This document shows, piece after piece, positions 1 through 38,127 of a stretch of DNA of 38,127 nt. Positions within the stretch are counted from its first letter, which is position 1, and each line of letters starts with the position of its first letter. Under the pieces are notes generated by a model. That model was not told where the DNA came from, searched no databases, and saw nothing but the letters and a program-made list of their open reading frames with translations. This DNA is from Candidatus Uhrbacteria bacterium (GTDB lineage Bacteria > Patescibacteriota > Patescibacteriia > UBA9934): the NCBI GenBank assembly GCA_030688135.1, contig JAUYIW010000022.1, positions 1 through 38,127 of the forward strand. Direction: 5' to 3'. The translations under genes were made by a program, and so were the position numbers.

Positions 1-38
1 GATTAACTCTGATTAACTTAAACTTATCTTTTGGAGAG

Positions 39-86
39 ATCAAAAAACATGTTTTAGTCCGATCGGACTAAAACATGTTTTTTGAT
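39..86. repeat. Perfect 48-bp palindrome (core GTCCGATCGGAC) just downstream of the PaaX/Cas2-like gene
   Basis: ATCAAAAAACATGTTTTAGTCCGA|TCGGACTAAAACATGTTTTTTGAT is its own reverse complement. Confidence 0.95.
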
Positions 87-88
87 TC

Positions 89-625
89 CTAACGGATTGC
101 AAGTGCCCTGTACACAAGAATGTAATCCTCGGCCTTTATAAGTTTTATTAAATCACGTAACTGGAATATAACATCTCTTTCACCTTCCCAGACGCTTTTT
201 TGTATCATCCGAAAGTCAGATTTCTTAAGAAGTTCTCGAAAACTTGACCTGACTCGACGAATATCTTCAGGAACATCGAATACCACAATACAAACCTCGC
301 CCTCAGGTAACATCGCTTCGGTAGTGAATATCTCAGTCTTTAAAGCAGACTCGTATCCCGCATCGGTCAATCGATACAGTATTTTATTGCCCTCAAATTT
401 TAGCTCAATTAACTTTTGCTTCTCTAGCTCCCTTAACTTTCTACGTTCTCCTTGCTCCTCGAACCGCCTTCTATCGTGCGCTATCTCTGCTCTTGGGATA
501 GTTAAATATGGCCTGACTCTATAAGAGCGCATACCCGATTCAAAAATACTTCCCGCTGTGTCGGCTAGTGAAAGTAGGATTTTCTTAGTAGCGTTTGAGA
601 TGGGCTTCGCATTATGATCTTTCAT
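89..625 (-). CDS. PaaX-family protein (winged-helix region plus Cas2/VapD-like ferredoxin-fold domain), stand-alone
   Basis: YRLTDAG wHTH wing, then CIVVFDVPEDIRRVRSSFRELLKKSDFRMIQKSVW, typical of the PaaX central/Cas2-like domain; no cas1 or CRISPR array in the window. Confidence 0.8.
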   Translation of the reverse strand: MKDHNAKPISNATKKILLSLADTAGSIFESGMRSYRVRPYLTIPRAEIAHDRRRFEEQGERRKLRELEKQKLIELKFEGNKILYRLTDAGYESALKTEIFTTEAMLPEGEVCIVVFDVPEDIRRVRSSFRELLKKSDFRMIQKSVWEGERDVIFQLRDLIKLIKAEDYILVYRALAIR

Positions 626-658
626 AATGAACAGATTAATATATTTACAATTAAGTAT

Positions 659-691
659 ACATGATTTGATCCGATCGGACTAAAACATGTT
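659..691. repeat. Imperfect palindrome of the GTCCGATCGGAC family, upstream of the PaaX-like gene
   Basis: ACATGATTTGATCCGA|TCGGACTAAAACATGTT; right arm matches the 39-86 palindrome. Confidence 0.9.
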
Positions 692-751
692 CATTGCAAA
701 GATTGAAACTTTATTTCTTGGTCTGCTTTAAAAGAATGATTTTAAACAAAT

Positions 752-794
752 AAAAACCCTGCAGTAGATCGGCCGATGCCGATGCACTACAGGG
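752..794 (-). terminator. Intrinsic terminator of ORF 829..1374
   Basis: Minus strand CCCTGTAGTGCATCGGCATCGGCCGATCTACTGCAGGG hairpin followed by TTTTT. Confidence 0.7.
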
Positions 795-828
795 CTACGC
801 CACGACGTAAATCGCGGAAGGTAGGGCG

Positions 829-1374
829 CTATGCGCCTGGGGTAAGTTCTCTGGTCTCTGTCAGTGTCTTTGAACTCTGATCCGGCGGGTTCCAGCCAAA
901 GCGAATCTTCAGAATCCGCATATGCATTTGCTGGGTAAAGATGAGACGCTCTTTCCTAGCGGCGCAGTCACTGCGAACGGCGTCAAGGTCAATGTCAAGC
1001 TCCTCATACACCAGTGCAGGAAGCTTGCCGTAAGGATCGTCCTCATTGAACAGAACACGCTCGATTACAAAAATTTCATTCGCATCTTCGAGCAATTCCT
1101 TCAATCCCTCTTGCTTCAAAAACTCAGCGTATGCGCGTCGCTCAGGATCTCGCCAACGTCTGATCATTGCGATTCCACTAACGACGATAAACAAGGCATT
1201 CATAGCCATGGCGGAAACAGCCAGATAGAAAGCTGTCGAATCCGACTCCCTAGAGGTCACGCAACCTAGGGTCAGCAAACCGAACACGGTAGCGCCAGAG
1301 ATGAACAGAAAGATTCCATTTCCCATGGTCGATCGACAACGAACATCATCCTCATTAAAGTACGTTATTTCCAT
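829..1374 (-). CDS. Hypothetical membrane protein (two N-terminal TM segments)
   Basis: 181-aa ORF, two hydrophobic stretches, GGGAG SD, upstream TTGACT-17-TAATGT (1433..1405), downstream terminator. Confidence 0.7.
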   Translation of the reverse strand: MEITYFNEDDVRCRSTMGNGIFLFISGATVFGLLTLGCVTSRESDSTAFYLAVSAMAMNALFIVVSGIAMIRRWRDPERRAYAEFLKQEGLKELLEDANEIFVIERVLFNEDDPYGKLPALVYEELDIDLDAVRSDCAARKERLIFTQQMHMRILKIRFGWNPPDQSSKTLTETRELTPGA

Positions 1375-1574
1375 GGTCTCTCCCGATGTTATAGATCTAG
1401 TAAGACATTATCGCTTATGTGGCGAAAAGTCAACAATAAACTAGCCAAATTTATAGGGATTAGGTACAATGTTTTTGAAACTAAATATCAAGGTGGAAGA
1501 AGTGAAATAAGTGAATAAGTTAATTTATCAGCTTTTCACGTTTATCATTTTTTTCACCTTTATAACTTTGTAAT

Positions 1575-2036
1575 ATGGATCAGCATTATGTAAGCGACGA
1601 AGGACTCCAGACTTTAAAAGATGAGGTTGAGAATAGAAAAACAACCCTTCGACGCGAGATAGCGGAAAAAATCAGCATCGCGAAAGATCAAGGTGACCTT
1701 TCAGAGAATTTTGAATATCAAGATGCAAAAGATCAACAAGCAGAAAATGAAACCAGAATTCTGTATCTTGAAGAACTTATAAAAAGTGCGGTTGTAGTTG
1801 AGAGAAGGGAAGGCGAAAGCACGATTAACGTTGGATCAAAATTTATAGTCGAAACAGCAGATGGTGGAACAAAGGAATTTGAACTTGTGGGAGCAACAGA
1901 GACCGATCCTCTCTCAGGAAAAATTAGCAATGAATCACCGCTTGGAAATAAATTTATTGGATCGTCCATTGGTGACACTATCAAAATGGAAACGCCTGGT
2001 GGGGCAATGACGTATAAAATTATTTCAATCGAGTAA
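1575..2036 (+). CDS. greA: Transcription elongation factor GreA
   Basis: GDLSENFEY and ISNESPLG motifs. Confidence 0.97.
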   Translation: MDQHYVSDEGLQTLKDEVENRKTTLRREIAEKISIAKDQGDLSENFEYQDAKDQQAENETRILYLEELIKSAVVVERREGESTINVGSKFIVETADGGTKEFELVGATETDPLSGKISNESPLGNKFIGSSIGDTIKMETPGGAMTYKIISIE

Positions 2037-2065
2037 ATGCAAGTTATAAGTTAAGAGACTAAATT

Positions 2066-3550
2066 ATGATCCCAGAGGAAATAGCAAGAAGAGAGCGGCT
2101 AAAATTAATTAGAGACGCTGGCATTGATCCATACCCTGCAGATTCGGGAAGAACACATTTAATACATGAGGTTCTTTTAAAATTTGATGATCTTGAAACT
2201 TCGGCTGATCCGGTCACTATAGCGGGACGAATGCGATCAAAACGAAAGCACGGTGGAGTTACATTTATAACACTCGAGGACGCAAGTGGCCGAATGCAGG
2301 TTGTTTTACATAGAGACTCTATTGGAGCTGAAGAATACCAAGCATTTCATGATCGCTCAGACGTTGGAGATTTTTTTGATTTTACAGGCCCTGTTTTTAA
2401 AACTCAAAAAGGAGAACAGTCAATAAATACAGTAAGCTACAAAATACTTACAAAAAGTCTATTGCCGTTGCCTGAAAAATGGCATGGCTTAACCGACACC
2501 GAAAAGCGCTACAGAAAGCGTTATCTTGATTTTATTGCCAATCCGGAAGCTATTGTTTTTGCAAAAGCCCGTGCGAATATGGTTCGAGCTATTCGAACAT
2601 TCTTGGAAGATGAAGGTTTTATGGAGGTTGAAACTCCAATTTTGCAGCCAATTCCGGGTGGAGCAAATGCAAAACCGTTTGTAACACATCACAATTCACT
2701 TCATGCTGATTTTTACCTTCGAATCGCACCGGAGCTTTACCTAAAACGATTGCTCGTTGGTGGATTTGAAAAAGTTTTCGAATTTGCAAGATGCTTCCGA
2801 AACGAAGGTATTAGCCCTCAGCATAATCCGGAATTTACTCAGGTTGAAACATATTGGGCATATGCCACCATCGAACAGCTCACCGATCACCTTGAGCGAA
2901 TGTTTGTGACTGCGCTAAAAGCTGTTACAGGCGGAAATAAGCTTATGATCGATGGCAAGGAATTTACAATCAATATTCCATTACCGCGTCACACTTTTCA
3001 TGATGTTGTACAAAAAGAAAGTGGTATAGATCTTGATAACTTTACAGATGAAGCCTCGCTTAGAACAGAAATATCAAACCGGAATATTAATACCAAGGAT
3101 GTTGTAGGATACGGAGATTTAATCGATCACCTATATAAAAAGCTTGTTCGACCAAAACTTATTGAACCGCAGTTTGTTATTGACTATCCGTCTGCAATGA
3201 AACCTCTCGCTAAACGAAGAGAAGGTGGCCAGTATAGCGCTAGCTCACAATTGCTTATAAATGGCTCAGAGGTTCTAAATAGTTTCAACGAGCTAAACGA
3301 TCCGCTCGAACAAGAAGAGCGATTCCAAGAACAGGATGCACTGCGAGAGCGTGGAAGCGACGAAGCTCAACACGCTGATTACGATTACGTTACAGCATTA
3401 AAGCACGGCATGCCTCCTGCGGCAGGCTATGGAATTGGGATCGATCGACTTGCAATGTTGCTCGCCGGAGTGCAAAATCTAAAAGAAGTAATTCTTTTCC
3501 CAACGCTAAAACCAGTTGAAGATGAAGAAACTAATGATGACTCCGAGTAA
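2066..3550 (+). CDS. lysS: Lysine--tRNA ligase (class II)
   Basis: OB fold, YLRIAPELYLKRL, FRNEG..HNPEF, GMPPAAGYGIGIDRL. Confidence 0.98.
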   Translation: MIPEEIARRERLKLIRDAGIDPYPADSGRTHLIHEVLLKFDDLETSADPVTIAGRMRSKRKHGGVTFITLEDASGRMQVVLHRDSIGAEEYQAFHDRSDVGDFFDFTGPVFKTQKGEQSINTVSYKILTKSLLPLPEKWHGLTDTEKRYRKRYLDFIANPEAIVFAKARANMVRAIRTFLEDEGFMEVETPILQPIPGGANAKPFVTHHNSLHADFYLRIAPELYLKRLLVGGFEKVFEFARCFRNEGISPQHNPEFTQVETYWAYATIEQLTDHLERMFVTALKAVTGGNKLMIDGKEFTINIPLPRHTFHDVVQKESGIDLDNFTDEASLRTEISNRNINTKDVVGYGDLIDHLYKKLVRPKLIEPQFVIDYPSAMKPLAKRREGGQYSASSQLLINGSEVLNSFNELNDPLEQEERFQEQDALRERGSDEAQHADYDYVTALKHGMPPAAGYGIGIDRLAMLLAGVQNLKEVILFPTLKPVEDEETNDDSE

Positions 3551-3554
3551 TAAT

Positions 3555-3956
3555 ATGACGCGTGTTTTAGTATTTGGAACATTTGATCATTTGCACCCTG
3601 GGCATGAGCATTTTTTAAAAGCTGCACAGGCTCTTGGAGATGAATTGATAGCTTGCCTAAGTCCTGATAAGATCGTCTTAAAGTTAAAGGACAGGGAAGT
3701 CATGAATAGTTATTCAAAAAGGAAAAAAGCCTTGGAAAGCGCAGGATTCTGTGATAAAGCTGTACAAGGAGACTCGAGTCTTGGAGGATATCAAATTATT
3801 AAGAAAATCAAGCCTGATATTATAGCGCTAGGATACGATCAGAAGGCTTTAAAGGCCGATTTAAAGCGTTGGATGGCCGAAAACGAACAAAGTATCGTGC
3901 TGAAGACAATCAGTGCATATAAGCCCAAAATCTATAAATCAAGTCTATTAAAATAG
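3555..3956 (+). CDS. Cytidylyltransferase-family protein (archaeal-type FAD synthase RibL-like)
   Basis: VLVFGTFDHLHPGH (HxGH) and PDIIALGYDQ; start moved to ATG 3555 just after the lysS stop. Confidence 0.8.
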   Translation: MTRVLVFGTFDHLHPGHEHFLKAAQALGDELIACLSPDKIVLKLKDREVMNSYSKRKKALESAGFCDKAVQGDSSLGGYQIIKKIKPDIIALGYDQKALKADLKRWMAENEQSIVLKTISAYKPKIYKSSLLK

Positions 3957-4013
3957 ACTACCGGGGCAACCACATTTTGTTACACCTACACGATCCGCAC
4001 CATATATAACACA

Positions 4014-4144
4014 TCTTGAATTACGAAACTCGATGAGATTTGCGTGAACGGGCTGTCGATCCCCGTGAACCCTACTAAAACGTAGGGAGAACGGGGGCGA
4101 CGGGCGCCCGTGAACGCAAAGATCGCAAGTTTCGTAATTCAAGG
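4014..4144. mobile_element. ~130-bp palindromic MITE-like element with 7-bp flanking direct repeat
   Basis: 16-bp perfect inverted repeat CTTGAATTACGAAACT (4015-4030 / 4128-4143), nested inner stems, TAACACA at 4007-4013 and 4145-4151. Confidence 0.65.
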
Positions 4145-4177
4145 TAACACAAGACCTAAAACCTATTCCATCCAAAT

Positions 4178-5446
4178 ATGATTGACATCAAGTTGTTACG
4201 TGAAGACCCTAAATTCATAATTGACGCTGCAAAAGCCAAAAACGTCGAAGTTGACATCGACCGAATTTTAGAGCTCGACAGAAAAGTTAAGGCTCTTAAA
4301 TCTGAAATTGAAAGTATTGCTGCTCAAAAAAATGAGGCGTCCGGAAGTATTGCCTCTGCAGAAAAAGATGAAAAGAAAAAACTAATCGACGATATGACAG
4401 CGATTAGTAAAAAAGAGGAAGAGCTAAAAGCTAGCCTATCGCCACTTTCTGAAGAACTAGATGAACTACTTTTTAAAATTCCAAATCCATCAGCAAGCGA
4501 TGTTACAGTTGCAGTAAGTGAAGACGAAAATGAAGTTATTCGAACAGTAGGAGAACCTACAAAATTCAAGTTTACGCCAAAGGATCACATAGAGCTTGGA
4601 AAGCTACTCGATATTATCGATACCGAATCAGCGTCAAAGGCAAGCGCATCACGTTTTGTTTATTTGAAAGGCGACGCTGTAATGCTTCAATTCGCGCTAA
4701 TGCAATATGCGTTACAAACCGCCATGAAGCACGGCTTTGTCCCTGTTGTAGTGCCTCACCTAATAAACGCAAAGGCAATGCGAGCAATGGGATATCTTGA
4801 GCATGGCGGACACGATGAAATCTACTATCTTGCAAAAGATAACATGTACCTGATTGGAACGTCAGAACAGGCGCTTGGTCCTATGCATATCGATAAAACT
4901 ATCGACGCATCTGAACTACCGCTTCGATATATTGGATATTCGCCTTGCTACCGTCGCGAAGCAGGCTCGTACGGCAAAGACACAAAGGGAATAATACGGT
5001 TACATCAATTCGACAAAATGGAAATGTTTAGCGTAACTAAGCCTGAAAATTCTGATGCCGAGCATGAACTAATTCTAAGTATTGAAGAAGAACTTATGCA
5101 AGGACTTGGTATTCCGTATCAGGTGCTAAAAATGGTCTCGGGAGATTTGGGACTTCCTGCTGCACGAAAATATGACATTGAAGCATGGGTGCCTTCGCAA
5201 GAGAAATATCGAGAAACACATTCTTGCAGTACAACTACAGACTTCCAAGCTCGAAGACTGAATACAAAGTTTAAAGAAGGAAAGGAGAAGCCACAGTTTG
5301 TTCATATGTTGAATGGCACTGCGTTTGCAATCGGACGAACAATTGTAGCGATTTTAGAAAACTTTCAGCAAGAAGACGGTTCAGTTATCATTCCAGAAGT
5401 ACTACGTCCGTTTATGGGCAAGGACGTAATGACTCCTAAGGCGTAG
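4178..5446 (+). CDS. serS: Serine--tRNA ligase
   Basis: MIDIKLLR N-terminal coiled coil, YLIGTSE, CYRREAGSYGKDTKGIIRLHQFDK, HMLNGTAFAIGR. Confidence 0.98.
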   Translation: MIDIKLLREDPKFIIDAAKAKNVEVDIDRILELDRKVKALKSEIESIAAQKNEASGSIASAEKDEKKKLIDDMTAISKKEEELKASLSPLSEELDELLFKIPNPSASDVTVAVSEDENEVIRTVGEPTKFKFTPKDHIELGKLLDIIDTESASKASASRFVYLKGDAVMLQFALMQYALQTAMKHGFVPVVVPHLINAKAMRAMGYLEHGGHDEIYYLAKDNMYLIGTSEQALGPMHIDKTIDASELPLRYIGYSPCYRREAGSYGKDTKGIIRLHQFDKMEMFSVTKPENSDAEHELILSIEEELMQGLGIPYQVLKMVSGDLGLPAARKYDIEAWVPSQEKYRETHSCSTTTDFQARRLNTKFKEGKEKPQFVHMLNGTAFAIGRTIVAILENFQQEDGSVIIPEVLRPFMGKDVMTPKA

Positions 5447-5468
5447 CCCTTAAACATGAATTAAAAAC

Positions 5469-6611
5469 ATGGCTACTCCCGGCGAAAAAACTTGGGTAGA
5501 AATAAATAGCGCAGCGCTTCGATCAAATATTGAAGCGCTGCGTTCTATTCTAAATCCAGAGAGTAAATTTTGCGCTACCGTAAAAGCAAACGCATACGGG
5601 CACGATATTGAAACCATTGTACGACTAGCTAAGATCGAGGGTGTAGAGCATTTTGCAGTCGACTCGGTGGACGAAGCGATTACTGCGCGCAAAGTTGCAC
5701 CAGAAGCACAAATTTTTATTCTTGGCCATACAGTACCCGAACATTTCGAAGATATTGTTACTCACAATCTTATCCAAACAATCTACGACGAACAGTCCTT
5801 AAACCAACTTGCAGATATTGCAAGCCGAATGCAATCGAGAGCCTTGGCAAACATTAAAATTGAAACTGGTACAAATAGACAGGGAATTCGTGAATTTAAA
5901 CTTCCCGATCTTTTAAGAGCTGCGCGAAGGCATGAACGTTTTGTACAAATAGTTGGAGTATCTTCACATTTTTGCGACGCAGAGAACGTTGAAGATCAAA
6001 ATCTTTTAATGTCGCAACTAGCTAACTTTGACCGCGCGCTAAACACAATTCACGCAACTGATTTTAGTCCACCATATATTCATATTGCTTGCAGTGCAGC
6101 CGCAATGCTTGAGCCAAAATCACACTTCACAATGGCACGATACGGAATTGCGATGTATGGGCTATGGTCCTCAAAAGCACTTGAGAAAAAAATGAAAATT
6201 TCAGGAAAAGTTGACCTTTCGCCTATAATGTCACTTAAAACTAGAATCGCCCAAATTAAGGATATTCCAGCAGGGGATTATGTTGGATATTCAAGGTCTT
6301 TTAGATCTGATCGACCAATCAGAATTGCAGTCTTGCCAATTGGGTATTATGATGGTTTTAGAAGAGCGTACCAGGGTGCAGACGTGTTGATTCAAGGTCA
6401 GCGCTGCAAAAACATTGGAAATATTTGCATGAACATGTTTATGGTAGATGTTTCAAATGTACCACGAGTAAATCCTGGCGACACCGTAACCTTACTAGGT
6501 CGTGATGGTATGCATCAAATAACGGCCGATGAACTCGGGGACCGCACAGGAACGATCAACTACGAAGTCGTAACCGCAATTGGCGCGCACTTGCCAAGAA
6601 TTGTGATTTAG
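5469..6611 (+). CDS. alr: Alanine racemase
   Basis: VKANAYGH PLP lysine motif, GYYDG, INYEV. Confidence 0.96.
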   Translation: MATPGEKTWVEINSAALRSNIEALRSILNPESKFCATVKANAYGHDIETIVRLAKIEGVEHFAVDSVDEAITARKVAPEAQIFILGHTVPEHFEDIVTHNLIQTIYDEQSLNQLADIASRMQSRALANIKIETGTNRQGIREFKLPDLLRAARRHERFVQIVGVSSHFCDAENVEDQNLLMSQLANFDRALNTIHATDFSPPYIHIACSAAAMLEPKSHFTMARYGIAMYGLWSSKALEKKMKISGKVDLSPIMSLKTRIAQIKDIPAGDYVGYSRSFRSDRPIRIAVLPIGYYDGFRRAYQGADVLIQGQRCKNIGNICMNMFMVDVSNVPRVNPGDTVTLLGRDGMHQITADELGDRTGTINYEVVTAIGAHLPRIVI

Positions 6612-6632
6612 ACAAATATATTTAACCTTTCT

Positions 6633-6659
6633 CAATCCGTACATCGGTAGGAACCTTGC
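6633..6659 (+). repeat. Dispersed ATCTGTA/ATCGGTAGG repeat copy
   Basis: CAATCCGTACATCGGTAGGAACCTTGC, 25/27 identical to 19614-19640. Confidence 0.8.
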
Positions 6660-6664
6660 AATCT

Positions 6665-7513
6665 ATGAACCGCAGAAATTTTACTAAATCCCACCAAACA
6701 AAGGTGTATGAATCACGGCGTTTTGAGAACCCTTTCTTTCAAGACAAAAAAAGATTCAAATTTCCATGGAAAAAGATATTTGCAAGTATATTGGTATTGA
6801 TAACGCTGTCAGGATTTGTTTATTTTATATTTTATAGTCCGCTTTTTCGAATTAATTCGATTGCAATAACAGGGCTTACAACAATATCTACCGAAAGTGT
6901 TGAAGACGTTATAGAAAACACATTCCTTGAAAAACGCTTGCTAGTTCTTCCAAAAGATAACAGATTTATTTTTCAATCAGATGACCTTCACTCAGCGCTT
7001 CAAGACGCATTTGACTTTGCCGAACTAGACATAACGCAACATGGAAATGCAATAGAAATTTCACTCGAAGAACGAATAACTTCGATTTTATGGGTTTCAG
7101 GAGATCGCTATGTTATTGCTGATCTGGATGGAAATGTTATAGAAGATTTGGTAGCAAATGAAGAAGGTGTGATTGACTTACCTTCAGCGATTCCCAAGGT
7201 TTTTGACGCTAGTTTTAGTGAAATTGCCTTAGGTGATTATGTACTTGCGGAGTACATAATTCAAAACATTATTACGTTCGATTCAGGCGTACGAAAACTA
7301 AATTTTGAACCTGAAGGATACGAAATTGAAAGTCCGGAATTTACTTGGTTCACAGTTAAAACAACAAGTGGACTTGATTTAATGTTTGATGCAGGGAAGG
7401 GGACAGAAGTACAATTACTAGCGCTAGAAGTTACCTTGCGTGAACATAAGGATGACTTAGCCGAACTCGAATATATTGATCTACGTTTTGGCGATCATGT
7501 TTATGTGAAGTAA
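6665..7513 (+). CDS. FtsQ/DivIB-type cell division protein (TM plus POTRA)
   Basis: Basic N-terminus, one TM, SPLFRINSIAITG POTRA start, C-terminal EYIDLRFGDHVY; ATG 6665 preferred. Confidence 0.85.
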   Translation: MNRRNFTKSHQTKVYESRRFENPFFQDKKRFKFPWKKIFASILVLITLSGFVYFIFYSPLFRINSIAITGLTTISTESVEDVIENTFLEKRLLVLPKDNRFIFQSDDLHSALQDAFDFAELDITQHGNAIEISLEERITSILWVSGDRYVIADLDGNVIEDLVANEEGVIDLPSAIPKVFDASFSEIALGDYVLAEYIIQNIITFDSGVRKLNFEPEGYEIESPEFTWFTVKTTSGLDLMFDAGKGTEVQLLALEVTLREHKDDLAELEYIDLRFGDHVYVK

Positions 7514-7525
7514 ATTAACAAGGGA

Positions 7526-7562
7526 CCTACCGATGTACAGATAGTTACCGATATACAGATTG
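7526..7562 (-). repeat. Dispersed ATCTGTA/ATCGGTAGG repeat copy (inverted)
   Basis: Reverse complement CAATCTGTATATCGGTAACTATCTGTACATCGGTAGG closely matches 36003-36039. Confidence 0.8.
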
Positions 7563-7674
7563 AGAAGAGATGAAAAGGAAATACTTCAGATTTCGCTTCT
7601 TGAATCACGATTCTTGACAAAGATATCAATTCTTGTTTAACTTTAATATTGATCTTTCAAAAACGGAGGAAAAA

Positions 7675-8550
7675 ATGCTGACTGCCTTTGCGATGTCAAT
7701 AATATCCTTGAATCTTGGGCTTCTGCTTATAATCCAATCCATGAACGTGAAAAGTAAACTCGACTCTGAGGCGTTAATTCTATTTGGAAATTTTCTGTTC
7801 TTAATTGGAGTGCTAATTAGTTTTATTAGTGGACCGGGTTGGTCGCTTACGACACCGGTATTGGTTACTTGCATAGCAATTTGGCTACCGGTTTTGGCCA
7901 TAAAGGCATGCAGGAGATTCAAGCTTACTGAGCTCGTTAACCACCAATGTACATCATTGCTATATACGTCTAGATTGAAAAAAAGGTTGGTAATGCAGAG
8001 GCTTCAGGGCTACGGAACAAGATTCCAAAACTGGTACAGCACTCGCGAACAGGCAATTCTGCCACAAGCTAAATGGCGTGCTGAATATCTATGTAGCCTG
8101 ATCACCGGACCTGGATGGCTTACTGAGCGCGAGCACATCAATCAGATTGCGCACAGCAAGCTTCCAGAGCTACTCGAGCGTCGAAGGTCGCTTAAAGACA
8201 AGGGTCGTCGCGTAGGTGAAATAATCGCAAAGTACCGGTCCAAGGATATTGACGACTTTGCTCGACAACTCCTCGATAAAAGCATTGGGGACAAGCAAAC
8301 GCTGGAAACCCTACTTGCAGAAACTAAACAACAAATTCGAGATTGTGTAACATTCCTTGATCACATCGAGTCTGATTTGATCGTTGCAGTGGAGGAGGGG
8401 AGCGGCCTAGGAGAACTCAGAGAAAACTTTTATTCGCTTTCTGCCCGCATTGAAGCAAGCGAACAATCGCTAACAAAAGCGCACAAGGAAGTAAAAAATC
8501 TTCCAACTATAGTTGCACTGGCCAGAAGACGAGAAAAAGAGCCACGATAG
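7675..8550 (+). CDS. Hypothetical membrane protein (N-terminal TMs, C-terminal coiled coil)
   Basis: GGAGG SD before ATG 7675, TTGACA at 7614-7619, terminator downstream; no family recognised. Confidence 0.7.
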   Translation: MLTAFAMSIISLNLGLLLIIQSMNVKSKLDSEALILFGNFLFLIGVLISFISGPGWSLTTPVLVTCIAIWLPVLAIKACRRFKLTELVNHQCTSLLYTSRLKKRLVMQRLQGYGTRFQNWYSTREQAILPQAKWRAEYLCSLITGPGWLTEREHINQIAHSKLPELLERRRSLKDKGRRVGEIIAKYRSKDIDDFARQLLDKSIGDKQTLETLLAETKQQIRDCVTFLDHIESDLIVAVEEGSGLGELRENFYSLSARIEASEQSLTKAHKEVKNLPTIVALARRREKEPR

Positions 8551-8558
8551 GAACTTAC

Positions 8559-8586
8559 ACCGCCGGTAACTGCCTGCGGTTTTTTT
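8559..8586 (+). terminator. Intrinsic terminator
   Basis: ACCGCCGGTAACTGCCTGCGGT hairpin plus T-run. Confidence 0.7.
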
Positions 8587-9122
8587 ATTCAAATATTCTG
8601 TGCAGTAATGTTTTACGACACAAGTAGATTGGGGAGCACAGTGTGTGGCAGGGCTGTTTGTAAAATAGCTTATACTTTTAGCCATTTGCTCTTTGCTTTT
8701 GGCTAAATAGATAAGTAAAACGTGTTCAAACATTCAGTGGACTGGCAAACACAGCAAAAAGGTCGACAGGGCCGTAACGGACAAAGTTGAACGCAAAACT
8801 ATACGTACCCCAGGTCACATGCGATAAAATGGAAGCGTCGCCAAATATACCTTTTACGACCCAAGAGGAATTCCGAACAGGATTGGGCATAAAGGTAACA
8901 TCAAAAATACATCAATTTAATAATAATTAGAGGTAATAATGCCTCTTTATATACAGATAAAAGACTTGTGAAAGATTTTCTATACTTCTTACTAGCTCCT
9001 CAATTTAGAGTTCCCATACCCTTAACCACATTCTTAATTCTAAATATTGTTAGTTGCACCTCCCCCATTTCCTACTCATAAATATACATGTGTCGTAAAA
9101 TGGTTAACACCCTGCTGCGTTA

Positions 9123-9442
9123 GGATCATACGCAATTTAGGTGGAAGATGCATAGAGGCCAAAGGTTAGCTCAACCGGTAAAAACAGCGAATCTCTTGCT
9201 TTCTACCATCTCGAACCCGACTTAACTTTCTGCTGTCGGGTGAGAGATCTTTCGAACCCCACCATCTCGAGGAGCTTGCGATCCACGACGAGAGATCTTT
9301 CGCGGTTCGCTGAGATCTCCGAAAGATTTCTCCTCGCGACCTACATACTCGTCGAAATGGTAACTTTCTACTTATTAAATGGATCAAACAAATCCTAACC
9401 TGGCAGATTAGATGACTCCTCCACCCAAATTGCGTATGATCC
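9123..9442. mobile_element. 320-bp MITE with terminal inverted repeats and 8-bp target-site duplication, carrying nested hairpin repeats
   Basis: GGATCATACGCAATTT perfect 16-bp TIR (extends to ~26 bp with 2 mismatches); CTGCGTTA at 9115-9122 and 9443-9450. Confidence 0.8.
9206..9360. repeat. Cluster of three CCATYTCGA...GAGARATCT hairpin repeats inside the MITE
   Basis: Copies at 9206-9250 (+), 9262-9298 (+), 9324-9360 (-); CTTTCTAC direct repeat at 9199-9206 and 9364-9371. Confidence 0.8.
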
Positions 9443-9577
9443 CTGCGTTAACCAACATCTTACAACTACGCTATTTTTATTCATAAAAGTCATCAGAAAA
9501 AAAAGTAACTCAATCACAAGTCACTTAATAACACTTGGATTCCACCTCAAGTCCCCTACCCTCATTCACGAACTAAG

Positions 9578-9617
9578 AGATCCTTCGACTCGGCTAACGG
9601 CTTACTCGCTCAGGATG
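9578..9617 (-). repeat. CATCCTGAG...GAAGGATCT hairpin repeat copy
   Basis: AGATCCTTCGACTCGGCTAACGGCTTACTCGCTCAGGATG. Confidence 0.75.
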
Positions 9618-9628
9618 TACAAAAAAGA

Positions 9629-10846
9629 TTAGTACCCAACAACATAGGCTTGCGGATCAACAGGTATTCCGTTTACGCGAACTTCAAAGTGCAAGTGCGG
9701 CCCGGTTGAAAATCCAGTATTTCCAGAGTATCCAATTACTTGGCCTCGTGAGACAAACTGATCAGCTGTAACCGAATAACTCGACAAATGAGCGTATAGC
9801 GTTGCCATTCCGCCCGAATGAATAACCATAACATAATTACCATATGAGCTTCCTTTACGAGCCCATGCGACGACGCCAGGCGCAGCCGAATAAACCGGAG
9901 TCCCTGTAGGAACAGCGGTATCCAGTCCTGAATGTTCAAATAAATGCCTAAACGGATACGTTGGATCGTGGAAAACTGCTGTAATTATACCTCCAGATAA
10001 TGGACGTGTAAGTAAAGAAGGATCACCAACTTGGTCTGACTCTGAAATACGCCTTTCAATATCGGCCTGTAGCTTTACTATCTGTGAAGTGATGTATTGC
10101 TGTTCCTGACGTAGCTCACTCATTAAAACCCTGTATTCGGCTTCAGAATCCTTAGTAATCGCCAGTAGAGCATCCTTTGCATTCTCCTGTTGCTCAAATC
10201 CGGCAAGTTTAATCTTTAACTCACCCTCGAGCTCCTCCAGTTGCACTAATCGCTTCGCCTGTTCCACGCGATTTTTTTCCAGATTTTCTTTTGACACCTT
10301 TGTTCCCTCAAGCGCATTATTTAAATCAGCACTTACATCTTCTAGTTGCTCAATTTCTGTAAATAACTCATTAAAATCTTCTGAGCCAAATAAGATTTCA
10401 ATCAACCCTAATTTATCGTTTAATTGCATTTCAAACAACATTTCTTCAATCATTATCTTTTGAGCTTCTAACTGCTTTTCTTCAAGTTTAATTTTTTCTT
10501 CTAAAATCTGCATCTCGATTTCTTGTCCTTCAATATCGGCCTGTGTCATTGCAACATCAAGCTGTGCAAGTTTCATTTGATTTTCAATAAGCGACAAATC
10601 GTTTCGCAGACTTGCGGACTCATTAGCGTAAAAATTTACTTTTTCCTGATACGAATCCATTTGTCCATTCAATGAATCCATCTGACTCTTCCTGGCATCA
10701 ACTTGACTTTGCAGATCTTCAATTGCAACACTGGTATCATCCACTGCCAAAGAGACGCTTGGTAAAATCAAAATAATAAACAAAACAATTAGCAATGCAT
10801 TTATAGTCCCTTTCCCTAGTTGAATAAAAGTGTTATTCATGTTCAT
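9629..10846 (-). CDS. Secreted coiled-coil M23 metallopeptidase (EnvC/murein hydrolase-like)
   Basis: Signal/TM, long coiled coil, HSGLD (HxxxD) and STGPHLHFEVR (HxH). Confidence 0.92.
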   Translation of the reverse strand: MNMNNTFIQLGKGTINALLIVLFIILILPSVSLAVDDTSVAIEDLQSQVDARKSQMDSLNGQMDSYQEKVNFYANESASLRNDLSLIENQMKLAQLDVAMTQADIEGQEIEMQILEEKIKLEEKQLEAQKIMIEEMLFEMQLNDKLGLIEILFGSEDFNELFTEIEQLEDVSADLNNALEGTKVSKENLEKNRVEQAKRLVQLEELEGELKIKLAGFEQQENAKDALLAITKDSEAEYRVLMSELRQEQQYITSQIVKLQADIERRISESDQVGDPSLLTRPLSGGIITAVFHDPTYPFRHLFEHSGLDTAVPTGTPVYSAAPGVVAWARKGSSYGNYVMVIHSGGMATLYAHLSSYSVTADQFVSRGQVIGYSGNTGFSTGPHLHFEVRVNGIPVDPQAYVVGY

Positions 10847-10885
10847 GAAATCATTATAGCAGAAGCTTTCATTCTGAGGAACAGA

Positions 10886-12349
10886 TTATTTATTAAGCAT
10901 CCCGATCGCTTTATCTATACGTTGAAGCGCAGCCCCCTTCCCTAGCGCCCATAAAAACTCAAATGGACTGGCTGACTTTTCATGACCCGAAAGCGCAACG
11001 CGCATTGGCCAAAGAACATTTCCATTTTGAAGTTCATTTGCGTCAATGTATGCCCGTGCCTCTGCTTCAATTTTCTCAACCGACTCAATAGTAGCGTCAT
11101 CTAGTGCTTGAATAAAACCTCGTATGCCGTCAAGCTGGAGCTTTGCGTCAGCCGAGTCAGCTTTTTTCCAAACAAGCATAGAAGGATCATAAGCCGGCTC
11201 GATCAAATATGGATCAATTGCTTCCTGCAACTCATCTAGTCTATGCACACGCTCTCGTTCAACCACAAGCGCGCGACGTACTGGCTCACTCTCAACATCA
11301 GCTTGTACAAAACTACGTGCGGCCTCTGCAAGCTCATCAATCGACAACAAGCGCATATACTCCCGGTTCATCCAGTCAAGTTTTTCCATATTCATTACAG
11401 CTCCTGACTTATTGACCTTGCTCAAATCGAATAACTTTGTAAGTTCAGTACGAGTAAAAATTTCCTTATCTGCCGATGGATTAAACCCAAGCGTTCCAAC
11501 AAAGTTGATAAGAGCGTCAGGAAGATAACCACGCTTTACATAGTCTTCCACAGCAACATCACCCTGACGTTTTGAAAGTTTGGTTTTATCAGGGTTTAGC
11601 AAAAGTGGAACATGTGCGAATTTTGGAAGTTCAAATCCAAGCATCTTATACAAAATTACATGCTTTGGAGCTGACGGAAGCCACTCTTCACCACGAATAA
11701 TATGTGTTATTTGCATTAGAAAATCATCAACAACTACAGCAAGGTGGTAGGTTGGAAATCCATCTGATTTTAGAATTACCTGATCGTCAATTTCTTTATT
11801 GTTTATTTTGATTGTGCCTCGGATTAAATCAGTAAAAGTAGTCTCGCCCTCTGGCACCTTCATTCGAACTACATGAGCTTCTCCAGCATCAATTCGAGCC
11901 TTCACTTCGGCGTTATCCAGCTTACAACACGCACGGTCATACTTTGGGGTTTGTTTTATTGCTTGTTGAGCTTTGCGCATTTCGTCCAACCTTTCGCGAG
12001 TACAAAAACAATAATATGCATCACCTTGCAGAACTAACTGTTGAACGTAAGGCTTGTATATATCGAGTCGTGCAGACTGCGTATATGGACCAAAATCCCC
12101 TTTCTCATCAATTACGCCGTTCGAATCAATGAATGGACCTTCGTCATTTTCAATCCCAAAAACCGCAAGAGACTCTAGTAAATTTTCAACCGCACCCTCG
12201 ACTAACCGTTCGCGGTCGGTGTCTTCGATTCTAATAACAAATTTCCCTCCATTCTGACGAGTAAAGAAGTAATTAAAAAGCGCCGTATGAAGAGTTCCAA
12301 TATGAACAAAACCTGTTGGAGATGGAGCAATGCGAGTTCGGATTTGCAT
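10886..12349 (-). CDS. gltX: Glutamate--tRNA ligase
   Basis: RIAPSPTGFVHIG, IIRGEEW, KLSKR. Confidence 0.98.
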   Translation of the reverse strand: MQIRTRIAPSPTGFVHIGTLHTALFNYFFTRQNGGKFVIRIEDTDRERLVEGAVENLLESLAVFGIENDEGPFIDSNGVIDEKGDFGPYTQSARLDIYKPYVQQLVLQGDAYYCFCTRERLDEMRKAQQAIKQTPKYDRACCKLDNAEVKARIDAGEAHVVRMKVPEGETTFTDLIRGTIKINNKEIDDQVILKSDGFPTYHLAVVVDDFLMQITHIIRGEEWLPSAPKHVILYKMLGFELPKFAHVPLLLNPDKTKLSKRQGDVAVEDYVKRGYLPDALINFVGTLGFNPSADKEIFTRTELTKLFDLSKVNKSGAVMNMEKLDWMNREYMRLLSIDELAEAARSFVQADVESEPVRRALVVERERVHRLDELQEAIDPYLIEPAYDPSMLVWKKADSADAKLQLDGIRGFIQALDDATIESVEKIEAEARAYIDANELQNGNVLWPMRVALSGHEKSASPFEFLWALGKGAALQRIDKAIGMLNK

Positions 12350-12493
12350 AGTACATTATTTATTATCAAGAAACTGAATTTATTGCTAGGTACGAATGTT
12401 TATTGTCTGGAAGTTCGAAAGTCTTAAAGTCGGAAAGTCAGTACTAAATACTGGGAACTTTCGGTTGATAACTCTGTTTGCTTGTGTGGCACA

Positions 12494-12509
12494 TTTAGTC
12501 CGATCGGAC
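12494..12509. repeat. Core-only copy of the GTCCGATCGGAC palindrome
   Basis: TTTAGTCCGATCGGAC in the intergenic region upstream of gltX. Confidence 0.8.
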
Positions 12510-12538
12510 ACTTTTTGACACACTTGGTTAGATTAAAA

Positions 12539-13357
12539 TTAAGATCTGGAAAATAGCTGACGAACAACTTCCGGCAAAACGCTTCCGCAGGCGTTAATAA
12601 ATCGACCCTGCCTTACTGTATCTGTTGCAACAAGTATTGGAAACTTTACACTAGCTCTATAAATCCTACCAGCTCTTCTTGGTTCAATTATAACTCGCCA
12701 AAGCCACTCAAGTCCGGCTGACTGCATAGGCTTCGGTGCCCTAGGAAGTTTTCCAGCTATCATTTCAAGCGCTCCTCCAACACCGATTGCAATTCTGACA
12801 CTTGGCAAGCTACTCAAATACTGCGAAATAAACCTTTCCTGCTTTCCCTGCCCTAGCGCAACTGCCAAAACTGCTGGTCCTGAAAAACGAATTTGCTCGA
12901 GTACGCTCTGTGGCATGATCACCTTTCCATCTTCACTCATCCTTACAACCCCCGGATCAATCCCAACACAATTCAAACCAATATGATTTTTCATTAAAGC
13001 CTCTGATGCTAAATTTGCGCTTTCAAAACCTCCTCCTAACAAAACCATTGGCAAATTATGCTTATGACAAAGACTAGCTAACATTTGAAGCGAATCAACT
13101 CCTGTGTGTCTATGTAGTGACTCTGTCCCACCAAAAGCCCGATACGCATAGTTAAGGCCAACGCCATCAGGAATTGATAGATTACTTTGGTTAAGAAGAT
13201 TTTTAAATTCACGATCATCTTTACTTTTTAAAAGCATCTCAGGATTTGGAGTAAACACCATTTTTTGTTCATGGCCTGCTAACCACTGAATCAAAATTTG
13301 CTCGAGCTCTCTTCGAGTAAGGTTATCAAAATTTACATTGTAAATTGAAACTGACAT
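12539..13357 (-). CDS. WecB/TagA/CpsF family glycosyltransferase
   Basis: TPNPE, IPDGVG, ALGQGKQE, GVGGA, RAP...GLEWLWR...EPRR. Confidence 0.93.
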   Translation of the reverse strand: MSVSIYNVNFDNLTRRELEQILIQWLAGHEQKMVFTPNPEMLLKSKDDREFKNLLNQSNLSIPDGVGLNYAYRAFGGTESLHRHTGVDSLQMLASLCHKHNLPMVLLGGGFESANLASEALMKNHIGLNCVGIDPGVVRMSEDGKVIMPQSVLEQIRFSGPAVLAVALGQGKQERFISQYLSSLPSVRIAIGVGGALEMIAGKLPRAPKPMQSAGLEWLWRVIIEPRRAGRIYRASVKFPILVATDTVRQGRFINACGSVLPEVVRQLFSRS

Positions 13358-13358
13358 T

Positions 13359-13766
13359 TTAATGACGATAATAAACGAGTAACGCTATTACTCCACCTGT
13401 AAGATCGAAAAAGAAATCAGCCATGGTGTCGGTAAGTCCCATTTGCCTCAAAGGTTTTTCGCTCAAAAGTTGATCGAGTAAAAATTCATGAAACTCCCAG
13501 GCAACACTTATTAACGCAACAATCCCCAGAACAAAAAGAGGGACAAGCCACCATTTCAAGTGACGCACCATTCTGCCTTTGAATCTAATATCTTCAATGC
13601 CTTCGGTCCAAATTGCTAATCCTAGCGCCGCTGCTGCAAACCCTCCGCCAAAATGCATTGGAATGTCGTACCAATCAAAAAAACTATACAAATCAAATGC
13701 TATTCCAAGAGCGTGCAGAACAAGCACAACCATGATTAAGATAAAAGCTCTATTGTAAGTCATCAT
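13359..13766 (-). CDS. Small multi-pass membrane protein (DUF2238/VanZ-like)
   Basis: Four TMs with WYDIPMHFGGG, WEFHE and DTMAD motifs. Confidence 0.7.
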   Translation of the reverse strand: MMTYNRAFILIMVVLVLHALGIAFDLYSFFDWYDIPMHFGGGFAAAALGLAIWTEGIEDIRFKGRMVRHLKWWLVPLFVLGIVALISVAWEFHEFLLDQLLSEKPLRQMGLTDTMADFFFDLTGGVIALLVYYRH

Positions 13767-13809
13767 AATGCAATTTTAACAGAAATTAAGTATTTTTGGA
13801 ATACTTAGC

Positions 13810-13838
13810 TTGACAAAATCGCAAATTTGAACTAGGTT
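13810..13838 (+). promoter_or_regulatory. Sigma70-type promoter for ORF 13916
   Basis: TTGACA-17bp-TAGGTT; AGGAGG SD before the ATG. Confidence 0.55.
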
Positions 13839-13915
13839 GTAAGGTCTAGTTCCTTAGAAATCTGTAGGTTTTCCTGTGGATTTCGTAAACTCAAACTGAA
13901 AAAAAGGAGGACAGA

Positions 13916-15817
13916 ATGTCCAATTTCATCACGTTCGTATTCCTGCTGTTGGCCATAGGTTGCGAAGTCGAGGAAACCAAGGTCGGCGAGAAGTCTGACG
14001 AACCGATCCCTTGTGACGGAACGGCCACTAACTGGCCAGCCGAAGATATAATGCACGCGCTCTATGTTTACGAGGATGGTTCTGCATTCATGTGGAGCAT
14101 CTACAACGTAGTGCTCGATCGCAAGTCATCGAACTGCGTTCGTACCGACGGCGACTACAAAGGGCTTACAGTTCCATGGAGCTGTATTGAACCAGTTGCT
14201 GGCGAACTGTTCGCCGACGGCAAGTGCCCTGCACGCAAGTGCATGTTTAATGTTTCGAACTCTGGTCCTTGCCCCGAAGCATATCTCGAGGACACTGGAG
14301 AAACCGGTGAAATCGAAACTCAGCCCGAAGCAAAACCAAGGACAGTTCGAAAGAGCCGGCCTGCAAAGGCAAAGGCTCCGACGGTAGAGGAAAAAGACAA
14401 GCAGATCTCACAGCTGGCAGTCGTTCACAACGCTCAACTTGAGCTGATTATTGAATCCGAATCCGAATCCGGATACAAAGTCGAGATGGAGTTCATTGGC
14501 AAACCAGAGCCCGAGCCTGATCTCGAGCTTGAACCCATCGCTCAGCCGGTTATCGAGGATGTAGAAACTCCAAAACTGCAAGCGAGCGTCCCTGATGCCG
14601 CTCCTGACATCAATCAGGAACCTACGGTTCATATGACAGAGCCTGTCGTGCAACCTGCGTCAGTAGGGATAGACATCGCTCAACTCAAGAAGCATAAAAC
14701 TGATATCCCGATTGCCAAAATCGAGCAAACCGTGCCAGAAGATAAGAACCAAAAAAAGGTGCTTTCTGTAAATAGCGACGGGAGCACGACGGTTCAGTAC
14801 GTTGACCGCGAGCCGGCTAAGCCAGCAAAGCAGGTTACGAAACCTGAACTAGAGCTTGTAGTGGCAGATCTAGAACCTCCGAAATCAAGCGTTCAACCAC
14901 TCGGACCAGTAGAAATACAGGCCGAAGCCAATGCAATCCGCAAGGCAACGCGCGAACAGCTTGAAGACGGCGACCTGGCGCCAATTGGCGACACGTACCA
15001 AACAATGCGAGTCGTAACTAGCGTCGATTCGGAAGTCATGGTCGTTCTTCCACCTAGAGGATCTTTGGACTTTCCAGTCGAAGGGCCAGGTACAGTGCTC
15101 CTTGAGGCGAGAATTCTCTACGAAAGTAGCGCAAGCGAAACAACGGAGGGAATTATCATAGGAACACACAAGGGAGTGTACAGAAACTCTCTCGAGTTCC
15201 GCAAAGCGCAGGAAGCAAATGCGATTATTGAGGGTAGTACACAGGTGCCATCATTGACCGCGACTGGAAAATTCGAGGTCAGGGAGGACGACAAGTTCCT
15301 CAATCTGTTGAATCCTTCCGCCGAAGGACCATGCCTGATTCGCCTGCATCTCATCATGAGTACTCCACTCGAAGGTGCGGATAGAGGCCCGCAGTTCCGT
15401 ACACCGAACTACGCTCAAATGGAACCAGCGAAGGGAAAAATGATAGTTGCGCCAGAACCAAACTGGCAAGACGTGCAGAGTGGCATGCACAGAAGTCACG
15501 ACTACCTAGTCAAGCACGTTGATTCGCTCGTGCAAAACACACGGGCTGATCTGGACATGTGCTACCTGACAGGTATGACCGAGGCTCCTGGACTCGAAGG
15601 TCGTATTGTAGTGAAGATCGTACTAGATACTGAAGGCAACTCCGAAGTATCGATCCCCTACTCCAATATGGGTGGTTTGGTAGGTTTCCAAACCTGTCTT
15701 TCTTTCACGTTTGAGACAATAGATTATACGGATGCAAACGGTGTACCCTACGAGGACTTCGTTGCCTACGTACCGGTGGACTTTACCGCCGAGACGTCTC
15801 CGGGATTTTTCCGGTAG
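13916..15817 (+). CDS. Putative lipoprotein with Cys-rich N-domain, Pro/Glu-rich linker and C-terminal AgmX/PglI-like (TonB-C-like) domain
   Basis: LLLAIGC lipobox; C-terminal DLDMCY...PGLEGRIVVKIVLDTEG...CL pattern. Confidence 0.65.
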   Translation: MSNFITFVFLLLAIGCEVEETKVGEKSDEPIPCDGTATNWPAEDIMHALYVYEDGSAFMWSIYNVVLDRKSSNCVRTDGDYKGLTVPWSCIEPVAGELFADGKCPARKCMFNVSNSGPCPEAYLEDTGETGEIETQPEAKPRTVRKSRPAKAKAPTVEEKDKQISQLAVVHNAQLELIIESESESGYKVEMEFIGKPEPEPDLELEPIAQPVIEDVETPKLQASVPDAAPDINQEPTVHMTEPVVQPASVGIDIAQLKKHKTDIPIAKIEQTVPEDKNQKKVLSVNSDGSTTVQYVDREPAKPAKQVTKPELELVVADLEPPKSSVQPLGPVEIQAEANAIRKATREQLEDGDLAPIGDTYQTMRVVTSVDSEVMVVLPPRGSLDFPVEGPGTVLLEARILYESSASETTEGIIIGTHKGVYRNSLEFRKAQEANAIIEGSTQVPSLTATGKFEVREDDKFLNLLNPSAEGPCLIRLHLIMSTPLEGADRGPQFRTPNYAQMEPAKGKMIVAPEPNWQDVQSGMHRSHDYLVKHVDSLVQNTRADLDMCYLTGMTEAPGLEGRIVVKIVLDTEGNSEVSIPYSNMGGLVGFQTCLSFTFETIDYTDANGVPYEDFVAYVPVDFTAETSPGFFR

Positions 15818-15831
15818 ACGCCGAAACAACT

Positions 15832-15863
15832 GCCCCCGCTTACGCAAGTACGCGGGGGTTTTT
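15832..15863 (+). terminator. Intrinsic terminator
   Basis: GCCCCCGCTTACGCAAGTACGCGGGGGT plus T-run. Confidence 0.8.
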
Positions 15864-15951
15864 ATTTGGTTTTAGGTGTTAGGTTATAGATGATTACTCT
15901 GATGAACAAAGATAGGTAGTCATGTAGGTACCCTATTCATCACGTCCGAAT

Positions 15952-15985
15952 AGATTTCTCCACTCCTTTCTGTCGGTCGAAATGG
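15952..15985 (-). repeat. CCATTTCGA...GAGAAATCT hairpin repeat copy
   Basis: AGATTTCTCCACTCCTTTCTGTCGGTCGAAATGG. Confidence 0.75.
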
Positions 15986-16035
15986 TAGTTATCGTGTCTT
16001 CAGCCAATAGTCCCTAGTCCTTCTCCACAATAACC

Positions 16036-16076
16036 TTGACTAATCAAACTTAGCACTCTATAATGTAGACTGCTAA
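16036..16076 (+). promoter_or_regulatory. clpB promoter overlapped by a CIRCE (HrcA operator)
   Basis: TTGACT(16036)-17bp-TATAAT(16059); TTAGCACTC-N9-GACTGCTAA at 16050-16076, one mismatch to the CIRCE consensus. Confidence 0.92.
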
Positions 16077-16091
16077 CTTGTAAGCTAGGTG

Positions 16092-16199
16092 TATTATAAT
16101 CGATGATATATTTGTAAAACAGGAGGAGCGTAGTAAGTCGTACCAAAATGTACGGCGTCGAGCACCGCAGTGTTATACAAATAGATCGCGATTATAATA
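16092..16199 (+). repeat. ~108-nt imperfect palindromic element in the clpB 5' leader
   Basis: TATTATAATCG/CGATTATAATA, TATTTGTA/TACAAATA and GTCGTAC/GTACGGC nested stems. Confidence 0.7.
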
Positions 16200-16210
16200 A
16201 CGAGCGTCGT

Positions 16211-18844
16211 ATGATTCCAAATAACTTTACATCAAAATCACAGGAAGCCATCCAATTTGCACAAATGACTGCAAACGAAAATGGCCAACAAGGAGTTGAG
16301 CCAATACATCTTCTTTCAGCCCTTCTAGCTCAAGAAGACGGCATTGTCCTCACAATTTTTTCTAAAATGAATATCGATCTACCCGAACTACGCAGAAATG
16401 TAGATCACATACTCGACTTAATCCCAAAACAACCTACCGGTCCTCAAGGTGGCATTGGTCAAGTTTTACTCTCCCCTACCCTTGCTCGAGTTTTACAACT
16501 TGCAGGTAAAAAAGCAAAAGATTTTGGTGATGATTATATTTCTACCGAACATCTTCTTTTAGGACTTTTGGCTGAGAAAAATATTGGTCAACTATTACTT
16601 AAAAACAACATTACAGAAGAAGCAGTTCTGAATACTTTGAAGGATGTTCGTGGCAACCAAACAATTGATTCTGCTGATCCTGAAGCTAAATTTCAAGCTT
16701 TGGAAAAGTATAGTGTTAACCTTACTGAACGTGCTCGAAACGGAAAAATGGATCCTGTGATTGGACGAGATGAAGAAATTAGACGAGTAATGCAGGTGCT
16801 TGTTCGACGCAAGAAAAATAACCCCGTACTTGTTGGCGAGGCTGGTGTTGGAAAAACCGCTATTGCGGAAGGTCTTGCTCAACGAATTGCTTCAGGCGAT
16901 GTTCCAGAGATCCTAAAAGATCGTGAAATCGCATCGCTTGATCTTGGTGCACTTATTGCAGGAACTAAATTTAGAGGTGAATTTGAAGAACGCTTAAAAG
17001 CTGTTGTTAAAGAAATTGAAAAATCAGACGGAAAAATTATACTTTTTATTGATGAGTTACATACTCTCGTTGGTGCAGGTAAAGGTGATGAATCCCCAAT
17101 GGATGCGTCAAACCTATTAAAGCCTGCGCTAGCTCGGGGTGAAATGCGTGTAATTGGAGCTACAACAAACAAGGAGTATCAAAAATATATCGAGAAAGAT
17201 TCTGCACTTGAAAGACGCTTCCAACCAGTGATGGTTGAAGAGCCATCGGTAAGTGACACTATTGCAATTCTGCGTGGAATAAAAGAAAAATATGAAATTC
17301 ACCACGGAGTTCGGATTTCAGATGCCGCTATTGTTGCCGCTTCAGAACTGAGTGCACGCTACATTACTGACCGCAATCTACCAGACAAAGCGATCGATTT
17401 GATTGATGAAGCTTCGGCCGCACTTAGAATGCAAATTGATTCAATGCCAGAAGAACTCGATCGTTTGAAGCGCGAGGAAATGAAACTTGAAATTGAAAGG
17501 CAATCTCTTTTAAAAGAAAAAGATAAGAGCTCTAAAAATCGCCTAAAAGAAATTGAGAAAACATTAGGTGATCTTAAAGAGCGTTCAGGCGAATTAGAAA
17601 TACGTTGGAAAAATGAAAAAGATATTATTGCCAGAATCAGAAACATCACAAACGAAATCGATAAGCTTACAAATGAAGCAGATATTGAAGAGCGCAAAGG
17701 AGATCTACAAAAAGTTGCAGAGATTCGCTACGGTACAATTCCTGCTAAAAGAGATGAACTTAAAGCAGCTCAAAATGAACTTAAAAAGTTTCAGGCCGAA
17801 CGCGGACTACTAAAAGAAGTTATCACAGAAGAAGAAATCGCAACTGTTGTTTCGCGCTGGACTCACATTCCTCTTTCAAAAATGCTTGAAAGTGAAATGG
17901 CAAAACTCACAAACATGGAAGACAATCTTCGTGAGCGTGTTATTGGTCAAGAAGAAGCGATTAGCGCTGTAAGTAATGCTTTGCGACGCGCACGAGCTGG
18001 CATTGCGGAAGAAAAACGGCCTATTGGTTCGTTTATTTTCCTAGGCCCAACCGGTGTTGGAAAAACCGAACTTGCAAAAGCGCTTGCTGAATTTATGTTC
18101 AATGAAGAAGATGCGTTGGTGCGTGTGGATATGTCTGAATACATGGAAAAGCACGCTGTAAGTAAAATAATCGGCTCCCCTCCGGGCTATGTAGGATATG
18201 AAGAAGCAGGTCAACTTACAGAAACTATTCGAAGGCATCCTTACTCTGTTGTTCTTTTCGATGAAATTGAAAAGGCGCATCCCGATGTATTCAATATTCT
18301 TTTGCAGATCTTAGACGACGGTCACATTACCGATTCAAAAGGACGTAAAGTTAACTTTAAAAACACAGTAATCATAATGACTTCAAACATTGGTTCTGAC
18401 ACAATTCTAAACTCTGGAAAAACTAGCGACATTGGTTTCAATAGCATCGGTCAAGGCAATATTGAAGAAGGAACAAAGCGCAAGGTGTTAGAACACATGA
18501 AGGAACAATTTAGGCCTGAGTTTTTAAATCGAGTAGACGATGTAATTTTCTTCCATGCCTTAAATGAAGCAAATATTGCCGGCATTGTTGAACTTCAGCT
18601 TGGAGAAGTTTCTGAGCGACTAAAAGCTCAACGAGGAATAACGCTAAAGGTTACCGAAAATGCGCGTAAGTTCCTTGCAGAAAAGGGATTCGATCCTCAG
18701 TTTGGAGCAAGACCTCTTAAGCGCGTAATACAGAACTTGATTCTCGACCCGCTCGCGTTAAAAATTGTTAGTGGCGATGTACCCGAAGAAGCCAAAGTCA
18801 CAATTGATGTTCAAAAAGACGAAATACAGATCAAGGTGAAATAG
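16211..18844 (+). CDS. clpB: ATP-dependent chaperone ClpB
   Basis: Clp N domain, GEAGVGKT and GPTGVGKT Walker A motifs, long middle coiled coil; start at MIPNNFT (16211). Confidence 0.96.
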
Positions 18845-18901
18845 GCCTCCCATTACTATCTCGAACCTGTACACTGAACCATATTACCTGTACACACCTC
18901 A

Positions 18902-18960
18902 CCATCTCGACCGAGGCTGTTAATCGACGAGTGGAAAGATCTTTCCTAAAAGATTTCTCC
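18902..18960. repeat. CCATCTCGA...GAAAGATCT hairpin repeat plus start of an inverted copy
   Basis: CCATCTCGACCGAGG...GTGGAAAGATCT (18902-18942), AGATTTCTCC at 18951. Confidence 0.7.
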
Positions 18961-19092
18961 TCGGACTTTAGTCCGGTCTCGTCACTAACGCTGACTGAAG
19001 TGAGCTAGGAAGAGAGGGCGACTTTATTTCTGCTTACCTTCCTCTTCAAAAGGCCAACCCCAGGGGTTGATCTTTTTGTTAAGTGAGATAAT

Positions 19093-19368
19093 TTATTTCT
19101 GCTTACTCTCCTCTTCTGCTTTGAATAACTTCGTAACTACTATTGTGGCGATAATAACAAAAAGCGTTATGGCAAATGCGTAAACAAACTTGGCAATCAA
19201 CCCCTGATCATCTGCCGGGAACAAGAAATCAATCAATCCCTTAATTGCATCGTTCCAAGCAAGGCCTGCAACAAAACCAAGGCCTGCAAGAATATAAGTC
19301 GATACATTAGTTCGTACCGTCTTCTTGATTTCATCAGATCCGTTTTTTACGTGTTTGAATAGGGTCAT
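19093..19368 (-). CDS. DUF5654-like small membrane protein
   Basis: AGLGFVAGLAWNDAIKGLI...KFVYA pattern, two TMs. Confidence 0.75.
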   Translation of the reverse strand: MTLFKHVKNGSDEIKKTVRTNVSTYILAGLGFVAGLAWNDAIKGLIDFLFPADDQGLIAKFVYAFAITLFVIIATIVVTKLFKAEEESKQK

Positions 19369-19378
19369 AAGACTGGGG

Positions 19379-19525
19379 GTTTATTATGCATCACGAATGT
19401 TTATTATCGATTAACAATGTTTATTGTAAAACGCAGATGTTTATTATAATATCACTCCAATAAAACGAGCCGACAGTCAATAACCAATCGCTTACCGCCA
19501 ATAAACGAAGTCGCCAGCAATAAAC
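19379..19525. repeat. Phased 20-bp array: four GTTTATT then four inverted CAATAA copies
   Basis: GTTTATT at 19379, 19399, 19419, 19439; CAATAA at 19458, 19478, 19499, 19518. Confidence 0.75.
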
Positions 19526-19613
19526 TCCAGCCGTCAGAAAGTCATAAATTGACAATGAAGTTGTCATCCTGAGCGAACCGCAGTATTCAATTCCTCGCTC
19601 GGTATATTAGTAA

Positions 19614-19640
19614 CAATCTGTAGATCGGTAGGAACCTTGC
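19614..19640 (+). repeat. Dispersed ATCTGTA/ATCGGTAGG repeat copy
   Basis: CAATCTGTAGATCGGTAGGAACCTTGC, matches 6633-6659. Confidence 0.8.
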
Positions 19641-19650
19641 GGTATTAAAG

Positions 19651-19980
19651 CTAACGATCGTCACCACTACCGCCAATTGTGCCTCGCTGAAGACGAGAGT
19701 ACAGCTTTTCAATGTTTAATTCTGCAATCTCATCAAGAGAAAGATTAAGCTCGGTGGCAAGTTGAGCAACATACCAAAGAACATCGCCAAGTTCTTTTGT
19801 AACTTCGGCGCGCTTCTCATCCGTAACTTCCCCACCATCATCGCGAATTGTTTTTTTAAGCTTATCGGCAACCTCACCGGCCTCACCACAAAGTCCCATA
19901 ACTACATATGGAAAATTATTGCCTAAGTTTGGGTAAAGCGCAGTCTTGCGCGACTTTTTTTGGTATTCTTCAAAATTCAT
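19651..19980 (-). CDS. MazG-like nucleoside triphosphate pyrophosphohydrolase
   Basis: MNFEEYQ start, GLCGEAGEVADK, KELGDVLWYVAQLA, GSGDDR end. Confidence 0.9.
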   Translation of the reverse strand: MNFEEYQKKSRKTALYPNLGNNFPYVVMGLCGEAGEVADKLKKTIRDDGGEVTDEKRAEVTKELGDVLWYVAQLATELNLSLDEIAELNIEKLYSRLQRGTIGGSGDDR

Positions 19981-19981
19981 A

Positions 19982-20806
19982 TTAATGAAAATAGTTTCTT
20001 TGTGCTTTAGCAAAATCTATACCGGCTTTATTAGCTGCCACGCCCCATCCGTAAATTTCATCAATACGAGCTATTGCATCTTGTTGATCGGGTACATTGT
20101 TAAGTTTTTCTACTTCGTCTGAAGCAGTGTCATTATGTAATCCGATAACAAAATGAGCAGCTTCATGAGCTAATACTTCTGTATTAGCGGCAATGGCTAA
20201 ATTATAATTTACCAGTGCATTTGCCTCGTAATCGTCTGAGGAATTAATTGAAACCAATTCATCAATAGTGTAATCCTGTACCCAACGATTTTTCTCAAAA
20301 TCATCAAGTGAATAAGTAAATAAGTCTGTGTTAACATCAACAATAATACGGTTAGCTCGTTTATCAGCTTCTCCTGCTTGCGCATGATCACCTCTAGTTT
20401 GAACGCCACATTCTATATTAGCCGTGGCGACAACGTCTATCACGTCATTAGCTGAAACGGTTGCATCGGGCCATAATTCATTCATGGAATTTTGTACATC
20501 TTGAGGATGCTCTACCAACCAATTTACCATAGCTTCAATGTAGTCGCCTTCTGACTCTGTGCATTCTAAAATCTCATATTTATTACAACCGGTTAGAATT
20601 GAAAAAAGTAAGGCAGGAGCCATGGCCGATCCTATCTCTAAGGATTTTGACATTTTCGATGTAGCCTCCTTCATCTCTGGAATTTGATTATCTAATAGCG
20701 CTTTTGTCCACTTTAAAATAGAGCCAAAAAAAGCCTGGCTCACTTCCCTTTCTCGGGACTTTTCATTTTCAATTATAGGCCCTCTAAAACCTTCGCATGA
20801 TTTCAT
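19982..20806 (-). CDS. Hypothetical exported protein with HEXXH zinc-metallopeptidase motif
   Basis: Internal hydrophobic stretch ending ILTGC; VLAHEAAH. Confidence 0.6.
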   Translation of the reverse strand: MKSCEGFRGPIIENEKSREREVSQAFFGSILKWTKALLDNQIPEMKEATSKMSKSLEIGSAMAPALLFSILTGCNKYEILECTESEGDYIEAMVNWLVEHPQDVQNSMNELWPDATVSANDVIDVVATANIECGVQTRGDHAQAGEADKRANRIIVDVNTDLFTYSLDDFEKNRWVQDYTIDELVSINSSDDYEANALVNYNLAIAANTEVLAHEAAHFVIGLHNDTASDEVEKLNNVPDQQDAIARIDEIYGWGVAANKAGIDFAKAQRNYFH

Positions 20807-20895
20807 AATGTATATATTACCAGATAATTGAAGTTTTATAAAGCGATCTGAGACTTTACAATTAGAGTAATTTGATCTACAATCTTACACACTAT

Positions 20896-20972
20896 GGGCC
20901 CTTGGCGCAGTTGGCTAGCGCGCTTCCATGGCATGGAAGAGGTCACGGGTTCGAATCCCGTAGGGTCCACCA
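20896..20972 (+). tRNA. tRNA-Ala(GGC)
   Basis: Acceptor GGGCCCT/AGGGTCC with G3:U70, anticodon arm CTTCC-ATGGCAT-GGAAG, GGTTCGAATCC T-arm, encoded CCA. Confidence 0.98.
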
Positions 20973-21177
20973 TCAAACATCTCTCCTGAATGGAGGGATT
21001 TTTGTTTTGCGCGAAATGCGCTTCTTTACTGTATAAGTTGGCGGTTTTGTTGATCTGTATGCGGTTCGAACTTTAGGGAGACCATTTGGCTAGTTTGAGG
21101 AAGTTGAAAGATGAAAGTGGCTTAGACTGGAGAGAAAATACCTTTTGGTTTGTGGTTCGAACTAAACTTCAAATAAT

Positions 21178-21726
21178 CTATTTATAAAACAGTTCATGGT
21201 TGCGAAGCTCTTTCTTAATATCTAAATAATTTGGAAGGGCCTTCCCTACAAGTGCCCAGAATTTTCTTGAGTGATTGAATTCTTTCAAATGACACATTTC
21301 ATGTACGATAATGTAGTCTTGGTGTTTTTGTGGTAAAAATACTATTTTGTAATTCAAATTTAGATTTTGTTTACACGAGCAACTACCCCAACGAGTCTTT
21401 TGATTTTTAATGAAGATCTTATTGAAAGAAAAGCTATAGACTTTGTTATAAAATCTCACCCGTTCATGCACCAAAGCAAGCGCTTTATCTTTGTTTTCCA
21501 AATAATCCTTGTGTGAGAATGTGCGAATTGCATTACTATCAACACTATTGAAAAATTGAATTTTATCCCACACCCACTGTTTTTTATCAGTGAGAAATTT
21601 CTCAATCAGCGATTGCTGTATTCCAAAAGGACTTGTAATAACAACACTGCCATCACAATACACAGCAAGTCGTAGCCTTTTTGCTCTTTTACTTCTTTTG
21701 AGTTTATATGGGATTTCCTTTTCCAT
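21178..21726 (-). CDS. M48/YgjP (DUF45)-family metallopeptidase
   Basis: KTRWGSCS, YIIVHEMCHLKEFNHSRKFW; usual position after hsdR. Confidence 0.9.
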   Translation of the reverse strand: MEKEIPYKLKRSKRAKRLRLAVYCDGSVVITSPFGIQQSLIEKFLTDKKQWVWDKIQFFNSVDSNAIRTFSHKDYLENKDKALALVHERVRFYNKVYSFSFNKIFIKNQKTRWGSCSCKQNLNLNYKIVFLPQKHQDYIIVHEMCHLKEFNHSRKFWALVGKALPNYLDIKKELRNHELFYK

Positions 21727-21731
21727 AATAC

Positions 21732-24647
21732 CTAGAATTTTTTAGTGATGATGTCCACCAGTCGATTCAAGAATTTCGGGAAGTCTTTTACATTAAATCG
21801 ACCTTTATAATCCCGCAGAATCAGTTCTTGCAAGGTTTGTTTGATGTCTTTAACAAACACATCTCGCTTTGAGGATTCCTGCCATCCACTATCTAGATCA
21901 TCCTCGATACGGATTCGAAGTTCTTTAACAAATTCCTTAATTTCCTCATCTTTTCCACCATCAACAAATTCTTGTGAGATGACATAAAGGGCGTATTCTT
22001 TCAAATCAAGCCCCAAATCTTTCGCCTCATCGCCCTTTGTCTTGATATCGCTCATCAATTCTTCATAGCGACGAATTCGTTCTGCAAGGTCAATTTGATT
22101 TTGCTCAAACTCGCGACGAATAGCTGTTAGTCGTTCGCTAAACTTCTGATAGGCGGGATTTTCATCAAGATTGATTGATATCTCCTGTTTGAGCATCTTC
22201 TCAAGATTGAGCGCCTTTTCTTCTTCATCCATTCCTTTGAGTCGCTCAAGTGTGTATAAATCATTTACGCGAAGTTCGCGGAAATTTTTGGTGATTCCTT
22301 CATAGTCAATAATATTGCTCTTAGTAATGAGCTCACGGACTTTCTCTCCATATTCTTCAAGTAAGTATCTATCATCCTCACTTCGGAATTCTTTCAAAAA
22401 GGCCAGATAGAAACTGGTCACCCATTCAAATGGGCGAATGTATTGCTTCAAGAATGGATCAGGAGAGAGAAACTCAAACAAGCTCTTGAGTTTCATGTAT
22501 TTCTCAACAAAGTATTTCTGCTTGTCTTGATTATCAATAAAAATCTTCAAACATCGACGAAGATTATCCATAGATGGATCTTCAATATTTACTCCCGTAA
22601 ATACTTTCATTACATCACTCAAAACATCAGAGAATCTCGCTTTCACTCGTTCAATATCAATCATCGCAGAATCAACGACATCTTCGTCAAAATCAAGCGC
22701 ATCATAGAGGTTACGGGTAATTCCGTAGTAGTCAATAATTTTTCCTGCTTCCTTGTTTTTATAGACACGATTCGTACGTGCAATCGCTTGCAGGAGGTTA
22801 TGATCGCGGAGCGGTTTATCGAGATACATAACTTGCTCAATCGGTGCGTCAAAACCAGTAAGTAGCATGTCGCAAACCAAAAGGAATTTCAGGGATGATT
22901 TTGGGTCTTTGAATTTCTCAATGATTTGCTCTCGTTCACGCTTGCTCGTGTTATAGACTTTCAAATCATCTGCATCACTATTTGGGTCTCCGGGGGAATA
23001 CACTACAGCCGACCATTCGGCAGGCACGAGCTTATCTAAGAGTTTTTTGTAGGTCGCTACTGCTTCGCGGTCATACGCAACAACCTGCCCCTTAAAGCCG
23101 TTTGGCTCCACATAGAGCTTATAATGCTCCACGATGTCCCTTGCCACGGCTTCCATACGTTTTGGGAGCTTCACCAGCGCCGCTTTTTTGCCATACTTCT
23201 TGATGAGTTCAGTCTTTTGTTTATCAGGCAAATCGCCAGCAATTTCTTCAAACTGTTGGTCAAGTTTTTCTTCATCAATAGAAAACTTTGAAAGTCGTGC
23301 TTCATAGGTCACTGGAATTGTCGCGCCGTCATCAATAGCTTGCTGGATAGAGTAGTAGTCAAGATATCGCTTTCCGTCTCCCTCGTAGTTTCGGAAAGTG
23401 TTTGTGTGCGTCTTGTCTACTGGCGTTCCAGTAAATCCAAAGAAGAACGCCTTTTTGAATGCATTGCGCATATTGATGCCCGACACGCCTTCGTCGCCTC
23501 GGTGTGCTTCGTCAGAAAGAACGATCACATTTTCATCCAGATTTTTTACTTTGTCGCCAAGTTCAGAAAACTTTTGAATGGTCGTGATGAATATGCCTTT
23601 CTCTGGCGACTGTATTTTTTCCTCCAAATCTTTGCGGGAAGTGACGCGTACAATATTTTTTCCACCTGCATTGGTAAATGTCTCAAATATCTGGTCATCC
23701 AAGTCCACTCGATCAACCAAAATAAATACTTTCGGATTGGCGAGCTGTTTATTGAAACGCAGTTTCCACGCAGTGAAATACATGGTGAGCGTTTTGCCTG
23801 ACCCTTGTGTGTGCCAAATGAGCCCTTGTCGCTTCTCTTTGCTTACTACACGCTCCACAATTTTATTCGTTGCCCGCATCTGCTGGTAACGAGCAATTTT
23901 CTTCACCAATTTCTCATTTTCCTTTTCAAACAAAATAAAGTTTTGGACAATATCCAAGAAGTTTTTCTTTGAGAGAAGTGAGAAAAGGGTCATCTCAAGC
24001 TCGCCACCAAGCTCTTTCTCAATATCTTCGTCTCGCCACTGAAGAAAGTATTGTTTTGGTGCGCCCGTTGCTCCGTAGACGGTTTTGAGTCCGTCACTGG
24101 CAATATTGAAACAGTTTGGGATAAACAGCTTGCGAGCTACTTTTTCATATCGTTTGAGCTGGTCAATACCATTTTCAAAACTCACTCCCTCCGAAGCGGT
24201 AGGACTTTTTGCCTCAATATCCACAAGCGGAAGTCCGTTCACAAAAATCAAAATATCGGGACGGATATTTTCGGTATCTCCTTCAAAATAAAATTGATTG
24301 GTAACAACAAATTGATTATTTTCTGGATTACTAAAATCAAGTAGTTTATAGTCGTGCTTTTTCCCTGTAACGGAATTCTTGAGGTTGATACCGTCTCGTA
24401 GTACTTTCAGGAATTCTTCGTTATTATCAATCTTCCTGACTTCGCGAATTACATTCTTAATCTCGCTCTCGTTCGCAGTAGGATTGAGCGCAGAAATAGC
24501 ACTCTTCAAAAGCGGCGTGATAATGTATTCAGTCTCAAGTTCGCGATATTTCGCAAACTCTTCCGGCTTTATGTACTCAAAGCCAAGCTTATCCTTAATA
24601 AACTTGATGATATAATTTTCTACTGTAACTTGTTCGTTAAATTTCAT
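21732..24647 (-). CDS. hsdR: Type I restriction endonuclease subunit R
   Basis: RPD...NGLPLVDIEAK nuclease motif, WHTQGSGKT, DEAHR, MLLTGFDAP, QAIARTNR. Confidence 0.96.
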   Translation of the reverse strand: MKFNEQVTVENYIIKFIKDKLGFEYIKPEEFAKYRELETEYIITPLLKSAISALNPTANESEIKNVIREVRKIDNNEEFLKVLRDGINLKNSVTGKKHDYKLLDFSNPENNQFVVTNQFYFEGDTENIRPDILIFVNGLPLVDIEAKSPTASEGVSFENGIDQLKRYEKVARKLFIPNCFNIASDGLKTVYGATGAPKQYFLQWRDEDIEKELGGELEMTLFSLLSKKNFLDIVQNFILFEKENEKLVKKIARYQQMRATNKIVERVVSKEKRQGLIWHTQGSGKTLTMYFTAWKLRFNKQLANPKVFILVDRVDLDDQIFETFTNAGGKNIVRVTSRKDLEEKIQSPEKGIFITTIQKFSELGDKVKNLDENVIVLSDEAHRGDEGVSGINMRNAFKKAFFFGFTGTPVDKTHTNTFRNYEGDGKRYLDYYSIQQAIDDGATIPVTYEARLSKFSIDEEKLDQQFEEIAGDLPDKQKTELIKKYGKKAALVKLPKRMEAVARDIVEHYKLYVEPNGFKGQVVAYDREAVATYKKLLDKLVPAEWSAVVYSPGDPNSDADDLKVYNTSKREREQIIEKFKDPKSSLKFLLVCDMLLTGFDAPIEQVMYLDKPLRDHNLLQAIARTNRVYKNKEAGKIIDYYGITRNLYDALDFDEDVVDSAMIDIERVKARFSDVLSDVMKVFTGVNIEDPSMDNLRRCLKIFIDNQDKQKYFVEKYMKLKSLFEFLSPDPFLKQYIRPFEWVTSFYLAFLKEFRSEDDRYLLEEYGEKVRELITKSNIIDYEGITKNFRELRVNDLYTLERLKGMDEEEKALNLEKMLKQEISINLDENPAYQKFSERLTAIRREFEQNQIDLAERIRRYEELMSDIKTKGDEAKDLGLDLKEYALYVISQEFVDGGKDEEIKEFVKELRIRIEDDLDSGWQESSKRDVFVKDIKQTLQELILRDYKGRFNVKDFPKFLNRLVDIITKKF

Positions 24648-24649
24648 AA

Positions 24650-25492
24650 TTATTTATCCAGTTTGTCGGGTTTCTTCAGCCCCTTAGTTTCTTCGGACTT
24701 CAGCTTTCTCTCCACCTTTTTAATATCTTCCTCCGCGGGCAATCTTTCAGGCGTAATTCCACGACTCAACAGTGTCTTTCTCACACTTTGATTGTTTGTG
24801 ATGTGTTCTTCCGAAATAGACTGTTCAGATCGCAATCTTTTTTCTTTCGAATTAAAGATAGTGATCTCAGTCGCAAAATCTTTCGCTTTCAAAAGAATTG
24901 TCGGCTGAAAATCTGCGAGCGCGCGACTATCTGGTACTCCGAGCCTAGCTTTCATCTCTTGGGTGGTATAGCCAAATAACGCTTTATCTCCCTTGCTTCG
25001 AATCAATCCAAAATTTCTGTCGCTTCCTGTTTGCTCAAAGATAACACCTGAAAGCTTTTTCTCGGTCTCTGTCAATTTGTGTCGAGCTAGTAACCTTTCA
25101 GAGTCTTGAATGCGTTTCTCGATAACCTCGAACTTCCGCGTCTGTACCGCAAAGTAATTTTGTGCAAAAGCTATTTGTTCTTTTCGAGGATCACCGTTTT
25201 GGGCTATGAGGTAACAAGCATATCTAGTGAGCATGACATCCAGTATCTCTTTCTGAGCTCCTTTGGGCATTTGGATCGTTTTCCCAGCGTCGGCAAAATG
25301 ATCCGATACCTTGTGACCCGTGTTTTCACAGGCTATTTTGGCCTTTGAAATAACACCCAAAAAGTTGTCCCACTTGTCATAGCCAAGGAGTTGTTGCAAA
25401 TCACGAGCAAGCCAGAACTCTACGCCATTGTCTGTTTTATTGGCATATTGCTCAAAATTATTCGTTAACGATTGTATAATTTCTTTTTTCAT
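24650..25492 (-). CDS. dinD: DNA damage-inducible protein D (DinD-like, Bro-N-type N-terminus)
   Basis: EFWLARDLQQLLGY, LTRYACYLIAQNGDPRKEQIAFAQNYFAVQTR, LPAEEDIKKVER. Confidence 0.88.
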   Translation of the reverse strand: MKKEIIQSLTNNFEQYANKTDNGVEFWLARDLQQLLGYDKWDNFLGVISKAKIACENTGHKVSDHFADAGKTIQMPKGAQKEILDVMLTRYACYLIAQNGDPRKEQIAFAQNYFAVQTRKFEVIEKRIQDSERLLARHKLTETEKKLSGVIFEQTGSDRNFGLIRSKGDKALFGYTTQEMKARLGVPDSRALADFQPTILLKAKDFATEITIFNSKEKRLRSEQSISEEHITNNQSVRKTLLSRGITPERLPAEEDIKKVERKLKSEETKGLKKPDKLDK

Positions 25493-25494
25493 AG

Positions 25495-25740
25495 TTATTT
25501 TTTCTTTTTTCCAACTCTAATAATCGGATCAAGATTATTTTTCTTTTTGCGATCAGGATTTGACTGTAGAAATTTTGCTTGTCCTTTTCTTTTTACAGTG
25601 TGGTAACCAGGCAAATTTCCTGCGTCGGCTTTTTTAATTAATTCCTTATTTTGTTTTTCAGTAAGATTCTTTAAATCTATAGAGCGAACATTTCTACCTG
25701 TCGATGTCTCTTTTATTGTTTTGTGTGTTTTATTTTTCAT
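25495..25740 (-). CDS. Small basic protein, DUF3892-like
   Basis: C-terminal FLQSNPD....NNLD resembles the DUF3892 signature; 81 aa, tightly packed in the operon. Confidence 0.6.
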   Translation of the reverse strand: MKNKTHKTIKETSTGRNVRSIDLKNLTEKQNKELIKKADAGNLPGYHTVKRKGQAKFLQSNPDRKKKNNLDPIIRVGKKKK

Positions 25741-25757
25741 AAGCGCTTTATTATTTG

Positions 25758-27038
25758 TTAATTTTTAACTCTCACCCTCCCACTCAATAAATCCTGCATC
25801 AGACCTTTTTTGAGGAGGGTAAGTTTTTCTTTTAATTTCTTATTGATCAAAATTTTCTCATTTACCGCTGATATTATATTGGCAATTTCTCTTTGTTCCG
25901 AAATTGGTATCAGTGGGATTTCTACTTGCTCAAGGCTCCCGACAGGAAGCTGTGGTTGAGCAGAGCCAGATCCCATACTTGAATACTTCGCCTCCATTTG
26001 CGGACTTGAAAAATATCTATATAAAAACACCGGGTCAAATTGATCTCCATGTCGCACTATAAGCATCCCAGAGTTAATACGGATATTATCAAAGGAAATT
26101 TTCTCATCGTAATATGCGACATTTCCAACAGTTCCTCTTGAAGTCAAAATAATATCTCCTCGCTCGAGCTTACCTTTTCGCAATGCTCGGTCTTTTTCTT
26201 GGGAGATAAAGCTTGCCTCATCAAAAATGAATCCGTTTTTGCTCACATTTTTAGCACTAAGAAACAGACAGAATCCTTCGGGTGAGAAATCTTCTTGTTT
26301 TGGATAATTCGTACCTCTGTCTCCATCAATTAACTTTATCGAGGAATTTCTTATGCTTACCACGTCCCACTCCTTAGGAATCTGTCCGATTTTTGTTTCC
26401 TTGAATTTTGTATGCCCAATCCCGCGAGTAAAAAGCTGTTGCATCAACCCGCGCTTGAGCTTTTCTGTCGCCTCAATCACTCCCTGCGTTTTCGCAATAT
26501 CCTCATCCACCGCCCCCAAAATCTCCGCAATTTTTTTCTGTTCTTTTTTTGATTTAGGAATGACAATTTCTAGATTTTTTATGTTACTTCCATACAAATG
26601 GACTATGGTTGTACCTTGCCCAAGTTTTCCGATTTCATTTTTTTTGTAATGAGTTAGATAGTATGCTAGGAAATTCGGATCATACGAATCAGCCTTTTTT
26701 CTCAAAATATTTATATCACCACCTAAAAGCACCGCATTTTCATTTAGTGCTGAGGCAATCGCGAGATCTCTAGCAACTGTTGTTGTAGATCCAGGAATAA
26801 GTATGTCACCATTGACTGAAGGAATACCCGCGTTTGAATTAGTCCTACTTTTTACATCTTCAATAACTTCGTCGTAAGTCGTAAATAGTTCCCCATACAG
26901 AACGCACTTATTTTTACCAGATGGGTCAATATCTTTTTTTGAGAGACCCTGTCCCTTCATGACATAGCAAATATCATCAACAAAAGTACTTTGCCATCCG
27001 TTCGGAATATTTTGTTGTGCTGTATTATTTTTTGTCAT
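25758..27038 (-). CDS. hsdS: Type I RM specificity subunit S
   Basis: Two TRDs, IPNGW/IPKEW, EQKKIAEIL/EQREIANII, LKRGLMQQL/KKGLMQDLLSG. Confidence 0.95.
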   Translation of the reverse strand: MTKNNTAQQNIPNGWQSTFVDDICYVMKGQGLSKKDIDPSGKNKCVLYGELFTTYDEVIEDVKSRTNSNAGIPSVNGDILIPGSTTTVARDLAIASALNENAVLLGGDINILRKKADSYDPNFLAYYLTHYKKNEIGKLGQGTTIVHLYGSNIKNLEIVIPKSKKEQKKIAEILGAVDEDIAKTQGVIEATEKLKRGLMQQLFTRGIGHTKFKETKIGQIPKEWDVVSIRNSSIKLIDGDRGTNYPKQEDFSPEGFCLFLSAKNVSKNGFIFDEASFISQEKDRALRKGKLERGDIILTSRGTVGNVAYYDEKISFDNIRINSGMLIVRHGDQFDPVFLYRYFSSPQMEAKYSSMGSGSAQPQLPVGSLEQVEIPLIPISEQREIANIISAVNEKILINKKLKEKLTLLKKGLMQDLLSGRVRVKN

Positions 27039-27780
27039 GTTTTGGTTTATGTTTCGATAGATGTGGGTCGGAAAGCATCACCTCCTTGAGGCGATCATTT
27101 TCTGTCTTCAAAATTTTCATCTTTTCAAGAAAATCTTCTTGAAATTCAAAAATGTTGAAGTCTTTGTTTACGCCATAAAATAAATCTAGTGCACCCATTA
27201 CTAAGTTCGCTGTAGCCCAAAGATCGGTTTTAATATGGCGGTCTTCTGAGCAATCAAAAAATTGTGTTTTAAATTTACCATCAACAAGACCCGAAGATGT
27301 CCGGTGAGCGTCTACAATATTTGCATGTGATGATAGTGCGTTGGTTTGACCTTTGTATTGTTTCAAAGACGCACTTCCGTCAGGGTATTTCTCATCAAGC
27401 CATTTATACATTTTTTTCTTCAAGTCATCATTGGGGTTCATCATTCCGTCCTCATCAATCAATGCAAACTTCTCTTTGTCTTTTTCAGGATCATTTTTAC
27501 CAATCGCAAATGATCCCCAGGCGGCTGCTTCTGATGCAAACCTAAGGTTAAAATTTGTCTGTATGTGATGGAAACGAACTGCTGATAAAAAAGCTAGTAT
27601 AATATGCTTCTGAAATGAACTGAGAAAAAGTAAAAAGTAAAAACTATTCGGATCAACTTTTTTTATAAACGAGTGGGCAAAATCCACCGCATACTCTGCG
27701 TGCAGAAAAAACTCCTCATTCATTAACTTGGCATTTTGAACTAATTCGTTTTCAGATTTTGAAATTTCTGCGACATTCAT
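27025..27780 (-). CDS. Hypothetical all-alpha protein between hsdM and hsdS (weak DUF5677/HEPN-like resemblance)
   Basis: 251-aa ORF coupled to both neighbours; LRxxxE and LSSH motifs. Confidence 0.65.
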   Translation of the reverse strand: MNVAEISKSENELVQNAKLMNEEFFLHAEYAVDFAHSFIKKVDPNSFYFLLFLSSFQKHIILAFLSAVRFHHIQTNFNLRFASEAAAWGSFAIGKNDPEKDKEKFALIDEDGMMNPNDDLKKKMYKWLDEKYPDGSASLKQYKGQTNALSSHANIVDAHRTSSGLVDGKFKTQFFDCSEDRHIKTDLWATANLVMGALDLFYGVNKDFNIFEFQEDFLEKMKILKTENDRLKEVMLSDPHLSKHKPKHDKK

Positions 27781-27783
27781 AAA

Positions 27784-29493
27784 TTAATATTTCAGTTCTT
27801 TTAGATACATCTCGACCTTTTTATCAATTGCTTCGCGATCTTTTTCAATTTCTTTCACCTCGCTCCACACGGTTTTTACATCCACCACCACCTCATCCTC
27901 AGCATTTTCTACATAGCGACGAACATTAAGATTGAATTCATTTTCCTCAAGCTCCTTAATATCTACGACACGAGCATATTTTTCAATATCTCGGTATTCC
28001 TTAAATGCTGATACCATTTTCTCGATGTCCTTCTTGCGAAGGCGGTTTTGATTTTTGCCTTCCTCATAGTCTTGCTCTGCATCAATGATGAGAATTTTGT
28101 TCTTATGAGCTTCTGGTTTGTTTTTGTTGAATATCACAATCGCCGCTGGAATACCTGTGCCGTAGAAAAGCTTTGCGGGGAGCGCGACGATGGCTTCAAT
28201 CAGGTCATTTTTGATAAGTTCTTCACGGATACGTCCCTCGGCACCACCACGGAAAAGTACGCCATGTGGAAGCACGATACCGGCGCGCCCGTTTTCATTC
28301 ATTGACTTCACCATATGAAGCACGAAAGCATAGTCGGCTTTTTTTGCTGGAGGCATTTCGTAGCCAGCCACTCGTCCGTATTTGTCAGATTTAAATATCT
28401 CGTATTCCCACTCCTTGATTGAGTACGGAGGATTTGCAACGCAAATATCGAACGTCTTAAGCGAACCGTCCGGGTTTAGAAATTTTGGATCGGCGAGTGT
28501 ATCTCCGCGCTGAATATCGGCGCTATCGAGCCCGTGGAGGAACATATTGATTTTTGCAATCGCGTATGTCCCGATATTGATTTCTTGCCCATAGAGATAG
28601 AGCGATCGAGCTTTCTTTTCTCCCGCTTCATTTTTGAGATAATGATACGCCTCCAATAAGAAGCCGCCTGAACCAACAGCCATGTCATAGATATGGTCTT
28701 TCTCGTGTGGTTTCAAAATGTTTATAATCACACGCTCAACTTCACGAGGGGTATAGAATTCTCCGCCTTTTTTGCCCGCATCCGCTGCGAACTGCTCAAT
28801 AAGATATTCGTATGCGTCCCCTAGGAGATCAGAACTTATATAAGTATCTCCGAAATTGTGTTGTGAGAAATGATTGATGAGACGCTGGAGCGTTTCGTTG
28901 GGAAATTTGTCTTTGTTAGCAAAATCTAAGTCGTCAAAAATCTTGTCCAGTTTTGGACTATTTGCGTTTGTGAGTTTATCAAAAATCTCATTGAGCTTTT
29001 GACCAATGCCACCAGCTTGTTTTTGGACTACTTCCCAGCGACAATCTTTTGGAACTTGAAAACGATGATTGTGATCTGCTCGTGCGACTTCTTCATCGTG
29101 ATATTCTTCAAGGAATTTTTTATATTCCTCATCCCAAGAATCACTTATGCGTTTATAAAAAAGAAGTCCGAAAATATATTTCTTATAATCCGAGCTATCA
29201 ATTTTTCCACGCAAGATGTCCGCACTTCTCCAAAGAAACTGCTTTAATTGAGTGAGATTCATTTTCCCTGCGTCGTCTGTAAGTGAGGCATTGAAACCTT
29301 TCATGATACTTTTGTCATTCGCAATTCGCTCGATGTCTTCGGGACGATATTTTCGATCGCCGCGAGGACCAACACGCAGAGGGGTGATGAGCCCCTTTTT
29401 CTCCCAATTACGAAGCGTGTCTTGGTGAATACCAAAAATGCTTGATACTTCGCTAATTGAAAGTAATGCCTTCTCGTTTAATGTTTTTTTCAT
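27784..29493 (-). CDS. hsdM: Type I RM methyltransferase subunit M with N-terminal MerR-type HTH
   Basis: LSISEVSSIFGIHQDTLRNWEKKG...GDRKY HTH; GEFYTPR, AVGSGGF, NPPY. Confidence 0.95.
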   Translation of the reverse strand: MKKTLNEKALLSISEVSSIFGIHQDTLRNWEKKGLITPLRVGPRGDRKYRPEDIERIANDKSIMKGFNASLTDDAGKMNLTQLKQFLWRSADILRGKIDSSDYKKYIFGLLFYKRISDSWDEEYKKFLEEYHDEEVARADHNHRFQVPKDCRWEVVQKQAGGIGQKLNEIFDKLTNANSPKLDKIFDDLDFANKDKFPNETLQRLINHFSQHNFGDTYISSDLLGDAYEYLIEQFAADAGKKGGEFYTPREVERVIINILKPHEKDHIYDMAVGSGGFLLEAYHYLKNEAGEKKARSLYLYGQEINIGTYAIAKINMFLHGLDSADIQRGDTLADPKFLNPDGSLKTFDICVANPPYSIKEWEYEIFKSDKYGRVAGYEMPPAKKADYAFVLHMVKSMNENGRAGIVLPHGVLFRGGAEGRIREELIKNDLIEAIVALPAKLFYGTGIPAAIVIFNKNKPEAHKNKILIIDAEQDYEEGKNQNRLRKKDIEKMVSAFKEYRDIEKYARVVDIKELEENEFNLNVRRYVENAEDEVVVDVKTVWSEVKEIEKDREAIDKKVEMYLKELKY

Positions 29494-29496
29494 ATT

Positions 29497-29561
29497 TCAT
29501 AGGTTATCATAGGTGCTATACTCCTGTCAAGCTTTTTATGAAATATCATAGCTTTTCATAG
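29497..29561 (-). promoter_or_regulatory. hsdM promoter with paired CTATGA direct repeats
   Basis: Minus strand TTGACA (29530-29525)-18bp-TAACCT; TCATAG at 29497, 29507, 29546, 29556. Confidence 0.55.
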
Positions 29562-29837
29562 GTTACAACCGTGCCGTAGATTTTAACCTCCTCCACAAAC
29601 TCCTCCACCATAGCCGTATTATCCTTCAACCAAATATACCAAAATAAGAACAATTCTTCGGAAAGCCGCCAATGCACTCTCATCCACACGTCCATTTCCG
29701 AGTCCGAAACACTTGAAATTTGTTTAGAATCAGCCATTTCTTCTTCCGGCTGATGTTCCAAATATTCCTATACAGTCATCCTTTTCTTTACCAACCCTTC
29801 GGTTTCCGGTTCCAATCGCGTTAATGACCCCCCACCA

Positions 29838-29883
29838 AAAACAAACTCCGCTCCATCTGAATCAGGTGAAGTGGAGTTTGTTT
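29838..29883. terminator. Bidirectional-type terminator hairpin
   Basis: AAACAAACTCCGCT...AGTGGAGTTTGTTT. Confidence 0.65.
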
Positions 29884-30132
29884 ATCGGTATGTGTCTACG
29901 TATATTTACGTTCTAAAATAAGCCCAAACATATTAAAAATTCAACACAATTGCAACGATCGCGACAAATCTGTAAAACTTTTAATATCATTATGACTATA
30001 GATCAATCCTACGGGTTCAGAACGATTGACTTCTAGAATAGAAGATTTATTAAATATGTCCGTACTACCATAGAAATCATCTATCTAATAACAACCCTTC
30101 CCTCGCGTCTTCTTAAACCGCTATAATTCAAA

Positions 30133-30178
30133 GCCCCCGCAGTGCAGATCAAGTCAGACTTGATTGCACCGCAGGGGC
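30133..30178 (-). terminator. Long GC-rich hairpin/terminator after ORF 30189..30683
   Basis: Minus strand GCCCCTGCGGTGCAATCAAGTCTGACTTGATCTGCACTGCGGGGGC then TTT. Confidence 0.65.
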
Positions 30179-30188
30179 ACGCTTGACA

Positions 30189-30683
30189 TCACCCGTTGTT
30201 CACCTCGAGACGACCATTGCTCTCCCAGAAATCCCAGACTCCCTCGGACTCCCACGTGATGTAGGTAGTCTCGCCCTGGGTGTTTTCGTCCGTGAAGAGC
30301 GAGAGCTGGGGGCCGGAACCGTACACGATAAGCCCCGTGCACTCGGCGTCAAAATGCGAAGGCACGTCGTAGAAGATGAACTCGAACACTCCGTTGTCGA
30401 GAATAAAGGTCTCGGCCACCTGTTCCATCTCACCTTCGTTAGTTTCGAAGGTGCAGGTAACGGTCGCGTCGGAGTAGCCGCTATAGTAGGCGGCCCACTC
30501 GATGGTCATCGAATTGTCGGGCTCGGCGGAGCCGTATCCACCGCTGCCGTCTTCGTCGTACTCACCGCAGAAGACGACCTCCCCGCCTTCGTAGCAGACG
30601 CCGAGAGCTTCAGTTTCGCACCCGGTCAGGCCGAGGGTGAGGAACAGGCCGACGAGACTCATGAAGAAGTTGCTGAAACGCAT
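30189..30683 (-). CDS. Hypothetical acidic lipoprotein (GC-rich)
   Basis: MRFSNFF...LGLTGC lipobox, AAGGA SD, C/G-rich third positions in this frame, downstream hairpin. Confidence 0.75.
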   Translation of the reverse strand: MRFSNFFMSLVGLFLTLGLTGCETEALGVCYEGGEVVFCGEYDEDGSGGYGSAEPDNSMTIEWAAYYSGYSDATVTCTFETNEGEMEQVAETFILDNGVFEFIFYDVPSHFDAECTGLIVYGSGPQLSLFTDENTQGETTYITWESEGVWDFWESNGRLEVNNG

Positions 30684-30786
30684 GTTGCGTCCTTTGGGGC
30701 AAAGCCCCGGTTTATTTTTGAATTTTGCTAAGAACCATCACTGGCCAGAAACAATATTCTGATCAACGATAGTTCCAAAATGAACG

Positions 30787-30836
30787 AAAAAGGCAGGCTT
30801 TGGTAACTCAACTGAGAGGTACAAAAACCTGCCTTT
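30787..30836 (-). terminator. Intrinsic terminator closing the putative array RNA
   Basis: Minus strand AAAGGCAGGTTTT...AAAGCCTGCCTTTTT. Confidence 0.75.
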
Positions 30837-30933
30837 GTCAGCGAATCGATCTCCGAACAGACACATTGGTCTGTCCCTACACGAAAACTGACTTGTCCTT
30901 AACCCCCGGACTAGGGCTCTCTCCTGTAATTGG

Positions 30934-31219
30934 GAAGGTTCGTCTGGATGGACTCTGTTCGTTGCGACCCTGTCGACCTGCGGCCGCGTTCATCTGTCGG
31001 CTGAGGGTTCGTTCAGGCCTCGAGGGTTCATCCAACGGTTTGTTCGTTGGCCAACTGACGACTGGCTTTGGCCGTTCGTCTGGCGGACGTGGGTTCATTC
31101 GTGGTGCGAAGGTTCGTCTGGATGGACTCTGTTCGTTGCGACCCTGTCGACCTGCGGCCGCGTTCATCTGACGACTGAGGGTTCGTTCAGGCCTCGAAGG
31201 TTCATCAAACGGTTTGTTC
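30934..31219. repeat. 112-bp direct repeat, 174-bp offset, 4 mismatches
   Basis: 30934-31045 versus 31108-31219. Confidence 0.95.
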
Positions 31220-31263
31220 AAATAACATTCGCTACGGTGCCGGCATCCTAATTTACAAAATGT

Positions 31264-31292
31264 ACTATACCACATTTTGGCACTTTTGTCAA
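31264..31292 (-). promoter_or_regulatory. Near-consensus sigma70 promoter pointing into the repeat array
   Basis: Minus strand TTGACA-17bp-TATAGT with extended TG. Confidence 0.75.
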
Positions 31293-31383
31293 GCCCTGGG
31301 GTTGATATTTTGGCTAAAATTAGCCACGCTTCCAAACCTAGCCAAATTTCAAAATCAATAATATGTGCTATAATAACAGCACT

Positions 31384-32790
31384 ATGAGAACTATAAAATT
31401 TCCAACTATAATCGTGGCAATAGCAATCGTAATAGTATCGGCATTAGTGAGTCCGAATCAGGCTTTTGCTTATGACCAAAACTATATTTTAAGTGACTGG
31501 GATTTAACCGATCCCTTTGCCCTTGATTTAAATCAAATCCAAAACTTTCTAGAACGTGGCTATTTAGCTGATTATAAAACCGAGGATTCAGAGGGCGACG
31601 TTCGCTATGCCGCGGACATTATTTGGAATGCAGCGCAAAACTACAATATTAGTCCTAAATTCCTTCTTGTTCTTCTTCAAAAAGAGCAAAGCCTAATCGA
31701 AGACGATAGCCCAACCGAAAAACAGCTTAGCTGGGCAACCGGCTACGCTGTATGCGACGATTGCTCAATGAGCGCCCCATCGATTCAACGCTGGAAAGGC
31801 TTTGGTAAACAAGTTAACTCTGCTGCAATGCAATTTAGCGAAGGATACCTAGCTGACATCGAGGCTACCGGCTCGACTCAGGGAAAGTACGGCCCTGGCA
31901 TTCCAGTTGAGATTGATGGCGAAATAATCGTACCGGCAAACGCAGCAACAGCTGCCATGTATGCTTACACTCCGCACATTCATGGAAATATAAACTTTTC
32001 TAGAATTTGGGAGCGCTGGTTTAGCATTCAATACCCTTCTGGAACTTTGCTCAAAATCGCAGGCGAATCCGGAGTCTATCTAATCGAGTACGGTTACAAA
32101 CGACCAATAGAAAGCTGGAGCGCGCTTCTTTCTAGGTTTAATCCTTCACTAATGATTGAAGTTGCTAAAAACTCTCTTGATCTATATCCAGACGGAAACC
32201 CAATAGCCTTCCCAAACTATTCCCTTTTGCAAGATGATGACGGCAATATTTACTTGCTCGTTGATGACTCATTACGCCACATCGACAGCATGGAAACTTT
32301 CCGCTACATTGGATTTGCAGAAGATGAAATTGTTAAAATCGAAAATGATGACTTAGCGTATTTTGAAAAAGGGCTTCCGCTTACAATGCTAAGTGCCGAC
32401 CCTGGCGAGCAACTTTTGCAACTATCTAGCAATGGTGCGATGTTTTATATAAAAGATGGTTATAGGCATGCCATCACCGACAAAGCAATTTTGACTGCTA
32501 GATTCCCTAACGCTTACTTGCAAAGTGTACAAGCAGTGGTAGTTGAGCAATACGCAGAAGGTCGTGCACTAACTCTACCTGACGGATATTTGATTAAATC
32601 TACCGATAGCCCCGCAGTGTACGTTATTAGCGAAGGCGAACGTAGATCTATTGGATCTGAAGAAATATTTCTTTCATATGGCTGGTCTTGGGATGATATT
32701 GTAGAACTTTCACCTTCTGCGCTTAACCTTCATCCTTTAGGACTCGCAATCGATAATCCACTTGATACTCTAATGCTCGCTACCGAATAA
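31384..32790 (+). CDS. Secreted/surface protein: putative lysozyme-like N-domain plus repeated C-terminal beta modules
   Basis: Signal peptide (NQAFA), ISPKFLLVLLQKEQSL, AMYAYTPH, repeated G.L.K...VY.I..G.RR units; TGCTATAAT upstream supports ATG 31384. Confidence 0.7.
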   Translation: MRTIKFPTIIVAIAIVIVSALVSPNQAFAYDQNYILSDWDLTDPFALDLNQIQNFLERGYLADYKTEDSEGDVRYAADIIWNAAQNYNISPKFLLVLLQKEQSLIEDDSPTEKQLSWATGYAVCDDCSMSAPSIQRWKGFGKQVNSAAMQFSEGYLADIEATGSTQGKYGPGIPVEIDGEIIVPANAATAAMYAYTPHIHGNINFSRIWERWFSIQYPSGTLLKIAGESGVYLIEYGYKRPIESWSALLSRFNPSLMIEVAKNSLDLYPDGNPIAFPNYSLLQDDDGNIYLLVDDSLRHIDSMETFRYIGFAEDEIVKIENDDLAYFEKGLPLTMLSADPGEQLLQLSSNGAMFYIKDGYRHAITDKAILTARFPNAYLQSVQAVVVEQYAEGRALTLPDGYLIKSTDSPAVYVISEGERRSIGSEEIFLSYGWSWDDIVELSPSALNLHPLGLAIDNPLDTLMLATE

Positions 32791-32898
32791 CTTACCACCT
32801 ACAGACTACGAATCTTTTACAGGCGTACAGACTGAATTATGAGTTTCTCGATCTGTAAATCTGTAACGATCTGTAATCCGTAGGTAACCCCGCATACT

Positions 32899-33690
32899 AT
32901 GCTCGTTTTTGCAGCATTCACTCCACACTCACCGCTTCTCCTACCTTCCATTAATAAGACGCAAATGGATAAGGTGGAAAAGACTACTTCTGCCATGCAA
33001 GAATTGGCCGATGAACTTTACGCTTCGCATCCTGATGTTATAGTTCATATTTCTGAACATCCAACTATTTATCCAGATGCGTTTTCAATCAACCTAAGCG
33101 ACCCTTACAAGTTTGATCTTTCAAGTCTTGGTGATTTAGGCATTACACGTACCTTTAGACCAGACATAATGCTAATCGATAGACTGCAAAGATCTTTGCG
33201 TGCAGAATCACAACCTATTACTCTTACAACGGACTACGCACTACATTATGCTTCTGCGGTGCCATTACTGCTCCTAACAAAGGAATTGCCAAATGTGCAG
33301 CTTGTTCCAATTTCTTTTAGCGAGCTTCCTCCAAAGGATCATTTTCACTTTGGTCAGGCTTTGAAAGATATGATATTTGCAAGTGATAAACGCATTGCGG
33401 TAATAGCAAGCGGAGATATGTCGCACGCGCTAACAAGTAATGCTCCTGCAGATTTTCATAAAGACGGCCAAATTTATGATGATAAAATTCAAGAAATTAT
33501 TGCTCAAAGAAATTCTGCCGGACTGCTCAGCCTAAGCCCAGAAATAGTAGCGAACGCAAAAGAAACTTCTTACCTTCCTTTAGCAATTTTTTTTGGACTA
33601 CTGGACAAGGTTTCTATGACGCCACAAATATTAAGTTACGAGGCACCGTTTGGAGTTGGCTACCTTACCGTTAACTTTGTTCTGAAATAG
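32899..33690 (+). CDS. AmmeMemoRadiSam protein B / class III extradiol dioxygenase (LigB)-like protein
   Basis: TPHSPLLLP, IAVIASGDMSH, SYEAPFGVGY. Confidence 0.85.
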   Translation: MLVFAAFTPHSPLLLPSINKTQMDKVEKTTSAMQELADELYASHPDVIVHISEHPTIYPDAFSINLSDPYKFDLSSLGDLGITRTFRPDIMLIDRLQRSLRAESQPITLTTDYALHYASAVPLLLLTKELPNVQLVPISFSELPPKDHFHFGQALKDMIFASDKRIAVIASGDMSHALTSNAPADFHKDGQIYDDKIQEIIAQRNSAGLLSLSPEIVANAKETSYLPLAIFFGLLDKVSMTPQILSYEAPFGVGYLTVNFVLK

Positions 33691-33706
33691 AATTATCAAA
33701 TTAGTC

Positions 33707-35515
33707 ATGTTTGCAGAAATATATCCAATACTACGTCTGCCCCGAGGCTTTGAGTACTTTGACTACTCCATCCCACAGTCAATGGTCGTGCACGCCGGAG
33801 ATATTGTAAAAATATCATTTCGTAACAGGCCAGTGCTCGGAGTAATACGAGCAACTAAAACGTCGAGCGATATAAAAAATATTGCACCAATTGAGGAGGT
33901 TGTCGCCTCTGCTTTTTTCACTTTGGGCGATATTTTGCGCTACGAAAATATTGCAAAATCTATAATTCAATCCCCTTCATCGATTATATTTTCTGCAATG
34001 TATGGATATAAAAAGAGAGAGTTTAGGTGGAGTCAAGAAAATTCAGTAAAGGCACCGCTGTCTGTTTCAAATCTAGTTGGTGAAGAGATTAAAAATGCAT
34101 TAAAAATGTTGAACACAAATAGTAACCTATTCGTGCAGACATCAATTGAAGGCCTGCTGTCACTTGCGACCATCCTGAACAAAAAATTTGAACATCAAAT
34201 TTTAGTATTAGTCGCTAGACCGGGAGACGTAATGCAAATCGAAAAGTTACTTGATTTTGGATTAAAGTCTGCTTATCTCCATGGGAAAGTAAGCGGAGCA
34301 CAAAGAGATTCAATAATTCAAGGTTGGCAAAATGGAAATATTAAAGTGCTCGTTGGAACAAAGCAGGCGTCACTCATTCCTGCAAAAAAACTCGATGCAA
34401 TCTTAATCGCAGAAGTTGATAGCGAAGACCATTCAAGCTGGGACAGAAACCCACGTTACGATGCAAGGCTTTCGGCAGAATTACTTGCTAAACAACATAA
34501 ATGTAAATTAATATTATCTGCTCCACTGCCACGTTTAAACGACTATATAAATAGCGACCGTAAGATTCTTTGGTCAGGCAATGCTGATTGCGATATAGTT
34601 TCGCATAAAGCAGAAGAGCAAAAAACTCAAATTCCATTGATATCTGACGACCTATATAAGGCCATATTCAACACTTTACAAAACGGCAAATCTGTGCTAC
34701 TCTCGTACAACCGTAAAGGATTTGCAAGGCGTTTACAGTGCAGCTCCTGCGGGCACATTCCATTCTGTGGAACATGCGGAGCGGTCCCAATTGTTCGTGA
34801 AAATGACCTTGCATGTCCGGTTTGCGAAGCCATAATGTGGATACCAAAGAAATGTCCATCATGTTCGGCTGTTAGACTATACGAAAAAGGAATTGGAAAT
34901 CAAAGATTAAAAACTAAGTTAAGTAAGGCTTTTCCAAACGCAAAATTGGAGATAATTGAAAAATCATCTAAACAATTCTATAGCACAGATAGGCTCGTAG
35001 AACCTTCAATAATCCTTGCTACCGAATATTATTTTAGACAGATCCATGGAATATTTAAAAGACCAAACTTTGGCCTTGTGGCAGAACTTGCTTTTGATCT
35101 TCATCTTTCAGACTCCCGCTATGATGCCTCAGAATATGCTGCACAGCGCTTGCATAGGCTAATGCGAATTGCAGAACAGCAAAAGGCTGAGTGCATTGTT
35201 CAAACCTGGCTACCCGATATTGTTAAAAAAATGCTTAGGTCTGAACGGTTTCTACATGACGAATTAGATATTCGGAAAACTTATAAATTACCGCCTATTC
35301 TTAATCGACTCACTATTAAACCTGCACCTACGGAGGGTCTAACACAAAATCTAGTTGATGTAGACATGCAAACTGTGGACGATAGTGCGGTAATTAGGTA
35401 TCCTGAAAGCCAAGTATTAAATCTGTACAATGTACTAAAAAATCTTCCAGTAAAATCAATAATCATTCCAGAACTTACTCGCTATGACGCTCAAATTAAT
35501 TCTAAAACATCCTAA
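33707..35515 (+). CDS. priA: Primosomal protein N' (PriA), helicase motifs degenerate
   Basis: FDYSIP N-domain, PRYDAR, NRKGFA, four CxxC, GIGNQRL; Walker A and DExH not conserved. Confidence 0.85.
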   Translation: MFAEIYPILRLPRGFEYFDYSIPQSMVVHAGDIVKISFRNRPVLGVIRATKTSSDIKNIAPIEEVVASAFFTLGDILRYENIAKSIIQSPSSIIFSAMYGYKKREFRWSQENSVKAPLSVSNLVGEEIKNALKMLNTNSNLFVQTSIEGLLSLATILNKKFEHQILVLVARPGDVMQIEKLLDFGLKSAYLHGKVSGAQRDSIIQGWQNGNIKVLVGTKQASLIPAKKLDAILIAEVDSEDHSSWDRNPRYDARLSAELLAKQHKCKLILSAPLPRLNDYINSDRKILWSGNADCDIVSHKAEEQKTQIPLISDDLYKAIFNTLQNGKSVLLSYNRKGFARRLQCSSCGHIPFCGTCGAVPIVRENDLACPVCEAIMWIPKKCPSCSAVRLYEKGIGNQRLKTKLSKAFPNAKLEIIEKSSKQFYSTDRLVEPSIILATEYYFRQIHGIFKRPNFGLVAELAFDLHLSDSRYDASEYAAQRLHRLMRIAEQQKAECIVQTWLPDIVKKMLRSERFLHDELDIRKTYKLPPILNRLTIKPAPTEGLTQNLVDVDMQTVDDSAVIRYPESQVLNLYNVLKNLPVKSIIIPELTRYDAQINSKTS

Positions 35516-35981
35516 TGACCAACTCCTGAAGGTCTCTGAACCGCTGAGTGATGAAGACATAAAGTCTGATTCAACGCAACGGTTGATTGATGATATGCTT
35601 CTAACTATGAATACCGAAAAAGGTATTGGTCTTGCTGCTCCACAGGTTGGAGTTCATAAAAGATTGTTTGTTCTCGATCTCGGAGATGGCCCTATAGTCT
35701 TGATTAATCCGAAAATTATTTCAAGATCTACAAGAATGATTGAAACCACAGAAGGCTGTCTTTCAATTCCTGGTGTTTGGGGTGTTGTTGCACGACACAA
35801 AAGCGTTAAGCTAAAAGCAAAAAATAGAAAAGGCGAACCTATTCGAGTTAAAGCTAGTGGCCTATTTTCTGTAGTTTGCCAACATGAAAATGATCACTTG
35901 GACGGCATTCTATTTATCGATCGTGCAGATAGAATTTTAGAGGGTGAAGAAATGTTGGAAGGTGCTGAAGCAATTATTTAA
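35484..35981 (+). CDS. def: Peptide deformylase
   Basis: GIGLAAPQVG, EGCLS, QHENDHLDG. Confidence 0.97.
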   Translation: MTLKLILKHPNDQLLKVSEPLSDEDIKSDSTQRLIDDMLLTMNTEKGIGLAAPQVGVHKRLFVLDLGDGPIVLINPKIISRSTRMIETTEGCLSIPGVWGVVARHKSVKLKAKNRKGEPIRVKASGLFSVVCQHENDHLDGILFIDRADRILEGEEMLEGAEAII

Positions 35982-36057
35982 CAACGAAATCTACCAGTGT
36001 ACTAATCTGTATATCTGTAACTATCTGTACGTCAGTAGGTACCTGGTAAATCGAACT

Positions 36058-36117
36058 ATGAAGATCGTTTTCTTTGGCACACCGGAATTCTCAGTAAACT
36101 TCCTCGAGGCATCGCAC
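36058..36117 (+). pseudogene. Diverged duplicate of the first 20 codons of fmt
   Basis: MKIVFFGTPEFSVNFLEASH versus MKIVFFGTPEFSVNFLKALH; 9 nt differences, 7 synonymous. Confidence 0.85.
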
Positions 36118-36128
36118 ATTTCCCCTAT

Positions 36129-36167
36129 CCATCCTGAGGAGCTCAGCTTATCTGCGACGAAGGATCT
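36129..36167 (+). repeat. CCATCCTGAG...GAAGGATCT hairpin repeat copy
   Basis: Lies between the fmt fragment and intact fmt; similar to 9262-9298. Confidence 0.8.
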
Positions 36168-36175
36168 TTCGTAAT

Positions 36176-37129
36176 ATGAAAATAGTATTTTTCGGTACAC
36201 CGGAATTTTCAGTAAACTTCCTCAAGGCATTGCACGCCGACGAGGATATTTTAGTATCTGCAGTTGTGTGTCAGCCTGACAAAGCCGTAGGACGAAAACA
36301 GATTTTGACTGCACCACCTACAAAAGTTTTTGCACTACAAAATAATATTGATGTTATCCAACCAGATGACTTACGTTCAAGCGTTCAAACTGTTCAAACG
36401 TTAAAATCAATTGGAGCCGATGCATTTATTGTAGTTGCATACGGCAAAATTATTCCTGACGAAATTTTACAAATACCCAGACTTCGCACATTAAACGTCC
36501 ATCCTTCCCTTTTGCCAAAGTATCGCGGACCTTCACCAATGCAAAGCGCAATTTCTGCTGGAGAAACCGAAACAGGTGTTTCAATAATGATACTAGACGC
36601 TAAAATGGATCATGGACCAATACTTGCTCAAGCAGTGATTAATCTTGAAGCCTCTGAAACCATTGAAACTCTTGAAACGAAAGTAGTAGATGTTGGCGCT
36701 CCGCTACTCATTGATGCATTAAAAAAATACGCAACCGGACAGCTCGAAGCCAAAGATCAGGATCACGATAAAGCAACGATTTGTAAATTACTATCGCGCG
36801 AAGATGGCGTGATTGATTGGAGAGAATCAGCCGAAGTAATTGAACGTAAAATTCGCGCCTACCAACCTTGGCCTGGAACTTCAACACTGTGGAACGATAA
36901 GTCGCTTAAAATTCATAGAGCGTGTATAGCCCGTGCTCATGATGAGTTGGAAGAAATTCCTCTCAATCTTAAACCCGGCCAAGTTAAAATCGTAAATCAT
37001 AAACTCTATATCGGCACAGGTAAAGAAGCGCTTGAAGTTCTCGAGCTTCAACTTGAAAGTAAACAAAAAATGAAATCAGAGGCCTTCGTAGCCGGCAATT
37101 CCGATATAAACGATATAATGCTCGATTAA
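36176..37129 (+). CDS. fmt: Methionyl-tRNA formyltransferase
   Basis: FFGTPEF, VVAYGKI, NVHPSLLPKYRGPSP, MDHGPI. Confidence 0.97.
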   Translation: MKIVFFGTPEFSVNFLKALHADEDILVSAVVCQPDKAVGRKQILTAPPTKVFALQNNIDVIQPDDLRSSVQTVQTLKSIGADAFIVVAYGKIIPDEILQIPRLRTLNVHPSLLPKYRGPSPMQSAISAGETETGVSIMILDAKMDHGPILAQAVINLEASETIETLETKVVDVGAPLLIDALKKYATGQLEAKDQDHDKATICKLLSREDGVIDWRESAEVIERKIRAYQPWPGTSTLWNDKSLKIHRACIARAHDELEEIPLNLKPGQVKIVNHKLYIGTGKEALEVLELQLESKQKMKSEAFVAGNSDINDIMLD

Positions 37130-37154
37130 GGAAATTCAATTCGCCTTACACTTC

Positions 37155-37289
37155 AAAATACATCTATTGGTCCGATCGGACCAATAGATGTATTTTAGTA
37201 TTTTCAATATTTCGCTAAAATTAGCATAAGAATACGGCTAGCTTAAATTTCACGAAACATGTATTGGTCCGATCGGACTAAAACATGTT
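37155..37289. repeat. Pair of GTCCGATCGGAC-core palindromes
   Basis: Perfect 42-bp palindrome at 37155-37196 and imperfect AACATGTATTGGTCCGA|TCGGACTAAAACATGTT at 37256-37289. Confidence 0.95.
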
Positions 37290-37337
37290 GATGCTAAATC
37301 AAGGTCAAAATACAAAATCCACTGCTTTTATATGTAT

Positions 37338-37393
37338 TTCACAACAATTATTTCACAACAATTAATTCACAACAATTAATTCACAACAATTAA
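37338..37393 (+). repeat. Four 14-bp tandem repeats TTCACAACAATTAA abutting a promoter
   Basis: Units at 37338, 37352, 37366, 37380; TTGACA at 37396, TATTGT at 37419 (17-bp spacer). Confidence 0.92.
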
Positions 37394-37451
37394 CGTTGAC
37401 AATACAGCATCAATGTGCTATTGTTGCTGCTTGCTAACAAAGGAGTGAGAC

Positions 37452-37838
37452 ATGAAATCTTTGCAAGAAGGCTTGATTGGACTCGGTCTAGTGTCAGGCC
37501 AAGCTCGAGCCGAACATGCCGTGAAAAGCATGGAGGAAGATGATGCACTGAGCGCTCGAAATGGTAGAGCAGGAGCTAGCGCACTGTCACTCATTGACTG
37601 CAAAAACGTCCGAGAATTCCGCCACGTAGCAAAACGCCTCCTCCTTCGTCGCTCTGCGGGAATTAGGGAGCTTATAACTACCGCATACGAGCTTCCCGAT
37701 GACGCATCGCGGAAACGCCTAATATGGCAGCTCCAACAGGTCTCACGAGGCCTGATGATGATCGATGAAGAAAAAAGGGATCAATTTCTCAACCGTGCAC
37801 TACGCGGGTCAAACCCGATGTTTAACACGGACTTCTGA
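37452..37838 (+). CDS. Hypothetical protein
   Basis: 128 aa, AAGGAG SD, own promoter and terminator. Confidence 0.7.
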   Translation: MKSLQEGLIGLGLVSGQARAEHAVKSMEEDDALSARNGRAGASALSLIDCKNVREFRHVAKRLLLRRSAGIRELITTAYELPDDASRKRLIWQLQQVSRGLMMIDEEKRDQFLNRALRGSNPMFNTDF

Positions 37839-37854
37839 GCTCAATCGTGTCCGT

Positions 37855-37922
37855 AGCCGCCCTCTCAAAAGGAGGGCGGTTTCAATTTGAAAACCCACCC
37901 GCATAATACGGGTGGGAATTTT
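37855..37922. terminator. Two adjacent terminator hairpins between convergent genes
   Basis: AGCCGCCCTCT/GGAGGGCGGTT and CCCACCCG/CGGGTGGG. Confidence 0.75.
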
Positions 37923-37946
37923 CATTAAACATCGTCTATAGAAATG

Positions 37947-38126
37947 TTATTTATCTACAGACATCGCAGGGCTCATTTCTGCTATTGGTTTGAGTTTTTT
38001 TGATCGTGATTTTATTTCAGCTAATTTTAAAGTTAGTCCTTCAAAATCTAAAAATGGCAAAACAAACAACATTGTAATAAGGCCAATTGGATGATTCAGA
38101 TACGGTGAAAAAATATGCACAACAAA
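37947..38126 (-). CDS. 3' end of a membrane protein, possibly O-antigen ligase family (partial, runs off window)
   Basis: Open frame FVVHIFSPYLNHPIGLITMLFVLPF...SVDK-stop. Confidence 0.5.
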   Translation of the reverse strand, partial: FVVHIFSPYLNHPIGLITMLFVLPFLDFEGLTLKLAEIKSRSKKLKPIAEMSPAMSVDK

Positions 38127-38127
38127 C

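What the first reader, a model, noticed from the sequence alone, without database searches (positions are those of the whole stretch)
39..691. Stand-alone PaaX/Cas2-like gene bracketed by palindromes that recur elsewhere: candidate REP-like system
Seen: the gene (89..625) is bracketed by a perfect 48-bp palindrome (39-86) and an imperfect copy (659-691). The (G)TCCGATCGGAC core recurs at 12498, 37170 and 37267, always intergenic. Known: PaaX central domains share the Cas2/VapD ferredoxin fold, and REP/REPIN elements flank their cognate RAYT nuclease gene in this way. Inference: this wHTH plus Cas2-like protein may bind or spread the palindromes as a RAYT-analogous system with a different fold, or the palindromes are its operator sites.
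Basis: partly seen in the sequence, partly recalled or inferred. Interest (0 to 1): 0.8.

Follow-up and report, generated by a model that had tools for sequence, protein, structure and literature searches.

The report
Cas2-like DNA binders bracketed by palindromes
A small gene that databases often call Cas2 belongs to a large family in tiny groundwater-type bacteria whose members each sit between two copies of their own long DNA palindrome, most likely the protein's binding site, and no paper found here describes it.

Summary
Gene 89..625(-) encodes a winged-helix plus Cas2-like protein of 178 aa. It lies between a perfect 48-bp palindrome (39-86) and an imperfect copy (657-696). The same genome holds three paralogs, each bracketed by its own palindrome class (centre CGATCG or CGTACG), and each class has 3-5 further intergenic copies. 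In 58 homologous loci from 58 other Patescibacteria genomes, the two flanks share a sequence above the control maximum in 38. By the strict definition applied to the first 30 loci, 28 carry at least one such palindrome, against 1 background site in 69 kb. The sites behave as double-stranded dyads, with no G·U strand bias. Best reading (about 0.5): a PaaX-type dimer without the effector domain binds these sites and represses its own promoter. Four facts do not fit a plain repressor: a downstream copy that is present whatever the neighbour's orientation; concerted change of the arms between species; a lone palindrome where a sister species lacks the gene; and Cas2-type polar residues that E. coli PaaX lacks. 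These keep a RAYT/REP-like reading alive (about 0.25). True RAYT-like genes in this genome carry different hairpins. No protein-DNA binding was shown.

The parts
39..86 (.). Downstream site of paralog A. A perfect 48-bp palindrome with centre CGATCG, an A6 run before it and a T6 run after it. It lies between convergent genes: this gene and the PBP2-like gene on the neighbouring contig C73.
   Evidence: (I11), for the neighbour. 18 of 18 pairs.
89..625 (-). Paralog A, 178 aa. [quoted passage not shown] The residues D117, P119, R126, S144 and W146 are invariant in the 30-homologue alignment.
   Evidence: Pfam PaaX_M 3.7e-10 and CRISPR_Cas2 1.1e-7. NCBIfam cas2 32.5 bits, over its cut-off of 24.5. 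Model pLDDT 83.7. Foldseek best hits are PaaX 8a39, then Cas2 chains. Alignment A1.
654..659 (-). A -10-like hexamer TATACT on the gene's strand, directly after the upstream palindrome and 28 nt before the ATG. This is inferred only.
   Evidence: Read. The same hexamer follows the upstream palindrome of paralog C. The consensus promoter scan did not list it.
657..696 (.). Upstream site of paralog A. An imperfect copy of the same palindrome: the right arm is canonical (14 of 15 identical to the downstream site) and the left arm differs (10 of 15 against its partner arm).
   Evidence: (I4, D1).
12484..12523 (.). A lone palindrome of arm class B (GTGTGGCA...TGACACAC around GTCCGATCGGAC). This is the class that brackets paralog B on contig C59. 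It lies 17 nt after the WecG-type glycosyltransferase gene and about 150 nt before gltX. It is absent from the same spacer in the sister species G001.
37155..37196 (.). A lone perfect 42-bp palindrome of class A type with variant arms (ACATCTATTGG). It lies 26 nt after the fmt stop codon and is followed by a T-rich tail.
   Evidence: (I10), (listed as terminator-like).
37256..37289 (.). A lone class A palindrome 97 nt from the previous one. Its left arm resembles that of its neighbour and its right arm is canonical class A. It lies about 180 nt before the gene 37452..37838, a 128-aa protein with no family match.
   Evidence: (I5, D1).

Best explanation
The gene encodes a sequence-specific DNA-binding protein built like the first two thirds of the repressor PaaX. 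It has a winged helix-turn-helix followed by a Cas2-like domain that (inferred) makes the dimer, and it lacks PaaX's C-terminal effector domain.

Inferred mechanism: the dimer sits on a 32-48-bp dyad-symmetric site. The two winged helices read half-sites about 9-14 bp from the centre. The conserved CG-NN-CG centre is contacted by a conserved part of the protein. The upstream site abuts or overlaps the gene's own promoter, so the protein would shut off its own transcription. The other copies of each class are further binding sites.

The downstream copy, which touches the stop codon and is the more perfect palindrome, may act as a second binding site, as a bidirectional stop for transcription, or both. 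This would insulate the gene on both sides.

Shown here: the protein architecture; the family-wide bracket of cognate palindromes; class-specific lone copies; and symmetry at the DNA level. Inferred: binding, dimerisation, repression, and the role of the downstream site.
For: **Architecture.**
- Pfam PaaX_M and Cas2 match residues 112-174.
- A profile of 30 homologues matches ArsR/CzrA winged-helix repressors over positions 8-99, E 0.002.
- The model has pLDDT 83.7, and its best structural match is E. coli PaaX 8a39.

**PaaX precedent.** Passages of a review (PMC9493321) describe PaaX as a winged helix, a dimerisation motif and a C-terminal domain. They give its site as TGATTC-N27-GAATCA and say it represses its own promoter by steric hindrance. 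A long palindrome is therefore what this architecture is known to read.

**All three paralogs in this genome are bracketed by their own palindrome class**.

**The bracket holds across the family.**
- In 30 loci from relatives, 20 have a strict site upstream, 23 downstream, 15 on both sides and 28 on at least one side. The background is 1 site in 69,416 nt of the same loci.
- The upstream and downstream flanks share a sequence scoring 14 or more in 16 of 30 loci, where mismatched flank pairs reach at most 13.
- The same holds in 22 of 28 loci from other families of the phylum.

**The symmetry is at the DNA level.**
- Mismatched pairs show no G·U bias on the sense strand: 21 against 15 upstream and 18 against 16 downstream, and most mismatches are non-wobble.
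- Symmetry is best kept at pairs 1-3, 9 and 13-14.
- The two flanking sites occur in direct orientation (10 loci) and inverted orientation (4 loci).

**Promoter context.** TATACT follows the upstream palindrome of paralogs A and C.

**An inherited lone site.** A class C copy lies 208 nt before the release-factor gene (here called prfB, named from the N-terminal sequence by recall) in this genome and 210 nt before it in sister species G001.
Against: - No binding, dimerisation or repression was measured.
- The downstream site is present even where the next gene is convergent. That is the case in 9 of 24 loci with a called downstream neighbour, and most of these 9 still carry the site. It therefore cannot be a neighbour's operator.
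- Some lone copies lie between convergent genes: two of four class-2 lone copies in the complete genome G042, and two of the G001 lone copies, one at the empty site and one more.
- Six copies of a 38-nt site in G042 are 100% identical over 25-38 nt. This is more than an operator needs.
- Between the two species of the genus, the arms of all class C copies changed together while the centre stayed. Regulons rarely behave this way.
- The site before prfB is found in only 2 of 30 genomes of the family. Any regulon is short-lived.
- The Cas2-type residues (FDIPE, two Arg, SVW) are invariant here but absent from E. coli PaaX in the profile alignment. A mere dimerisation role does not explain them.
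- The consensus promoter scan listed no promoter at 626-760.
Confidence: 0.5

Rival explanations
1. A REP/RAYT-like system built on a different fold. The Cas2-like domain is an active metal-dependent nuclease that cuts or nicks the palindrome, perhaps at the CG-NN-CG centre in a hairpin or cruciform form. Through this activity the protein copies, homogenises or recombines its palindromes. The lone copies would be products of that activity. Gene gain and loss would happen at the sites.
For: - The genomic layout matches that of the true RAYT-like genes of the same genome. Five Y1-transposase ORFs are each flanked on both sides by their own hairpin family, and these hairpins occur 8-19 times genome-wide. 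The three palindrome classes here have 5-7 sites each.
- The arms changed in concert across all class C copies between G000 and G001, including the inherited site before prfB.
- Some sites have arms that match the arms of other sites better than their own partner arm. Examples are C43:10767, window 37272 and all three class B lone copies.
- At the position of this gene's cassette, the sister species has the same neighbours but only one palindrome and no gene.
- D117, E120, R126, R130 and S144-W146 are invariant or nearly so, align with the Cas2 RNase SSO8090, and are missing from E. coli PaaX.
- Several palindromes are perfect over 42-50 bp.
Against: - No near-identical second copy of any cassette exists in this genome. 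The paralogs are 31-43% identical, so the gene itself has not moved recently.
- Paralog C keeps its place between uvrC and uvrA in two species.
- The two window doublets are direct repeats 97-99 nt apart, not inverted REPIN-type pairs.
- No target duplication was seen.
- Arms that look hybrid can also be read as variation in an uncontacted spacer between conserved half-sites.
- No strand bias of the kind expected for single-strand hairpin substrates was found.
- From recall: Cas2 nuclease activity is weak and is dispensable in Cas1-Cas2 integration.
Confidence: 0.25
2. Control at the RNA level. The palindromes act as hairpins at the 5' and 3' ends of the gene's own mRNA and of other transcripts. 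The Cas2-like domain binds or cleaves these hairpins, as a ribonuclease or a stability factor. The winged helix would play a minor role.
For: - Both flanking palindromes may be transcribed with the gene. The centre lies 3-32 nt after the stop codon in most loci.
- The downstream copies are the more perfect palindromes: 15.0 against 13.35 of 18 pairs, p = 0.005.
- Window 39-86 and 37155-37196 have T-runs like terminators.
- The closest solved sequence relative of the C-terminal domain is a Cas2-type RNase, 3exc.
Against: - Mismatches show no preference for G·U on the sense strand, and most are non-wobble.
- Mismatches cluster at pairs 4-8 next to the would-be loop, while pairs 9 and 13-14 are best kept. 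This fits half-sites better than a stem.
- Sites occur in both orientations and between convergent genes.
- The N-terminal domain is a DNA-binding type.
- No Rfam family matches.
Confidence: 0.1
3. The protein and the palindromes are unrelated. The palindromes would be ordinary bidirectional terminators or generic repeats that happen to lie beside this gene.
For: Window 39-86 lies between convergent genes with A- and T-runs. Window 37155-37196 was listed as terminator-like.
Against: - The upstream copies are not positioned as terminators of the gene.
- Each paralog has its own class on both sides.
- 28 of 30 homologous loci carry a strict site next to the gene, against 1 in 69,416 nt elsewhere in those loci.
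- The pattern holds in other families of the phylum.
- The upstream neighbour 829..1374 has its own GC-rich hairpin terminator at about 745-790.
Confidence: 0.03

Closest known systems
PaaX, the repressor of phenylacetate catabolism (Pfam PF07848 + PF20803 + PF08223; TIGR02277)
   Same: A winged helix followed by a Cas2-like central domain. PaaX reads a long palindrome with widely spaced half-sites and represses its own promoter (passages of PMC9493321).
   Different: - It has no C-terminal PaaX_C domain, and TIGR02277 scores 23 bits against a cut-off of 264.
- There are no paa genes nearby.
- It keeps Cas2-type residues that E. coli PaaX lacks.
- Its gene is bracketed by sites on both sides.
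- There are up to 8 matches per genome in the order-level sample and up to 11 in the phylum sample, in genomes of about 1-1.5 Mb.
Cas2 of CRISPR-Cas (PF09827, TIGR01573)
   Same: The ferredoxin-type fold and the motif with an Asp at the end of the first strand followed by SVF/SVW. Public records name some family members 'CRISPR-associated endonuclease Cas2'.
   Different: It is fused to a winged helix and is about twice the length. Cas1 was not found in this 92%-complete genome. The repeats flank the gene itself rather than forming an array.
REP elements with their RAYT (Y1/HUH transposase, PF01797)
   Same: The gene is flanked by its cognate palindromes. Each paralog has its own palindrome family. 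Dispersed intergenic copies exist. Protein and repeat change together between species. True examples lie in the same genome for comparison.
   Different: - The fold is different, with no HUH or Y1 motif.
- The palindromes are long, loop-free dyads rather than short GC-rich hairpins.
- There are 5-7 copies per class.
- The doublets are direct repeats, not inverted.
- No catalysis has been shown.
dif-like modules on Acinetobacter plasmids: genes flanked by Xer recombination sites (recalled, not checked in any call)
   Same: Short genes bounded by sites of about 28-32 bp, made of two arms around a 6-bp centre, with arms that can be exchanged between sites.
   Different: In those modules the cargo is diverse and the recombinase is the host's. 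Here the cargo is always this one family and the site changes with it. The centre is itself a palindrome.

Membership tests
PaaX (TIGR02277) | [quoted passage not shown] | tested here: met
   The model shows helices 11-28 and 50-69 and a wing at 73-86. The profile matches ArsR/CzrA repressors, E 0.002.
PaaX (TIGR02277) | Central Cas2-like domain (PF20803) | tested here: met
   40.2 bits against a cut-off of 24.
PaaX (TIGR02277) | C-terminal helical effector domain (PaaX_C) and a full-length match to the equivalog model | tested here: not met
   The protein ends at residue 178, right after the Cas2-like domain. There is no PaaX_C hit. TIGR02277 scores 23.2 bits against a cut-off of 264.55.
PaaX (TIGR02277) | Linkage to paa catabolic genes | tested here: not met
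   The neighbours are a PBP2-like gene, a membrane protein, greA and lysS.
Cas2 (CRISPR adaptation) | Cas2 fold with the conserved Asp after strand 1 | tested here: met
   TIGR01573 scores 32.5 bits against a cut-off of 24.5. D117 is invariant. The domain aligns with SSO8090.
Cas2 (CRISPR adaptation) | Partner Cas1 and a CRISPR array | tested here: not met
   PF01867 gave no match in the own genome, which is 92% complete. No search for CRISPR arrays was run.
REP/RAYT | Y1/HUH transposase domain in the protein | tested here: not met
   No PF01797 hit for this protein. The genome's eight PF01797 hits lie elsewhere.
REP/RAYT | Gene flanked by cognate palindromes, with further copies dispersed between genes | tested here: met
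REP/RAYT | Inverted REP doublets (REPINs) and cleavage of single-stranded hairpins | tested here: inconclusive
   The two doublets seen are direct repeats 97-99 nt apart. Cleavage cannot be tested with these tools.
Intrinsic terminator | G+C-rich stem followed by a T-run downstream of a gene | tested here: inconclusive
   37155-37196 was listed as terminator-like. 39-86 was not listed although it has T6. Upstream copies and class specificity are not explained by this reading.

The most novel reading that the evidence does not exclude
A second, independently evolved palindrome-and-guardian system, analogous to REP/RAYT but built from a winged helix plus a catalytically competent Cas2-like domain. 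The protein would cut its own palindromes at the conserved CG-NN-CG centre. It would thereby drive copying, arm exchange and homogenisation of the sites, and also the gain or loss of its own gene at such sites. If true, a Cas2 relative that recognises palindromic direct repeats outside CRISPR would also bear on how Cas2 came to work on repeats.
Probability: 0.2. Interest if true: 0.9.

Novelty: new variant of a known kind. Interest (0 to 1): 0.7.

Why it matters
**Size of the family.** Patescibacteria have tiny genomes and few recognised regulators. This family has 3,249 clusters at E 1e-10 or better in a library of 1.84 billion representatives. It occurs in 71 of 301 sampled genomes of the phylum. 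There are up to 8 matches per genome in the order-level sample and up to 11 in the phylum sample.

**If the members are repressors.** They would be one of the main regulator families of these organisms, and each would come with its binding site written on both sides of the gene. That makes specificity directly testable in vitro for uncultured bacteria.

**If they also cut or copy their sites.** They would be a new kind of repeat-maintenance system.

**Practical consequence.** NCBI's cas2 model passes its cut-off on these proteins, and public records name some of them Cas2. This inflates CRISPR counts in a phylum reported (recalled, not checked in any call) to be poor in CRISPR.

**Literature.** The searches found no paper describing the family or its palindromes.

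Tried and rejected
- **Complex prediction** on two copies of the protein with alignment A1: score 0.36 against a mark of 0.42, no verdict. It is not used either way.
- **The look-up of sequencing runs**: no RNA holder is listed, so transcript ends could not be read.
- **Read laying**: it returned contigs only. They break at the palindrome, and no form without the cassette was seen.
- **The search for related loci on genome contigs**: alignment A1 had no stretch conserved enough. With alignment A2 the machine gave no answer twice. The step was dropped, and the genome search at phylum level was used instead.
- **The search for homologous proteins** found only 9 proteins because of its word index. 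The exhaustive profile search replaced it.
- **No signal elsewhere**: Rfam found nothing at the palindromes, PHROGs gave no hit, and the phage records gave no match.
- **Consensus scans** for promoters and terminators were uninformative.
- **A conserved regulon was tested and rejected.** The palindrome before prfB is present in only 2 of 30 family genomes; 2 of the 30 loci had under 50 nt of upstream sequence.
- **A DNA-repair theme among neighbours** (uvrA/uvrC, recG, radA, rarA, xseA; gene names assigned by recall from the printed N-terminal sequences) was noticed. It rests on a few related loci and was not tested statistically.
- **The type of intergenic region holding lone copies** looked close to what any intergenic element would show, from my own tally over. 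It does not discriminate between the readings.
- **Supplementary files** of papers were not consulted.

Full report
**1.

The window is a whole contig (C14) of a 1.04-Mb genome in 82 contigs, 42% G+C and 92% complete.
- Positions 39-86 form a perfect 48-bp palindrome (I11). It starts 2 nt after the stop codon of ORF 89..625(-).
- An imperfect copy lies at 657-696, with its centre 49 nt before the ATG (I4).
- The core GTCCGATCGGAC at up to one mismatch occurs five times in the window, against 0.04 expected.
- It occurs at 11 places in the genome, against 0 for the reversed control.
- All window copies lie between ORFs.

The palindrome sits at the contig edge because it broke the assembly. Contig C73 starts with the reverse complement of window 1-95. 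Contigs of a public run break inside the core.

**2. The protein**

The 178-aa product matches Pfam PaaX_M (3.7e-10) and CRISPR_Cas2 (1.1e-7) over residues 112-174. It passes NCBIfam's cas2 cut-off, while the full PaaX model scores far below its own cut-off.

A model built on 30 homologues has pLDDT 83.7. It shows a winged helix followed by a beta-alpha-beta-beta-alpha-beta domain. The best structural matches are E. coli PaaX, then many Cas2 chains and VapD. A profile of the family matches ArsR/CzrA repressors over the N-terminal 100 positions.

D117, P119, R126, S144 and W146 are invariant. E120 and R130 are nearly so. These residues align with a Cas2-type RNase. They are absent from E. coli PaaX in a profile alignment.

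Public names for family members are 'hypothetical', 'PaaX-like central Cas2-like domain-containing protein' or 'CRISPR-associated endonuclease Cas2', all from Patescibacteria. Cas1 was not found in this genome.

**3. Three paralogs, three palindrome classes**

tblastn finds two more paralogs in the genome:

| Paralog | Place | Identity to the other two paralogs | Bracketing sites | Arms and centre |
|---|---|---|---|---|
| A | C14:89-625 | 43% to B, 31% to C | 62 and 674 | ACATGTTTTAGTC, centre CGATCG |
| B | C59:15025-15567 | 43% to A, 33% to C | 15002 and 15596 | GTGTGTCATATTTTGTC, centre CGATCG |
| C | C47:about 3173-3715 | 31% to A, 33% to B | 3150 and 3742 | CTCGTTTATAGTC, centre CGTACG |

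Each paralog is bracketed on both sides by its own palindrome.

Each class also has lone copies:
- Class A: window 37175 and 37272, C43:10767 and 10866.
- Class B: window 12503, C15:19782, C38:12660.
- Class C: C25:6619, C56:5571, C82:2927, C74:4525, C30:about 240.

Of the 26 loop-free palindromes scoring 10 or more in the genome, 12 have these centres and belong to this system. One of the 12 is the C73 duplicate of window 39-86.

**4. The bracket is a family property**

The protein matches 36 of 61 related genomes, with 0-8 matches each. The family profile matches 71 of 301 genomes sampled across the phylum. In a library of 1.84 billion representatives the profile finds 5,536 clusters at E 0.001 or better and 3,249 at E 1e-10 or better.

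In 30 loci, one per genome:
- A palindrome with centre CG(AT/GC/TA)CG and at least 11 of 18 pairs lies upstream in 20, downstream in 23, on both sides in 15 and on at least one side in 28.
- The rest of those loci hold 1 such site in 69,416 nt.
- The two flanks share a sequence scoring 14 or more in 16 of 30, where mismatched flank pairs reach at most 13.

In 28 further loci from other families of the phylum, 22 pass the same mark. There the centres also include CGCTATAGCG and CAGCTG.

The centre of the downstream site lies 3-32 nt after the stop codon in most loci.

**5. What kind of site it is**

- Mismatched pairs show no excess of G·U on the sense strand, and most are non-wobble.
- Symmetry is best kept at the three central pairs and at pairs 9 and 13-14. 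It is worst at pairs 5 and 7.
- Within class B, the outer TG(A/C)CAC and the centre are constant while the stretch between them varies.
- The two flanking sites are in direct orientation in 10 loci, inverted in 4 and too symmetric to tell in 16. These are the 30 of 58 loci with a recognisable pair.

Together these features point to a dyad read on double-stranded DNA by a dimer. This fits what a review says of PaaX: a winged helix plus a dimerisation motif, the site TGATTC-N27-GAATCA, and repression of its own promoter (passages of PMC9493321). The hexamer TATACT follows the upstream palindromes of paralogs A and C.

**6. What a plain repressor does not explain**

- **The downstream site.** It is the more perfect palindrome (15.0 against 13.35 of 18 pairs, p = 0.005). 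It is present even where the next gene is convergent, which is the case in 9 of 24 loci with a called neighbour.
- **An empty site in the sister species.** At the position of this gene's cassette, G001 has the same neighbours on both sides (PBP2-like gene, membrane protein, greA, lysS). It has no such gene and a single CCGATCGG-centred palindrome. The class B copy before gltX is missing in G001.
- **Concerted change of the arms.** Paralog C is syntenic between uvrC and uvrA in both species at 69% identity. The centre GTCCGTACGGAC is kept. The arms differ, and they differ in the same way in every copy within each genome. This includes a copy that sits 208 and 210 nt before prfB in the two species. 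That copy is absent from the other 28 genomes of the family.
- **Identical copies in a complete genome.** In G042 one paralog is flanked by a 38-nt asymmetric direct repeat. Six copies are 100% identical over 25-38 nt, and two lie between convergent genes.
- **Arms that match other sites.** Several sites have arms that match arms of other sites better than their own partner.

**7. The RAYT comparison**

The genome has eight PF01797 hits, which reduce to seven ORFs. Five of these ORFs are flanked on both sides by their own short GC-rich hairpins. Those hairpins occur 8-19 times in the genome. None has the CGATCG or CGTACG centre.

The layout of the winged-helix plus Cas2-like genes mirrors that of true RAYT-like genes in the same genome. 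Against active mobility of the gene itself, the paralogs are only 31-43% identical and at least one keeps its synteny.

**8. Verdict**

The association of protein and palindrome is real, specific and phylum-wide. The searches found no description of it.

| Reading | Confidence |
|---|---|
| PaaX-type dimeric DNA binder without the effector domain, repressing its own gene through the upstream site | about 0.5 |
| Cas2-like domain also cuts or copies the sites | about 0.25 |
| Control at the RNA level | about 0.1 |
| Chance or a plain terminator | excluded |

Binding, dimerisation and catalysis remain untested. The complex prediction gave no verdict and no RNA data were available.

Noticed in passing
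G000 contigs C38:18044-18898, C4:38999-39829, C23, C51, C19, C28, C63; one hairpin copy at about window 19054: There are eight hits to the Y1 transposase family (RAYT/IS200-like), reducing to seven ORFs, in a 1-Mb genome. Five of these ORFs are flanked by their own short GC-rich hairpin family, for example CCAACCCCNGGGGTTGG. These hairpins occur 8-19 times genome-wide.
   Followed up: partly
window 37335-37390: There are four tandem copies of a 14-nt unit (TATTTCACAACAAT) directly before the -35 hexamer TTGACA of the gene 37452..37838, which has no family match. Similar short tandem motifs lie near other sites: window 1-28 (GATTAAC), 12400-12450 (GAAAGTC), 19379-19447 (a 20-nt unit, three copies), and C59:15620-15760.
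   Followed up: no
window 36051-36117 and 36169-36235: The first 67 nt of the fmt gene, including its start, are duplicated 118 nt upstream at 84% identity. This leaves a short ORF with the same N-terminus.
   Followed up: no
window 6633-6659, 19614-19640, 36021-36047; inverted at 7514-7561: A repeated motif of about 27-48 nt (CAATCYGTASATCGGTAGGAACCTTGC) lies before several genes. A nearby stretch just before fmt (window about 36130-36175) matches about ten places in the sister species G001.
   Followed up: no
G000 C4:29563, C15:21315, C17:3576, C25:189, C41:16494, C57:3834 and 6732: Another repeated palindrome, CCTGCCTGCCGGCAGGCAGG, occurs at seven places at up to one mismatch. No gene was linked to it.
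   Followed up: no
window 30931-31045 and 31105-31219: There are two copies of a 115-nt unit, 96% alike and 174 nt apart. They were not examined.
   Followed up: no
G000 C74:4525 and 4658; C25:6619 and 6754: In two spacers, before prfB and before xseA, a class C palindrome lies 133-135 nt from a hairpin of the family that flanks the C19 Y1 gene. The spacers share nothing else.
   Followed up: partly
neighbours of homologues: L032, L033, L035, L037 (recG), L033 and L037 (radA), L019 and L022 plus G042:428125 (rarA), G000 C47 (uvrA, uvrC): DNA repair genes recur next to family members, and class C lone copies lie before xseA, a GIY-YIG gene and an exonuclease-ribonucleotide reductase operon. The gene names were assigned by recall from the printed sequences. 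This could hint at a repair regulon, but it rests on a few related loci.
   Followed up: partly
public annotation of family members: NCBI's cas2 model passes its cut-off on these fused proteins, and some records name them CRISPR-associated endonuclease Cas2 although Cas1 was not found here.
   Followed up: partly

What the first reader, a model, noticed from the sequence alone, without database searches (positions are those of the whole stretch)
30787..31292. Promoter- and terminator-bounded putative ncRNA made of a short-repeat, variable-spacer array
Seen: a near-consensus promoter (TTGACA-17-TATAGT, minus strand) points into ~470 nt ending in a terminator. GTTCRT starts on + at 30938, 30957, 30988, 31007, 31026, 31042, 31074, 31093, 31112, 31131, 31162, 31181 and 31200, with a degenerate copy at 31216. 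Spacings are 19,31,19,19,16,32,19,19,19,31,19,19,16. On the RNA a ~9-nt repeat (e.g. CAGAUGAAC, CAGACGAAC, UGAACGAAC) alternates with ~10-nt variable spacers. The 31/32-nt units add a 6-bp stem that differs in sequence but keeps pairing (GCGGCC/GGUCGC, GGCCAA/UUGGCC) around a CAG..CG.CAG loop. A 112-bp block has duplicated recently, and a structured 3' domain follows. The repeats are far too short for CRISPR and no Cas or Nop-domain (TIGR-Tas) gene is in the window. Inference: an undescribed multi-site RNA, such as a guide array, a CsrB-like protein sponge or an antitoxin array.
Basis: partly seen in the sequence, partly recalled or inferred. Interest (0 to 1): 0.9.

Follow-up and report, generated by a model that had tools for sequence, protein, structure and literature searches.

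The report
Repeat array inside a new leader RNA
The short-repeat array is real and non-coding, but it looks like a species-specific pile-up of small hairpin repeats inside the front of a conserved, previously uncatalogued structured RNA of Patescibacteria, not a guide-RNA array.

Summary
Thirteen A[CU]GAAC motifs lie on one strand at the stated places, spaced 16, 19, 31 or 32 nt. There is an 11/12 sigma-70 promoter with a TG extension, a terminator hairpin and a recent 174-nt-offset duplication.

The guide-array reading is not supported. Pfam Nop gave no hit in this genome or in any of 68 family genomes. Pfam IS110, Cas1 and CsrA gave no hit in this genome.

The last ~160 nt belong to a conserved RNA that is absent from Rfam 15. 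It has a purine tract, an H-type pseudoknot and a terminator whose apical loop pairs with the purine tract. A model of it matched 42 of 151 genomes of the order.

The orthologous locus in the sister species has this RNA but no array. The distance from start site to core is ~17 nt there and 312 nt here.

The "hairpin or segment + ACGAAC" modules also occur, in both orientations, at about 12 other sites in this genome. These include groES-groEL, nusG-rplK and secY-adk. The other family genomes have no such array.

Best reading: a lineage-specific expansion of a REP/BOX-like mosaic repeat inside a structured leader RNA upstream of a GC-rich lipoprotein gene. No RNA data exist for it.

The parts
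31264..31292 (-). Sigma-70 type promoter. The -35 TTGACA is at 31292-31287, the spacer is 17 nt, and the extended -10 TG-n-TATAGT is at 31269-31264. The inferred start site is near 31257.
   Evidence: 11 of 12 matches, TG present. The same promoter type precedes the homologous RNAs in relatives. The start site is inferred, not measured.
31222..31257 (-). 5' segment of the transcript before the first motif. It holds a small TGCCGGCA palindrome like those in the dispersed elements.
   Evidence: (I5).
30938..31221 (-). Array of one degenerate (UUGAAC) and 13 exact A[CU]GAAC motifs. Unit lengths are 16,19,19,31,19,19,19,32,16,19,19,31,19 nt.
31131..31161 (-). 31-nt hairpin unit: 6-bp stem, conserved CAG..CG.CAG loop, then AACGAAC.
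   Evidence: Like units with different stems lie on C8, C21, C43 and C18.
31042..31073 (-). 32-nt hairpin unit: a different 6-bp stem with the same loop type.
30957..30987 (-). 31-nt hairpin unit, the duplicate of 31131-31161.
31108..31219 (-). Duplicated block, the copy nearer the promoter.
30934..31045 (-). Duplicated block, the copy nearer the core, with 4 differences from the other copy.
30783..30944 (-). Conserved core RNA, a full-length match to model R1.
   Evidence: (149.5 bits).
30917..30924 (-). Purine tract GGAGAGAG, complementary to the apical loop of the terminator.
30895..30918 (-). H-type pseudoknot. Stem 1 pairs 30918-30914 with 30905-30901. Stem 2 pairs 30911-30908 with 30898-30895.
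   Evidence: 27 of 27 distinct homologues form it, with 13 and 16 distinct stem versions.
30855..30876 (-). Middle hairpin, variable among homologues.
   Evidence: helix 2.
30787..30836 (-). Intrinsic-terminator hairpin plus U run. The apical CCUCUC is at 30819-30814.
   Evidence: I1; helix 3: 20 of 21 pairs change on both sides.
30189..30683 (-). Downstream 164-aa lipoprotein gene. GC is 0.59 against 0.42 for the genome. No promoter-like site lies between the terminator and its ATG.

Best explanation
The stretch is one non-coding transcription unit of about 470 nt, read on the - strand from a near-consensus promoter. It has two parts of different age.

1. The 3' ~160 nt are a conserved structured RNA of this Patescibacteria order. 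A purine tract (GAGAGAG) is followed at once by an H-type pseudoknot, a variable hairpin and an intrinsic terminator. The pyrimidine apical loop of the terminator pairs with the purine tract. This RNA stands in front of GC-rich genes for orphan, often lipoprotein, products. It most likely works in cis as a leader that sets how much transcription passes the terminator into the lipoprotein gene (inferred).

2. The array is a lineage-specific tandem expansion, between the start site and that core, of a mosaic repeat peculiar to this genome. The modules are a small variable hairpin or a 10-13-nt segment followed by A[CU]GAAC. The GAAC of the linker is itself part of the conserved 5' flank of the core. 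An old amplification gave an 8-unit, 174-nt superunit, and a recent duplication added five more units.

The array is not needed for the function of the RNA family. If it acts at all, it most likely acts as REP/BOX-type elements do in transcripts, as a structured extension that affects stability or processing. It does not look like a set of guides.
For: Non-coding:
- The 152-aa - strand ORF has no Pfam family.
- None of 40 candidates scored against the 5.8-billion-protein set.
- Its ATG lies inside the -10 box.
- Unit lengths of 16, 19, 31 and 32 nt put the motif in all three frames.

Conserved core:
- Model R1 finds full-length matches in 27 of 68 family genomes (12 of 15 genera) and in 42 of 151 order genomes (25 of 55 genera).
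- The pseudoknot forms in 27 of 27 distinct sequences: 243 bp in total against a shuffle mean of 42 and maximum of 81.
- On the model alignment, 89.5% of cells pair against 68.6% in shuffles and 39-51% when partners are slid. 28 of 30 pairs change on both sides.
- The purine tract and terminator loop are complementary over 5 nt or more in 24 of 27, with flanking covariation.
- Rfam 15 finds nothing in the window or in 20 homologous loci except tRNAs.

Array is lineage-specific:
- The start-to-core distance is 312 nt here, 112 nt in the C8 paralogue and -6 to 89 nt in 26 other loci.
- The orthologous locus in the sister species G001 has the same divergent 475-aa gene (76% identity) and the same downstream lipoprotein (55%). 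Its start-to-core distance is ~17 nt and it has no array.

Genome-wide repeat family:
- 11 further clusters of 3 or more motifs and about 12 loci by BLAST, in both orientations.
- 13 of 44 motif pairs outside the array enclose a flush stem of 4 bp or more, against a mean of 1.7 and maximum of 6 for 30 control hexamers.
- The three-motif pattern gives 10 matches in G000. The 67 other family genomes give 0-1, except one genome whose four matches are a coding repeat.
- nusG-rplK is 211 nt here and 47 nt in G001. groES-groEL is 211-217 nt here and 116 nt in G001.
- G001 has a different interspersed repeat of its own.

Cis role:
- No promoter-like site lies between the terminator and the lipoprotein ATG.
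- The window and C8 copies share the downstream hairpin, ribosome-binding region and ATG.
Against: - No RNA run holds the locus, so transcription, 5' and 3' ends and processing are unproven.
- All 13 motifs point the same way with a regular 19-nt phase, directly behind one of the best promoters in the window. That is more orderly than typical REP clusters and could reflect selection on the RNA.
- The array shares a ~22-nt unit with the groEL leader, as a decoy would.
- No transposase is linked to the modules. The 7 Y1/RAYT-like genes are flanked by other palindromes.
- The cis-leader role of the core is inferred from position only. Downstream genes are heterogeneous: 8 of 10 sampled have no Pfam family. 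Half of the loci sit beside a TrmB-family regulator, so the core could be a stand-alone small RNA.
- The alignment was fitted to the model and so leans towards its structure.
Confidence: 0.55

Rival explanations
1. Trans-acting multi-site decoy or sponge. The RNA displays 13 single-stranded A[CU]GAAC sites, and units shared with other transcripts, and so titrates an unknown RNA-binding protein or RNase. That factor would otherwise act on the same modules in mRNA leaders and intercistronic regions such as groEL, rplK and adk.
For: A strong promoter drives 13 sites in one orientation. The motifs lie in linkers between hairpins. The same unit types occur in the groES-groEL, nusG-rplK and secY-adk spacers, including a ~22-nt unit just upstream of groEL.
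Against: The motif family is confined to this one genome among 68. The orthologous RNA in the sister species has no sites. A protein-RNA regulon would hardly appear and vanish so fast. Dispersed elements occur in both orientations within one spacer. No CsrA is present and no candidate binder was identified.
Confidence: 0.17
2. An orphan or divergent TIGR-like guide array, in which short repeats frame ~10-nt guides for an unrecognised effector.
For: The array has short repeats and ~10-13-nt variable segments and a 19-nt half-period close to the 18 nt of TIGR. It sits in a Patescibacteria genome, where TIGR-Tas is common, and ends before a terminator.
Against: Pfam finds no Nop, Nop5-N or IS110 in G000 and no Nop in any of 68 family genomes. 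There is one 6-nt repeat core instead of two alternating 8-12-nt repeats, and no UG...CCA boxes. The 'spacers' share CYUC starts and number only about 6 distinct ones. None matches the genome beyond chance, except a lone 13-nt match on C4. The array is absent from the orthologue. Single modules are scattered in operon spacers. Caveat: Pfam Nop may miss divergent Tas proteins. The authors' custom profile is in a supplement I could not open.
Confidence: 0.07
3. A DNA-level feature: a DGR template/variable repeat pair, or an array of protein-binding sites (iteron-like).
For: All 4 differences inside the 112-nt duplicate are A in one copy (+ strand) against T, G, G and C in the other. My own hypergeometric figure for 17 A in 112 nt is about 4e-4 before allowing for 8 possible base/copy choices (counts). 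The genome has 3 reverse transcriptases.
Against: No RT lies on this contig. No plausible + strand target ORF ends in the 'variable' copy. Only 4 of 17 A positions differ. Variable-sequence stems that keep pairing argue for single-strand structure rather than duplex binding sites. A 19-bp spacing is off the helical repeat (inference).
Confidence: 0.05
4. Protein-coding: the 152-aa - strand ORF, or a shorter form of it, is translated.
For: The frame is open across the array. All 4 differences between the duplicates fall at third positions of that frame. Several window/C8 differences are also synonymous in it.
Against: The ORF has no homologue and no Pfam family. Its start codons lie upstream of or inside the promoter. 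The + strand frame is open as well, as is usual for GC-rich repeats. The window/C8 'synonymous' changes are the covarying pseudoknot pairs. Homologues differ by indels that are not multiples of three. The orthologue lacks the region.
Confidence: 0.03
5. A type III toxin-antitoxin locus, in which a repeat RNA is processed into units that inhibit the downstream gene product.
For: The order promoter - repeats - terminator - gene is the same. The ToxIN layout is recalled from knowledge, not from a call.
Against: The downstream product has a lipoprotein signal peptide, no Pfam family and a single homologue. The units are neither identical nor ~36 nt. 150 nt of conserved structured RNA lie between the repeats and the terminator.
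Confidence: 0.03

Closest known systems
REP/BIME elements of enterobacteria and BOX elements of pneumococci (interspersed mosaic repeats; properties recalled from knowledge)
   Same: Both are short hairpin-forming modules with conserved linkers. Both occur in many intergenic copies and are specific to one species. Both are mosaic, with variable module number and orientation, and sit in transcribed spacers of operons.
   Different: The modules here are very small (11-26 nt plus a 6-nt linker). Stems vary in sequence while the linker is fixed. The largest copy is a 13-unit direct array placed inside a dedicated promoter-terminator unit. No cognate RAYT was identified.
TIGR arrays of TIGR-Tas systems (PMC12045711, passages; bioRxiv 10.64898/2026.09.09.750476, sections 5, 7, 11)
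   Same: Both have short repeats alternating with ~9-12-nt variable segments. Both are found in Patescibacteria and have a terminator downstream.
   Different: Pfam finds no Tas/Nop gene. There is one repeat type rather than two, no box C/D letters and irregular unit lengths. The array is not conserved in the orthologue, and modules are dispersed singly.
Riboswitch-like or attenuator leaders with an H-type pseudoknot and an intrinsic terminator (general class; recalled)
   Same: The conserved core has a compact pseudoknot just upstream of a terminator. It lies in the 5' region of the same-strand genes, at 1-4 copies per genome.
   Different: It matches no Rfam 15 family. No ligand or binding protein is known. 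The downstream genes are GC-rich orphans rather than metabolic genes. The terminator loop itself docks on the purine tract.
CsrB/RsmZ protein sponges (recalled)
   Same: Many copies of a short motif lie between or on small hairpins in one strongly promoted RNA.
   Different: The motif is A[CU]GAAC, not GGA. There is no CsrA gene. The array is not conserved even within the genus.

Membership tests
TIGR array (TIGR-Tas) | A Tas protein with a Nop domain is encoded beside the array | tested here: not met
   The neighbours have no Nop domain. Pfam Nop and Nop5-N give 0 hits in G000 and Pfam Nop 0 hits in 68 family genomes. Pfam may miss divergent Tas proteins. The genome is 92% complete.
TIGR array (TIGR-Tas) | Two distinct alternating 8-12-nt repeats (edge, loop) with box D 'UG' at the start and box C 'CCA' at the end | tested here: not met
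   There is a single 6-nt core, A[CU]GAAC. The bases before it vary (CAG, GA, AA). No UG...CCA frame is present.
TIGR array (TIGR-Tas) | Regular 36-nt unit with two ~9-nt spacers | tested here: not met
   Units are 16, 19, 31 and 32 nt. Variable parts are 10-13 nt and partly conserved.
TIGR array (TIGR-Tas) | Processing into unit-length RNAs that guide DNA binding | not testable with these tools
   No RNA run holds the locus.
Type III toxin-antitoxin (ToxIN-like; features recalled) | The downstream gene is an endoribonuclease toxin | tested here: not met
   The 164-aa product has a lipobox signal peptide, no Pfam family and one homologue.
Type III toxin-antitoxin (ToxIN-like; features recalled) | Near-identical tandem repeats of about 34-36 nt | tested here: not met
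CsrB/RsmZ-type sponge (features recalled) | GGA motifs and a CsrA/RsmA partner | tested here: not met
   The motif differs. CsrA gives 0 hits.
CRISPR array | Repeats of more than 20 nt and cas genes | tested here: not met
   The repeat core is 6-9 nt. Cas1 gives 0 hits in G000.
REP/BIME/BOX-type interspersed mosaic repeats | Many copies, mostly intergenic, in one genome | tested here: met
   There are 11 further clusters and about 12 loci by BLAST. 10 of 12 are free of any ORF of 100 aa or more. One is overlapped by a 102-aa antisense ORF and one lies in a 552-aa ORF.
REP/BIME/BOX-type interspersed mosaic repeats | Modules form short hairpins; mosaic order, number and orientation | tested here: met
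   13 of 44 motif pairs enclose flush stems, against a control mean of 1.7. Both orientations occur within one spacer.
REP/BIME/BOX-type interspersed mosaic repeats | Species-specific, present or absent at orthologous sites | tested here: met
REP/BIME/BOX-type interspersed mosaic repeats | A cognate RAYT (Y1 transposase) flanked by the same repeat | tested here: not met
   The 7 Y1_Tnp-like genes are each flanked by a different palindrome, none with the motif. The classic definition is therefore only partly met; BOX elements have no known transposase either (recalled).
   The window scores 149.5 bits, but it is one of the 3 sequences R1 was built from, so it matches by construction. Independent support: the pseudoknot forms, the loop is complementary and the promoter is present.
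DGR template/variable repeat pair | Adenine-specific differences, an adjacent RT, and the variable repeat at the 3' end of a target gene | tested here: not met
   4 of 4 differences are at A. The 3 RTs are on other contigs and there is no target ORF.

The most novel reading that the evidence does not exclude
The array is a newly evolved trans-acting multi-site RNA. This one species would have turned a conserved leader RNA into a 13-site decoy, or into a guide carrier for an effector that Pfam cannot see. The decoy or guides would act on the same hairpin + ACGAAC modules that mark the leaders and spacers of core genes such as groEL, rplK and adk. That would be a young RNA regulon, or a TIGR-like system without a recognisable Nop protein.
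Probability: 0.15. Interest if true: 0.85.

Novelty: new variant of a known kind. Interest (0 to 1): 0.55.

Why it matters
There are two results of unequal weight.

1. The 3' domain defines a structured RNA class that is not in Rfam 15. It was found in 42 of 151 sampled genomes of one Patescibacteria order. Both pseudoknot stems covary strongly, and the terminator loop docks on a purine tract. It precedes GC-rich orphan and lipoprotein genes, and in half of the loci it faces a TrmB-family regulator. For organisms with almost no known regulatory RNAs, this is a concrete candidate for a riboswitch or a protein-controlled attenuator of surface-protein genes. It can be tested in vitro.

2. The array shows that these tiny genomes carry fast-evolving, species-specific mosaic repeats. 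Such repeats can balloon inside a transcribed RNA. Short-repeat, short-spacer arrays in Patescibacteria should therefore not be read as TIGR-like guide arrays without an effector and without conservation.

Tried and rejected
- Rfam: gathering threshold on the window, E up to 10 on 30650-31400 (only a chance mir-375 hit at E 1.9), and gathering on 20 homologous loci (tRNAs only).
- BLAST of the region against 60 relatives found mostly the promoter and the core, never the array.
By their titles the listed records are from unrelated, mostly GC-rich taxa; I inspected none of them. The scan was uninformative.
- A scan of metagenome contigs for the three-unit module gave 8 hits, all unrelated simple or coding repeats. 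I therefore found no homologous array elsewhere and could not test spacer turnover or co-occurring proteins.
- No RNA holder is listed for the locus. The runs laid were DNA contigs only.
- Search for guide targets: the longest exact matches of the variable segments in the genome equal those of shuffles. The exceptions are other family members and one 13-nt match at C4:26496, which I take as chance.
- The whole-transcript fold has z = -2.3 and is not informative about the array.
- MAFFT on the pseudoknot (A4) did not register stems of variable length, so I counted the pseudoknot with a script instead.
- PF23667, named among the TIGR mining profiles in PMC12045711, is an unrelated CUB family in this Pfam copy. 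That search says nothing.
- Word searches of the literature for a Patescibacteria RNA of this kind gave nothing relevant (listing only). I claim 'not in Rfam 15', not 'not in print'.
- Supplements are closed. Table S1 and Data S1 (the custom Tas HMM) of PMC12045711 and TIGRSafari could bear on the Tas test.
- A hammerhead-like or small-ORF reading of the conserved 5' AAGAUGA motif of the homologues was considered and dropped, because the AUG is not conserved (it reads AUC in one genus).
Full report
**1. The observation.** The sequence is as described. GTTCRT occurs 13 times on the + strand between 30938 and 31205 and never on the - strand in that span. Read as RNA from the - strand, the units between successive A[CU]GAAC motifs measure 19,19,31,19,19,19,32,16,19,19,31,19 nt. 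A degenerate UUGAAC lies in front.

A sigma-70 type promoter points into the array: TTGACA-17-TATAGT, 11 of 12 matches, with TG before the -10, at 31292..31264. A long imperfect hairpin (arms 30786-30809 and 30816-30839) followed by a U run closes the unit. The three long units carry 6-bp stems of different sequence around a CAG..CG.CAG loop.

Block 30931-31045 recurs at 31105-31219, offset 174, 96% identical. The array is therefore 1.6 copies of an 8-unit, 174-nt superunit. In contigs of the probable source run, a piece internal to the duplicate has twice the depth of the flanks (24.3 against about 11.6). This is consistent with two copies but is not independent of the assembly.

**2. It is not a gene for a protein.**
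- The 152-aa - strand ORF has no Pfam family.
- None of 40 word-sharing candidates among 5.8 billion proteins scored at E <= 0.01.
- Its possible starts lie upstream of or inside the promoter.
- The + strand is open over the same stretch.
- The unit lengths put the motif into all three frames.
- The four differences between the duplicates do all fall on third positions of that frame. With four events this is weak; my own arithmetic gives about 0.04 for any one phase.
- The apparently synonymous changes between the window and its paralogue on contig 8 are the covarying pairs of an RNA pseudoknot.

**3. The 3' domain is a conserved RNA.** BLAST of the region against the organism's own genome found a paralogue on contig 8 and a homologue in another genus. 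A covariance model built from these three (A2, R1) found full-length matches as follows:
- 27 of 68 genomes of the family, in 12 of 15 genera;
- 42 of 151 genomes sampled from the order, in 25 of 55 genera and five families.

There are one to four copies per genome. G000 has three: the window, C8, and a weak one at C62:6039-6185.

Each copy follows the same promoter type. The core has four elements:
- A purine tract (GAGAGAG) comes first.
- It is followed at once by an H-type pseudoknot. All 27 distinct sequences examined can form it, with 13 different versions of stem 1 and 16 of stem 2. That is 243 bp in total, against a mean of 42 and a maximum of 81 in 300 shuffles.
- Then comes a variable hairpin.
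- Last is a terminator hairpin in which 20 of 21 pairs change on both sides. Overall 89.5% of cells pair, against 68.6% shuffled and 39-51% slid. The alignment was fitted to the model, which favours it.

The apical loop of the terminator is a pyrimidine run complementary to the purine tract in 24 of 27 sequences. The bases flanking both covary: UU with AA, AA with UU, UA with UA.

Rfam 15 has no family for any of this. I searched the window at E up to 10 and 20 homologous loci at gathering scores. Names that sources give to homologues of the window's PriA place the organism in the Patescibacteria group. The genome is 1.04 Mb with 42% GC.

**4. What the core stands next to.** Downstream on the same strand the DNA is GC-rich, 0.5-0.7 against 0.42. 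It encodes orphan proteins: 8 of 10 sampled have no Pfam family. Several are lipoproteins, in the window, G034, G018, G010 and G013.

In the window the 164-aa lipoprotein gene starts 104 nt after the terminator. No promoter-like site lies between them. The window and C8 copies also share the hairpin, ribosome-binding region and ATG that follow.

In 15 of 30 loci a TrmB-family regulator gene lies just upstream and divergent. The window copy is not of that type.

I infer that the core is a cis-acting leader whose terminator gates expression of the downstream gene. This is an inference from position and architecture only. A stand-alone small RNA is not excluded.

**5. The array is young and local.** The distance from the inferred start to the core is 312 nt in the window and 112 nt in the C8 paralogue, which has three units. 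In the other 26 loci measured it is -6 to 89 nt.

The decisive comparison is the orthologous locus in the only same-genus genome, G001 (locus L066). It has:
- the same divergent 475-aa gene, 76% identical;
- the core RNA;
- the orthologous lipoprotein downstream on the same strand, 55% identical;
- only about 17 nt between start and core, and no array.

The GAAC of the repeat is part of the conserved 5' flank of the core in many genera (GAAC, then MUU, then ACAA). The window and C8 share the last three units: 19 nt, a 31-nt hairpin unit, then 19 nt. The likely history is an ancestral three-unit module, amplified to eight units and then partly duplicated.

**6. The same modules are scattered over this genome and no other.**
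- Outside the array there are 11 clusters of three or more motifs and about 12 loci by BLAST with the elements themselves.
- They consist of small hairpins of varied sequence, or 10-13-nt segments with a recurrent YCGUCAG, each followed by A[CU]GAAC. There are a few recurrent module types and a CTGCCGGCAGG-type palindrome.
- 13 of 44 neighbouring motif pairs enclose a stem flush with the motifs, against a mean of 1.7 and a maximum of 6 for 30 control hexamers.
- Within one spacer a left half often carries the complementary motif and a right half the motif itself, so the elements are inverted doublets.
- They sit between groES and groEL, nusG and rplK, and secY and adk (flanks verified), and at other intergenic sites. 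10 of 12 are free of any ORF of 100 aa or more. One is overlapped by a 102-aa antisense ORF and one lies in a 552-aa ORF.
- Among 68 family genomes the three-motif pattern gives 10 matches in G000. The others give 0-1, except one genome whose four matches are a coding repeat.
- At orthologous sites G001 has short spacers: nusG-rplK is 47 nt against 211 nt, and groES-groEL is 116 nt against 211-217 nt. G001 also has a different repeat of its own, 5 copies of a 23-mer that is absent from G000.

This is the behaviour of REP/BIME/BOX-type mosaic repeats. One defining feature of classic REPs is not met. The 7 Y1/RAYT-like genes of G000 are flanked by other palindromes.

**7.

*TIGR.* The papers define dual-repeat arrays as two alternating 8-12-nt repeats with UG and CCA boxes, 9-nt spacers, 36-nt units and an adjacent Nop-domain Tas gene. 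Stem-loop arrays have two spacers inside each stem. Here:
- there is one 6-nt repeat core, no boxes and irregular units;
- the loops of the hairpin units are conserved rather than variable;
- Pfam finds no Nop, Nop5-N or IS110 gene in G000 and no Nop gene in 68 family genomes.

Pfam may miss divergent Tas proteins, the genome is 92% complete, and the authors' custom profile is in a closed supplement.

*Antitoxin array.* The downstream product is a lipoprotein.

*CsrB-like sponge.* There is no CsrA and the motif differs. A decoy for an unknown factor remains possible, and I give it 0.17. The array shares a ~22-nt unit with the groEL leader.

*CRISPR.* There is no Cas1.

*Guide targets.* The variable segments match the genome no better than shuffles.

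**8. An oddity.** Inside the 112-nt duplicate, all four differences are A in the promoter-proximal copy (+ strand) against T, G, G and C in the other. The genome has three reverse transcriptases. That is the look of DGR mutagenesis. However, no RT lies on this contig, no target ORF exists, and only 4 of 17 A positions differ. I keep it as a 0.05 rival.

**9. Verdict.** The finding is an undescribed, probably transcribed non-coding RNA. Its conserved and probably functional part is the 3' double-pseudoknot/terminator domain. The eye-catching array is a species-specific expansion of an interspersed mosaic repeat.

Shown:
- the anatomy of the unit;
- conservation and covariation of the core;
- absence of the array in the orthologue;
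- the genome-wide spread and species specificity of the modules;
- absence of Pfam-detectable known effector families.

Inferred:
- transcription and its start and end;
- the cis-regulatory role of the core;
- the lack of a specific function for the array.

Noticed in passing
L058:1655-2585 (G028) and the like stretches of L060, L061, L068, L074, L078, L080, L081: In loci of the TrmB type, the ~500-900 nt after the terminator are GC-rich. In G028 they hold no ORF of 70 aa or more on the RNA strand, though an opposite-strand 175-aa ORF overlaps. Across three genera they carry conserved blocks, further GAGAGA-loop hairpins and an invariant 15-mer at L058:1918-1932. This may be a much larger structured RNA. 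It is not in Rfam 15, and G000 lacks the 15-mer.
   Followed up: partly
15 of 30 loci with the core RNA, e.g. L058:410-1228 (-): A TrmB-family HTH regulator gene (PF01978) lies directly upstream of the RNA and divergent from it. It is a candidate partner or regulator of the RNA.
   Followed up: partly
G000 contigs C38:18092, C63:6461, C4:39365, C23:5840, C51:5932, C19:5181, C28:1554: There are seven Y1_Tnp (RAYT/IS200-like) genes in a 1-Mb genome, one with stop codons. Each is flanked on both sides by its own palindrome.
   Followed up: partly
G000 C18:25846-26457, C82:12747-13361, C64:659-1276: There are three reverse-transcriptase genes with open frames of 343-371 aa, possibly DGR-type. Their template and variable repeats were not looked for.
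   Followed up: no
window 30934-31045 vs 31108-31219: All 4 differences between the duplicates are A in one copy (+ strand) and T, G, G, C in the other. All fall on third positions of the - strand ORF.
   Followed up: partly
G001:C1:15323, C19:17230, C1:14089, C12:6454, C37:7074: The sister species has its own interspersed 23-nt palindromic repeat: 5 copies with up to 2 mismatches, and 0 in G000, G028 and G004.
   Followed up: partly
window 21732-29493 (-): A type I restriction-modification operon: HsdR (21732-24647), HsdS (25758-27038) and HsdM with a MerR-type HTH (27784-29493).
   Followed up: no
window 13916-15817 (+): A 633-aa ORF in a second GC-rich island (GC 0.51-0.52 against about 0.40 around it) with no Pfam family.
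   Followed up: no
G000 C43:2995-3035: One element of the repeat family lies inside a 552-aa open frame. It may be an in-frame insertion or a spurious ORF.
   Followed up: no
window 30694-30710: A GC hairpin followed by a T run on the + strand reads as a + strand terminator. On the - strand it sits just before the ribosome-binding site of the lipoprotein gene. It is conserved in the C8 paralogue.
   Followed up: no
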